This document shows, one piece after another, positions 1-64,000 of a DNA stretch of 64,000 nt. The translations under genes were made by a program, and so were the position numbers. The notes under the pieces are model-generated. The model searched no databases. It was not told the DNA's origin and saw nothing but the letters and a program-made list of their open reading frames with translations. Source of the DNA: Octopus vulgaris (lineage: Eukaryota); assembly GCA_951406725.2 (NCBI GenBank), contig OX597830.1, positions 41,912,001 to 41,976,000 on the forward strand. Reading direction: 5' to 3'. Position 1 is the first letter of the stretch. Each line of letters starts with the position of its first letter.

Positions 1-2108
1 GAGAGTAGGAGGAAAGAATTTGTTTCCTATGTGTCCTAGGCATCTTCCCCTTCTTATTCAATATTGTTTCTTTTCTAGCTAACTGGTTGGTACCGGTTAA
101 AGATGGAAACAACTTCAAATATCAAATAATTTGCTGAAACAATTTTAATAAAGCTCAAATCATACGAACTAGCAGCTTCATAAATGTTTTTTTTTTCTTC
201 TCCCTCCTCTTTTGAAAATAGCCAAAAGTTCTAACAAAGAAATCACTGCATTCTTAGAAAGACTCAATGCCTTATTATTGAACATCCACTAATCTGATTT
301 AATTTAATTTTCCTTAAAACAAAATTAAAAAAAAAGTTGTAATCCAACAAATTGAAATTTTTAACAGCATTTTAACAATATGCTTTGCCATGTATTGGTT
401 GGATCTTGTTCTGCTAGAAGAATATGGTAATTAAGGAAAAAAGGAATATAAAGAAAAAAAAAATTAAACAATGATGAAGAAATTTAAATGTCAGTTAAGA
501 AGAAATTACCAGAGATTCAAAGGAATGGAAAATATTGATTTTTTTTTAACATGAAGTTTGGCTGGTGAACTATCCATATATGCAGAATTATATGACAAAA
601 AGAAGCTAAGGCTATCTATAGAAATAAATTTTAAAAATGCTAAAATTTCACTTAAAAAAAAAAAAAGGAATAAAAACCCCCGAGTAATAATAAAATGAAC
701 TATGTGCATAATAAAGCTATCTCAAAAGTATTTTTCGCAGGAGATAGAATTGGTTAAAGAAGAAAGAATAAAAAGATTTTCCTTTTTTTTTTATGTTTAA
801 CTTTTAAAAAATATCTACTTTAATACAGATCTTCAAAATATTGGAGAGTAGCGGTAGGGATGCCCTGGGAGTGAAGCAAAAGTTAATTTTTAATTAAATC
901 ATTAAAATTTGATAATAATTGAAAAAAATTATTCTCTAAGTATATTAATGTTAACAAAACAAAACAAAAAAAAAACAAAATATTTCGGCACAAAAGACAA
1001 AATAAAAGGTTGTGATAGTCATGCATTTCTGGTTATTGATATTAAATTCAGAAATAAGGCAGCAAGCTGGCAGATCACTAGCATGCTGGACAAAAATGCT
1101 TAGAGGCATTTGCCTGTCTTCACATTGAGTTCAAATGCAGCTGAGGCTGATTTTGCCTTTGGAGGTCAATAAAATAAGTACAAATAAGTATCAGTTAAGA
1201 ACTAAGGTGGACGAAATCAACCGGCCCTCTTCCCCCCAATTTTCAGCCCTTGTGCCTATAGCAGAAAGGATATTAAATTAAGATATTAGTTTATTGAATA
1301 TTTACCAAGGCAATTGCCAACACAACATATCAAGTCTATACAAAACCAAATAATTATGATAGCCCCCTCCCCCACCCCTGACTTAATCCTTTCGATACCC
1401 AACCCAGCTGAACCTGCTCTGGCTCTATAATACAAATGTCTTATTTTCATAGGTTTTGAATTAAAATCTTCCACCAAACCTTAGTCACAATTCATGTTCC
1501 TAACACTAACCTAATGATAACTAAGTTACTTTACTAAATTCTTTGTTATATTTAAAAATTAACAGCAATAAGCAGAGAGCATCTCAAAGTAAATACGGTA
1601 ATGAAAAGGTGAGTATGTTTTGAACTGAAGACACAGATTGATGAAGATAAATACAATGAGATAGTTGTTGTTATTGTTGTTGATGTTTAGCTTCAAGTTA
1701 GTCCTGAACAAACAAGCCTGTGATCTGACCCTTTCACATTCAAATTATTCTGCCAAACATAAAGCTTATTTATTCATATTATTTTGAAATAATCATGTAC
1801 TGTCTTGTAGCTTTGAGACTTCAATGATGCTATTGTCTATTTTTAGAATGACATTGTAGGATAGGTGTGAGAAGCTGGATCTGGCCAGTTTGAACATAAA
1901 GCAGGTAGAATATTTGGGCCAGATATGACTGGTTTAAATACTAAATGTTTAAGGCATTCCAGCCATGACCAACACTCTTTTTCCTTGTAAGACAATAGGG
2001 TGTAAATGAGGGAGTGCTGACATTTTTTCTAGCTGGTCAAACAACAGCATAGGGGCCCCACATCCTCCCTCTCTTTCCATATATATATATATCACCTATC
2101 TATCATTT

Positions 2109-2153
<45 letters not shown>

Positions 2154-2798
2154 GTATGTATGTGTGTGTGTATATATATATATATATATACACACACACA
2201 TATATAATCATCATTAGGCAACATTCTCTTTCTTTTTTGAAAGATCAAAATAATGATAAAAAATGAAAAATTTGCAAGCAATTATGCACATCTCTTAAAA
2301 AAAAAGAAGAAAGAAATGAGTAAAACTATCCACAGTAATTTTAGATTAGTTAGTTTATCCTATCTGGAAGCCTTTCCTTTCTTTTATTCCTTTAATTAAT
2401 TAGTAAACTGCTAATTTGTAATCAATTTAAACTACCGCCTGTGTCCAATTAACAAATTGACTTATAAAAATAAATTTCTCAACACAAATTGAGAAAAAAA
2501 AAGTTCTGATTTTTATTATTTATCCTCCTCCTGGGGCAAGATGAGGAAGGGTGGTGGATGATAAAATAATTAGCAATTATGCTGTAAGATATGTATAAGT
2601 CATTGGTCTTTATGTCAACACTTCAAAGACAGCCATAATCAGAAGGGTCCAATAAACCTCATCAAATAAAACCCCATAAAATCTGTGAATTCAGATTCCT
2701 TGTATGTTTAGGAAGTAATGTTGCATGCCAGGAGAGGCTGAAAAATTCATCTTGTGAAGTATGGGCATTTATTAATGGCTTCGGTAATTTTTGGAAGA

Positions 2799-3115
2799 TG
2801 TGGCACGTAAAAAGCACCATCCGAATCGTGGCCGAAGCCAGTGCCGCCTCGACTGGCTTCCGTGCTGGTGGCACGTAAAATGCACCAATCCGACCGTGGC
2901 CGATGCCAGCCTCGCCTGGCACCTGTGCAGGTGGCACGTAAAAAGCACCCACTACACTCACGGAGTGGTTGGCGTTAGGAAGGGCATCCAGCTGTAGAAA
3001 CTTTGCCAGATAAGACCGGAGCCTGGTGCAGCCTTCTGGCTTCCCAGATCCCCGGTCGAACCGTCCAACCCATGCTAGCATGGAGAATGGCCGTTAAACG
3101 ATGATGATGATGATG
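2799..3115 (+). mobile_element. Non-autonomous retroelement with GGTGGCACGTAAAAAGCACC subrepeats and (GAT)n tail (copies at about 15540-15815 -, 17170-17290 +, 32090-32280 -, 33925-34095 +, 54970-55242 +, 58120-58278 -)
   Basis: Recurring GGTTGGCGTTAGGAAGGGCATCCAGCTGTAGAAAC ... CCAACCCATGCCAGCATGG..GTTAAACGATGATG. Confidence 0.8.
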
Positions 3116-4475
3116 ACCACTACTAAATGATCTTGAAAGATTCTTCCGTGCTTCTGTAGAATCAGTGCTATTACACAGGTCCTCCATACACACAATCATT
3201 GACCCTTTAGCATTTAAACTGGCCATATTCAGCCCAAATATTCTCTGATTTATGTTTAAACCTGGTCAGATTTGGCTTCTCACACCAACCTTACAATATC
3301 AGTCTAAAAATACACAATCACATTATCAAAATCTCAAAGCTACAAGATAATATATGACTAATTCAAGACAATGTGAATAAATAAATATTGTATTTGACAA
3401 AGCAATCTGAATGCTAAAGGGTTAAACATCAGGAATAAGTGTTATGTACTGTAAGCAGAGAGAGATTTAGCAAAACGTCACAGAAATGTCTGAAAACATT
3501 GGACTAAGTAAACTGTTTTTAATGGCAGAACTCAAAGTAGATAAAACTTATAAATAATCTTTCATAGAATATTGGGTAACAAAGTAACCTTTTGGATGGC
3601 AGGGGAAAAAAAAAAATCAAAGGCTGCCGAACGCCTGTAAACTGCACAGACATTCTTCCACAGCACCAAAGGAATCCTTTGAATTTCTTCATCCAATTTA
3701 GAAGCTTTGTTCTTACCAACAAGAATCTATTGCTGTTTTTTGTCATAAGCATTTAGAAACTGAGAAACTTGAATCATTTCTTTTCTGGAATGGTGAAACT
3801 TGAAGCAGATAAAGCTATAAATGTGTAAATACAAAGGTAAAAAAAAAAAAACCCCTTTGGATAGAAAAAAATTGAAGGCTGTTTGTGGGACTTGAACCCA
3901 CAGATGTAAACATGACATATGCACATCCATGAGTTTTTCCCTAATCCAATATTCTATATGCTATTATTTATAGCTGTATCTACTTCAAGTGCCACCATTA
4001 AAGATGATTTATTTCATGTCTTTTGAAGATTCTAAATTCTTATGACATAAACACTGGCCAAAGTATTTTCAAAAGCAGAACAAAACTAAATGCCAGTCGT
4101 AAGAGAACTTATGAGTTCTTGAAGTTCGGTATCATAACAATTATAGTTTTTCTAATCAGAGTTAGAATATAACCCTATACCTACCATTACTAATTAGATA
4201 TGTCTATGTTTATAGGATTTAATCAACACTTGGGCTTCGGGGTGGGGTGGGGGGCGGCTTCTGCAGAATCCACACCCAGTTTTGACTAGAGGACAATCTG
4301 TTAATCATAACTTTCTGGTCCCCTTTTACTGTCATCAGTCTTAATGACTTCCGGGGGGGGGGGGAGTCATAGGTATTGCCTTGCCCCTTTCAAGAAAGCC
4401 ATAAGCATCAACAACAAAACCCCCTGGACATTTGTTCTTATTTCATTGGCAGTCCAGTCATCGAATCCCTATGTT

Positions 4476-4523
<48 letters not shown>

Positions 4524-6125
4524 AGGAGGGAGGGGGAGAGATAGAGCAGGAGAGAGAGCACAGAACTGTGTGTGTATGGATGTAAAAGAAGTTTGATTAA
4601 GAAAAGAGAAAAACATGAAAAAGCCTGTGGGAGCTCTTATCAAAAACAATTAAATTAGAAATTTTAATTATTATTTGTAAAATTTGACACACATATAAAC
4701 TTATATTCTATTTTATGAATGTTTTTTAATGATTCTTTTTTTAATTTATTATTATTTATTATTTTTTTTTTGGTTAAAGCATACTATTTCTAATGAAGTA
4801 GTTTACTTTCTGGAACAATGGATATTTTTACACTTAGATGCCTTCCCTAACTGCTAACAAAACTTATCATAAATTAGGAACGAAAGCATTTTCCATTGGT
4901 TAATCAATCAAATTATAGCAGTCAGAGAAGGGTGCCCTGTTTTTTGTGGGGCACAACACCATCACAAACAGTAATAAGATTTACAACTTATTTCCACACC
5001 TCAGAGTCACAGTCAAACACTAAACTCAACTTACTGCGTTCTAAGTGCATACAGTTGAGATTTTGTGCACATGTGTGTGAATGTATTTCATGTCTACAGC
5101 CATGTGGAAGCTGAGCTGGTTCTAACAATACATCCTATGTATCGACAGATGATGTCCAAGAAACTGACAGGCATATTTTTTCCTCTTGTTTGTTTATAAC
5201 AAGGACAATCTCCTCTCTTCATTTCACACAGATTCCAATATTATAATCATTATTATTATTATTATAATAGCAATGAACTGGCAGAATTATTACTGTGCTG
5301 GGCAGAATGCTTGGTGGCATTTCTTCCAGCTCTCTTTATATTCGGAAGACAAAATACCGCTGTGGGTGACTTCGCTTTTGATCCTATCGGGATGGGTGGG
5401 TGCAATAAAATAAGTTCAAGCTGAGCACTGGTGATCGATATAATTGATTTACCCCGCCCTTCAAAATTGATTACCTTGCCCCCAAATTAGAAAGAACTAT
5501 TATTATTATTATTTATTATTATTATTATCATTATTAAGGCAGTAAGCTGGTAGAATCATTAGCATTTTTCTGGCTTTACATTCAGAGTTCAAATTCTACC
5601 AAGATCACCTTGGCTTTTTATAATTTGGGAGCAGGGTGGACAATGAAATAAGCACCAATTGGGCACTGGTTTGATGTAATTGATTAAACTCCACCTCTCA
5701 AAATTTCAAGCCTTGAGTATATATTTGAAAGATTATTATTATTATTATTATTATTATTATAACTTCATTTGGTTAGTAGGCTGATGTTTTTGAACTTATA
5801 AAGTATTATGTTTACTCCCTGTGGACCAAACTTTTTCATAGCTTTAAGCTATAAGTATGATAACAAAATTATGTTTACTCTTATTATTATTACTATTTTT
5901 TTCTTTGCAGCAAGATACATAATGTGATGAGAAAGTCACAAATCCAAATCAACCACCACAAAAAAACAAAACAAAACAAACAAACAATAAAATGGACAAC
6001 AATAAATAAAAAGCAAGAACAAAATCTTCAAAAATACCATAGCAGCAATTAAAAAAGATACATAAAAGAAAGGGAGATGGGGTATAAAGTAAAGAAACCA
6101 AGTTAGAGTCCATGTTAGCAAAGGC

Positions 6126-6197
<72 letters not shown>
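6126..6197. repeat. (AAT)n microsatellite
   Basis: Directly visible. Confidence 0.95.
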
Positions 6198-6203
<6 letters not shown>

Positions 6204-6346
6204 TAATGGTAGCAAGCAAATCTCTACATATAAAACTACAGCCTGTACACTACAATTTATATTAAAAAAATGTACTTTGATAATGTCTATCAGAGTACAC
6301 AGTTTCAAATACATTCGCATTTTGAAATATTCATGCAGCGACTTAC

Positions 6347-6376
6347 TCGTTCCAGGTGATACCAAAACAGATTGGA
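6347..6376 (-). CDS. BAZ2B: Candidate 30-nt microexon (SNLFWYHLER)
   Basis: ctcttacccttccag acceptor, CGA|gtaagt donor, open in phase 0/0 as required after the 8880 exon. Confidence 0.65.
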
Positions 6377-7177
6377 CTGGAAGGGTAAGAGGTTGATAAT
6401 TAACAGAGGTTTTGAATAAACATCAACAGCTAGAAATATATGTAAAGTAAACACAGTTCAAACAATAAACATATTTAAAAGAAAACTACCATTTAAAGGA
6501 ATTTCAAGAGCATGTACAGAGCCATGTTTACTCTGAAAGTTATGGAACCAAGCAAAGAGATGAGCTGAGCAATTTTTAAAATTTATTTTTCAACAACATG
6601 GCTTCAAGAAGATTACAAGAACTTGAATCTTTTGGTACTAACCCACCTGAAGCTGTCATCTCTGGTTCCTGTTTTAAAGCGATCTGAATTTCATGTTAAT
6701 CTATGTTTCAAAACATTAGTGCAAGAACGATAAAGTTGTTTTCCTAAATTACTCATCATTTCAAAAATTAATTGAAATAAAGGAACAGGTGTGGTTCAGT
6801 GGTAAGGAGTTTGCTTCCAAAATACATGGTTTTAGGTTCAGTCCTATGTCAGGCAAGTGTCTTCAACTATAGCCACAGGCTGACCAAAGCCTTGTGAGTT
6901 GACTTGGTAGATGGAAACTGAAAGAAGCCCATTCTGTGAGTGTGTATGTATTTTACTGTCCCCTTGCCTTGATATCATATGATATAGCTGTAAGCGAGTG
7001 TTGTTGTCATACAAGTGGCACCCTTCATTTCCAATCTTCTGAGAAAATGTCTTGTTGTGGGGAAATATTACCTCATTTGGAAACAGGTAAAGGTTGAGAA
7101 CAGGAAAGGTATCTTGATGTAAAAAAAATCCACCTTAACAAATTCCATTTGACCCATGCAAACATGGAAAGGTGGAT

Positions 7178-7582
7178 GTGTCTTGAGGAAATTTTGAACC
7201 TGGGTTCTCATTCTTAAGGTATTTTTCGATATTATTAAGGTCACTGCTTGGAATCGAACTCGGAATCTTGGAGTTAGTAGCCTGTACTCTTAACCACTAA
7301 GCCATATGCCCACAGGTATATGGCGTAGTGGTTAAGAGTGCAGGCTACTAACCCCAAGATTCTGAGTTCAATTCCAAGCAGTGACCTGAATAATAATAAT
7401 AACAACAACATCGAAAAATACTTTAGGAATGAGAACCCAGGTTTGAAATATCCCCAAGACACCTGATGAAGGCTGGAGGGTATATCAGCCGAAACGTTGT
7501 GTTGACAACAAACAAGATGAGGACAAATATCCGTCAAATGTAAATAATGTAGATAATTCCTCATCTCTTAAATATAGAACAG
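7178..7582 (+). mobile_element. Fold-back element: inverted tRNA-like heads followed by a Penelope-type hammerhead tail (family A)
   Basis: 7178-7310 is the reverse complement of 7315-7462; A-box TGGCGTAGTGG and B-box-like GAGTTCAATTCC; related copies at 36229-36423 and about 54781-54872. Confidence 0.8.
7458..7503 (+). ncRNA. Minimal type I hammerhead ribozyme motif
   Basis: Stem I ACAC/GTGT, CTGATGA at 7463-7469, stem II GGCTG/CAGCC, GAAAC at 7491-7495 and GTT cleavage triplet with a palindromic AACGTT stem III. Confidence 0.75.
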
Positions 7583-8879
7583 TACCAAACACATTTCCAA
7601 AGAATATTGGAAATGAATGACATTTACAACAATTACATGATGGCAAGAAAAAGAGACACAAACATATGAAGGGGTTTCTTTCAGTTTCCACCTACCAAAT
7701 CCACTTACAAAGCTTTGATCAGTCAGGAACTATAGCCAAAGACACTTGCCTAAGACACTTGCAGGGGGACAAAACCCAAAACCATGTGGTTGGGAAGCCA
7801 ACTTGTTGGCCACACAGCCATGCTGGCTTCAATAATCATGTAGATAATTTCATAAATTAATCAACAACTTAAAAAAGAATAATAATTAAGCATTTAACGA
7901 GAGTTTATAATGTGTTAGATTCCAGCAGCGATAAAATGCATTTCCTTTGGATCCTATTTATTCAGTTAGTAGCAAAATCTTTGATGATATTGATCCCAAT
8001 CACCATCACCAACCACAGTGGTGCTTAAGTATTATTTTGTATTGAATAAAGAAAGAAAAAGATGTTTAAATTAGTAAAATTGTATTTAATTAGCCTATAT
8101 TGTAATTATGCAAAAATTTTGTTATGACACTTCCTTCTTCCGACATCCACTCACTCCAATCACTTTGTTTCTCTAATTGTACTTTGATCATCTTGCCTTG
8201 AACAAATGGAGACACCTAAGAGAAGAGAGGACTCCTCTTTAAGTCTTGCAGCGTACAAGGCAACCTCACTAGTGCTGGTGTGACAGTAAAACACATCACA
8301 CTGTAATGTGGTTGGTGAATAAGTGGAGACCAAAGAGGATTTTTTTTAGCCTTACTGAGGACACGGCAACCTGTCTAGTGCAGGTGACATGATGAAATGC
8401 ACCCAGAGCACTCCATAGAATGATTGTTGTCGAGAAGGGCAACAACCATGCTGCAAATGGAACATACAAGTGAAACATGGTCCTCCAATCCATTTAGGAG
8501 GGTAGTGTCATCTCCTACTGAGATACCTTGTCCAGCTCATGCCAATATGGAAAGCCAGCACAAACTGATGACAATGATGATGATGATCACTACTGATACA
8601 GAAATTATATTAAGAGCTATTGAAACTCAGACTAATTAGCAATTATGAAATATTTTGTTCCCCATTAAGCTGCTTAATTGCCTTTTTTTTATAGTATAAC
8701 AAGCAGCTAAATAGTATTTTTTAACAATAAGTAATATACAATTTATATGGATTTATCATACATAGAATCGGTACTGATTGCTAGAATTAGTATACAGAAC
8801 AAAGGTTTAAAAAAACCCCCAAAAAAACTTACCAAACATGAACAATATTTCAAAAGAGGAATATGATGCATCGACTTAC

Positions 8880-8995
8880 CTCCAAGACTTGTTGAGCCCG
8901 AATTTCTCGTTCCATTCGCAGTTGTTCTTGACGTTTTAGCTTTTCCTGTTGTTTAACCTGCTTTTCTTGTTCTTTCATTTGTTTCCGTTCAATGG
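8880..8995 (-). CDS. BAZ2B: BAZ2B-like exon, coiled-coil (AIERKQMKEQEKQVKQQEKLKRQEQLRMEREIRAQQVLE)
   Basis: gcatccag acceptor, GAG|gtaagt donor, 116 nt, phase 1/0; resembles BAZ2B IRMEKELRAQQILE. Confidence 0.92.
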
Positions 8996-11430
8996 CTGGA
9001 TGCAAACAAGGACAAAAAGTAAATCTTTAGAAAAGGCAAAAAAAGAAAACTTCCTAAAAACATTTAATTCAAAACAGTCAAAGAGAGAGAGAGGGGGGAG
9101 GCATATGCGAGGGAGGAGTACAAGGCGGAGGAAATAATCAACAACCAGAAACGTTAGATATCAAAAGCTCTGACAGCAATTCTACCCCTTTCCCTATAAT
9201 ACCAGAAGCATCATCCATATTTCATATTACTTTAGGTAGATCACACACTCCAATGTAACACCAAACAAGTGACCATATTGATAAACAGTATCATTATTTC
9301 ACAATTATATTATATAAGATGACAATGGAAAGAAAGATTAAATTTAAAGAAAATAAATATATAAATATGTAAGCAACACAAACAACAATGGATAATTCCA
9401 ACCAAATTATGATGCGACTACAAACAAACAACTGGATATTGAAATTCTTCCAAGTAAGGCGAAGTTAGATGAAATCGTGTCATTCAGAGTTATTTTGTTT
9501 TAAGCATTAGATGTAGTTTAGTTTAATATGGTTCAATTAAGGTTAGCGATTAATTGTCAATGCAAACCTCCAGTCTGTTGTAACATGTGATTATAGTATT
9601 GAAAATGGACTGATGTTTAAAGGGAAATCATTTCCCTCATAAAGCAGGGTTCACACACGTATTATAATAAATTATGTATTGTAATGAATTATGTATTATA
9701 ATTCAAACAGCCCCAGCATTTGTCTTGCAACTGGGTTCATGCTGAGTTTGCTGGGAGACTGACCTACCAATACAACTTGGTGTCAGTCATTGGACTGTGG
9801 CCATGCTGGGGCACCACTTTGAAGGATTTAATCAAAACAAATTGACCCCAGTACTTATTCTTTTAAGTTTGGCACCTATTTTATCAGTCTCTTTTTGGCA
9901 TACCACTAAGTTATAGGGGCATAAAGAAATTAACACCAGGTGTCAAATGGTAGTTCAAGGGACAGGGAGAAATACACATCCATATATCATGGGCTTCAAC
10001 ACAGTGTCCATCAAGCAAGTTTGCTCACAAAGCATTGGTCAGCCTGGGGGTACTTGTAGAAGACACTTGCGGTGGGACTGAACTTGCAGCAACATGATAG
10101 CAAAGTGAGCTTCTTAACCACACTGTCATGCTTGAGTAACAATGATATGATGAGTGGATGGTTCTGAGGCTTGAATGGCTACAACATTCAGCAAAACTAA
10201 CAGATCAGGCTTCTTCCTCATCATCATCATAAGCATCATCAGTGACACCATAAACTGCAGAGTGTCAAAGCATCATCACATTCTGTATATGGATGGTGAG
10301 TTTATAACATGTCCTTAACTAAATGAAACAAACAAGGAGTTGGGTGACGCGAGTGGGCCCAAGAAGACACTAAAATAAACTCAAGACTGCAACAGTCCAG
10401 TTCTTAGCTGGATTAAGTAACACACCATGTTAACTATGAAGAAACAAATGTCTGACATGATGTGGCACCATCTTGATGGAGCCTCTGTGTGATCATTCGG
10501 CTCGCTAGAAACAGCAGTTAAATCTCCCTAAAATGATGTGTTACTATCTTGCATAAAGAAAGGGGGAATACATTGGTTAATGCCATTCTAAATAGAATGT
10601 GGTGGTGGCATTAAAGTTCATAATAATGGTTTCAAGTTTTAGCAAAAGACCAGTAAGCTCAGGGGTGGGGGTAAGTTGATTAGATCGACCCGAGACCTCA
10701 ACTGGTTCTTATTTTATCGATTCTGAAAGGATGAAAGGCAAAGTCGACCACAGCAGAATTTGAACTCAGTAATAAAGACGAATGGAATGTTGCTAAGCAT
10801 TTAGCCTGGTACCATAACAACTCTGCCAGCTTCCTGCCTCCATTAAAGCTCATAACAATGTTAAGTAAAACAATATTAAATAGATCCCATCATCGTGTTT
10901 GACATTTTCTTTTTGATACTCAACTGAAGTTAGTCGAACATTATAACTAACATTAAGCTATTTCAAGTTAGTTGCAGCTTAACTACGCTTTTATCTGCAT
11001 TTCCAAAGGGTTAAAATCAATATGAAAAGGTTTTAGCATTGATTTTACAATCTATTTTTGTAATAATTTCAATGAAATATTAAGAGTAGGATTAGGAAAA
11101 GCTGGAGTAAAATTTCTGTAAATAACACTCAGAAGCAAAAAAAGCTGCCTAAAAACAGACAATTCCATTGATCACCTGAATTAGTTTTTACTAATCATGC
11201 ATAAAAAAAAACAAAAAATCCCGAAGAGAAATGCTTAGGCTGAAATATAGCTAGTACAAGCATTAGTAATGTTCAAATGACACAACTAGAAAAGAACCAC
11301 TTCTAGAGATTAAAGCAGAATTTCACTCATCTCCTCTGTCCGTCCTCAGCTCCCAGTTTCAAGTAATTTGGATTGAAGCTGTGGTGCTGAAACTAAGCTT
11401 TTCTTTATGGCCAGAAAGAAAGCAAAAACT

Positions 11431-11910
11431 TACCATAGTTGATGGTATATAAGATACAATTTTTTTTTTGTCCCTCTTGATAAATGTTTATAAAAGAAAG
11501 AAAACAAAAATCAGCTGAAGCCATTTATGAGAAGTTGGGCCTCACATAAGCTTTAATGTATTAAAACCTCTTTTCCTGAATATGCCCTGCTGAAATTGGG
11601 TTGCATCTAATATGCCATAGCTTTGTAGGGACTGGCATGCCAAAGAATAGATTCAGCATTTCTTCTGCGTGTCGTAAAAAGCGACTAAAACAGATTGAGG
11701 TAGGATTTTCACTTTGACCTCGTAAAACTTATCAGCAACAACTACCCCAAATGAACCCATGAGTTGGAGGGTTGTCACCTGAGGGGTGCAAAGGGAACGG
11801 TAGGGAATCCCCAACAAACTGTGGATGCAGTGATGTGCAGTACAGTGTATGCTTCTCTACCTGACCTGACCTAATATACCCGTGCATCTTTTATGCCATC
11901 AAATATGGTA
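11431..11910. mobile_element. pogo/Tc1-mariner-type MITE with an internal insertion
   Basis: Imperfect TIRs TACCATAGTTGATGGTATATAAGATAC / GCATCTTTTATGCCATCAAATATGGTA. Confidence 0.6.
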
Positions 11911-12212
11911 ATATGTAGACATTTTGGTAAAATTCCAATTTAACTTAGAAACAGAGAGTGAGGAGAGTGAGTTTATCTTGATTAGAATTTCCAGAATTCT
12001 ATTTATAGCTTTTCAGTGATGTTCATTGTTAAAAAATCATTCCGCCACATTGATTCTTTCACTCCTACACAGCAGTTATACATTGGTTTTGGAACAGAAC
12101 AAAGACATGATGTCAAGGCAAGCAAACAAGAATTAAGGCAAAAGAAAAAAAATCAAAAAAACTGTTCAACAAACGAAGACCAAAAAGCAAATGCATAAAT
12201 GGTTAAACTAAC

Positions 12213-12251
12213 CTATATGCTGTTCCCAGCGTACTTGTTTGTACGCGTTTT
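12213..12251 (-). CDS. BAZ2B: Candidate 39-nt microexon (ENAYKQVRWEQHI)
   Basis: tttcattatag acceptor, G|gttagt donor, open in the required phase 1/1. Confidence 0.55.
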   Translation of the reverse strand, partial: KTRTNKYAGNSI

Positions 12252-12655
12252 CTATAATGAAACAACAATAGAAATGGTCAAGATTGCGTCCAGCAATAAT
12301 TGGTAGAATTCAGAAGAGAGAGAGAGGAAAAAAAAAAAAAAAAAAAAAAAAATTGTTGCAACAACTTTAAATTCATCTTTGGTAAATATTTTCTTGAATC
12401 TGAAATATTTCATATCCTCTTCAACCATTCCAATATAAAATTATATTTATATACAATATTTGATTTATAGCTGTAATAATTACAATTTACAACATAATGA
12501 CAAACAATTGATATTATTTCACATGCACACACACGTTTCTGTCTCACAGGCAGCTTTTGATTTTTTGTATCAAAAATCATTTTTAACCAGAATATTTTAC
12601 ACGCTACAATTTATAGCTTCATCTGCTTCAAGTTTAACTGTTAAAAACAAATTAG

Positions 12656-12699
<44 letters not shown>

Positions 12700-12721
12700 T
12701 CGTCCGTCTCTCCATCCATCC

Positions 12722-12761
<40 letters not shown>

Positions 12762-13285
12762 CCTGTGCACTCCAACCTTAATCAGAGTCAATTCCGAGCC
12801 CCAAAGACATTAGGAACCCCTATATAACTATAACCTGGTATAGGAGCAGAGTTGTAAAATTGATTATTAGGAGCTAACCTACTTATACTAGAGTTGACAC
12901 TAATTAAATATATTTAATTAGTGCCAATACAGTGTCAATACTAATTAGTATCAGCACAGTGTTAATACAAATACATATGATAAATGATGATGATGCTGAT
13001 GATAGTATTTGATTACAAGAGCATATGTATGAAACACTGAAAGGTGTTTATATGCCAAATGATGTGACTGTAGTAGTCAACAAGTTCAGACAGATACAGT
13101 GATATATTCTTTTATTCTTCTACTTGTTTCTGTCATTTGATTGTGGCCATACTGGGGCACTGCTTTGAATTTTAGTTGAATGAATTGACCCCAACACATC
13201 AAGACCAGTTATCAAGTGGTTTTGTGGGGATAAACACAGATACAAAGACACACACACACATAGATATGTATACATGGATATATAC

Positions 13286-13350
<65 letters not shown>

Positions 13351-13430
13351 TAAATACATATACATAGATATATACATATATATATATCGACACAAATATA
13401 TATACACAGATATACACATACACACAGAGG

Positions 13431-14410
13431 AAAAATGAAAGTTGAAAATGCACTGAGAATTGTTAAAATATTTTTTATTATCATATTTAATTATATTTAA
13501 AGACTTAACCGGTTTCGCAGGTTACATTGATTTTCACAAATTTGAAATAGAAAAACGAGGCTTATGTTGCAGCTGTTTTGCTTCTGACTAGTGCTTGAAG
13601 CTTGCCCTATGTTTATAGGGAGTTCATGGCTCAAATTAGTTTATCTGTGCATGGATAAACAAAGAGTATATTTTCATACAAAAATACAAACCCAGACTTA
13701 ACAAACTTTAATGAAATATATACACAAATAACTATTCACACACAAAACTCATTCTGCCACTTAATATGAGGAACCTACACAGCTAACAACCTAAACTTTA
13801 GCCACTGGACTACATATAAATGACTCCTGTCCACTCTTCCACCAGACAGATTAAGTTTGGAGTGCCTTGATTGTAACTAAATATGATCACTCAACTGTGC
13901 TGGCCTTCATTTTAGGTGCAAAATATACTGCCACATGACACTAATGCATGGACGTAGTGGGAAACGTACAGAAGGTTCTAAACTTAATCATGTGTTCATT
14001 CTTTACAAACACTTGGCAGAAAATATTCAGAACTTTGGTTGTTAAATACTACCACTTGACTTGTTCAGTCAACTGTATCAGCCCTAACTTACTATGCTAA
14101 ACATTGTCCCTTGATACTACAAAAAATTTCTAAGTGGGGAACCCACAAAATATTTCTAAGAGCAGTCATGTGGACTATCCTCTACCAATCAAACCCTATT
14201 CAAAACATGTACTAATTTGAGCCATGAACTCCCTATAAAGATAGGACAAGCTTCAAACACCAGTCAGAAGCAAAACAGCTGAGACATGAGCCATATTTTT
14301 CTATTTCAAACTTTTGAAAATCACTGTAAACTGTGAAACCAGTTAAATCTTTAAATATAATAAAAAATATTTTAACTATTCTCAGTGCATTTTCAATTTC
14401 TAGTTTTTCT
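13431..14410. repeat. About 210-bp inverted repeat pair (13431-13640 / 14210-14410) around a spacer of about 570 bp
   Basis: Arms align as reverse complements, e.g. gggagttcatggctcaaattagt / actaatttgagccatgaactccc. Confidence 0.85.
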
Positions 14411-16747
14411 ATATTTCTACCCATGCTGAATAAAATAACTTTATTTGACATATATTTATACATGGATATATATGAGGGGCTTCTTTCAGTTTCCATTTAC
14501 GAAATCCACTTACAAGGCTTTGGTTGGCTCAAGGCTATATTAGACACTTGCCAAAGAACCAGGTGGTTGGGAAGCAAGCTTCTTACCAAACAGCCATGCT
14601 TGCGCCTATAGAAATATTTTCAATAGAAACTGATTTATTTTTCCAGTTCTGATGGTTGGAAGCCTCTAAAGCTAAAATCTTGGGGTTCAAAGAGATAAAA
14701 AGGTAGTTTTAGTAACTTTTTACTGTAATCATACTGAGAAAACAAATTAAATGAAATACGTTTCTTGGCTTACTCTATCAAATATAATGGTCTTATTTAA
14801 TTCACATCATTTTGAATTAATCATTCATTACCTTGTAGCCTTAAGATTTTAATGATGGTAGAGTTTAGTTTTTGAAATAACATTGTAGGGTGAGTGCAAG
14901 AAGCCAAATCTGGCTAGTTTGAACATAAAACAGATAGAATATTTGGGCTTGATGTGGCCAGTTTAAACACTTGAGAGTTAAAAGAGACAAGTTGCCTGGT
15001 GGAGAAAATGTATGTAAAAAAAAGAAAAGAAAAAAAGACAGTGTTAAACACCGTTATTAATTCCCATCAAATCAATCATTGTAGCCTTAACTTCCTTTTC
15101 TTCAGACCAATCAACCGGATACCACTGCTGGTCCTTTGGTAGAAAATTGCCTGTTTAAAATTGTTCATGTCTCAAAACTTTTACACCATAATTTTATGGT
15201 AGGAACCTTTTGATAAGTTATGTTTTAAGCATCAATTCCAAGTAGAAATATACAGTGAAGTTAGTTGATTGATTAAGTCCTTCAAATTCTCGATTATTTG
15301 CAAAATTATAAGGAATCACATGGGCAATCAGAAACATGGTCCTCAAAGGGTTAAAAACATCTCAAAAAGTACAAGATACAGCATCTCTAAAAATATGGCC
15401 TCCATCGCTGTCAGTTTTTATCACCAATATCTGAAATTGTAATGCGCTGAAATGAATGAACTGGAGTTAAATATGGTTTTCACTGATCAGAAATAAGTCT
15501 TTTATTTAAATCTCCAACAGCTGTTTTTTAAGCACATCATCATCATTTAATGTCTGTTGTCCATGCTGGCATGGGTTGGACGGTCTGACCAGAGCTGGTA
15601 AGCTGAGGGGTTGTACCAGACTCCAGTCTAATTTGGCATGGTTTCTACAGTTGGATGCTCTTCCACTCTGAGAGTGTCAGGGGTGCCAGCTGTGTGACAT
15701 CACTAGGATTTCACTTGGATTGATGGATCTTCTCAAGCACAGCATATTACCAAAGGTCATTTGTCATTGCCTCCATGAGGCCCAATGTTTTAAAGGTACC
15801 TTTTACATGCCACCGACACATCATCAGTTAAATGTCCCCTTTTCCCTGCTTGCATGGGTCAGAAGGAGTTTATTAGAGACAGATTTTCCATGGCTGGATG
15901 CCCTTCTGTTGCCAATCCTCATCTGTTTTCAAGCAAGTTAACGTTTCCCCATCAGCAGACATGTTCTCACAGTATATTGAAAATGAATGACACTGCTTGT
16001 ATGATAGTGACACTCATTTACAACTATTACACAATGTCAAGACAATGAGACATAAGCACACACACATCAATATAATTTAATGTCTGTTTAAATATGATCA
16101 GTGAGTTTCTGACTACCAAATTCACTCACAAGGCTTTGGTCAGCTTGGGATTATAATAGAAGACACTTGCTCAAGGTGTCGCACAGTGGGTTTGAACCCT
16201 AGGGTTGGGAAGCAAACTTGTTACCATACAGTCATACCAGCACCTGTGCAATTAATTCTTTAGTTGTCATAAATAATTATTGGATAATCATCTGAAAATG
16301 TTACCTGATATAGACCAGCATACTAATTAAAGAAAGGTTTATGTCCCATCTGTTTAGTGCCATGGAACCAGAGCTAAGTACAGGTACTTAAGAATATTTT
16401 GTGGCATTGAAGATATTTATGTTACCATTCTGTTTTTTTTTTTTTTTTCAAGAAATGAAGATTGTAAGTGAAGTAGAGTTTAGTTAAGCTATTTGAGATG
16501 GATTCTAAAGTGTTAACAAATGTCTCCAGCCAAAAGAAACTATTCATGATATGGAAGAAGGATTAAGTTATTACCGTGATAAACTGAATTTTATAAGTTT
16601 CACAACCCAGATAAAGTTTCATTTTATGATAGCAAACTGCAAAAGTAACAGCAGGGTCAATAATTTGCATCTAATTATTGCTAATTCACTGTCCTTTTAG
16701 AAACAAGAAAGACACTTAACTCTTAATGGCCCTGTCTCTAGAACAAT

Positions 16748-16779
<32 letters not shown>

Positions 16780-16781
16780 GT

Positions 16782-17058
16782 GGAGGCGCAATGGCCTAGT
16801 GGTTAGGGCAGTGAACTCGCGGTTGTAGGATCGCGGTTTCGATTCCCAGACCGGGCGTTGTGTGTGTTTATTGAGCGAAAATACCTTAAAGCTCCACGAG
16901 GCTCCGGCAGGGGGTGGTGATCCCTGCTGTACTCTTTCACCACTCTTTCTTCTGTTGGCCTGCTCGCTTAGCCAGCGGGGTGGCGTCATTCGAAGGCTAA
17001 AACAATGCGAACGCATTGTGACCAGCGATGTGTAGCAACATCTGATGGTCTGGTCGGT

Positions 17059-17066
<8 letters not shown>
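16782..17066 (+). mobile_element. Young tRNA-derived SINE inserted in (TA)n
   Basis: TGGCCTAGTGGTTAGGGC A-box, GGTTTCGATTCCC B-box, CpG-rich; the head is shared with 48130-48320 (-). Confidence 0.85.
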
Positions 17067-17089
<23 letters not shown>

Positions 17090-17944
17090 AACCTACCTTT
17101 CAGGTGAGGTGTGTTGCTGTAATCAAGAAGGCTGTACTCCATAGCAGAAGTCTTAAGACTGATCCTTCTGGTGGTGCCACATAAAAGCACCCAGCACACT
17201 CTGTAAAGTGATTGGTGTTAGGAAGGGCATCCAGCCATAGAGACCATGTCGACCCATGCCAGCATGGACAATGGATGTTAAATGATGATACACACACACA
17301 CACACATATATCTGTACCATTTGATAGTACAGATACTATTTTTTACGTATAGTTCCATAATTGATTAATTTGTAAATTCATTTAAGTAGGTGTACTGGTT
17401 TTGGTTGATTTACTTTACACACGGTACATGGAAACGAAAGATTTAGTGATATGAAACCCCAAAAGGATGAAAGGTAATGTTAACCTTGGTGGAATTTCAC
17501 AGAAATAACTGAAGGCATTTCGTGAAACACCCTAATAACTTTTATATGTTTCTAATTCAGGGATAAGCCCAGCAATTTTGAGAGTAGGGGCTAGCTGATA
17601 CCACTGATGGCAGTACATGACTGGTACTTAAAATCAATTGCCCATTATAGGATTTGAAGTCAGAATGTAAAGAGCAGGAAGAAATACCACAAGGTATTTT
17701 TCTTGACATTCTTAGTTTTCTACTAACCTTTCACTTTTTAATAATAATAATTGTTCCTTCTTTAGGCATAAGGTCCACAATTCTAATGAGAGGAGTTCAT
17801 TTGATAGCATTGACCTCAATATTTGACTGGTATCTTATTTCAATTAAGCCAGAAAAATGAAAAGCCAAGTTGGGATTTGAACTCAAAATGTAAAGAGTTA
17901 GAACAAATACCACAAAATGTTCAGTTTGCCAGCTTGTCGCATCA

Positions 17945-17989
<45 letters not shown>

Positions 17990-18279
17990 TCTCTCAACTA
18001 CAGGCACAAGGCCTGAAATTTTTTTAGGAGGAGAGCACTAGTCAATTACATTGATCCCAGAGTTCAGCTGATACTTAGTTCACCAACTCCATTAGGATGA
18101 AAGGCAAAGTTGAACTCAGAATGCAGAGACGGATGAAATACTGCTAAGCATTTTTGTCTGGCATGCTAACAATTCTGCCAACTTTCTGCCTTAATAATGA
18201 TGATGATGATGATGATGATAATAATGTTTGCTTTATTGGTCACAAGGGCCAAACTTAATAATAAAAAAAATTATCAACA

Positions 18280-18710
18280 ACCAGGTTTGAGAAATTTGGC
18301 GGGGATATTGGAGTGACATGAGGGTAGAACATGCTCAGGAAACTGCTTTTATTGGGGATAGCACAGATCTTGAGATTGGTACTTGAGTGATAAGCATCAT
18401 GGAAGCAGACCCTGTGAAACCCTTGACAACAGGTCTGCTCTTACAGAATTAGCCAGAGCAAGAGAAATTAAGAAGTCTGAGAAGTGAAATAATAATGCAC
18501 TCTGGGAACAGTGAGCAAAAATCTCAGGAAGTATGTGGAACAAATAGGGGCTGCAATAAGGGTGAAGCACTTGCAGAAAACAGCACTGCTTGGAACCACT
18601 TGAATACTCCAGAAGGGGCTTGAAAAATAAGAGGTGTTACCTTAGTTCACTGGTAGTGAACAGCTGACACTGTAATACATTTCCAGTGTTAGAAGCTGTG
18701 CAAAGGCAAT
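18280..18710 (+). mobile_element. Two adjacent R4/Dong-like (restriction-like endonuclease) LINE 3' ends
   Basis: LGTVSKNLRKYVEQIGAAIRVKHLQKTALLGT and an upstream frameshifted RVEHAQET/LLGIAQILRLVLE; flanked by (AAT)n. Confidence 0.7.
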
Positions 18711-20629
18711 AATAATATTCCTTTCTACTAAAGACACAAGTCCTGAAATTTTGAGGGAGGGGATTAGTTGATTATATTGGCCCGTGTTTCACTGGTACTT
18801 AAATTATGAACTCTGAAAGGATGAAAGGCAAAGCTGAACTCGGTGGAATTTGAGCTTAAAATATAAAGACAGATGAAATGCCGCTAAGCATTTTACCCAC
18901 CGTGCTAATTATTCTGCAAGCTTGCTGCCTTAATAATAATAATTTGTTCTAATTTTGGCACAAGGCTAGCAATTTCGAGGGAAGTAAGTACCATCAATTC
19001 TAGTACTCAACTGTATTTTATTTTATTAACCTTGGAAAGGTGAAAAGGCAAAGATGAGCATAACAGGATTTGAACTTAAAATGTAAAGAGCAAAAAGATA
19101 TACCACAAAGCATTTTCCCTGACTCTTTAATGATGCTGTCATCTTGCCAAAGATAGTTAAGTAGGGATCATTGAAGGAAAAGATTTAAAGAACATCCAAA
19201 TTATATTCAGACTCCTCGAAGCAACAGGATGAAAAAAATATCCTTTGCTTTTGTTTAGTTTATTGTTCCCACTACAGCTCATAATTTAGTACAGTTCTGA
19301 ATAAAATGGCAGAGAGGTAGGAAAAATAAAATAAAATATTATATAATATTATAAAAATGTTAGTTCAATCTAGCCAAAGTAGAGGATATTTTTGTTGTTT
19401 CTTTTTAAATTTCCAATATCTGAAAAATATTGGCACAAAATCAATAAATGAGTGCTTTAATTTATCTTCTTAAACAGCTGGAATAGGATTGGTTTAGTTA
19501 CATTTAGTGCCATCACAACTGCGCATTGTTTTCAGGAACCGAGTTTTTACATTTTAACATGATATTTCTTAATATCAACAGAAAAATTGGCATATATGTA
19601 CATATGCTACACACACACACATAACCTGTGTTATATAGAAATATTCTGATTAAAGAATTCTGGACTTCCAGAAATTGTTAATTATGACCACTAATTTTGG
19701 GGAATTGGCTCACAATTTCACCCTTACCAAAACTCTGGTAAGTTTTAATGATTTTAAAAACAATAATCATCATGTATCTTTATCATTTACTCGTTTCACT
19801 CAGTGGACCACAGCCATGGTGGTGTAATATCATGAAGAGTTTAGTCAAACTAATTAATCTCAATACTTTTTTTCTTTTTAAAGTCTGGCACGCATTCTAC
19901 AGGTCTCTTGCTAAACTGCTAAGTTACAGGGATGTAAACAAACCAACACCAGCAGCCAAGAAATGACAAACACAAAGAATTACCCTTCCGCACCTATATA
20001 TGATGAGCTTCCACACAGTTTCTGTCTACCAAATTCACTCTGAAGGCATTGAAGGCACCTGCTCCCGAGGTGCCACACAGTGGAACTGAACCCAAAACCA
20101 TGTGGTTGCATAGCAACCTTCTTAACCACACAGCCATGCCTGCACCTTATATATTTATAAAAAATAAACTAAAAAAAAAGAATGTATTTGGTGTAAATTT
20201 GTCAACAAACCAGCCATCACAAAAGATGGACATGTTGGGCAGTTTACTAGAAACCCCATGTGTCCAGGAGCTCAATGCTAATCTTATGCCTGCAGTGGTT
20301 TACTGTTTGTCAATAAACACTACAAGCCCCAGTATATTGCTTTCCCCAGTGTTTTATAATGTTGTTAAGAGGGCCCTGCTAAAACTGTTGCTGTGTGATT
20401 TCTTGTCTTTTGCTGCAGTACATACAATATAGAACCTTATTCTTATTTAAGATGACTGAGAAGAAGCCATCTTTTGGAGCAGTTCAAAAGGAAGTTGTAA
20501 AGGATGTGGATGTTAAACTTAATGTTTCACAAAATTTTTGATGTGGTCTTTGTCATGTGGCACACGCAGTAACAGCAAAAAACCCCAATTAACTTTGTTG
20601 TTGCACGCACATACAAATGTCTTATGGTT

Positions 20630-20992
20630 TTGAGTGGCTATGATGCAAGGGGCCAGGGAAAGATCCCCATGCAAGGAATATCACTGTGAGAGAAGATCCA
20701 AAATTAGGTAATTCAAGAACAGAGTGGAATGAATGACATGATCGCAGAATACCAAAGATTCAAGTTCAGCTGGGCCGAATATGCCACAAGGTTCACAGAC
20801 AACAGGTAGATTTGTGCAGTTGCCAATTATCATCCAAGAGATTGGAAAAGGTGACTTGGAAGGCCACTACAATGATGAGAAGATGATTTAGGTAAAGATG
20901 GAAAAGAGTGGTGCAAGCATAAAAGAGCTGGAAGTGCATTGTGACCAGTGATGTATAACAACATTCAATAGTAAGGCTGGCACAGTGATACA
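20630..20992 (+). mobile_element. RTE-clade LINE 3' end remnant
   Basis: Translates as KFSWAEYATRFTDNR*..HPRDWKR*LGRPLQ**EDDL, similar to the RTE C-terminal WAGHVAR..DNRW..PR..KR..GRP..RW.DD. Confidence 0.75.
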
Positions 20993-21496
20993 TGTGGACA
21001 GAGGGCATTTTAAAATGCCACTGGTAACAAAGGGGTCCTCTCATATGGGGAAACAAAAGAGTCTCTTTTATTTGGTATTAGTTCTTAGTTCAGACTAGAA
21101 AGGTTGCTCTGTCTCCTTGCAAAGCTAAAAAGCCCACTTTACATTGTCTTTGTGTGTCCAAAGCAAATGTGAATAGAAAAGACAATGATGACCAAGTGGA
21201 AATTAGGGTAAGAGAAAAAAGAATGAAGTTGGGTTGGTGGGGGAACAGACAGGAGCAAGTGAGTTTTAGGGGAAGGAGTAATGGTAGAGAAACAGTGATA
21301 GGCAGCAACTAACAGTGGGTTATTGGTAATGAGAATACTGAATAGAAAAGCATCATGGGTGATATGATGGGTGGGGTTGGGAAGAGTGAGTAAGAGGAGG
21401 AGACAGGATGATGAAGGGGGCAGTAATGGAAGTGAGAGTGATGTATGTTAACAATGAGAGATAGTAAGAGAGAGAGCAAGTGATAGGTAGCAATTG

Positions 21497-21562
<66 letters not shown>

Positions 21563-22175
21563 GAATTTCAACAGAAAGAGTGATCATGAAGAGTAATGAA
21601 GGCTGATGGTAGGAGTATTGAATATGGACAGATCTGATGCCATCCTTCATTACAGGAAGTGGTATGATAAAGGGTGACAATGGACATGTGATCAAGAAGT
21701 TTGCTTGGCAGCCATATGGTTTCAGATATGACCTTCACAGCACAGTGTGTTGCCTTGGGCATGTGGCTTCTACTGTTGCCTCAGGCTGACCAATGCTTTA
21801 TGAGGAGTGAAATTTGGCCCAAAGTCCTTTACATGCAAGGGCACATGTATGTATGTGAGTATATGTATATATGCACATATATGTATGTGTGTATGTACGT
21901 GTGTGAGTGTGCATGTATGTCTATATATATGTGTGAGTGTGTGTGTAAAAGTTCCTACAGACAGATGTTGTGAACAATGAAACGGTTGAAAATGTAAAGA
22001 ATCTAACTACTTGCTATTCCTTATCTTCTCATACTCTACATGTCTTGTACACACTGGCACATTATAACCATTTTGTTTGTTTTGTTTTCTATTCTTTATC
22101 ATTCTTAGATTCTTATCCTTTGAAATGTGCATTTAGATATACCTTTATAAGCAACAGGAGCTTTTATACACGCAC

Positions 22176-22222
<47 letters not shown>

Positions 22223-22638
22223 GCATGATATGTATATGCATTTGTGTTTGCCTGTGTGTATTTGTGAAAAGAAACTAAATTAAAAATGTCTAACTGAAAA
22301 AGGAAGTGAACACAGCAATGAAGAGGAGGTTGAAGAAAAAAAAAAAATTATTATGGTTGTTCTTTTATTGAATTTCAATAAAGAAATTATTGAATTCCAA
22401 TGCAGAAAAAAAAAATTTAAATATTTTTATAAAAGTATTGAAAATAAAATTCTTTTGAAGTGAGAAATCAATAAACTTAAGCCAAAATTCAGTAAAACAT
22501 GAATTGAAGCTCTGTAGCCCAGAATACAGATGTGTGTGTGTGTGTGTGTGTGTGAGGGTGAGATAGAGAAAGAAAGGAGGACCTGTAAATAAAAATTAAA
22601 CGATTTTTTAAACTGCAAAGCCATATAGATAAACTGAC

Positions 22639-22731
22639 CTTTTATTTGTTTAACCTTTTTGGCCATTTCTTTCTGCTTTTGTCGTTCTAATTTCCTTTGC
22701 ATTTTCAATTCTGCTGCTTGTTGTGCTGCTT
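22639..22731 (-). CDS. BAZ2B: BAZ2B-like exon, coiled-coil (EAAQQAAELKMQRKLERQKQKEMAKKVKQIK)
   Basis: Poly-T tract then gtgcag acceptor, G|gtcagt donor, 93 nt, phase 1/1. Confidence 0.88.
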
Positions 22732-23660
22732 CTGCACGAAGACAAAAAAAAAAAAAAAAAAAAAACAGTAATGATGCAATCACCAGTAAAATATAATACA
22801 TGATGTAAAATGTTGCACTTTGTTGCATATCTTTTAATTTTCAAGTGGTTTTTAGTTGTTAATCTTTCACTCACAGTTTGGATAGACTGGATCTGTCCAA
22901 GTACAGATGTACTGGAAAGACAGAGCCATTGATTCAGATACGATTGGCACAAGACAAGAATATACGTCATGTCACAAAGTCACTTGGCCAACATATTCTA
23001 GCCTTTGTCTTCTCTCAATGCTAATACTCTTGTAATGACCTCTACTCCTCAGAGTTGGCTTGTCTCATGCCAGATCTGCTCAGGTATTACTTTCAACATA
23101 CACATACATTTCCTCTTGCCACACATATTGTTCTTCCCCACCTGCACCCCTAGTCCAGCACTAATTCCTTATGCCTAATTCTCTTCAAAGCAATCTTCTG
23201 GAATTCCTTCCCAGTTCATGTTTTTGTCTGTAATTGCTGACTTGCATCTCTTCAAGAAAAATGTCAACTCTGCAGCAATCTTACTGGTCTCAGAATTTTG
23301 TGAAGCTATTGACCACAGTGCCTTCCTTCAGACCAAAGACCTAACTGATAATATAAGGTTGTCCCCAAAGTTCGTAGAAAGTCTTGGAAAATAATGGTCT
23401 TTATTTTGAGGAATAATTTTTGTTGTTTTTGTTAGTACTTGGCGAGTAAAAATTCAATTTTCGCAAGTGTTTACGAACTTTTGGGACAACCTAATAATAA
23501 TAATAATAATGATGATGATAATTCTTTCTACAACAGGCACAAGAACTATGTAACTGACCCCAGTTAAGCACTGGTGGTGGTGGGGGTGATTACATCAACC
23601 TCAGTGCTTGACTGGTATTTATATTATTGATCCTGGCTGTGGCAGAATTTGAGCTTAAAT

Positions 23661-23880
23661 TAAGGTGGCAAGCTGGAGGAAATGTTAACACGCCAGGCAA
23701 AATGCTCAGTGGCATTTCATCTGTCTTTACATTCTGATTTCAAATTCTGGCGAGGTTGACTTTGCCTTTCATCCTTTCGGAGTCAATAAATTAAGTACCA
23801 GTTGCATGCTGGAGTCGATCTAATTGACTGCCCCCCCTCCCACCCAAAATTTCTGGCTTTGTGCCCAAAGTAGAAAAGAA
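23661..23880 (+). mobile_element. tRNA-derived SINE with a Meta-like central domain and (ATT)n tail (over 15 copies, e.g. 24720-25408 three in tandem on -, 34390-34605 +, 52975-53190 -, 18718-18930 -)
   Basis: Head GGCAAGCTGG..GAGTTCAAATTC; central GACTTTGCCTTTCATCCTTTCGG.GTC.ATAAA..AAGTACCAG resembles the MetaSINE domain as recalled. Confidence 0.8.
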
Positions 23881-24010
23881 TCTGAACTTAGAGACACAAC
23901 CATGTTGTTCAAACGAAGTGGAGGGCAGAAATTACTTCAAATTTTCTTTAGAGATTTCCTGTATCTTGTATTTCCGACAGAAAAAAAAAAAAAAAAAAAA
24001 AACAACTTAC

Positions 24011-24140
24011 CATACTTTTCTTCTTTTCGTTTTTTCTTCAGTGCTAAAGCTTCAGGGTCTAAATTTCTACGCCTTCTTCGATTGAATTGTACTTGAGTAA
24101 ATCGGTCAAAAACCTCATGCTCAGATAACAAAACATATCC
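24011..24140 (-). CDS. BAZ2B: BAZ2B-like exon (GYVLLSEHEVFDRFTQVQFNRRRRRNLDPEALALKKKRKEEKY), basic NLS-like clusters
   Basis: tgtttcag acceptor, G|gtaagt donor, 130 nt, phase 0/1. Confidence 0.9.
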
Positions 24141-24297
24141 CTGAAACAAGACGTGGTTGAACATTTTCAATAATAAATAATTTAAAACTGAGTTTTTTCT
24201 TGAATCTATCTTCAAAGAATATACATTCTACATGCATTCAATACCAATATACATCTTCAAAACACATGACATTCAATACAAATATAGTTCAATTAAA

Positions 24298-24665
24298 ACG
24301 TGGCTGTGTGGTAAGTAGCTTGCTTACTAACCACATGGTTCCAGGTTCATTCCCACTGCGTAGCATCTTGGGCAAGTGTCTTCCACTATAGCCTCAGGCC
24401 GACCAAAGCCTTGTGAGTGGATTTGGTAGATGGAAACTGAAAGAAGCCCATCATATATATGTATGTGTGTCTGTGTTTGTCTGCCCAACATCGCTTGACA
24501 ACCGATGGGGGTGTGTTTTCGTCCCTGTAACTTAGCGGTTCGGCTAAAGAGACCGATAGAATAAGTACTAGGCTTACAAAAAATAAGTCCTGGGGTCGAT
24601 TTGCTTGACTAAAAAGCGGTGCTCCAGCATGCCACAGTCAAATGACTGAAACAAGTAAAAGAGTA
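24298..24665 (+). mobile_element. tRNA-derived SINE, dominant family (many copies, e.g. 51212-51592 +, 45305-45679 -, 55760-56138 -, 56271-56710 +, 48880-49192 +)
   Basis: A-box TGGCTGTGTGG, B-box GGTTCA.TCC, body GGCAAGTGTCTTCTACTATAGCC...GGAAACTGAAAGAAGCCC, internal (TG)n and a conserved tail. Confidence 0.9.
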
Positions 24666-26796
24666 ATGCACTTTATATAAAATGTAATTTAGTTTTGGTT
24701 ACATACATATTTAGATTACAATTGCTTCAAATTTTGGCACAAGGCCAGCAATTTTGGTGGGGGTTTAGGCAATGATATTGACCCCAGTACTCGACTGATA
24801 CTTACTTTATCGACCCCTTCCCCCCACAAAAGGAAGGAAAGCAAAGTTGACCTTCGTGGAAATCTGAACTCAGAACATGAAGACAGATGAAATGCCACCA
24901 AGCATTTTGTCTGGCATGCTAACAAGTCTGCCAGCATGCCACCTTAATAATAAATAATAATCCTTTCTACTAAAGGCACAAGGTCTGAAATTCTGAGGGA
25001 GGAGACTAGTCGATTACATTCACCCCAGTATTTCACTGGTACTTATTTCATCGACTCCGAAAGGATGAAACGCAAAGTCAACCTGGGTGGAATTTGAACT
25101 TGCAATGTAAAGATAGATGAAATGCTGCTAAGCATTTCGCCCAGCATGCTAACGATTCTGCCAGCTTGCTGTCTTGATGATGATGATAATAATAATAATC
25201 CTTTCTACTGGAAGCACAAGGCCTCAAATTTTGGGGAAGGGATTAAATTGATTACATCGATCCCAGTGCGTAACTGGTACTAATTTTATTGATCCCAAAA
25301 GGATGACAGGCAAAGTCGACCGTGGCAGAATTTGAACTTGCAATGTAAAGATGAATGAAATGCTGGTAAGCATTTTGTCCAGCATGCTAATGATTCCGCC
25401 AGCTCACTTGACTTTTATATTCACAATATAAGAAACACAAGTATGTAGGCAAAGGCATGGCTGTATGTGGCTAAGAAGTTCAGTCTCCAATCATGTAGTT
25501 TTGGGTTCAATCCAACTGCATGGCAACCTTGGGCAAGGGTTTTCCACTGTGGCTCCAGGTCAACCAAAGCCTTATGAATGGATTTGGTAGATAGAAACTG
25601 AAAGAAGCCCATTGTGTGTGTATGTGTATTTGTGTTTTATTGTCTCAGCAATATGTAATAGCTGTAAACAAGTGCCACTGTCATTCAAGTGGTGTCCTTT
25701 GTTTCCAGCATTCTGTGGAAACATGTCTGGCCACAGGGAAATATAACCATACTTGGAAATGAGTGAGGGTTGGTGACAGGAAGGGCATCTAAATTGTGCC
25801 TCCACAAATTCTGTCTGACCGATGCAATCATGGAAAAGTGGGTATTTAAAAAAAAAAAAGTCTTTAATTTTGTTCTGAATCAACTAATAGCAAAAACTTG
25901 AAATGTTATTTAGCAGTTCTTCATTTTATAGGCGTGGGCATGGCTATGTGGTCATGAAGCTTGCTTTGTAACTATGTGGTTTCCGGTTCAGTTCCATCCT
26001 GGATAAATGTCTTCTGCGAGAGCCCCAAACAAGCCAATGCCTTATGAGTAAATTTGCTGTCCAAAACTGTGTGAAAACCCATTATATCATCACCATCATT
26101 TAACATTCCTGCACCATACTGGTGTGTGTGCGCGTGTGTGTCTTTGCGTTTGCATCCTATTCACTCTGACAACCAGTGTTGGTTTCTTTATGTCCCTGAA
26201 ACTTAGTGGTTCAGCAAAAGAGACTGACAGAATAAATACCAGACTTAAAAATAAAAGCTGGGGGCCAATTTGTTTGACTAAAACTCTTCAAGGCAGTGTT
26301 CCAGCATGGCCACAGTCCAATGATGGGAACAAGTAAAAGATAAAAGATTTCATGCATATTTAATATGTTGATATGTTCAATGTATCTTTTACTTGTTTCA
26401 ACCATTAGGGTTATGGCCATGCTGGAGCATTGCCTTCAATAATTTTTAGTCAAATGAATCATCCCTGGTACTTATTTTTAAAGCCTAGCACTTATTCTAA
26501 ATACATCTAACACTGGCTGTCAAGTGATGATGGGAGTCAAACACAAAGATACGCATGCACACATGCATACATATATGATAGGCTTTTTTCAGTTTCCATC
26601 TACCAAATCCATTCACAAGGTTTTGGTTGGTTCAAGACTATAGTAAAAATACACTTGCTCAAGGCGCCACACAGTGGGAGTGAACTCAGAACCATGTGTT
26701 GGGAAGCAAGCCTCTTATCACACAACCAAGCTTGTGTCTACAAAATACAATGTGCTAAAATAAAAAGAAGTTAAGATAAGCAATAAGACTTCTTAC

Positions 26797-26898
26797 ATTT
26801 TCACCATGTCGCTGTTCAAAAAATTCACCAATGGGAGCTTTAGTGCTGAAGGAAAAGTTCTCTTTGCACAAATCTGTGATACCATTTTTCTCTAGATA
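26797..26898 (-). CDS. BAZ2B: BAZ2B-like exon, MBD/TAM domain C-part (YLEKNGITDLCKENFSFSTKAPIGEFFEQRHGEN)
   Basis: gacag acceptor, AAT|gtaaga donor, 102 nt, phase 0/0; NFSFS..K..IG.F motif of the TAM domain. Confidence 0.93.
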
Positions 26899-27490
26899 CT
26901 GTCACCGAAATAGAAAGAAAGCAGAGAATTAACTACAATTAAAACAAAAATGATAAATACCTAAGGATTTAGACATTGTCTTTCCTCCTATGGCTAACTT
27001 TCAGGTAATTGATTTTATTGTTGAGTGAAAGAATTTAGTCTTGATTCAGTAAACCACCAAATTAGTCAAGTTCTGTTAAGTTTGGTAAGTTCTCATTACT
27101 TTGCTACAGGTGTTTTAGATTAATATTGTGCACCCATCATTAAATACAATCAGATTCTAATTCAGGTATGTAACATCAATCCATCACCGTTTTTGTGGTG
27201 GTTCTTTTTTGTACCTTATGCACCTGTGCTTGCATCAAGACAAGACATACTGTACACTATACACAGACAAGACACACTATATACTAACACACAACAACTA
27301 GTCATATATTCACACTTTGCTAGAATGATTCTGTTGTGAATTATCTTGACCATAAACACAAATTAATGTCAGTGATGTGACATGAATCAGTGACTTTATG
27401 CTTCCTAGTATAATATCCGACAGGATTTATTTAGCTGCAGTCATCATAGATCATTCCCATGGATAATATTATTTCTCTTAAAAAACTTAC

Positions 27491-27669
27491 CCTCATCACA
27501 TCTGAATAAGTACGAAGCTTTTTACCACATGGAGCATGGTACATGACTTCTCCAATGATACCACGTTTTCCAATACCCCTAATTTTGGTTTGTCGTTGCC
27601 AACTGTGTTCTAGAGGAATCCGTAACTCCTTTTCATCTATGACACGGCGTTTTTTCACAGGAGCAGATG
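27491..27669 (-). CDS. BAZ2B: BAZ2B-like exon, MBD/TAM domain N-part
   Basis: Encodes SAPVKKRRVIDEKELRIPLEHSWQRQTKIRGIGKRGIIGEVMYHAPCGKKLRTYSDVMR; cctgcag acceptor, AGG|gtaagt donor; phase 1/0. Confidence 0.95.
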
Positions 27670-28950
27670 CTGCAGGTAAAAAAAAAAAAAAATCCAATTT
27701 TTAAACTCTTTAAAACTTTAGCATTCAGATTAATCTGCTGAATGCAATGGTTATGCATTCACATGGCTTTGAATTAATCATGTATTATCTAATAGCTTTG
27801 GGATTTTGAAGATGTGATTGTTTATTTTTAGAATGACATTAGAGGGTAGGTGTAAAAGGCCAGATCTGGCCAGTTTGAACATAAAGCATATAGAATATTT
27901 AGGCCAGATATGGCTGCTTTAAATGCTTAAAGGTTAAACCATTAGCATCTGAACTGGCCATATCCAACCCAAATATTCTACCCGTTTCATGCTCAAATTG
28001 ACCAGATCTGGCCCCACACACCTAAAAGGAAATAAGCATTATATTTAACAGAGTAATCTTGATGCTACGGGATTAATTAATTAAAAAGTTAGTTTCTTTT
28101 GACTGGGCACTTCAAGACACCAAAACACATGACAACTTTTAAAGTGAAAGGAAAGTAGATCTTGCAACATTCAAGATTTTTCCAACAACCTTTGTAGTTT
28201 CAGTGAAATAATCTGGATTTATGAAACATTTGGAACTGTGTAATGATCTTAATTAACTATCTGAGGGCTTATGCTTCACTTTGTGACATTCACCAGTTAA
28301 TCAAATACACTGAAAGTTACATCACACATGCACAATAATGAGTGTTACAGCTTCTCGAAAAACAAAGTTCTTCAATGCCATTTTATAGTTATAGGTCATG
28401 TGGTTAAGATATTTGCTTCCAAGTCACATGGTTTCAGGTTCAGTCCCATTGTGTGGCAGCTCGGGCAAATTTCTTCTACTATAACCCTGAGCTGATTAAA
28501 GCCTTCTGTGTGGATCTGGTAGATGGAAACCGAAAGAAGTATGCCATATATTCATGTATGTATGCATGTGTGTGTTTGTGTTTTCTTGTTTTGATATGTG
28601 ATTATTGTAAACGAATGTTGTTTATTTAGAATATTCTGTGAAAATATGTCAGGCAATGGAGACATATTACCTTGCCAAGAAAGAGGTAATGGTTGAAACA
28701 TGTATGGGTGTGTGTGTGTGTGTGTGTACAAAACTCAAACAAAACATGATCTCTCATGTCAAGTCTTGTTTTGTTTCCATTTCTACATATTCTCCATGTA
28801 ACACTGAAACTTAGGTTTTATAACAAAGGATACAATTACAATACACAATCAAGAATACACAAGGAATTCTAAATACTAGTTATTTGCTGGACAGTTTAAG
28901 GTTTACATCGAACTGGATGAGTTTTTCTGATACACCATTGAAAGACTATA

Positions 28951-28984
<34 letters not shown>

Positions 28985-29771
28985 ATATACATTCATTTTT
29001 AATTTTTAAATCTCTTGTGTTTGTATTCATTGTTGGTGTTGATAGTCTTCTGCCTCCTTTGTACATTGTTGCCTTCATTGTATCACATCAACATCAGTGA
29101 CACTCCCTGTACCGCTGGCATAATCAGAGGTGCAAATGCCATGGAATTTAATGTTTTCAAGTTTTAAAATGCTGAAACTATAATGAGTCTGGTCTCCATG
29201 GCTGATGAGGGGATTTCCATGTTAATTTGTCCATTGTCCTCTTCTATTAATTGTTTCCATGTTCCATTTTTATTTTCCTTTATATACATACATGTGTACA
29301 TTTATGTGTTTTTCTGTACACTGTACTGCCTTATTGGGCCCTCCTTGAGTGTACAAACTATACACAGATATTGCTCTTACATACACAGGTACACAGAGAC
29401 AAATTGTTATACAGTATACTGCAAACTAAACAAACTCAATTTTTATATATTTTCATGTTAACACACAGTGAAATATATCAAAGAAATAATGAAATCAGTG
29501 TTACCCCATTAGCATTTAAATGGTCAGATCCGGCTCCTCACACCTACCCTATAATGTCCTTCTAAAAACAAACAGTCACATCATTGAAATCTTTAAGCTA
29601 AGAGATAATGCATGATTAATTCAAAAGATTGCGAATAAATAAGTATTATAGTAGACAGGGTAATCTGAATGCTAACTCATTAAAACAAAAACCCAAATGA
29701 TGCTGGTTTAATAACATTTAGATATGATGATGATGATAAAGTCCATATTCTTGAGTTGAAGCTATACTTAC

Positions 29772-29924
29772 TTCCAGAGCCATTCCCACTAATATCAGCA
29801 GTTCTTTTGTCTCCTGTAGTAAAGGATGTTGAACTATTTTCACTGTCACGGGTTGATTGATCATCATCTGATTCCATACTGTCTGAACAAGATCCACTGT
29901 CTGAACTATCGGAACTGTCACTTT
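29772..29924 (-). CDS. BAZ2B: BAZ2B-like exon, acidic Ser-rich (ESDSSDSSDSGSCSDSMESDDDQ...GNGSG)
   Basis: ttgcag acceptor after a long pyrimidine tract, A|gtaagt donor, 153 nt, phase 1/1. Confidence 0.88.
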
Positions 29925-30869
29925 CTGCAATTAGGGGAGAGAAGAGAGAAAAAAAAAAGAAAAAAAGAAAAAAGAAACCCAGTCATTTATTATGTACACA
30001 AATGTTGCAATATATTTTTCATTTAATATCATATACACACACATTAAAACTTTTGTGATGATATCATTAATGATATCCTTTTACTTGTTTCAGTTATTTA
30101 ACCGTGACCATGCTGGAGCACTTGCCTTTTAGCCAAACAAATCAACCCCAGCACTTATTTTTTGTAAGCCTAGTACTTATTCTATTGGGCTCTTTTGCCA
30201 TACCACTAAGTTAATATCAATATTGGTTGTCAAGCAATGGTAGTGGGGACAAACACAGACACATATACATACATACATACATTATATATATATATATATT
30301 TATATGCCAAAATGAATTTCTGTGTGCTAGTGTGTCACACTTTGACCCCCTCTCTCACTATTCAATGACACTTCTATTATTCCTCATGTTGGGATGAGAG
30401 TAATAGTAGGCATAGAGATGGTGAGGGTGGTAGTAGACTGATGGTCGTGATGGTAACGGGGTTGTGGAGGAGAAGACGGTGAAGTCAAAGGTATTGATGA
30501 TGGTGGCATCAGGAGTTTGAATGGTGTGTATGTATGGTTGTTGTGGTGGCAATGGTGATGGTTGAAAACAGTCAACAGAAAGAGAGAGAGAGAGAAAGAA
30601 AGAGGTTAGATAGAAAAGAAATTGTACTGACCCCTGAATGGGAAGACAAAAAATGCTGTTTATTATGCAACTTTGCAATAAGTTCCAAGTCGACAAATTA
30701 TATCATTGTTCTGATGAAAACTGTTCTTTGCTTGAAAACTATTGGTCAAGTTTAATAAAACATGTACTCAATGCGTGAAGTGTCATTGTTGGGCTCAAGG
30801 CCCAATGAAGAGCCCTTCACAGGAGCTAGCTTAAAAGCCGCCCGCTAAAGCAACTTTTAAGCTAGTATG

Positions 30870-30917
<48 letters not shown>

Positions 30918-31881
30918 TATATACAATGGGCTTCTTTCAGTTTCCACCTACCAAATCCATTCACAACACTTTGGTCAGCCCAAAGCTATAGTAGAAGACA
31001 CTCGTCCAAGGTGTTACACAGTGGGACTGAACCCAGAACCATGTGGTTGGGAAGCAAGCTTCTTACCACACAGCCATGCCTGTGCCTATAACGAATTTAG
31101 ATTAAAAAAAAAAAATCAAGTCAGAAACTTGGATGGATTTAATAATATAACTTTGTTATTAATAAGCTGGTGTTTGGAACACAACAAAAGTTTCTTGCAC
31201 AAAATCCTGATTACATTTTAATGCAAACACTTTAAAACAAGTTGCTGTGACAGCAGTTTAGGAGAGCAGGAACTCTGAATATATACACTGATATAAGATA
31301 AAGGATACTATTGTCCAGCTGTGAATGATCTCTCTCTCTCTCTAGTGTTAGAAGCATGATAAAATGTACCCAATTCATGTGGTAAAGTGATTACAACTGG
31401 ATGTTAAAAGAGAGAAAGATTGAATGGAAGAGACATGGATCCTCTTCTTATATTTGCCACAAGGGCAACAGATGAAGGGATTTTGCAAGAACAAATTACA
31501 TGAAAGAGACAAGCAGCCACAGAGGCAGTTTGTTTAGGAGATCAGTAATCCTGGCTAAAAACATCTACAAAGTAGCAAGCAGCCCCTTAGTCCTGACACA
31601 CACAATCTTTCTCTAGTGCTGGTGACAATAAAAATGCACCCAATTCACACAGTGAAGTATGTTGGTGATAGTATGGTCATCCAGTAAAACCCATGCAAAA
31701 AAAAAATTAAAAAAACAAAAAAACTTGGTAACTTCCTCTTACTGTACATCATGTACCAGATAATAAAGATGTGCAGTAACAGGATTTGAGATGAGGTGGG
31801 AGGCAAACACAGGTGTGTAAGGTAAAAGAAAGAAAAAAAAGAACCACCACAAAAATGATGATGGAATGATGTGATACATAC

Positions 31882-32026
31882 CTGAACCAGAATCAGAATC
31901 CTCATCAGAACTGCTACTATTGGAACTGTTTTTATCACTCATCAATTTGTATTTGGTGATGACAGAATCGTTTTGGCCGTTAGCTGAGTAACTACTAGAC
32001 AATAAACTACTTTTAGAGTCACCATT
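31882..32026 (-). CDS. BAZ2B: BAZ2B-like exon (NGDSKSSLLSSSYSANGQND...SSSSDEDSDSGS)
   Basis: ttttccag acceptor, G|gtatgt donor, 145 nt, phase 0/1. Confidence 0.85.
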
Positions 32027-32842
32027 CTGGAAAATAAAATGAAAGAAACTAAATAATATTTACATAAAAATATATTTGTTAAATACATCGTCATCATCGT
32101 TTAACATCCGTTTTCCATGCTGGCATGGGTTGGATGGTTTGACTGAGGTCTGGAGAGCCAGCGGCAGCATCAGGCTCCAATCTGATCTGGCAGTTTCTAC
32201 AGCTGGATGCTCTTCCTAACACCAGTCAGGTGGACCTGGCACCGATCATGTTTGGATGGTGCTTTTTATGTGCCACTGGCAAAGTCCTTTTCTTTTTTTC
32301 TTTGTAAAATATTGATGTCTCAATTTTAGTCATTGGACTGTAGCCATGCTGGGGTACCACCCTGATGGGCTTAGTTGAATAAGATGACCCAAGTAGTTAT
32401 ATTTTTAAGCCTGGTATTTATTTTATTGATCACTTTTGCTGAACCACAAAGTTATGGGGCCTGTAAACAAAACAACACCAATTATCAAGTGGTCGGGTGG
32501 ACAAATAGAAACACAAAGACACCCACCACATGACAGGCTTCCACACAATTTCCATCTATCAGATCCACTCACAAAGCATTGGTTGGCTCAGTGGTACAGT
32601 AGAAGACACTTGAAAGTTGACAGAGCTGTGCCTGGTTATACAGTGAACGCATACAATAAAAGAGTAAAATGGCATGGCTTTGTGGTTAAGAAGCTCCCTT
32701 TGCAACCATATCGATTCAGGTTCAATCCCACAGCATAGCACCTGGAACAAGTGTCTTCTACTAAAGACTTGGGCCAACTGAAGTCTTGTGAGTGAATTTA
32801 GTAAATGAAAACTGGTGGAAGCCTGTTATACACATACACACA

Positions 32843-32875
<33 letters not shown>

Positions 32876-33146
32876 GTAGAAATGTATATACGTGTGTATG
32901 TCCGTATTTTTTCCTCATCACTGCTTGATGATCAGTGTTAGTTTTGTTTATATCCCCTTAACAGTAATTCAGCAAAAGAGACAGATAGAATAAAAACCTG
33001 ATTTAAAACAAACAAATACTTGGGCCAATTTGCTCGGCTAAACTATTCAATGTGGTACCCCCACATGGCTGCAGTCCAATGACTAAAATGAGTATAAGAT
33101 ACACTGAGCAATAGCCTTTGAAAAAGGATCAAGTGGTCATACAAAC

Positions 33147-33302
33147 CTCTGATTTATTTTTGACACCAGGAACATGAGCAGATGAAGAGATGGGGGTTTT
33201 CAGATCAAGTGGCCGATACATTGATAGTTCTTCATTGTTGTGATGAACTGATTTTTTAACCAACTGTAATGGTTTATCTTCGGAATTTGTTTCTCTCATA
33301 TC
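33147..33302 (-). CDS. BAZ2B: BAZ2B-like exon (DMRETNSEDKPLQLVKK...RPLDLKTP...KNKSE)
   Basis: ttttacag acceptor, GAG|gtttgt donor, 156 nt open, phase 0/0; not in the ORF track. Confidence 0.82.
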
Positions 33303-34686
33303 CTGTAAAATAAATCATTAAAACAAAATAATTTTTTTCTTTAAACTCCTTTTAGGGTCGATAACAAAAGTACCAGACAAGTACAGGGGGTCAATGGGAT
33401 CTGCGGCTCTCAAAATTGCTAGCTTTATACTTAAATTAAAAACTTTTATTATTATAAAGAGCTTTGCATTAAACTGTGATTATTTATTTATCTAATAGGG
33501 TAGAATGTTGAGCTAATAGACCTTAAATTTAAAAGACCTGATTTGTCAGTCTGCCTCATGGTCCTGGCAGACAAACTGAAAGAGGCATTGCCTCAGAGGA
33601 TGGCAGATGGTGAGGGAGATGCACTAGAACAGCCACTTGTAGCAAGCTGGCAAAAATGTTAGTATGTCAGACAAAATGCTTAGCAGCATTTCGCCCATCT
33701 TTATACTCTGAGTTCAACTTTGCCTTTCATCCTATCAGGATCGATAAAATAAGTATCAATTAGCCTTGTGCCTATAATAGAAAGGATTATTATTATCATT
33801 AATTTTTGTCGAGGGTTGCACCACACATTGCTTGTCATTTTGTTCATAAAACTCAGCATCTTGAGACCACATTCCACAATTTCTTCCTCTGCTACAAGTA
33901 CCTTCAGCTGCTTTACAGGTAAAAAGCACTCAGTCCACTCTGCAGAGTGGTTGGTGTTAGGAAGGGCATCCAAATGTAAAAACCCTGCCAAAACGGAACA
34001 CAGCAGCCTGGGGTAGTCTTCTGCCTGGCCAACTCCTATCAACCATCCTTACTTATGCATGCATGGAAGACAGACGACGACGATGATGATTATGATGAGT
34101 AACCTATCCTGCTCAAAAGGTTCCTGAATAAGGTTTGTTTAAGGATGATGAACAAAACACCCATGTTTCCAAAGGTGAATTATCTAAACCACCAAAGAAT
34201 TCCTCTCAACACATGGCTATGATGCTCCCCCACTACTTCTGTTCAGAGATGCACATATCGTCAGCCACTAAGGGACATGCTCAACTGGTTAAGGTCAAAC
34301 AGTTGACAAGCAAATCTGTGGTATTGAGCAAAATGTTTGCTGTAGCCCATCTTTTAGACCAAGATCATTATCATTATTATTATTATTAGAGCAGAGAGCT
34401 GGCAGAATTGTTAGCATGCCAGGTGAAATGCTTAGTGGTATTTTGCCTTGACTTCAGGTTCTGAGTTCAAATTTTGCCAAGGTCAACTTTGCCTTTCATC
34501 CTTTCAGGGTCGATTAAATAAGTACCAGTTACGCACTGGGGTCAAAGTAATCAACTTAATCCCTTCCTCCAAATTTGAGGCCTTGTGCTTCCAGTAGAAA
34601 GGATTATTATGATTATGATTATCATCATCATTACCATTGTCATGACGATGGTTTTGATAGAGCAAAAAGTGAAAAGTAGTACAAAC

Positions 34687-34902
34687 CATTACAGCAGTTG
34701 ATAATTGTTTTGGAGGTCGACCTTTTGCTCGTGGTTGGTGTAATTCAGGTTTATAAACAGGCGTCTGTAGTGGAGTTAAGATGGACTTCATTTTCTGTCG
34801 AATTTGTTCAGCTAAGAGTTTTTTCTTGGTGTTATCTATTTGGTGATCAGTAGCAGAAACTTTCTTCAGGTTTTGTGATGAGACAGGAGACATATTTTTA
34901 TC
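34687..34902 (-). CDS. BAZ2B: BAZ2B-like exon (DKNMSPVSS...AKGRPPKQLSTAVM) with AT-hook-like GRP motif
   Basis: tatttcag acceptor, ATG|gtttgt donor, 216 nt, phase 0/0. Confidence 0.85.
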
Positions 34903-35699
34903 CTGAAATAGAATGGTAACACAAGGAAATTAGTTGTTAAAAAAAAAACAGAACATCATCACCACCACCATCATCATCATCATTATTATTAAGGTGGCAA
35001 GCTGACAGAGTTGTTAACATGACAGACAAAATGCTTAACAGCATTTCATGTCTTTACATTCTGAGTTCAAATTTCACCGAAGTCAACTTTGCCTTTTGTC
35101 CTTTCAGGATCAATAAAATGAGTAGCAGTAGAGTACTGGGGTCAATGGAATCAACTTACCTAACCCCTGAACTTGCTGGCCTTGTGCCAAAACTTGAAAC
35201 CATTATTATTATCATCATCATTATTTCTTTATTGCCCACAAGGGGCTAAATATAGAGGGGACAAACAAGGACAGACAAAGGGATTAAGTCGATTACACTG
35301 ACCCCAGTGCATAACTGGTATGTATTTAATCGACCCCGAAAGGATGAAAGGAAAAGTTGACCTTGGCAGAAAAGAAACAAACAAGGACAGACAAAGGGAT
35401 TAAGTTGATTACATCAACCCCAGTGCGTAACCGGTACTTATTTAATTGGCCCTGAAAGGATGAAAGGCAAGGTCGATCTCAGCGGAATTTGAATGTTATT
35501 ATTATTATTATTATTATTATCATTATTATTATTATTATTATTATTTCTGCACAAACATGTTGGTTACCGCACTTTAGCTTGGTTTTTTTTATACCGCATC
35601 ATTCTTGCCTTTATTCTTTCATCAGGATTCCACATGCCTTAAGGAATTCTGCCATTTTGTCTCTGTGTACAGAGCCAAAGGCCTTGGAGAAATCAACAA

Positions 35700-35912
35700 A
35701 GAGCGGAGATTGAGGTTTGCTGGCCTAGAGAAGTAAGGACAAACTTATGAATAAAGTGTTGCTGTGGACACCAAATCATGGTACCACATTAGCTGGAAGA
35801 CCACAGAAGACATTGGATGCCAATTTGAAGACTTCAAAACACTAATGGAAGATCAAGAGGGGCGGAGAGAGGCAGTCAGGTTGGCCTGGGCAATCAACCT
35901 GACAGGATGATA
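35700..35912 (+). mobile_element. RTE-like LINE 3' remnant
   Basis: ERRLRFAG..., VLLWTPNHG..AGRPQKT and LMEDQEG.RE motifs. Confidence 0.65.
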
Positions 35913-36228
35913 CCTCGATAAAAAAAAAAAAAATTACCATTCCAACTCTTTATATTCTTAGTTCAAATTCCATTGAGGTTGACTTGATGAAATAAATACC
36001 AGTTAAGCACTGTGATTGATGTAATTAATTAGCCCCCCCCCCCACCTCACAAAATTTCAAGCCTTGTGCCTATAGTAGAAAGGATTAATATTGTTGTTGT
36101 TGTATTACTAGCCTGCAGTGAGCCAGGAGATGCAGACCTGCAGAGGTGAAGTTAGTGGTAGTGGTGCTACATACATTGATATCCTTGATGACATCTAAAC
36201 AAAGGCTACTTAACTGATTGGCATAAGA

Positions 36229-36423
36229 CAGTTCTACATTTAAGAGATGAGAAATTATGTACATTATTTACATTTGACAGACATTTGACCATATCTTGTT
36301 TGTTGTTAACAAAACGTTTCGGCTGATATACCTTACAGTCTTCATCAGGTGGCTTGGGGAAATTTCAAAGCTGTGTTAACAGCAAACAAGATGAGGACAA
36401 ATGTCCATCAAATGTAAATAATG
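36229..36423 (-). mobile_element. Second family A copy: hammerhead on the minus strand, an inverted segment and a 12-bp flanking direct repeat
   Basis: Reverse complement reads cacCTGATGAagactg..cagccGAAAcgtt; 36373-36423 is an inverted copy of the tail; TGATTGGCATAA at 36215-36226 and 36422-36433. Confidence 0.75.
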
Positions 36424-36789
36424 ATTGGCATAAAGTTTCTCACAAACACACTCCAACCTCTGTCCTGCAGACGTGCCGTTCCTCTCTCTGTTTTAAGTGG
36501 AAGTTGTACAAGACTACCTGTTCTACCTTCCCAAAGGAAGGTGTCAGTCTGATCTTCATGATAGTCTTGGCTGATAGTGAAATCTCTCCTCTACACCATA
36601 ACAGCATGATATAACAACAACAACAACAGCAGCAACTGCCGCCACCACCAATACTTTCTTTATTGTCCACCAGGGCTGAACATATAACTTAGAGGTTGAC
36701 AGTGATGTTAAATGTGTAAACAGCAAAGAGATTAAATCATCAATATGCTTCCCCAATAGGGGGGGGGAGTTCCACAATAAGGTGACCAA

Positions 36790-37975
36790 ACAGGCCTCCC
36801 AAACTTTGGACCCCTTAACACCAAAGGCTCCTTAGGAAGGCACCTTCCCCTCTCCATTCCATTCATCCTACAAGTGCACACTTAGAGTAGGCCCATTTGC
36901 GCAGGCCATTCTTGTCACATTCACCAACCTTTCAATGAATGTACTGGATGGCAGTACCTCCCTCTCCAGCCTCATTTTCCTTTTCAGGTGGAACCTGAAA
37001 AAGTCAATGAGGACTTGGCCATAGAGGAAGGTACATGTCTTCAACCCTTTCAATCACGTTCATCACACAACCTCTTTTGCCATAGCCACCAGACAGAGAA
37101 AAATTGCCCTTCCTTCCTGGCCAAAGGAAGGAGGTGGGGTGATCTTCACAATGGGCTTGGATGATAGCTGGATCCGTCCTACATGTGACAATAACTGTTC
37201 AACAAAGCTCCACAAGTCAGCAATGTGTGGACTCTGTAAGAGAGCATGCAGAACAGTTTCATCACTTCGCGTGCATCTTGGACAAGCCCAACTGATTGCA
37301 CACCCATGCCTGTACAACTCCAAGGTAGAACTTCCACTGACTGCATTGCTTGACTGGCCAAGGGCTGTGAGCACTTGGAGACATCTGAGGCGCCAAACGT
37401 CCTACCTCGGTCTATGCCTCATCCATGACTGTAACTCCATCAAGGAGATGAGCTGCGGAAAAGTGCATTCAACAAACGGCGACCTCATCTGCTCACCGTT
37501 AAGGTATCACTGGAGATGCTGCAGCCTCAGTGTGTGTCTGTGTGTCCTCAGCCACAGCATGCCCAGTCCTCCGTTCAACAGGTACTGACAGCAAATGGAC
37601 CATTTGACAAATAATACCTGTTTCCTCCACAGGAAGTGAAGAAGCAAACACACCAGCCCGTTCAGCCATGAAGTGGGGCAAGGGACAACAGACAGGCAAT
37701 AGTATATGATGGATCTGTCGTATGCATTCGCCACCCCCATCCAACCTTTCAGAGACAGCTTCCTCTCGGCCCACTTCTGGGTGAGACTGGTCACCCAGTC
37801 TGTCACCTCACCCCAGTTCTTGTCCACTTGGAGATCTGGACTGAATTAGACCCTGAGCAACTTAACAGGTCCTTCCATCCAGTACCCCACCATGCAGTCG
37901 GTTGGCATAAGCCTTCCTCACAAGGTGCCTGGGCCTGCTTTTCCAGGTGCCTGGGCCTGCCTCTCCAGGTGCCTT
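36790..37975 (-). mobile_element. L1/Tx1-clade LINE 3' fragment, decayed
   Basis: Broken frames encode post-RT residues (WAERKLSLKG..VANAY.RSIIYY) and a zf-RVT-like CPRC..DETVLHALLQ..LW motif. Confidence 0.8.
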
Positions 37976-38340
37976 ATATAATAATGATAATAATAATTAT
38001 TTCAAATTTCGGCACAAGGACAGCCAGATTCGGGAGGGGATAAGTCAATTACAATGACCCTACTGTTCAACTGGTACTTATTTTATCAACTCTGGAAGGA
38101 TGGAAGGTAATGTGACCTTGGCAGAATTTAAACTCAGAACGTAATGATGGACAAAATGCTGCTAAGCATTTTGTGTAATGTGCTAACAATCTTACCAGCA
38201 CACTGCCTTAATAATAATAATAATAATCCTTTTTACCATAAGCACTAGGCCTGAAATTTTGGGAGTGGGGTCTAGTTGATAACATGAACCCCAGTGCCCA
38301 ACTGTACTTATTTGGTAACAATTCTGCTAGTTCACTGCCT

Positions 38341-38378
<38 letters not shown>

Positions 38379-38633
38379 GATTCTTTCTAATTTTGGCACA
38401 AAGCCAGTAGTTTTGAAGGAAAGGGGTAAATCAGTTAACCCCCCCCCCATATTTGATTGACAGAGTATTTAATCAACCCCACAGAGATTAAAGGTAAAGC
38501 TGACCTCAGCAGAATTTGAACTCTCATGAGCCAGAAGAAATGCCACTAGGCATTCCGTCCGACACACTAATGATTCTGCCAGCTTGCCACCTTTAATAAT
38601 AATGATAATAACAATAATAATAATATTAATAAC

Positions 38634-38665
<32 letters not shown>

Positions 38666-39068
38666 GGATGCAAAGAGAGAGAGAGAGGGCTGTAGTGTTG
38701 GAGAGATTTATTATATGATGAGAAGTTTGTATGAGTGAGTCATTTGTAACAAATGTAAATGAAATTTATCCCTCAAGCTAAATTCTATACATGGTTTTAA
38801 AATTCAAGATTTCATGCAAAGAATTTCATTTGTTTAAAATGTCTGATTAATCAAACATTTAATTGCTATGCCACTAAAAATAGAGTGATGGAGATTTTCA
38901 GGATTTTCATGACTGTTTAGTTAAAAAGGGTGACAGAGAGAGAGAGAGAGAGAGAGAGTAAGGAGAGAGGGAGAGTGTATATTCAAGGAGGGAGGGAGTC
39001 AGTGTATATTCAAAATTTCATGATTGTTTGGTTAAAAAGGGAAAGAAAAGTAAAGAGAAATAGAGAGG

Positions 39069-39104
<36 letters not shown>

Positions 39105-39262
39105 GAAAGAGGGAGAGAGAGAGGGCGGGAGCATGGTGTGTAGAGAATATTATGGACATTGTGGCTAAAGGAGAAGAGTACACTGATATGTGGGTGTGTA
39201 AGAAAGTGTGTGTGTGTGGTTATGAAAGAAAAAGAGAATGCACAAGTGAAAGCAGGTATGTG

Positions 39263-39296
<34 letters not shown>

Positions 39297-42255
39297 TTCT
39301 TGAATGAGAGAAAAATAGGAGAAAGAGGGTATGTATCCACGAAGGAAGGAGAAAGTATGTGTGTGTGTGAGGAGTGTTCTTGAATGACAAAAAATGGGAG
39401 AGAAGGAGGGTGGATATATCCAAGAGGGAGGGAGGCGCAGAGAGAGAGAGAGCGAGAGAGAGAATGTATGTGTAAATGAAAGAGAGAGAGAGAGAGAAAC
39501 AAGAGTAAATAAATTTTTAGAAAAAGCACAAATATGTTTTTTAAAAATTACATAATAAAATAAAGCAATAAAATTTTTTAAAAATTAGCAGGAAAAATTG
39601 CAAGAACATTCAATAAAAGCCATTTTCATCAATTCTTAAAATAATGTGACTTTAGTCAACAGGAAATGTAAGAATGGGAAGCTATATACAGGGACGATCA
39701 CTATTTTATGGTTGTTGTTGCTGTTCGTTTATCTTTTGTTTTCATTTTATTTAAACATTCAAATCTGAACAAAGATTACAACAGCTAAATTAAATTTAAC
39801 TTGGGATTATATCCCACCACAAACCAATCGAAAACCCAACCCACACACCTTTTCGTGTTCATATGGTGAGTTGAGATCCTCGGGATCTCTCTCACAATGT
39901 CGACTTTCATATTTAATAAGAAAACAAACGTGAAAAAAAAAAAAAAAAAAAAAAAGAACAAATTTACCCGTGTATTGGTAATAGAGAAATTTTCAGACCA
40001 TATTTTCCGGCATACAAGTTGAATTTTGCAAACCAAAGTTTACAGCCCCACAAAAAAGTAGGTCGCCTTAAGACACCAAGAAGACTTTTTTGGAGGAACA
40101 AAAAATTCCATGTGAAATGCAGCAGGAATTGGAAAGAGAGCCTGTGAATGTTTATTCTACCCAAAGAAGCAGACATTTCGGACTCCTGTGATGTGGCACT
40201 CTTGTAGTGCATATGAGTTACAGGTGTGCTGCTTTTGAGATGAGTTAGAAAATAATGGGATATTTCAAGACCTTGAGTGTTTTTTTTCATGCAATACATG
40301 ATTGCATGCATGATTTGCTTGCAGCAAAGTGCAGTGCATGCACTCTTCTGTCTTAAAGCAATTACAATAACTTTTTTTCTTTTAATATAAAGTCTTAAAA
40401 GGTTGATTGCATGTGGGAACACCTTTTAGTACCTTATTTAAATGTGTCATAGACTGAAAAATGTCAGGAATTGCTGTATGGAGTAAAAAAAATGCTGCAT
40501 CTCTGCTGAAAAAGAATATAAATGTGTGGTTAAGAACTATGCTTCTCAACTACATGGATCCAAGTTTAACCCCACTGTGTGGCACCTTGGGTAGCAAGTA
40601 TTTTCTATTGGATTCAATGAAACAGGGCCAATCAAAGCCTTGTGAGTAGTATTTGGTAGACAGAAACTGAAGGGAGCCAGTTGGTTGAGATTGAGATTGA
40701 TATATATATATATATATATATAAAAAAAAAAAAACTGAAAAATTGTGGTATATTTTTAATTCCATGTTACATGTGTTCCATTCCTGGATAGGAGTCCTGT
40801 CTGGAAATGAAACCTGTGTAACACTGGAATTGAAAATATACCAGACTTTTCCATTCTTTTGTTTCGACATGTAATTACTCTGCAAATGGAATTCATAGAA
40901 ATTTCAAATGCTATGCATGCATCATTTAAAGAGGCTGCATCAGATTGGAGCCTAGTACAGCCTTTTGGCTTGCCAGACCTCAGTCAAACCGTCCAACTCA
41001 TGCCAGCATGGAAAGTGGATGTTAAATGATGATGATGATCTATATACATACATTTGATTAATGTAATCATGCAGATGTACTTTATGAGGACACAGCTTGG
41101 ATTATAACTCCTTATATACACCGTGTGTGTGTGTGTGTGTACACATGCATGTGTGTTTGTTTCGTTGCCTTAGCATTGTATGATAGTTGTAAATGAATGT
41201 CAGTTATATGCAGATTTCCATCCTTCTGTGAAAACCTGTCTGGTCATGGGAAAATACTACTTTACTTAGGAATGAGGGTTGCTAACAGGAAGGGTATCAG
41301 GCCATAGAAAATTTTCCTCATTAAACTCCATCCGATCCATGCAAGCATGAAAAAGTGGACGTTAAAACCATAACAATGATGATAGTTGGTGCACTGTTAT
41401 GGCTGAAAATTGCAACTTAGCAGAAAACAACCAAACATACACACAAATGGAGGCATAGAATATATTGATATATGTTATTGCAAGAAATGCGATGCAAGCA
41501 AATCTAAATACCCAATCTTCAATAATAACAAATAAAAAACATTTTTTTTACATGTTTACGGTTAAGTCAACTTATCAAGCCTTCATGATATTTCTGGTTT
41601 TTTTTTATGTCAATCTATAATAAATTTAGTCAAAAGGGACAGGACATTGACTGTAAATTTTGCAGTTCATATTCCCAGGCTGATGAGATTGATACAGGTT
41701 GATACTCAGAATGTAGGACAATTGTAGGGGGGGTGGATGGGAAAAAAACAACAAAACCAGCAGAGAGACAATTCATGAGGGTTACAGTCCTGGGGAGAAA
41801 AGACCGACTGCATGAAGTGTTTGGCAGCAACCAAGTCTGGGATATAAGATATACACAAATTATTGTAAATAATTTTTCTATTTTTATCTGTGGAACAAAA
41901 ATAACAAATAATTACATCACTCTCTCACACACATACACACATGTGAAGAGGATGTATAAAGGCAATTAGCACAAAAATGAGAGTGAGTATAGCACCTGCT
42001 TCATTAAATCCAGATAAGTATAAAGTAAAGACAAGAACACTGAAATTTTGAGCTAGAAATATACAAGGACTAGTCTGAGAACTCCAAAGCATTCCATAAG
42101 ATGCTGTCATACCAGCTGCTTCAATGCTATCAGAGATGAATGAACATCATCACTTCACACTCTTCCCTCCATATACACAGTCCATGTCATTGTTATTACA
42201 GGACAAGAAAATGCAAATCATTATAATTATTCTTTCATATACATACATATATACC

Positions 42256-42492
42256 AGAGTAAGCACATAAATGCAAAGCAAGGTGGGGAAAAATAGTACT
42301 CGAATACCAGAGGTAGAGTAATGTGCTTTATTATTAAAGCTGCAAAAATACCACAAAAATGCCACAAAAAACTGCTACTCAGAGTTTCATGTTCCCCATT
42401 CATCTAGATCTAGGTCTAGATCACAACTGCCCGATGAACAGGAACGTGAAGCTCTGAGTAGCAGTTTTTTGTGATATTTTCATGATGTTTTT
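42256..42492. mobile_element. Fold-back element with hammerhead-like motif (family B)
   Basis: 42371-42404 is an inverted copy of about 42431-42465; actgc-CCGATGA-acaggaacgt-GAAG-ctctgaGTA-gcagt; related copy at 59528-59752. Confidence 0.65.
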
Positions 42493-43193
42493 ACACACAC
42501 ACATATTGATTTCAAATTTTGGCACAAGGCCAGCAAGTTCAGGGGAGTGGGGGGAGGAGGCTAATCGATTACATCAACCCCACTACTGAACTAGTAATTA
42601 TTTTATTGACCCCTATAGGATGAAAGGCAAAGTTGACCACTGCAGAATTTGAACTCAAAACGTGAAGATGGACAAAATGCTGTTATGCATTTCGCCTACC
42701 TTGCTAATGATTCTGGCAGCAAGCTGCCTATATAGAGATGTTGGTTTTTTTTTTTAAATAATAAAGCCAATTTAATATTGAACTGAAGAATTACTCAACA
42801 CTTTTTTTTATAGAGTACCTCACCTGTTTCCAAGCAAGATAATATTTTACCAAAGCCAGACATGTTTGTCATGGAAGACTGGAAATGAACAACATTGCTT
42901 GTTTGAGGATAGTGACACTCATTTACAAACATAACATGATGTCCAGACAAACATGACAAGCTTTTCAGTTTCTGTCTACCAAATTCAATTACAAGGTGTT
43001 GGTCAGCCTAAGGCCACAGTAGAAGACACGTGCCTAAAGTGCAGGGTAGTGCAACTGAACCCAAGTCTACAGGGTCGGGAAGTAAGCTTCTTAACCACAT
43101 GGCTATGCCAATGCCTATATATGTATGTATGTATGTATGTATGTGTGTATACATATATATATACATACACACATATATATATATATGTAGGCA

Positions 43194-43245
<52 letters not shown>

Positions 43246-43308
43246 TATATACATACATGTGTGTGTGTGTGTATATATATATATATACATACATATGTAT
43301 ATGTATGC

Positions 43309-43347
<39 letters not shown>

Positions 43348-45044
43348 CTCTTCAGATGATGTATGTATGTATACATATGTGTGTGTGTGTCAATGATATG
43401 ATTATAACATATCTTCTCCAATTGTGTGCCCAAGTTGCAAGTTTTATGAATGAAATTAAAATAACGAGAGGTGGACAGAAGAATGTGTGAACCAAGGAGG
43501 TAGCTGCTGCTGCACCGGCAGCATCGGTGGCAATGAAGCAGCTCTGAAATGCTCTGGGAAGAAGAGAAACAAGGAAGCTGCTAAAGAGAAAATTAGATCA
43601 CATTTGAAAGAGTATAAAATCATGGCCTGAGAAAAGGATCATACTGTTAACAGTGCAAAAATAAATACCGCACTATGCCACAGAGTGGCGAGAAATGAGA
43701 AGTGAGAAGAGAGTGTGGTTTGGTGTGGTGACTGGGGGGAGTAGGTGATGGTGGTGGAGGAGGAGGAGGAGGAGAGGATGTGTAATACAGAAACTCAGAA
43801 CCTTATTGATTTCAATGCAAATAAAGACATACAGCCATAAAGTCTCGAGTTTAATTTGGATGAATCTAGAAGAATGAATGAGTCATGACAGTTTATTTGT
43901 TCTTCTGAGAAGAATTCGAATTGATTGGAGAGAAAATTTCATAAAAATTGCTTCCTTATTAGCGTGCTGGGACAATAATATATTTGTCAGGACTTTAAAA
44001 CTAAGGTTAAAAACTTTATTTTCTCTCATCAACCAATCCTGTTAAATAAAAAACACTAAACAAAACAACAACACAAACCCAACACTATAATTAAAATCAT
44101 AACTAATAGTAATAATTCCATTTGTCAATAGATTTAAAAATTGATTTGGACTTCATCTTTTGTTCCAGTCATTAGACCGTGGCCATGCTGGAGCACTGCC
44201 TTGAATAATTTTTAGTCAAATGAACCAACCCCAGTACTTATTTTTTGTCATAAAAAGCCTGGTATTTATTATCTCAGTTTCTTTTGCTGAACCGCTAAGT
44301 CATAGGGATGTAAACACCACCAGCACTGGTTGTCAAGCATCGGTGGGGAACATACACATACACACACATGATGGGCTTTGAATATTTGCTACTACCACCG
44401 AGTAGATTTGGTAGAGTTGTCTACCAAATCCACTCATGAGGCTTTGGTCAGCCTGAGGCTATAGTAGGTACCATGCAGTAAGATTGAGACTGAACCTGGA
44501 ACCATGTGGTTGGGAAGCAAACTTCTTACCACACAACCATGCCTGCAATATATTTGAAACTTATTTACTTATTTATTTGCGAGGTTTCTCGTACTCTGTA
44601 TTATATATGTTCCAGTAATGGCCATCCTGTCTTTTACCATGGCATAATAGTAGATCACTCAGTGATCAAATTATCCAGCATGTCCTTCTTTTCTAAGGTA
44701 GTAAGGTATAGTTTAGTTGCTATTTCTAGTAAGTCACGAACCACATAGCTGTTCCCCAACTTGTCCAATGCATCCATCAAAATTGTGTGATCCCAGAGAG
44801 ATTTAGTTGTTATTTCTAGTAAAGCAAACGACCCTGTGGAAGATCTTTTCATGGCTATACAGTCTATATATTTGTTGTGTAACTTCCAGGTCAACTTATA
44901 GTCAAAGGTATTCAGTTATGACCACCCTGTAAGATTACATGTCCTGTTTGTGAAAAAAAAAAGGTAGGCTGAAATTTGGCTGCTATTGCTTGCAAATCAA
45001 GTGACCATATTGAGGTCCCTATCTATGTATGTACCTAACATTAT

Positions 45045-45251
45045 TTAACCCTTTAACATTCAAATTACTCTTTCAAATGTAACCCTATTTATTTGCATTA
45101 TTTTTAATTAATCATAGCTTTGCGATTTCAATGTGATACTTTTAGAATGACATTGTAGGGTAAGTGCGAGAGACCAAATCCAGACAGTTTTAACATAAAG
45201 TAGGTAGAATATTTGAGCCAGATATTGCTGGTTTGAATGATAAAGGGTTAA
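45045..45251. mobile_element. TTAA-flanked piggyBac-like MITE, family 2 (other copies at about 1727-1952, 3199-3425, 14765-14981, 27712-27937, 29500-29680, 55440-55650)
   Basis: TTAA-CCCTTTA...TAAAGGG-TTAA termini and a shared internal sequence across copies. Confidence 0.85.
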
Positions 45252-46619
45252 AAAGACAGGGATATGAAACACGTAACACATCTTTCTGCTGTATCTTGTA
45301 CTCGTTTACTTGTTTCAGTAATTTGACTGCGGCCATGCTGGAGCACCACCTTTAGTCGACCAAATAGACCCCAGGACTTATTCTTTGGAAGCCTAGTACT
45401 TATTCTATCGGTCTCTTTTGCCAAACTGCTAAGTTATGGGGATGTAAACACACCAGCATCGGTTGTCAAGCAATGTTGGGAGGACAAATACAGACACACA
45501 AACACACACACATACATATACATGATGGGCTTCTTTCAGTTTCCGTTTACCAAATCCACTATAAGGCTTTGGTCAGCCTGAGGCTATAATAGAAGACACT
45601 TGCCCAAGGTGCCAAGCAGTGGAACTGAACCTGGAACCATGTAGTTGGTAAGCAAGTTACTTACCACACAGCCACTCCTAAAAAAAAAATGATAATAATA
45701 CAACCCCCACCCACCACTTTTGCTTTGTTTACTTTTCAGATTAAGGCACAAAGGGACAAGGAAATATTTCGGGCAAAGCTATTTACAGTGTATAAATGAT
45801 GTAAGCTTATGCTTTTATCAGGGACTGAAACCATAGCATAGCCTTATGTATCTGACAGTTTCCTTTTCTTTTTACAATATTGAACCTCTGAATGTGAAAC
45901 CAACTGGTTGCACAGCAAGCTTCTTAACCACATAGCCATTTCAGAACCGGGCCATAATTTACAATAGAATGGTTACAAACAAATAGATTGTACCCAGTAC
46001 ATAACTGGTACATATTTCAATGAACAGTGAATGGATGAAAGACAAAAAGTCAACAATAGCAGGATTTGAACTCAAGGCTGTAGATAGAAAGAAGTAAATG
46101 TATCTAGTCTTGTACCAAATCAGCAAAAATAACAAAAACAAAAACCCAAACACCCAATATTCTTTTAACACTATGATGAAGAAATAAAAATATGTAAATT
46201 AAAATCAATGTTAGTCAAAAGTGATTAACTGCTGGAGATACTGTGACATTAACACCTGAACGAAAGCTACAATTATTCATAATAAAGAAGGCTTAAACCA
46301 GGTGAGACTACAAGTTTTCATAAAGCAGTCAAATGCCTACCTTTGTTCAGCTCTTAAATAAACTAACCAACCTTACCTGCCTACACCACGTAATAAATTT
46401 GCATGTGTGTGCATGCACGCACACACACACACACACACACGCATACATGCACAAAAGCACATTAGATTCTGTAAGAAAGGAAAGTTCACATCATCGTGAC
46501 CCTTTTGTGAACCAATCCTTTCAACACCACCCAGTGAACGTCATAAGCTCTTAAATAGACCAACATAAATATTGATATGATAAACAAAGCAGTATTTATG
46601 CATATACTCACATAAAATG

Positions 46620-46644
46620 CATGCACACACATATACACATACAC

Positions 46645-46686
<42 letters not shown>

Positions 46687-46725
46687 CACATGTGCACACA
46701 TATACATATATATATGCTTAAATAT

Positions 46726-46777
<52 letters not shown>

Positions 46778-46882
46778 GCTTAAATATATACATACATACA
46801 CACACACACACATATATCTATATATATATATATATATATATACATACATATATGCCCATATATATATATCTATCTATCTATC

Positions 46883-46967
<85 letters not shown>

Positions 46968-47125
46968 ACATACATATAAATAAATACATACATACATATA
47001 TATATCACACATGTTTGCATTCAAATGGCCTCATTCTACTTATATTTAAGACAAAAATTAAAAGACTTACTTAAAAAGGTTTTTGGGAAAAAATAAAGAA
47101 TAATTTTAAATTTCATGAATGAAAG

Positions 47126-47182
<57 letters not shown>

Positions 47183-47190
47183 CACATACA
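46620..47190. repeat. Compound (TA)n/(CA)n microsatellite block
   Basis: Directly visible; source of the spurious YI/TH ORFs. Confidence 0.95.
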
Positions 47191-48019
47191 CATGCCATGC
47201 ACACATGGATATCAAGAGAAAATTTTCCTTTGAAGAGGAGCAGATTGAATAACAGATTTTCTGATAATGATGGTTAATTAATACAGTTGCTATGTGGAAA
47301 ATGTCCTGTTCTAAACAAGGTGTGGGGTGGGGTGGGGAGAAAAAAAAAGTCCATCTAATTAGAGAATGGTAAAAATTACAAGCAAAACTGGATAGTAGAA
47401 TTAAGTGTATGATTAAAATACTGACAATCCTTTTATGATTTTTTTTTTAAGGCTTGCCATGGCATAGAGGGATAGAGATACAAATGTAAATGTAAGAACA
47501 GGCAATGAAGAACGGTATTTTAAGAACAGATCATCATCATCATCATCATCAACAGCAACAACGAATTGATAATGCATATGCTGTAAGAGTTCTTTTATAT
47601 CTTTTTCTTGTTTCACTCATTAGGCTGCGACCATGCTGGGGCAGTCTTAAAGAATTTTCAGTTGAATGACTCGACCCCCTCAGTAAATTTAAAAACATCT
47701 TTTTTAAAGCCTGGTACTTATTCTGTTGTCCTCTTTTGTCAAACTTCTAAGTTGTGAGGGACATAAACACACTAACAGTGGGTGACAAGCAGAAATACAA
47801 AGACACACATACACACACATGATGGAGTTCTTTCAGTTTCCATCTGCCAAATCCACTCACAAGCTTTGGGGTTGGTTGGCCTGGGGCTATAGTAGAAGAC
47901 ACTTTCACCCCACAAGATACCATACAGTAGGACTGAACTTGGGGCCATGTGGTTGGGAAGCAATCTTCTTACCATACATTCAACCTCTTTTGGAGACAGC
48001 ACCTTTTGGCACTGGAAAC

Positions 48020-48320
48020 ATAAACGTCGCCCTTTTCAAGCCTAGCCAGGCTCATGGGCCCAGTTTCCGCGGCGTATGTGCTCCCCCCAGTTGGACGGGA
48101 TGCCAGTCCATCACAGCATTACTCAAGAAACAGGAAGAGAGAGTGAGAGAAAGTTGTGGTGAAAGAGTACAACAGGGGTCGCCCCCCCCCCTGCTGGAAA
48201 CTCGTGGAGCTTTTAGGTGTTTTCGCTCAATAAACACACACAACGCCCGGTCTGGGAATTGAAACCGCAATCCTCCAACCGCAAGTCCGCTGCCCTAACA
48301 ACTGGGCCATTGCACCTCCA
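48020..48320 (-). mobile_element. tRNA-derived SINE with the same head as 16782 but a different 3' part
   Basis: Reverse complement matches 16782-16950 and then diverges. Confidence 0.8.
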
Positions 48321-50015
48321 CTGGAAACATACAAACACAAAAAATATGTACATACAGACAGAAAGAGTGTGTGTAAGAGGGAGGGAGAGAGAGAGAGAGA
48401 GAGAGAGATATTACAATTTATTAACACCTTCCATCTTCTTAGACACAAACAGAAAGAGAGGGAGAGAGGATAGAAATAGATTGATAAATAGATGGAGAGA
48501 GAGAGAGGTTAAAATTTCTGATATCAGACAGCATCAAATTAGTAATGCGAAACAGCTGTTACCAAGACAATTGATCCCAAAGCATCTCATATTTCTCACT
48601 GGGCCCTGTACTAATCATTATGCTTTGTCCTGGGCTACTTGGAATTCCTTTTTGGTCTATGTTATTCGTGCAGACATATATTGGAAGAGTAAAAAAATCT
48701 CCAAAATACACACACAAACAAACACCAACATTTACAGCATTGATCCTGCACTGAGGTCAATGGTCCCAAAGGATCTTGTGAAGGGCATGGGTAGAGGATT
48801 TTCCTCAAGATCAATGAAAGAATGAAAAAAAAAAAAACCAAAAAGAAAAGGAAAGAAAGAACATAATATTAAAAGAAAGCAGGTGTGGCTGTGTGGTAAG
48901 AACTCTGCTTCCCAATTAGTGCGTTCTGGGTTCAGTCCCGCTGCGCAGTACCTGGGATAAGTATCTTCTACTATAACCCTGAGACAACCAAAGCCCTGTA
49001 AGTGGATTTGGTAGATGGAAACTGAAAAAAGCCTGTCATATATATACACACACGTTTGTGTGTATGTTTGTGCATGTTTGTATTTGTGTTGTGTTTATCC
49101 TTCACTATTGCTTGACAACCAGTTGGTTTGTTTACATCCTTTTAACTTCGTAGTTCAGCAAGAGTCACTGATAGAATAAAAACCAGGCTTAATTCAGAAA
49201 CTCAACTTTGTTAAACAGTGTCACACAGATTCTGCTTAATATATGCCTGTTGTCTGTGGAGTACTCAGCCACTTACTCCAAGTTCAATGAGTAGATAGTT
49301 CTTCTGTGAAAAGAACAGCTGGAACAATATGAAGATATGATGTGATGGAAGTCCACTGTGCATACACACACACACACACACGCAAGTATACACATACGTT
49401 GAATCTACAAAGATTTGCATGATGACAAATCAACGCGTATTGGCATGATGCCAAATCTATGAAGTTGTCTGTGAATATTGGCATAAGGTAATATTATTTA
49501 TGAAAATGGTATCAAGTTCTATCTCTCCAATACAGGCTCAGATTGCCAAGGATTGATTTATTGACACAAGGTGACACATCTTTTTCTAAAGGAAAAGAGA
49601 AGTAGTTGCAGTCAGTGAAACTAAGTGTAAGTGTGTGTACACACACACATGTATAGGTGTACATATACATATATATATATGTACACATATACAACCCTGG
49701 TATTTTATTGGCCGCAAAGAAATGAAAACTAAAGCTGACCCTAGCAGGATGTTGACTTGTAATGTCAGGAGATATAATTAAATACAGCATTCTTTACACT
49801 TTCACCACTCACTCCCCAAGAATCTATGAAACAGCGATGGCACAAAGTTCCACGAAGCAGTGGCATGACATCAAATCTATGGAGAACAGTAGCGTAAAGT
49901 TGAATGAGTGAACAGTGCAACAGCAGTAGTTCACTTCTGTGAACAACAGGAGAAAGTCATTTGTGTGAACAATGGGACAATGTTAGTTCACTGAACAGAT
50001 TGCACAATGTCATTT

Positions 50016-51853
50016 GTATAAGCAGTGTAAGTTCTCACAAACTGTGACAATGTTAAGCTTCTGTCTCTACATTGTTGTCAGATCTATAAATCTCAGTTAA
50101 TTAAATGCTAAATTATGACAGTGTATTTGCCAGGTAAATGGTTTGATCTGAGATTGTAAGTTGAAACTAAAATGATTGCAGTATGAAAAACACGTGTTAG
50201 CCATTCAAAAACTCACAAAGACTTCTTGACCAGGTCACAGTTTGTATGACGAAATTTTGACACCAAATAACAAATAATTCTTTCTACTATAGGCAAAAGG
50301 CCTGAAATTTAAAGAGATGGGGCTAGTTGAGTACATCAACCTTAGTACTCAGCTGGTACTTATTTTATCCACCCAAAGATGAAAGGTGAGTTTGACTTCA
50401 GTGGCATTTGAACTCAGAATGTGTGCTAACAATTCTGCCAGCTCACTGTTTTCTCCAATAACAAATAATAAATGTTTAAGTGAAGTTAATAGTCTTGTGC
50501 GTGTTTCTGAATGACTAATGTGTCTTTCACACTGCAATTGTTCAAATGCTAAATATATGAACAAAACATAAATTTAAAAGTTTATTGTGTGAATAGGGCC
50601 CTTAGGTGCTTTAGTACTTCTGTCTAAGAGAACCCTCTGCTTACTTGCTCAACCTGTAAGACTTAACAATCAAATACCCCTTAAATAGCATCTTGCTGAC
50701 TGTTCTAGTGTGTAAGGCCATCATCAACCTACTCAGAACCATATCCCTGTCCATCAAGTCAGATGCTTTACAGAGGTTGGCACAGGCTACAAGTAGCCCC
50801 TGCCACTTACATTCAAGGACTACATGAAGAGCCAGGATTCTGTCAGTAGTTGACCACGTAGGCATGAACCCTGACTGCTCCGGCTATCAAGACACAAGTA
50901 GATGATTTCACACTCTGTTCAGGAGTTGACGGCTTGTGTTGGTCAAACACAGACCACATGGTCACATTGGATGAGGAGGTGTCTCATGGAGATGGGAACT
51001 GACCAGAACTCTGCTTGACAGGTCACCCAGGAGGACCCAGGAATATACTAACAAAATGGTGAAGGCATCCATGCATTGCAATGCTGCATGCTCCCATACC
51101 TGATGGTACCTTTCATCCTTCTGTGGGGGTGATAAAATAAGTACCAACTGAATACTAGGCTTGATGTAATCAACTAGCCCTCTCCCTCTAAATTTCAGGC
51201 CTTTTGTCTATAGGTGCAGGAGTGGCTGTGTGGTAAGTAGCTTGCTTACCAACAACAAGGTTCCGGGTTCAGTCCCACTGCGTGGCACCATGGGCAAGTA
51301 TCTTCTACTATAGCCTCAGGCAGACCAAAGCCTTGTGAGTGGATTTGGTAGACGGGAACTGAAAGAAGCCCGTCGTATATATGCATATGTATGTGTGTGT
51401 GTTTGTCCTCCCAACATTGCTTGACAACCAATACTGGTGTGTTTATGTCCTCGTAATTTAGTGGTTCAGCAAAAGAAACTGATAGAATAAGTACTAGGCT
51501 TCCAAGGAATAAGTCCTGGAGTCGATTTGGTCGACTAAAGGCGGTGCTCCAGCATGGCCGCAGTCAAATGACTGAAACAAGTAAAAGAGTAGAAAAACTT
51601 ATTATTTGGTGTCAAAATTTCATCATAGGAACTGTGACCCAGTCAACAAGTCCTTATCTGTTTTTGAAAGGCTAATGCATGTTCTTCACAATGCAATAAT
51701 TTTAGTTTCATTTTACAAATCTCAGATCAAATCACTTACCTGGCAAATACGCCTTCATAATTTAGCATTTAATTAACTGAGATTTATAGATCTGACAACA
51801 ATGTAGAGACAGAAGCTTAGCATTGTCACTGTAAGAACTCACACTGCTTATAC
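50016..51853. repeat. About 255-bp inverted repeat pair (50016-50272 / 51599-51853) around a loop of about 1.3 kb
   Basis: Arms are reverse complements; 50054-50118 and 51755-51819 match exactly by eye (65 bp). Confidence 0.9.
51212..51592 (+). mobile_element. Full-length copy of the dominant tRNA-derived SINE
   Basis: Near-identical to 24298-24665. Confidence 0.9.
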
Positions 51854-52079
51854 TAATGATATTGTGCACCACTGTTGATAATGCAATGTCTTGGATAACC
51901 TTAAAAAACAAAGATAGGATGGTATTCCTTTGACTATGGGGCTGTAAGATCAAGGTCGACCTGACAAAAGAATTAAACAACAGCAACAACGACAATAAAC
52001 AACTGAAAAATCAACATACACATACATATATATATATATATATATCAATCTAAAGAGATGAATGTATTAAGGCACTTAC

Positions 52080-52531
52080 TTGCAATAAGCCATGTTTGTG
52101 CCCCCCCGTATTTGTATGGGACTGTACAACAGCAGTAGACTTAGTAGATGTGGTGGTGGTAGTTGACGTTGAAGCCCGGTGAGACTGAGAAGAGGAAACC
52201 AATGAAGATGGAGATATAGACGACGATGATGAAGAGCCAAGTGGAATGTGTAATCCTAATGGCCCACCTGGCTCTCGATGCAGTGAAGTCACTATTGCAG
52301 CTGACTCTCGGTGTGCAGGATGCTGCCGTTGTTTTGAACGCTGTTTAGATTTAGAGTGTGCATTTGTGGAACTCGTGACTGGCATGTGACTACTGCGACT
52401 GCTTGAACTTAAACAAGTTCGTACACTACTTGTGGTGGTGGTAGCCACGGTCGTGCTGGATTTGGTCACTGTGTTCTTTCCTGCAGACAGGCCAAACACT
52501 GGACTGCTACCAAATGTGTGAAGGAGAGGTG
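52080..52531 (-). CDS. BAZ2B: BAZ2B-like exon, Ser/Thr-rich N-terminal region (APLLHTFGSSPVFGLSAGK...HKHGLLQ)
   Basis: ttttacag acceptor and CAA|gtaagt donor; 452 nt open; ends phase 0, matching the 34902 exon. Confidence 0.8.
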
Positions 52532-55500
52532 CTGTAAAATAAAATAATAATAATAATAATAATGATGATGATGATGATGATGATGATGATAATAATAATA
52601 ATAATAATAATAATGGTTTCAAATTTTGCCACAAGGGCAGCAATTTTGGAGGAGGGGATGAGTCAATTACATTGACCCCAGTGCTCAACTGGTACTTATT
52701 TTATCAACCCCAAAGGATGAAACGTAAAGTAGACCTCGGCGGAATTTGAACAACAACAACAACAACAACAATATAGGGAGCTTGCTTCCGAGCTACATGG
52801 TTTCGGGTTCAGTCCCACTGTGTAGCACTTTGGGCAGGTGTCTTCTACTATAGCCCCGAGCTAACCGAAGCTTTGTGATTGAATTCGGTAGGCGGAAGAT
52901 ACTGCTGTGTGTATATATGTGCGTGTAGGTGCTCAGTGCCTCTCCGAAAGAGAGAGAGGGGAATAATAATAACAATCCTTTCCACGATAGGCACAAGGCC
53001 TGAAATTTGGGGAAGGGGGGTTGTTGATTACATCAGCCCCAGTTCTTAACTGGTACTTAATTTATCGATCCCAAAAGGATGAAAGGTAAAGTCAACCTCG
53101 GCAGAATTTGAACTCAGAACGTAGCGATGGGCGAAATACCACTAAGCATTTTGTCCAGCATGCTAACAATTCTGCCAGCCCACCACCTTAATAATGATGA
53201 TGATGATGATGATGATAATAATAATAACAACAACAACAATAATAATAACAACAATCCTTTCTACTATAGGCACAAGGCTTAAAATTTGGAGAAGGGGGAT
53301 TATCGATTACATTGACTCCATTACTCAACTGGTACCATATTTTTTTATGTTCGTTTGTTATCCTCCAGTTGAATTTTTAGTTTTACAAAAACAGACTTTG
53401 CAGTATTCTTTAGTAATGTGATTGAATGACTGTGAACATCTCTAACCGAACAAAGCACAATGTTTCTCGCCCCATTGCTCACTTTGTCATTCATCCGTCA
53501 TTTTCATCTTAGCTCGTCACTACCATGTAGCAAGATTCATCATCATCAACAACATCCACTTTTCCATGCTTGTGTAGGCCAGACAGAATTTGTTGAAGCA
53601 GATTTTTTTTTTTTACAGCTGGACGCTCTTCTTGTTGCCAACCCTCACCTGTTTCCAAGCAAGGCAATATTTCCCCATGACCAGACATGGTTTTCACAGA
53701 AATGAACAACAATACTTGTATGCTAGTGATGCTCATTTAGAATCGTCACATTGTCAAGACAAGGATACACAGAGACACAGAAACACAGGCACGATGGGCT
53801 TCTTTCAGCTTCCATCTACCAAATCCACTCACAAGGTTTTGGTTGGCCTGGGTCCCGTGGTAGAAGACATGTGTCCAAGATGCTGCACAGTGGGACTGAA
53901 ACTGAGACCACATGATTGGGAAGCAAGTGTCTCGACCACACAGCCACGCCTGCACCTAAGACAGTATGGCATCAGCAATAAAGAGCAAGGATTGTGCAAA
54001 GGTCAAGGTTGCTCCTAAAATCTGCATCAGTTTATTCTGAGGTGACAGCATCTTCTAAATTGGGTTGCCTTCATTACAGAGAAAGGATAACCTAAATTTT
54101 GGGTGATGAAAATCTGTGAAACACAATTAAACCATTTAGATGTTGAAACTAACAACCAATAAAGACAAGTGCTATTTTTGAAAAAGCCAGCCTTTCCGAC
54201 ATGTTGTCTTTGACTGCTAGAAGCTTCCATGACCAAACCACGCAAAATGTCACATTTTTTCTGAGTTAGTTTCATAACTTTTATGGGACTAAATTAATTT
54301 ATATATCTATTAACATCATTAGCATTATCAATGATAAAGAGTTAATAAAAACATTAAGCATAGAGAAATTCCGATAACGGAATATTTGGAAACAGAAACA
54401 TCAAAGGTAAGGACATGAAAGATAACATGCATGGCTGGTTAGATGAAGAATAGCCATGATAATATTCTTTTATTGGTTTCATTCAATGGACTGTGGTCAT
54501 GCTGGAGCAGCACCATCAAGGGTTAGAGTTGATGTAATTGACATTAGTCATTATTTCTGTCAGTTAGTTATTTCATCCATCTCTATTTCATTGCAGACGC
54601 AGTATAGTTGAGTGGCTGAGATGCTTGCTTTAGTCACACAGTTCCAAGTTCAAACCCATTGCGTGGCATCCCAGGCAAGTGTCTTTTACAATAGATCTGG
54701 GTTAATTCAAGCCTTCTGGATAACACTAGGTTGAAGGAAACTGTGCTGAAGCCTTGTCACATACTGCCATGTAGTGTAGTGGCATATAGTGTAGTGGTTA
54801 AAAGCACGGGCTACTAACCCCAAGATTCAGAGTTAAATTCCAGGCAGTGACCTGAATAATAATAACACCGAATGATATTGGTTTATTTATATGCTTGTAA
54901 CTTAGTGGCTCATCAAAAGTGACCATTAAAATAAGTACCAGATTCAAATAAGTATAAGAGTTGGTTGTTGCCAGTGCTGCCTAACTGGCTCCCATACTGG
55001 TGGCACATAAAAAGCACCATTCAAGCGTGGTTGATGGCTAACTGGCCCTCGTGTTGGTGGCTCGTAAAAAGCACCCACTACACTCTCAGAGTGGTTGGCA
55101 CTAGGAAGGGCATCCAGCTGTAGAAACCTTTCAGATCAGATTGGAGTCTGGTACAGCCTTCTGGCTTGCCAGTCCTCAGTCAAACCGTCCAACCCATGCC
55201 AGCATGGAAAGCAGATGTTAAACGATGATGACGATGATGATGAAGAAAGATTTGCTTGACTTGACACTTCAAAGTAGTGCCCCAGCATGACCACAGTCCA
55301 ATGACTGAAGCAAGTAAAAAAAATATACAGATATCAAAGGTAATAATCATCTATATGAACTAGTAAAAGACTATCTGGTTGCTTAACTTGCTGGAAACAG
55401 CAACCAAATCTCCCTCAAATCATACAATACTTTCTTAATGTAACATTCAGATTATTTCTGTCAAATGTAATGCTTGTGTGTTCATATTGGTTTCAATTAA

Positions 55501-58055
55501 TCATTCATTATCTAATATTTTGATGATCTGACTTTATTTTTAGAATGGCATTGTAGGATAGGTTTGAGAAGTCAGATCTGGTTGGTTTGAACATAAATTT
55601 GGTAGAATATTTAGACTGGATATAACTGGTTTAAATGCAAAAGGGTTAAAAAGGGAGGAAGATTACATTGGATAATCGAATTCTACACACATTGGTAGGA
55701 AAAAGAAAAAAAGGAATGGTCACAGGTAGGTCTGCTTAATGAGATATTCTTTTCCTTTCTTTTTACTTGTTTCAGTCATTTGACTGCAGCCATGCTGGAG
55801 CACCGCCTTTAGTCAAATCAAATTGACCCCAGGACTTATTCTTTATAAGCCTAGTACTTATTCCATCGGTCTCTTTTGCCAAACTGCTAAGTTATGAGGA
55901 CCTAAACACACCAGCATCGGTTGTGAAGCGATATGGGGGGGGGAACACAAACACATATATATATATACATATATATGATGGGCTTCTTTCAGTTTCTGTC
56001 TACCAAATCCACTCACAAGGCTTTGGTCGGCCGAGGCTATAGTAGAAGATACTTGCCCAAGGTGCCACGCAGTGGGATTGAACCCAGAACCATGTGGTTG
56101 GTAAGCAAGCTATTTATCACATAGCCACTCCTGCGTCTATAAAAAATATGGGGATAAAGAATTTAAAGTTTAATTTGCAGGATAATAGAGAAGTTGAGAA
56201 ATCTAAGACAGGATTCTACTTATAACCAACTCTGAAATTTTGGGGCAAAATGGTAAATTCTCAACAAGCACAGGTGTGACTGCACGGTAAGATGTTTGAT
56301 GTTTGTTTCCCAACCACACTGTTCCAGGTTCAGTCCCGCAGTGTGACACTTGGGCAGAAGTCTTCTATTACAACCTAGGGCTGACCAAAGCTTGGTGAGT
56401 GGATTCGGTAGACAGAAACTGAAAGAAGCCTGTGTATGTGACAAACACATGCACAAAGACATATATACACACACGTGCGCGTGTGTATATGTGTGTGTTG
56501 CCCACCATCACTGCACAAGCAGTGGTGTGTTTACGTCCCCCGTAACTAAGCAGCAGTTTGGCAAATGAGACAGAGAGAGAGAGTAAGTACCAGGCTTTAC
56601 GAAAAGAAATAAGTCTTGGAATCGATTTGTTCAGCTGAAATTCTTCAAGGCAGTGCCCCAGCATGGCTACAGTCTAATGACTGAGACAAGTCAAAAGAGA
56701 AAAGATAAAAAGATAAACATTCAAATACTGTAGATTAATTCCATTATAGGTAATTTGATGATGATGATGATGATGATGATGACAATGGAGGAGTTGTTTT
56801 GGCCCCAGGGTCTGATTGAGCAGACATGTGATAAAAAGTATTCCAGATGTGACCAGTCTGTCTGTCTGTCATTTTTTTTGTTTTTGCTTCAGAGATATCT
56901 AGAACTGAATTATGAAATGCGTCCTTTTATTATTTTAAGACAGCAGAGTGTGGCTTGAGGTAATTTGGCTATTTTAAGCAAGTTGAGCTGTATTGTTGCA
57001 GAGGCTTCTCGTGCTGCCTTTTTTTGCTCATGATGGATTTGGTAGTGACAGTGATGCTGTTGCTACTGACGACGACGACGATGATTACGATGGCAATGCT
57101 ATTACTGATATCAATGATGATGACAGCCATAGTAAAAATTGTATTGGTAGTAGTGATGATGATGATGATGATGATCATGATGATGGCAATGATAAGATAA
57201 TGAAGAGATGACGATGATGACGAGATGGTAACAAGATTACGATGACAGAGCAGTGCCTCCATATTATTCTTCAAGTTTTTTTTGAAAACATGTAAAGATT
57301 TATCTATCTCTGTGAATTTGCCTGTTTGCACATTTGTGGTGTACAAGAGTGCAGGAGTGTGAGTAAATGTAGTAAGAGAGAGAAGGAGAGAGGAGAGGAA
57401 GTGGGAGGGTGAGAGAGAGAGTGGAGGAAGAGGAGAGAGATGAATTTGAGTGATGAGGTATGGCATGTGTGTGTGTGTGTGTGCATGCATTATTTATGCA
57501 TTCTATTATTGGTTTCATTCTCTTTATTTCAGGTAACATAAGGTGTGCAATGAGAAAAAAAAAAGAAGAATAAGAATTATTGATTTCTATTTTTTCCTTT
57601 CCATTTTTTTTTGTTTTCATTTTTGAATTTTTTTTTTCAGCAAGACATTTCTAGAAGTCTGATTTTTGTAGCGATCACCTGCAAACAAACTATAATAATC
57701 TTTTGCATACTTCATTTGTAACAAAATTAAGAGTAAAAAAGAGAGAGAACAATATGAAGCAAAGCTGTGTGTATTTGAAAATGAAAATAAAATAGATTTT
57801 GATGGTAAGTGTTGTGATGCTTGCTAGAATTGTTTGTGTGTGTCTTTTAGCTTTTATCTTTTACTTGTTTCAGCCATTTGACTGCAGCCATGCTGGGGCA
57901 CCACCTTGAAGAATCTTTAGTCAAATGTTTTGACCCCCAACTGTTTTAAAGCCTGGTACTCATTCTATTGGTCTCTTTTGCGAACCCTCTAAGCTACGGG
58001 GATGTAAACACACCAGTAGTGGCTGTCAAGTGGTGGCAGAGGGACAAACACATAC

Positions 58056-58107
<52 letters not shown>

Positions 58108-58277
58108 GAGTGTGTGTGTATCATCATCATTGTTGTTTAATGTATGTTTTCCATGCTGGCATGGGTTGGACGGTTTGACTGATATCTGGAGAGCCAGCGG
58201 CTGCACCAGACTCCAATCTGATCTAGCAATATTTCTACAGCTGGATGCCCTTGCTAACACCAACCACTCCGAGAGTG

Positions 58278-58307
<30 letters not shown>

Positions 58308-58313
<6 letters not shown>

Positions 58314-59510
58314 GTCATCCCATAAATAATGAGGTTTTTCAATTGCATAAACTAGAAGTTGGAGTGGGGTGGGATAAACTACCTGCATTAACTTGCTATA
58401 AAAGCTAGTATTAATTTTACCTTGGTCTTATTCTTAGTGCAAATTTTGAAGAGTGCAGTTCGATTTTACCAGTTATTTTTTGAAAGCTATAATGGAAGCA
58501 TATTTGACATTTTGCTTTATGACTTCAATAAAGGCAAGAATGGAATGGAAAGTGCGAAGAATATTAATACAGTATATGGGAATTAGACAATAAGCATAAG
58601 CCAGTGTGAATGGTGGTTCCAGAAATTCTGAGAAACTACAGCCTAGAAGATGAGCCTCATCCTGGAAAATCTGTAGAGCTCAATGAGGATGTCCTGCAAA
58701 CTCTGGTGGAACAAAATCCCATCGTAACTGTTGAGGAACTAGCAGAGAAGCTTGAATTTGGTCATTCAGCCATTCATTTTCTGTGTGCCATCAGAAAAGT
58801 CAGTAAATTGGGTCAATGGGTTCCTCACAAACTTTCTGAGTCTAATCACACGCAGAGAGTGAATGTGTGCTCTTCTTTGCTGTCACATATCACAAATGAA
58901 CCATTTTTTGGACTGAATAGTGACTGGTGATGAGAAATGGGTTCTCTATAAAAATGTCAAGCACCAAAGACAGTGTGTAGGGAAAGGAGAAACACCAGCA
59001 CCCCAGGCTAAAGAATGTCTTCACCCACGTAAGGTGTTGTTCTCTGTTTGGTGGGATATGAAAGGTTTAGTCCATGTTGGACTTTTAAACCCAAACCAAA
59101 AGATAACAAAGGAAATCTACTGTGAGCAGTTCGAGTGGCTTAAGTCATTGCTAGGAAGAAAAAAAAAACACTCTTTGGTTTCAAGATGAAAGGTGTTCTT
59201 CTATCAGGATAATGCTCCACCCACCATATTCGCTGGACATTGTTCCATCTGATTATCAGTTATTCAGCTGTCTTCATAATCATTTGGATGGAAAAAATAT
59301 GAATGAGGTCAGAGCAGTACTGGAGGAGTATTTTTTTATCACAGACAAGTGAATTTTGGAAGAAGGGTCATGCAACTCTACCAGATAGGTGGAAGAGCAT
59401 TGTAGAAAATCAAGGAGTATATTTCAGATTAAAAAGGAAGTTTGTTTATCTTAATTTTGAAAAATAAGAGAAGTATAAAAAAACTGCATTATTTATGGGA
59501 TGACCCAAAA
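58308..59510 (+). mobile_element. Mariner-family DNA transposon, decayed
   Basis: TIRs TTGGGTCATCCCATAAATAATG / CATTATTTATGGGATGACCCAA with the left end in a (TA)n tract; transposase motifs WVPHKL, TGDEKW, HPRKVLFSVWWD, QDNAP, PSDY, LPDRW. Confidence 0.95.
58490..59432 (+). pseudogene. Mariner transposase pseudogene (frameshifts, stops, internal deletions)
   Basis: Motifs are split across ORFs 58610-58930 and 58920-59189 and later frames. Confidence 0.9.
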
Positions 59511-59527
59511 TATACATACATATACAC

Positions 59528-59752
59528 AAGTAAGCATATAAATACAAAACAAGGTGGGGAAAAAACAGTACTCGAATACTAAAAGTAGAGTAATATGCTT
59601 TATTATTAAAGCTGAAAAAATACCACAAAAATGTTACATGAAACTGCTACTCAGAGTTTCATGTTCCCTTTCATCTAGATCACAACTGTCTGAGAAATGG
59701 TAATGTGAAACTGAGTAGGAGTTTTTGTGATGTTTCTGCAGTTTTAATAAGA
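59528..59752. mobile_element. Second, more decayed family B fold-back copy
   Basis: High similarity to 42256-42492 with the same hairpin organisation. Confidence 0.65.
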
Positions 59753-61379
59753 AAAGTGTGTGTGTGTATACATATACATATTACAGGCTTCTTTCAATTT
59801 CCTTCTACCAAATCCACTCACAAGGCTTTGGTAAGCCTGTGGCTACAGTAGAAGACACTTGCCCAAGATGCCACACAGTTGGACTGAACCTGGGACCATA
59901 TGGTTGAGAAGCAAACTTCTTACCACACAACCATATATATGCTTATATATGGTATCTACACACTCGCAGAAAGGGTTAAATCATTAACTAATTCTTTTGT
60001 TATCATATTTTTGTTGAAATATCCTTCCTTTATTTCATTTGATTTTGAAAATAATGAAGAATTTGGTAAAATAAATGCTATTATTGAACTAGGGCTTGGA
60101 ATATAAATTAACTCGAAATTTTGATGGAACATTTAGTTTAGGTTACTTTAAAACAAGGATTTTTGTTTTACAGAATCAGAGGCAGTTTTAGGTGGACTGG
60201 TATAAAAAGAATTGAGACAATAACATGCTTTAAGATCAAGTATTTTCGTGTATCCAAGTTGTAAAGATACGTGTGTGTGTGTGTGTGTGTGTGTGATGCA
60301 TGTGCACACACATATTCTCTCATAATTAGACACATTTACAAATTAACACCTGTTCACTTTCTCACTCTCAGAAACATAACTTCATAGACAAACACATATA
60401 TTCACACACACACATTCTCTCTCTCTCTCTCCCAATATGTATATCCTAACAGATACAAAGATTGCAATGCATACACACATCTTTTATCTTTTACTTGTTT
60501 CAGTTACTGAACTGTGACCAAGCTGGGGCACCACTTTGAGGGGTTTTAGTCAAACTAATCAATCCCAGTTCTCAATTTTAACTTTAATATTTATTCTATT
60601 GGTCTCTTTTACCAAATTAATAAAACAACAGGGATGTAAACTAACCAACACCATCTGTCAAGCAGTTGGGGGGTGGGGACAAATACAATAAACACAAGGA
60701 CATATACACACACACAGCAAGTTTCTTTCAGTTTCCACCTACCGTGTTGACCTACTAATAAGTAGGTCGAAATATTTCTCAAACTCTCAAAAAAAAAAAA
60801 AAACACCAACAAAAATCCATTTAGCAAGTTTTGAAATCTTAAAATCTTTCTCAACCATAAAAAAAAAAAAAAAAAAAATCTCAATTCTTGAACATTGAAT
60901 TATCAAACTGATGAGAGTATGGTAATTGCATTTTATTTTAAAATTTTTTATTCCCCCCTCCTCCTCCTTTCAAAATACAGATTTTCAACATTAAGTTTCC
61001 CCACTTACATTTTCTACTGTGTCTCATGTTTATTTGCCAAAGAATCACCACAATGGCCTGCTACATTCTACGACATTCTTAATTTTTATTTCACCGCAAT
61101 TCATATAAACTGTCATTAAAAAGTTGGCCTGCTCAGTGAGTCACATGGAGGAGTTGAGTCATTCTCTCAAGAATTTATTGATAATTTCTTTTGCTAAAAC
61201 TTGCTGCCAACAGACAAAATGACCATGCATGCTTTCCTATCAAAATAATGGAGTGGAGAAACAGAATCACTGGAAACCTTTCAAGAAGGAATTTGTATTA
61301 CACAACAAGGATTTCCCAAAGTTTCAAATACAATGACCACCACAATGGCATTTTAGAGCCTATATCATAGGAACGCATG

Positions 61380-61434
<55 letters not shown>

Positions 61435-62168
61435 CTGTCATTGGATTATGGCCATTCTGGGGTACTGCCTTGAAGAATTTTAGTCAAACTGATTGGCTCC
61501 AGTGCTTATTTGTAAGCTGGTTACTTATCCTATCGGCCTCTTTTGTCACAAAGTTACAGGGATGTGAACAAACTAACACCAGTTGTCAAGTGGTAGTGGT
61601 GGTGATGGTGAGAGAAACACACACATGAAGGATGGGCTTCCACAGTTTCCACTTACCAAATTCACTCACAAGACCTCGTTTGACACATATCAGAAGACAC
61701 TTAACCAAGGTGCCATGCAGTGGGACTGAACACAAAACTATGTGGGTTGCAAAGTGAGGTTCTTAAACACACAGCCACACACACACACACACAAAGGAAT
61801 AACCAATAATATAAAAAAAAAAGGTAATTACAATAAGGGAGAAAGATTATTAATCATTGGTTTAATTGAATATTAAAGTTTTCTGTTATATTTAATTAAA
61901 ATACAATAATTAATATTTTTTAATTACTGAAAAGCTTAATTAAATAATAATTATTAGGTTATAACTTTCAAACTAAACTGACATCTAAAAATTAACCTAT
62001 GTCATATTATAACGATATGTTGGAGAAATAGATGGATAGATAATCTGAAGGATTAGCAGCTCACTTAAGGATTGTTCTGTTATCTTTGATATACATTACC
62101 TTAGTTCACCTAGCTGGGATTACGCAACTGGCTCTTCTAGGACATACAGACTTCTAATTATTTAAGTG

Positions 62169-62505
62169 AAGGTGCGTGACTCAGTGGTTATAGCACTGGG
62201 CTCACAATCATGAGTTAGTGAGTTCAATTTCCGGACCAGGCTGTGTGTTGCCTTCTTGAGCAAGACACTTTATTTCCTGTTGCTCCAGTTCACTCAGCTG
62301 TAGAAATGAGTTGCGATGTCACTGGTACCAAGCTGTATCAGCCCCTTTGCCTTTCCCTTGGATAACATTGGTGACATGGAGAGAGGAGGCTGGTATGCAT
62401 GGGCAACTGCTGGTCTTCCAAAAACAATCTTGCCCAGACTTGTGCCTTGGAGGGGAACTTTCTAGATGCAATCCCATGACCATTCATAATTGAAGCGGGG
62501 TCTTT
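62169..62505 (+). mobile_element. tRNA-derived SINE with a Nin/MESC-like central domain
   Basis: TGACTCAGTGG A-box, GAGTTCAATTTCC B-box, TTGAGCAAGACACTT...GCTCCAGTTCACTCAGCTGTA body. Confidence 0.65.
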
Positions 62506-62570
62506 TTAATTATTTAAGGAGAGAGTCATTTCATGTTCAGTTTTAACACTTCAGAAACCAGAAATAGCCC

Positions 62571-62794
62571 TTAACCCTTTTGTTACTGTATTTATTTTGA
62601 GATGCTCTCTGATTCTTTCAATTACTTTATAACAAAGAATTTAGTAAAATAGCTTAGTTATTATTAAGCTAGCGTTAGGAACATAGATTATGACTATGGT
62701 TTGGTGGAAGATTTTAATTCAAAACTTATGAAAACAAGACATTTGTACTCAGAGCTAGAGCTGGTTTCAGCCGGGTTGGTAACAAAAGGGTTAA
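62571..62794. mobile_element. TTAA-flanked piggyBac-like MITE, family 1 (inverted copy at about 1383-1610; fragments near 6640-6780 and 59975-60150)
   Basis: TTAA-CCCTTTTGTTAC ... GTAACAAAAGGG-TTAA. Confidence 0.85.
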
Positions 62795-63145
62795 TCCTTT
62801 AGCCTATCAAAGCTTTAAAAGCCAATTGAAGTCCTGGTCTCTGTAATAATTAAAGGGATGTATACATTGGAATACTTCCCTATTGTATACAGAGTACAAC
62901 AAAATATTTGCAATTTCTCAAAGCAATGAATTCTCCCTAACCTGCAGGTCCTATTTACAGCTATGTAGAGTGGGCTTTTTGGCAAGTAGTGTGTTCTTTA
63001 CTTCATTATGTCAAGCCATTGAAATAATGCTGTGTCAAGATGAGAATTACAGTCATGGCAAATGGTTTGATACCTGTCACCCTGTTTATGCAACTGCCTA
63101 CATTTTAAATAATTCCGTTTACCTTTTTTGTACATTAGACATTAC

Positions 63146-63310
63146 TATGATACATTATCCAATGAAAGGCAGGCTTTGATGCATTATCCAATGAAAAGAG
63201 GCAGGCTTTGATGCATTATCCAATGAAAAGAGGCAGGCTATGATGCATTAGCCAATAAAAAGAGGCAGGCTATGGTGCATTATCCAAAGGAAAGAGATGG
63301 ACTATGATCT
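63146..63310. repeat. 32-bp minisatellite, about 5 units (GATGCATTATCCAATGAAAAGAGGCAGGCTTT)
   Basis: GCATTATCC recurs at 63181 and 63213; units decay at both ends. Confidence 0.9.
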
Positions 63311-64000
63311 GGCCAGCTAGTAGGCTGATGATAGATGCTACCTTTGCTTTCCAGTTGAAATTGTTAATAATAGATGAGCAAAATTTAAACTGTGAAAGCA
63401 AATTGCACCAACCATAAATAAAAAGTACAAAACTAAGGGGAAAAAATATAAAAATGAAAAGAGAAAACTATTCCACTGATGTCATAAAATAAATGGAAGT
63501 AAAATGTTTAAAGGAAAAAAAAAATTAAGAAAAATAGAGTAAAATAAATTATGATTGTACAGAGAGAATTAACAATGGAGAGTTGAATTAAAAGAAAATA
63601 TATATAACGAATTTAAGATTATTGAGCTTATGATCTACAGGGGTCAACAAATGATTAAAGGTATTGTCTATTATTTCTCTCCCTCTCTGCTAAGGTATAT
63701 GACTAACATCAGGTATGACTCAATCAGCAGGTAGAATATAAACTGTAGCATTATAGAGAGAAACTCCCCACCAACTGACTCTTCAAACAATAGACAATTT
63801 TGGTTGAACTTCAAAATAATAATACTGATTGCATTATAACCTAGGTGATGAACGAGGGGATAGTAATAGTAGAACTTTAAGGAAAAAAGAAATGCTGGTG
63901 GAGGTATACAGAATTATTTGGGGGGTGGGGAATGGCATAGAAAACAACACAGTACAGAAAGACTGGAAAGATGAAAAGACAGGTCACAATTGGAGGGTAG

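What the first reader, a model, noticed from the sequence alone, without database searches (positions are those of the whole stretch)
7178..7582. tRNA-promoter plus minimal hammerhead ribozyme in a fold-back element: candidate Penelope-mobilised, self-cleaving SINE/retrozyme
Seen: two tRNA-like heads face away from each other around a small loop at about 7311-7314, forming a hairpin with arms of about 135-150 bp. The right unit continues into an intact minimal type I hammerhead (ACAC-CTGATGA-aGGCTG...CAGCC-GAAAC-GTT-GTGT) and a tail of about 80 nt. The inverted left arm stops at GACAC, immediately before the catalytic core. Established: minimal hammerheads with a palindromic stem III, thought to work as dimers, mark Penelope-like element pLTRs, which often occur inverted. 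Schistosoma SM-alpha is a precedent for a tRNA-derived repeat with a hammerhead. Inference: a Pol III-driven, ribozyme-processed non-autonomous element that borrows Penelope RT/GIY-YIG machinery. I do not know of a description in cephalopods.
Basis: partly seen in the sequence, partly recalled or inferred. Interest (0 to 1): 0.85.

Follow-up and report, generated by a model that had tools for sequence, protein, structure and literature searches.

The report
Penelope-borrowing SINE carrying a hammerhead
This is one copy of a very abundant short octopus jumping element that joins a tRNA-type promoter to the hammerhead-bearing start of a Penelope retrotransposon, so it most likely spreads by borrowing Penelope enzymes rather than the LINE enzymes that such elements are defined as using.

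Summary
In detail: a 133/148-nt fold-back (90% identical arms), A/B boxes and an intact minimal type I hammerhead (cut predicted after 7498). The right unit (about 7314-7584) belongs to a high-copy family: 35,578 and 40,143 contigs in two DNA runs of two organisms, with head and hammerhead linked in other copies.

Penelope (PLE) mobilisation is well supported. Copies are 5'-truncated, have no poly(A), and end at two 3' clusters about 30 nt apart (7551/7557 and 7580/7584). Inverted 5' partners recur, and one copy has a 12-bp TSD. In a sister family the same reading frame runs on into a Penelope-type ORF N-terminus.

'Ribozyme-processed' is not supported. No ends cluster at the cut site, and a published PLE inserts without cleavage. 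The left arm's stop at GACAC is best explained by a deletion.

Still open: the actual partner element, Pol III transcription, cleavage, and whether this is one of the 1994 octopus SINEs. In the sister family the tRNA-like segment is not always the 5' end.

Verdict: probably a PLE-mobilised SINE, a pairing not found in ten literature searches.

The parts
7178..7310 (-). Inverted partial copy (head, linker, body up to the 5' strand of stem I); its 3' part is missing, probably by deletion
   Evidence: 120 of 133 identical to right arm; 2-nt GT overlap with the cut end of the left flanking SINE
7307..7318 (.). Centre of the fold-back; decayed form of a short palindrome (GCCCATGGGC) found at the 5' end of many copies
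   Evidence: loose-end consensus before 7318 in 207 (X2) and 183 (X14) contigs, agreement 0.49 and 0.44
7314..7392 (+). tRNA-type head with A box (7321-7331) and B box (7366-7374)
   Evidence: 76-85% of depth has G at 7370, giving a canonical B box; similar to a SINE head in L029 (score 38 vs shuffle max 26 of 1000) that hits Rfam tRNA weakly (20.6 bits, E 0.35)
7393..7410 (+). AAT/AAC microsatellite linker of variable length
7426..7584 (+). PLE-derived part: remnant of the ORF start (ATG at 7429, frame open 7447-7584 here and in the 36 kb copy), holding the hammerhead and the two 3' end sites
   Evidence: (11-nt match to sister family at 7426-7436)
7458..7503 (+). Minimal type I hammerhead; predicted cut after 7498; palindromic ACGU in place of stem III
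   Evidence: variation across copies at N7 and CpG sites
7551..7557 (+). Proximal cluster of 3' ends (inferred first reverse-transcription start)
   Evidence: 296+348 contigs in X2, 217+262 in X14; 9 of 19 family-A translations end here
7558..7584 (+). Optional ~30-nt 'tail'; distal cluster of 3' ends at 7580 and 7584 (inferred second start)
   Evidence: 253+252 contigs in X2, 185+220 in X14; 7 of 19 translations
36228..36421 (-). Second copy: 5'-truncated unit (= 7434-7583, with tail) preceded by an inverted piece (= 7498-7549, no tail), 12-bp TSD at 36215 and 36422; hammerhead stems decayed
54781..54865 (+). Third copy: head and linker only (88%), no 3' part, no clear TSD
6778..7177 (+). Flank: copy of another, far more abundant tRNA-type SINE, lacking its last ~15 nt
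7585..7823 (-). Flank: opposite-strand copy of the same abundant SINE, lacking its last ~110 nt

Best explanation
The unit is a non-autonomous retroposon of Octopus: a tRNA-type internal promoter fused to the pLTR/ORF-start region of a Penelope/Poseidon-type element. Inferred cycle: Pol III starts at the head and reads across the hammerhead. The RT/GIY-YIG protein of an autonomous PLE binds the RNA, nicks AT-rich DNA and starts reverse transcription internally at one of two sites about 30 nt apart. This gives copies ending at 7551-7557 or 7580-7584, without poly(A), often 5'-truncated. Priming on both target strands, or snap-back at the 5' palindrome, gives head-to-head fold-backs. The hammerhead comes with the PLE signal; it cannot form stem III alone, and cutting is not what defines the inserted RNA. 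The focal locus is such a fold-back that later lost the outer part of its left arm with flanking DNA. Shown: family, linkage, end clusters, inverted partners, TSD, homology chain to a PLE ORF start. Inferred: Pol III, identity of the partner, order of events.
For: High copy number in two organisms, with hammerhead depth 3.6 and 2.5 times head depth. 8 of 32 listed contigs bridge 7410 with at least 31 letters each side, and 4 of 32 run from the B box through the core, each with 13-20 differences. Two 3' clusters in both DNA runs, in family-A translations (16 of 19) and at homologous points in sister family B (50 of 60). This matches the PLE 'tail' between two internal RT starts. Cut-to-distal-end distance is 82-86 nt here, 83 nt in PLE loci L003/L010 and 85-92 nt in the anole PLE. 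The 36 kb copy has the described PLE layout. 8 of 15 shown joints change strand. Window frame vs P0202 scores 102 against shuffle max 47. P0202 and P0236 continue past the family's end into a domain matching the N-terminal ORF of the tandem GIY-YIG element L025 (E 2e-10, 7e-10). The same hammerhead type lies just downstream of, or between, PLE-like ORF hits in 8 of 44 AT-rich loci (3 independent groups).
Against: No autonomous partner was found in the window or in G001, and no genome was available. The ORF continuation is in sister family B (about 45% amino-acid identity to the window), of unnamed host, in only 2 of 80 downstream parts. In family B the shared sequence runs at least 80-130 nt upstream of the A/B boxes in 5 or more copies, so there the head is not always the 5' end. 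1253 and 1071 contigs that run over the ends of the laid stretch were not shown. Two of the window's five pieces (left arm, 54.8 kb copy) lack the 3' end. Heads pass no tRNA scanner. The GIY-YIG and RT Pfam hits are below gathering thresholds. Contig depth is not a copy number.
Confidence: 0.68

Rival explanations
1. The unit is the pLTR of an autonomous Penelope-like element that itself carries a tRNA-like segment; the copies are ordinary 5'-truncated PLE ends, made from Pol II transcripts, and not a SINE.
For: Sister family B extends upstream of its A/B boxes, forms head-to-tail tandems (30 of 192 translations have two or more units) and continues into a PLE ORF. PLEs make up 6.83% of the O. 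vulgaris assembly.
Against: In the window's family the sequence upstream of 7318 shares only a 10-14-nt palindrome and then differs between runs X2 and X14. Nothing is shared beyond 7584 (agreement 0.40). Three window pieces all start at the head. The ORF remnant is about 18 codons shorter than in family B.
Confidence: 0.2
2. Retrozyme-type cycle: the hammerhead cuts tandem transcripts, the monomer circularises and is reverse-transcribed by PLE enzymes.
For: The core is intact and, in the rows shown, the only non-CpG core position above 3% in DNA is N7 (U>A 18% and 12%, U>C 10% in one organism). The inverted piece at 36 kb begins at the cut site, and one L058 unit stops at it. Sister tandems exist.
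Against: No loose-end cluster at 7498/7499 and no head-to-tail joint among the 15 joints shown (146 joints and 1050 loose ends not shown). The strand-change joints re-enter at 7353-7537 without clustering. Window copies are single and dispersed. Cutting a monomer would separate the promoter from the RT start sites. Anole PLE hammerhead mutants insert normally; 8 of 9 Xenopus retrozyme dimers did not cleave.
Confidence: 0.07
3. A LINE-mobilised SINE that once captured a pLTR fragment, or a one-off SINE-PLE junction at this locus.
For: SINEs are defined as LINE-dependent. A 12-bp TSD and 5' truncation fit LINE action too.
Against: There is no poly(A) or simple-repeat tail and there are two fixed 3' clusters. 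The inverted piece duplicates sequence inside the forward piece, which twin priming on one RNA does not give (from general knowledge). The junction recurs in many other copies.
Confidence: 0.05

Closest known systems
Endonuclease-positive Penelope-like elements, Penelope/Poseidon clade (PAc of Anolis; PMC11167929, PMC8557442, PMC4209133)
   Same: Minimal type I hammerhead with extra base after A9 and palindromic 15.2-16.2; hammerhead overlapping the ORF start; two 3' ends about 30 nt apart; distal end about 85 nt past the cut; inverted 5'-truncated partner; 5' truncation.
   Different: No RT/GIY-YIG ORF; about 270 nt; begins with an A/B-box head; no tandem copies seen for this family.
tRNA-derived SINEs (SINEBase definition, PMC3531059), including the octopus OK, OR1 and OR2 families of Ohshima and Okada 1994 (seen only as a reference; family names other than OR2 recalled)
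   Same: Short, interspersed, very abundant, head-body layout, A and B boxes 45 nt apart.
   Different: No simple-repeat tail; the 3' half comes from the START region of a PLE ORF rather than the 3' end of a LINE; carries a hammerhead. Identity with OK or OR1 could not be tested.
Schistosoma SM-alpha / Sj-alpha (review passages, PMC6765202; PMC8490949)
   Same: Pol III-type promoter plus type I hammerhead in a short repeat.
   Different: SM-alpha occurs in tandems, cleaves in vitro and is released by cleavage, leaving single copies promoter-less. Here copies keep head, hammerhead and tail in order, and ends do not map to the cut.
Animal non-LTR retrozymes and other non-autonomous PLE derivatives (PMC7229834; bioRxiv 10.64898/2026.07.22.740005; MRC1 in PMC8557442)
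   Same: Non-coding, pLTR-derived, type I hammerhead, proposed to use PLE enzymes.
   Different: Defined by tandem units and circular RNA; no tRNA-type head is mentioned in the text read. This family is dispersed, monomeric or fold-back.

Membership tests
SINE (SINEBase) | Short (<1 kb), interspersed, not tandem | tested here: met
   About 270 nt; three separate loci in 64 kb; diverse flanks
SINE (SINEBase) | At least 100 copies | tested here: met
   35,578 and 40,143 contigs laid; over 1000 contigs with distinct 3' flanks in X2; not an exact count
SINE (SINEBase) | At least 60% identity to a tRNA over 60 nt | tested here: inconclusive
   A/B boxes present; no ARAGORN or Rfam call; only indirect similarity through the L029 head; no eukaryotic tRNA set at hand
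SINE (SINEBase) | Transcribed by Pol III | not testable with these tools
   Only contigs of runs guessed to be RNA; no starts or strand
SINE (SINEBase) | Simple-repeat 3' tail and dependence on a partner LINE | tested here: not met
   No shared tail after 7551-7584; 3' half homologous to a PLE ORF start
Penelope-like element (autonomous) | ORF with RT and GIY-YIG | tested here: not met
   No hit of 68 PLE-like proteins in the window; only a 52-codon remnant
PLE-mobilised insertion | Minimal hammerhead in the terminal region | tested here: met
   against the description
PLE-mobilised insertion | Optional 30-40-nt tail from two RT start sites | tested here: met
   3' clusters 23-33 nt apart
PLE-mobilised insertion | Inverted 5'-truncated partner at the 5' end | tested here: met
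   36 kb copy; 8 of 15 shown joints change strand; the focal left arm is atypical in lacking its 3' end
PLE-mobilised insertion | Autonomous partner sharing the terminal region in the same genome | tested here: inconclusive
   Found only for sister family B (P0202, P0236); no genome for the window
Non-LTR retrozyme | Head-to-tail tandem units, each with a hammerhead | tested here: not met
   None in the window or among the 15 main joints; present in sister families
Non-LTR retrozyme | Self-cleavage and circular RNA | not testable with these tools
   No raw reads were offered
Octopus OK / OR1 / OR2 SINEs | Sequence identity to the published consensus | not testable with these tools
   1994 paper seen only as a reference; SINEBase supplement not held

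The most novel reading that the evidence does not exclude
A SINE class that parasitises Penelope-like elements. Because PLE reverse transcription starts internally near the ORF start, a tRNA-type promoter placed upstream of a pLTR-ORF junction is enough to found a family. Rare master loci would keep extra ORF sequence past 7584, and daughters would lack it. The hammerhead is kept under selection as a dimerisation and cleavage switch: its ACGU palindrome pairs two RNAs inside a dimeric PLE protein, which would explain the pervasive head-to-head insertions.
Probability: 0.25. Interest if true: 0.85.

Novelty: new variant of a known kind. Interest (0 to 1): 0.62.

Why it matters
SINEs are defined as dependants of LINEs. 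A family with tens of thousands of copies or more that uses PLE enzymes would add a new SINE-partner pairing. It would also show that a SINE can take its recognition signal from the 5' start of a partner ORF. It offers a 270-nt natural substrate for two open questions: what the PLE protein must recognise, and what the PLE hammerhead is for, given that cleavage was dispensable in vitro. It would also mean that part of octopus 'Penelope' or 'unclassified SINE' annotation is one hybrid class. If the pLTR rival is right, it is ordinary PLE debris with an odd tRNA-like insert.

Tried and rejected
No whole genome was held, so the genome-wide BLAST was replaced by one laying of public contigs. Rfam found no hammerhead or tRNA in the element or in the L058 head. 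No RNA holder was listed on record; X10 and X16 are only guessed to be RNA. Family-specific motif scans found nothing in viral or metagenome contigs; alignment and protein scans of viral contigs gave no locus. The first pair count used a mis-registered structure and is discarded (corrected, where the covariation is weak: 1 compensatory pair, 10 of 500 shuffles). ARAGORN's tRNA-Arg call for the L058 head is rejected: the same setting calls tRNAs in nearly all loci. L029 looked like a second tRNA-headed hammerhead element but is better read as an unrelated SINE sitting inside a fold-back; it is not counted. The idea that inverted arms start at the cut site (one case at 36 kb) is not borne out by the joints. 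The idea that the left arm's end at GACAC is mechanistic is rejected: it is 36 nt upstream of the cut and both flanks are truncated. No PLE ORF and no match to the flanking SINE were found in G001, which is not evidence of absence. No solved structure matched the L010 ORF. My early note that family B has no tRNA-like part was wrong and was corrected. The host gene was not identified.

Full report
Observation. The structure is as described. Two arms face outward from a 4-nt loop at 7311-7314. They align at 120 of 133 positions with one 15-nt indel in an AAT/AAC linker. Both heads carry A- and B-box motifs 45 nt apart. The right arm continues into a type I minimal hammerhead: 5-bp stem I, core at 7463-7469, an extra A, 6-bp stem II, GAAA, a palindromic ACGU instead of stem III, and U17 at 7498. 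A strict descriptor hits only this site, and 2 of 200 shuffles gave any hit. Rfam and ARAGORN report nothing relevant. The anatomy fits the min-HHR of metazoan PLEs: short helix I, long helix II, a base between 9 and 10.1, G10.1-C11.1, palindromic 15.2-16.2 (PMC4209133, main text read).

It is a family. The window holds two more loci. At 36228-36421 (minus strand) a 5'-truncated unit is preceded by an inverted piece of its own 3' region and flanked by a 12-bp TSD. At 54781-54865 there is a head-only piece. Laying four runs on 7311-7592 gave 35,578 (X2, organism A) and 40,143 (X14, organism E) contigs, and 1,245 and 3,166 in two runs guessed to be RNA (4 of 24 listed runs were laid, all contigs). 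Close translated matches are labelled Octopus bimaculoides, O. sinensis and O. vulgaris, so I infer an octopus. Head and hammerhead are linked elsewhere: 8 of 32 listed records bridge 7410 with 31 or more letters on each side, and 4 of 32 run from the B box through the core with 13-20 differences each. No listed record spans the whole unit.

Ends. Depth over the hammerhead is 3.6 and 2.5 times that over the head, as 5' truncation predicts; contig depth is not a copy number. Loose ends cluster at 7551, 7557, 7580 and 7584 in both DNA runs, followed by unrelated AT-rich sequence and no poly(A). Independently, 9 of 19 family-A translations end at the first point and 7 of 19 at the second; 10 and 40 of 60 sister-family translations end at the homologous points. 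At the 5' side, 207 and 183 contigs share only a short palindrome before 7318. 8 of the 15 joints shown change strand (146 not shown). In the anole element PAc, reverse transcription starts internally at two sites that delimit an optional 30-40-nt tail, both target strands are cut and extended, and the hammerhead overlaps the ORF start (PMC11167929, main text read). PLE insertions often have an inverted truncated copy at the 5' end and the tail at one end only (PMC8557442, passages). The 36 kb copy has exactly that layout. The distal end lies 82-86 nt past the cut, against 83 nt in PLE loci L003/L010 and 85-92 nt in PAc.

Link to a PLE ORF. One frame is open across 7447-7584 and in the 36 kb copy. 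It finds 80 short predicted ORFs; none of the 79 scanned has an RT or GIY-YIG hit. Most come from a sister family B. A profile search (495 hits, 120 listed) added P0202 and P0236, where this frame runs past the family's 3' end into a shared domain (2 of 80 downstream parts). That domain matches the N-terminal ORF of locus L025 (32% over 74 residues, E 2e-10 and 7e-10). L025 is a tandem element with the same hammerhead type between a GIY-YIG-ending ORF and that N-terminus. Its relatives give weak RT hits (2 of 6 tested). By my hand translation of the PAc template, the PAc ORF has the same run of motifs after its RT start site. The window frame aligns to P0202 with score 102 against a shuffle maximum of 47. 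So 7426-7584 derives from the pLTR/ORF-start of a Penelope/Poseidon-type element. The partner itself was not found.

Motif context. A degenerate motif scan gave 54 metagenome and 5 genome-bin loci. 33 of 44 AT-rich loci have a valid cut-site dinucleotide against 0 of 15 GC-rich ones. The variable stem II pair is T-A in 22, C-G in 15, T-G in 5 and C-A in 2 (the pattern allowed only these four). 11 of 44 have an inverted partial copy nearby. The 44 loci fall into 13 groups, so these counts are not independent. Fold-backs are therefore an ordinary PLE trait, as earlier notes e1-7812055 and e1-9927368 also say (unchecked).

The head. It is SINE-like but degenerate. It passes no scanner, yet resembles a SINE head in L029 beyond all 1000 shuffles; that head scores 20.6 bits on Rfam tRNA. 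The family-wide B box is canonical (7370G in 76-85% of depth). No run of four T follows within 7315-7900. Against a simple SINE reading: in family B and L058 the shared sequence goes on 80-130 nt upstream of the boxes in at least five copies, while about six others stop at the head. Family B could be an autonomous PLE with a tRNA-like segment in its pLTR. For the window's family no such upstream sequence was seen, but 1,253 and 1,071 contigs running over the ends were not displayed.

The ribozyme. In the rows shown, core variation in DNA is limited to N7 (U>A 18% and 12%; U>C 10% in organism E only) and CpG sites (7-14%); 37 rows were hidden. Across six copies from two families, ten core positions are invariant; N7 varies, and 15.2 (a CpG site) differs in one copy. 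Stem II has one compensatory pair, weak on its own. This suggests selection in source copies. It does not show that cutting shapes the insert: no end cluster maps to 7498/7499, and cutting a monomer would part the promoter from the RT starts. PAc hammerhead mutants insert normally, and PAc cleaves only with protein. Two single cases touch the cut site (36 kb inverted piece; one L058 unit) and remain anecdotes. A trans double-hammerhead (-22.3 kcal/mol) is no more stable than two monomers (-12.0 each) in a simple energy model.

The focal locus. There is no TSD. The left flanking SINE lacks its terminal repeat and meets the left arm through a 2-nt overlap; the right flanking copy lacks about 110 nt. 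One deletion accounts for all three losses and for the arm ending at GACAC, 36 nt upstream of the cut. Snap-back from the 5' palindrome is the alternative.

Comparison and novelty. It works like a PLE terminal unit and is built like a SINE. It fails two SINE features (simple-repeat tail, LINE partner; PMC3531059 passages), fails the autonomous PLE test, and fails the tandem test for retrozymes (PMC7229834 passages; bioRxiv 10.64898/2026.07.22.740005 main text). SM-alpha differs in being tandem and released by cleavage (PMC6765202 and PMC8490949 passages). Non-autonomous PLEs are known (PMC6685494 passages), with no tRNA-type head mentioned in what I read. Ten searches listed no paper on a PLE-mobilised SINE or an octopus hammerhead SINE; one search listed only 30 of 4,975 papers, and the library lacks most subscription journals and Repbase. 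The O. vulgaris annotation (PMC13282606, main text and supplement search) has no hammerhead or ribozyme hit in its supplement. Giant squid has 235 Rfam hammerhead-1 hits (PMC6962438 passage). Also seen as passages: PMC8967140, PMC4758252, PMC5804259, PMC10886601. The sequence may well be one of the three octopus SINEs of 1994 or sit in repeat libraries; the SINEBase supplement and that paper were not available, nor were the preprint's supplements.

Verdict. Real, high-copy, PLE-mobilised with good support; SINE status probable (0.68); self-cleavage as the processing step unsupported. New variant of a known kind; interest 0.62.

Noticed in passing
window:7401-7528 (runs X10, X16): Runs guessed to be RNA show A>G and T>C changes at sites nearly invariant in DNA (7470: 0.1% and 0.1% vs 3.9% and 9.3%; 7528: 0.4% and 0.7% vs 5.7% and 25.1%). 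This suggests A-to-I editing of copies transcribed in both directions; individuals are not matched.
   Followed up: partly
window:6778-7830: The fold-back is nested inside two opposed copies of another SINE, so the minus strand can fold into a roughly 1-kb rod (383 pairs predicted), a likely editing substrate in the host pre-mRNA.
   Followed up: partly
window:8880-9017 (-) and other short minus-strand frames (22427-22840, 23937-24227, 29680-29982, 31739-32059, 34504-34929, 52050-52700): Exon-like frames of a host gene on the minus strand with a GT donor at 8879. The focal hammerhead is antisense to it; the decayed 36 kb one is sense. The peptide recalls BAZ2B (from memory, not tested).
   Followed up: no
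window:7438-7491: In the full unit an upstream segment is predicted to pair with the stem II region, putting the hammerhead fold 5-6 kcal/mol above the minimum. It uses a letter private to this copy (7450A; 96-99.7% T elsewhere), so it may not be general.
   Followed up: partly
L058:3758-4202 and L058:5905-6337: An AT-rich, animal-like contig binned in a bacterial genome holds a sister element (A/B boxes, longer body, hammerhead, 79% identity over 66 nt) and a three-unit inverted cluster; the genome bin appears to hold much host DNA.
   Followed up: yes
P0003, P0257 (and P0267-P0269): Predicted Octopus bimaculoides, O. sinensis and O. vulgaris proteins begin with the translated element, so copies are exonised or mis-annotated as first exons.
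   Followed up: no
L029:259-810: A tRNA-headed SINE sits inside the loop of a hammerhead fold-back in another organism; its head has the same anticodon-loop letters as the window's head.
   Followed up: partly
window:54771-54796: The head-only copy is preceded by a short direct duplication of its A box.
   Followed up: no
window:58610-59189 and 36886-37845: Frames that look like a mariner-type transposase fragment and a LINE-like fragment (labels from memory, not scanned).
   Followed up: no
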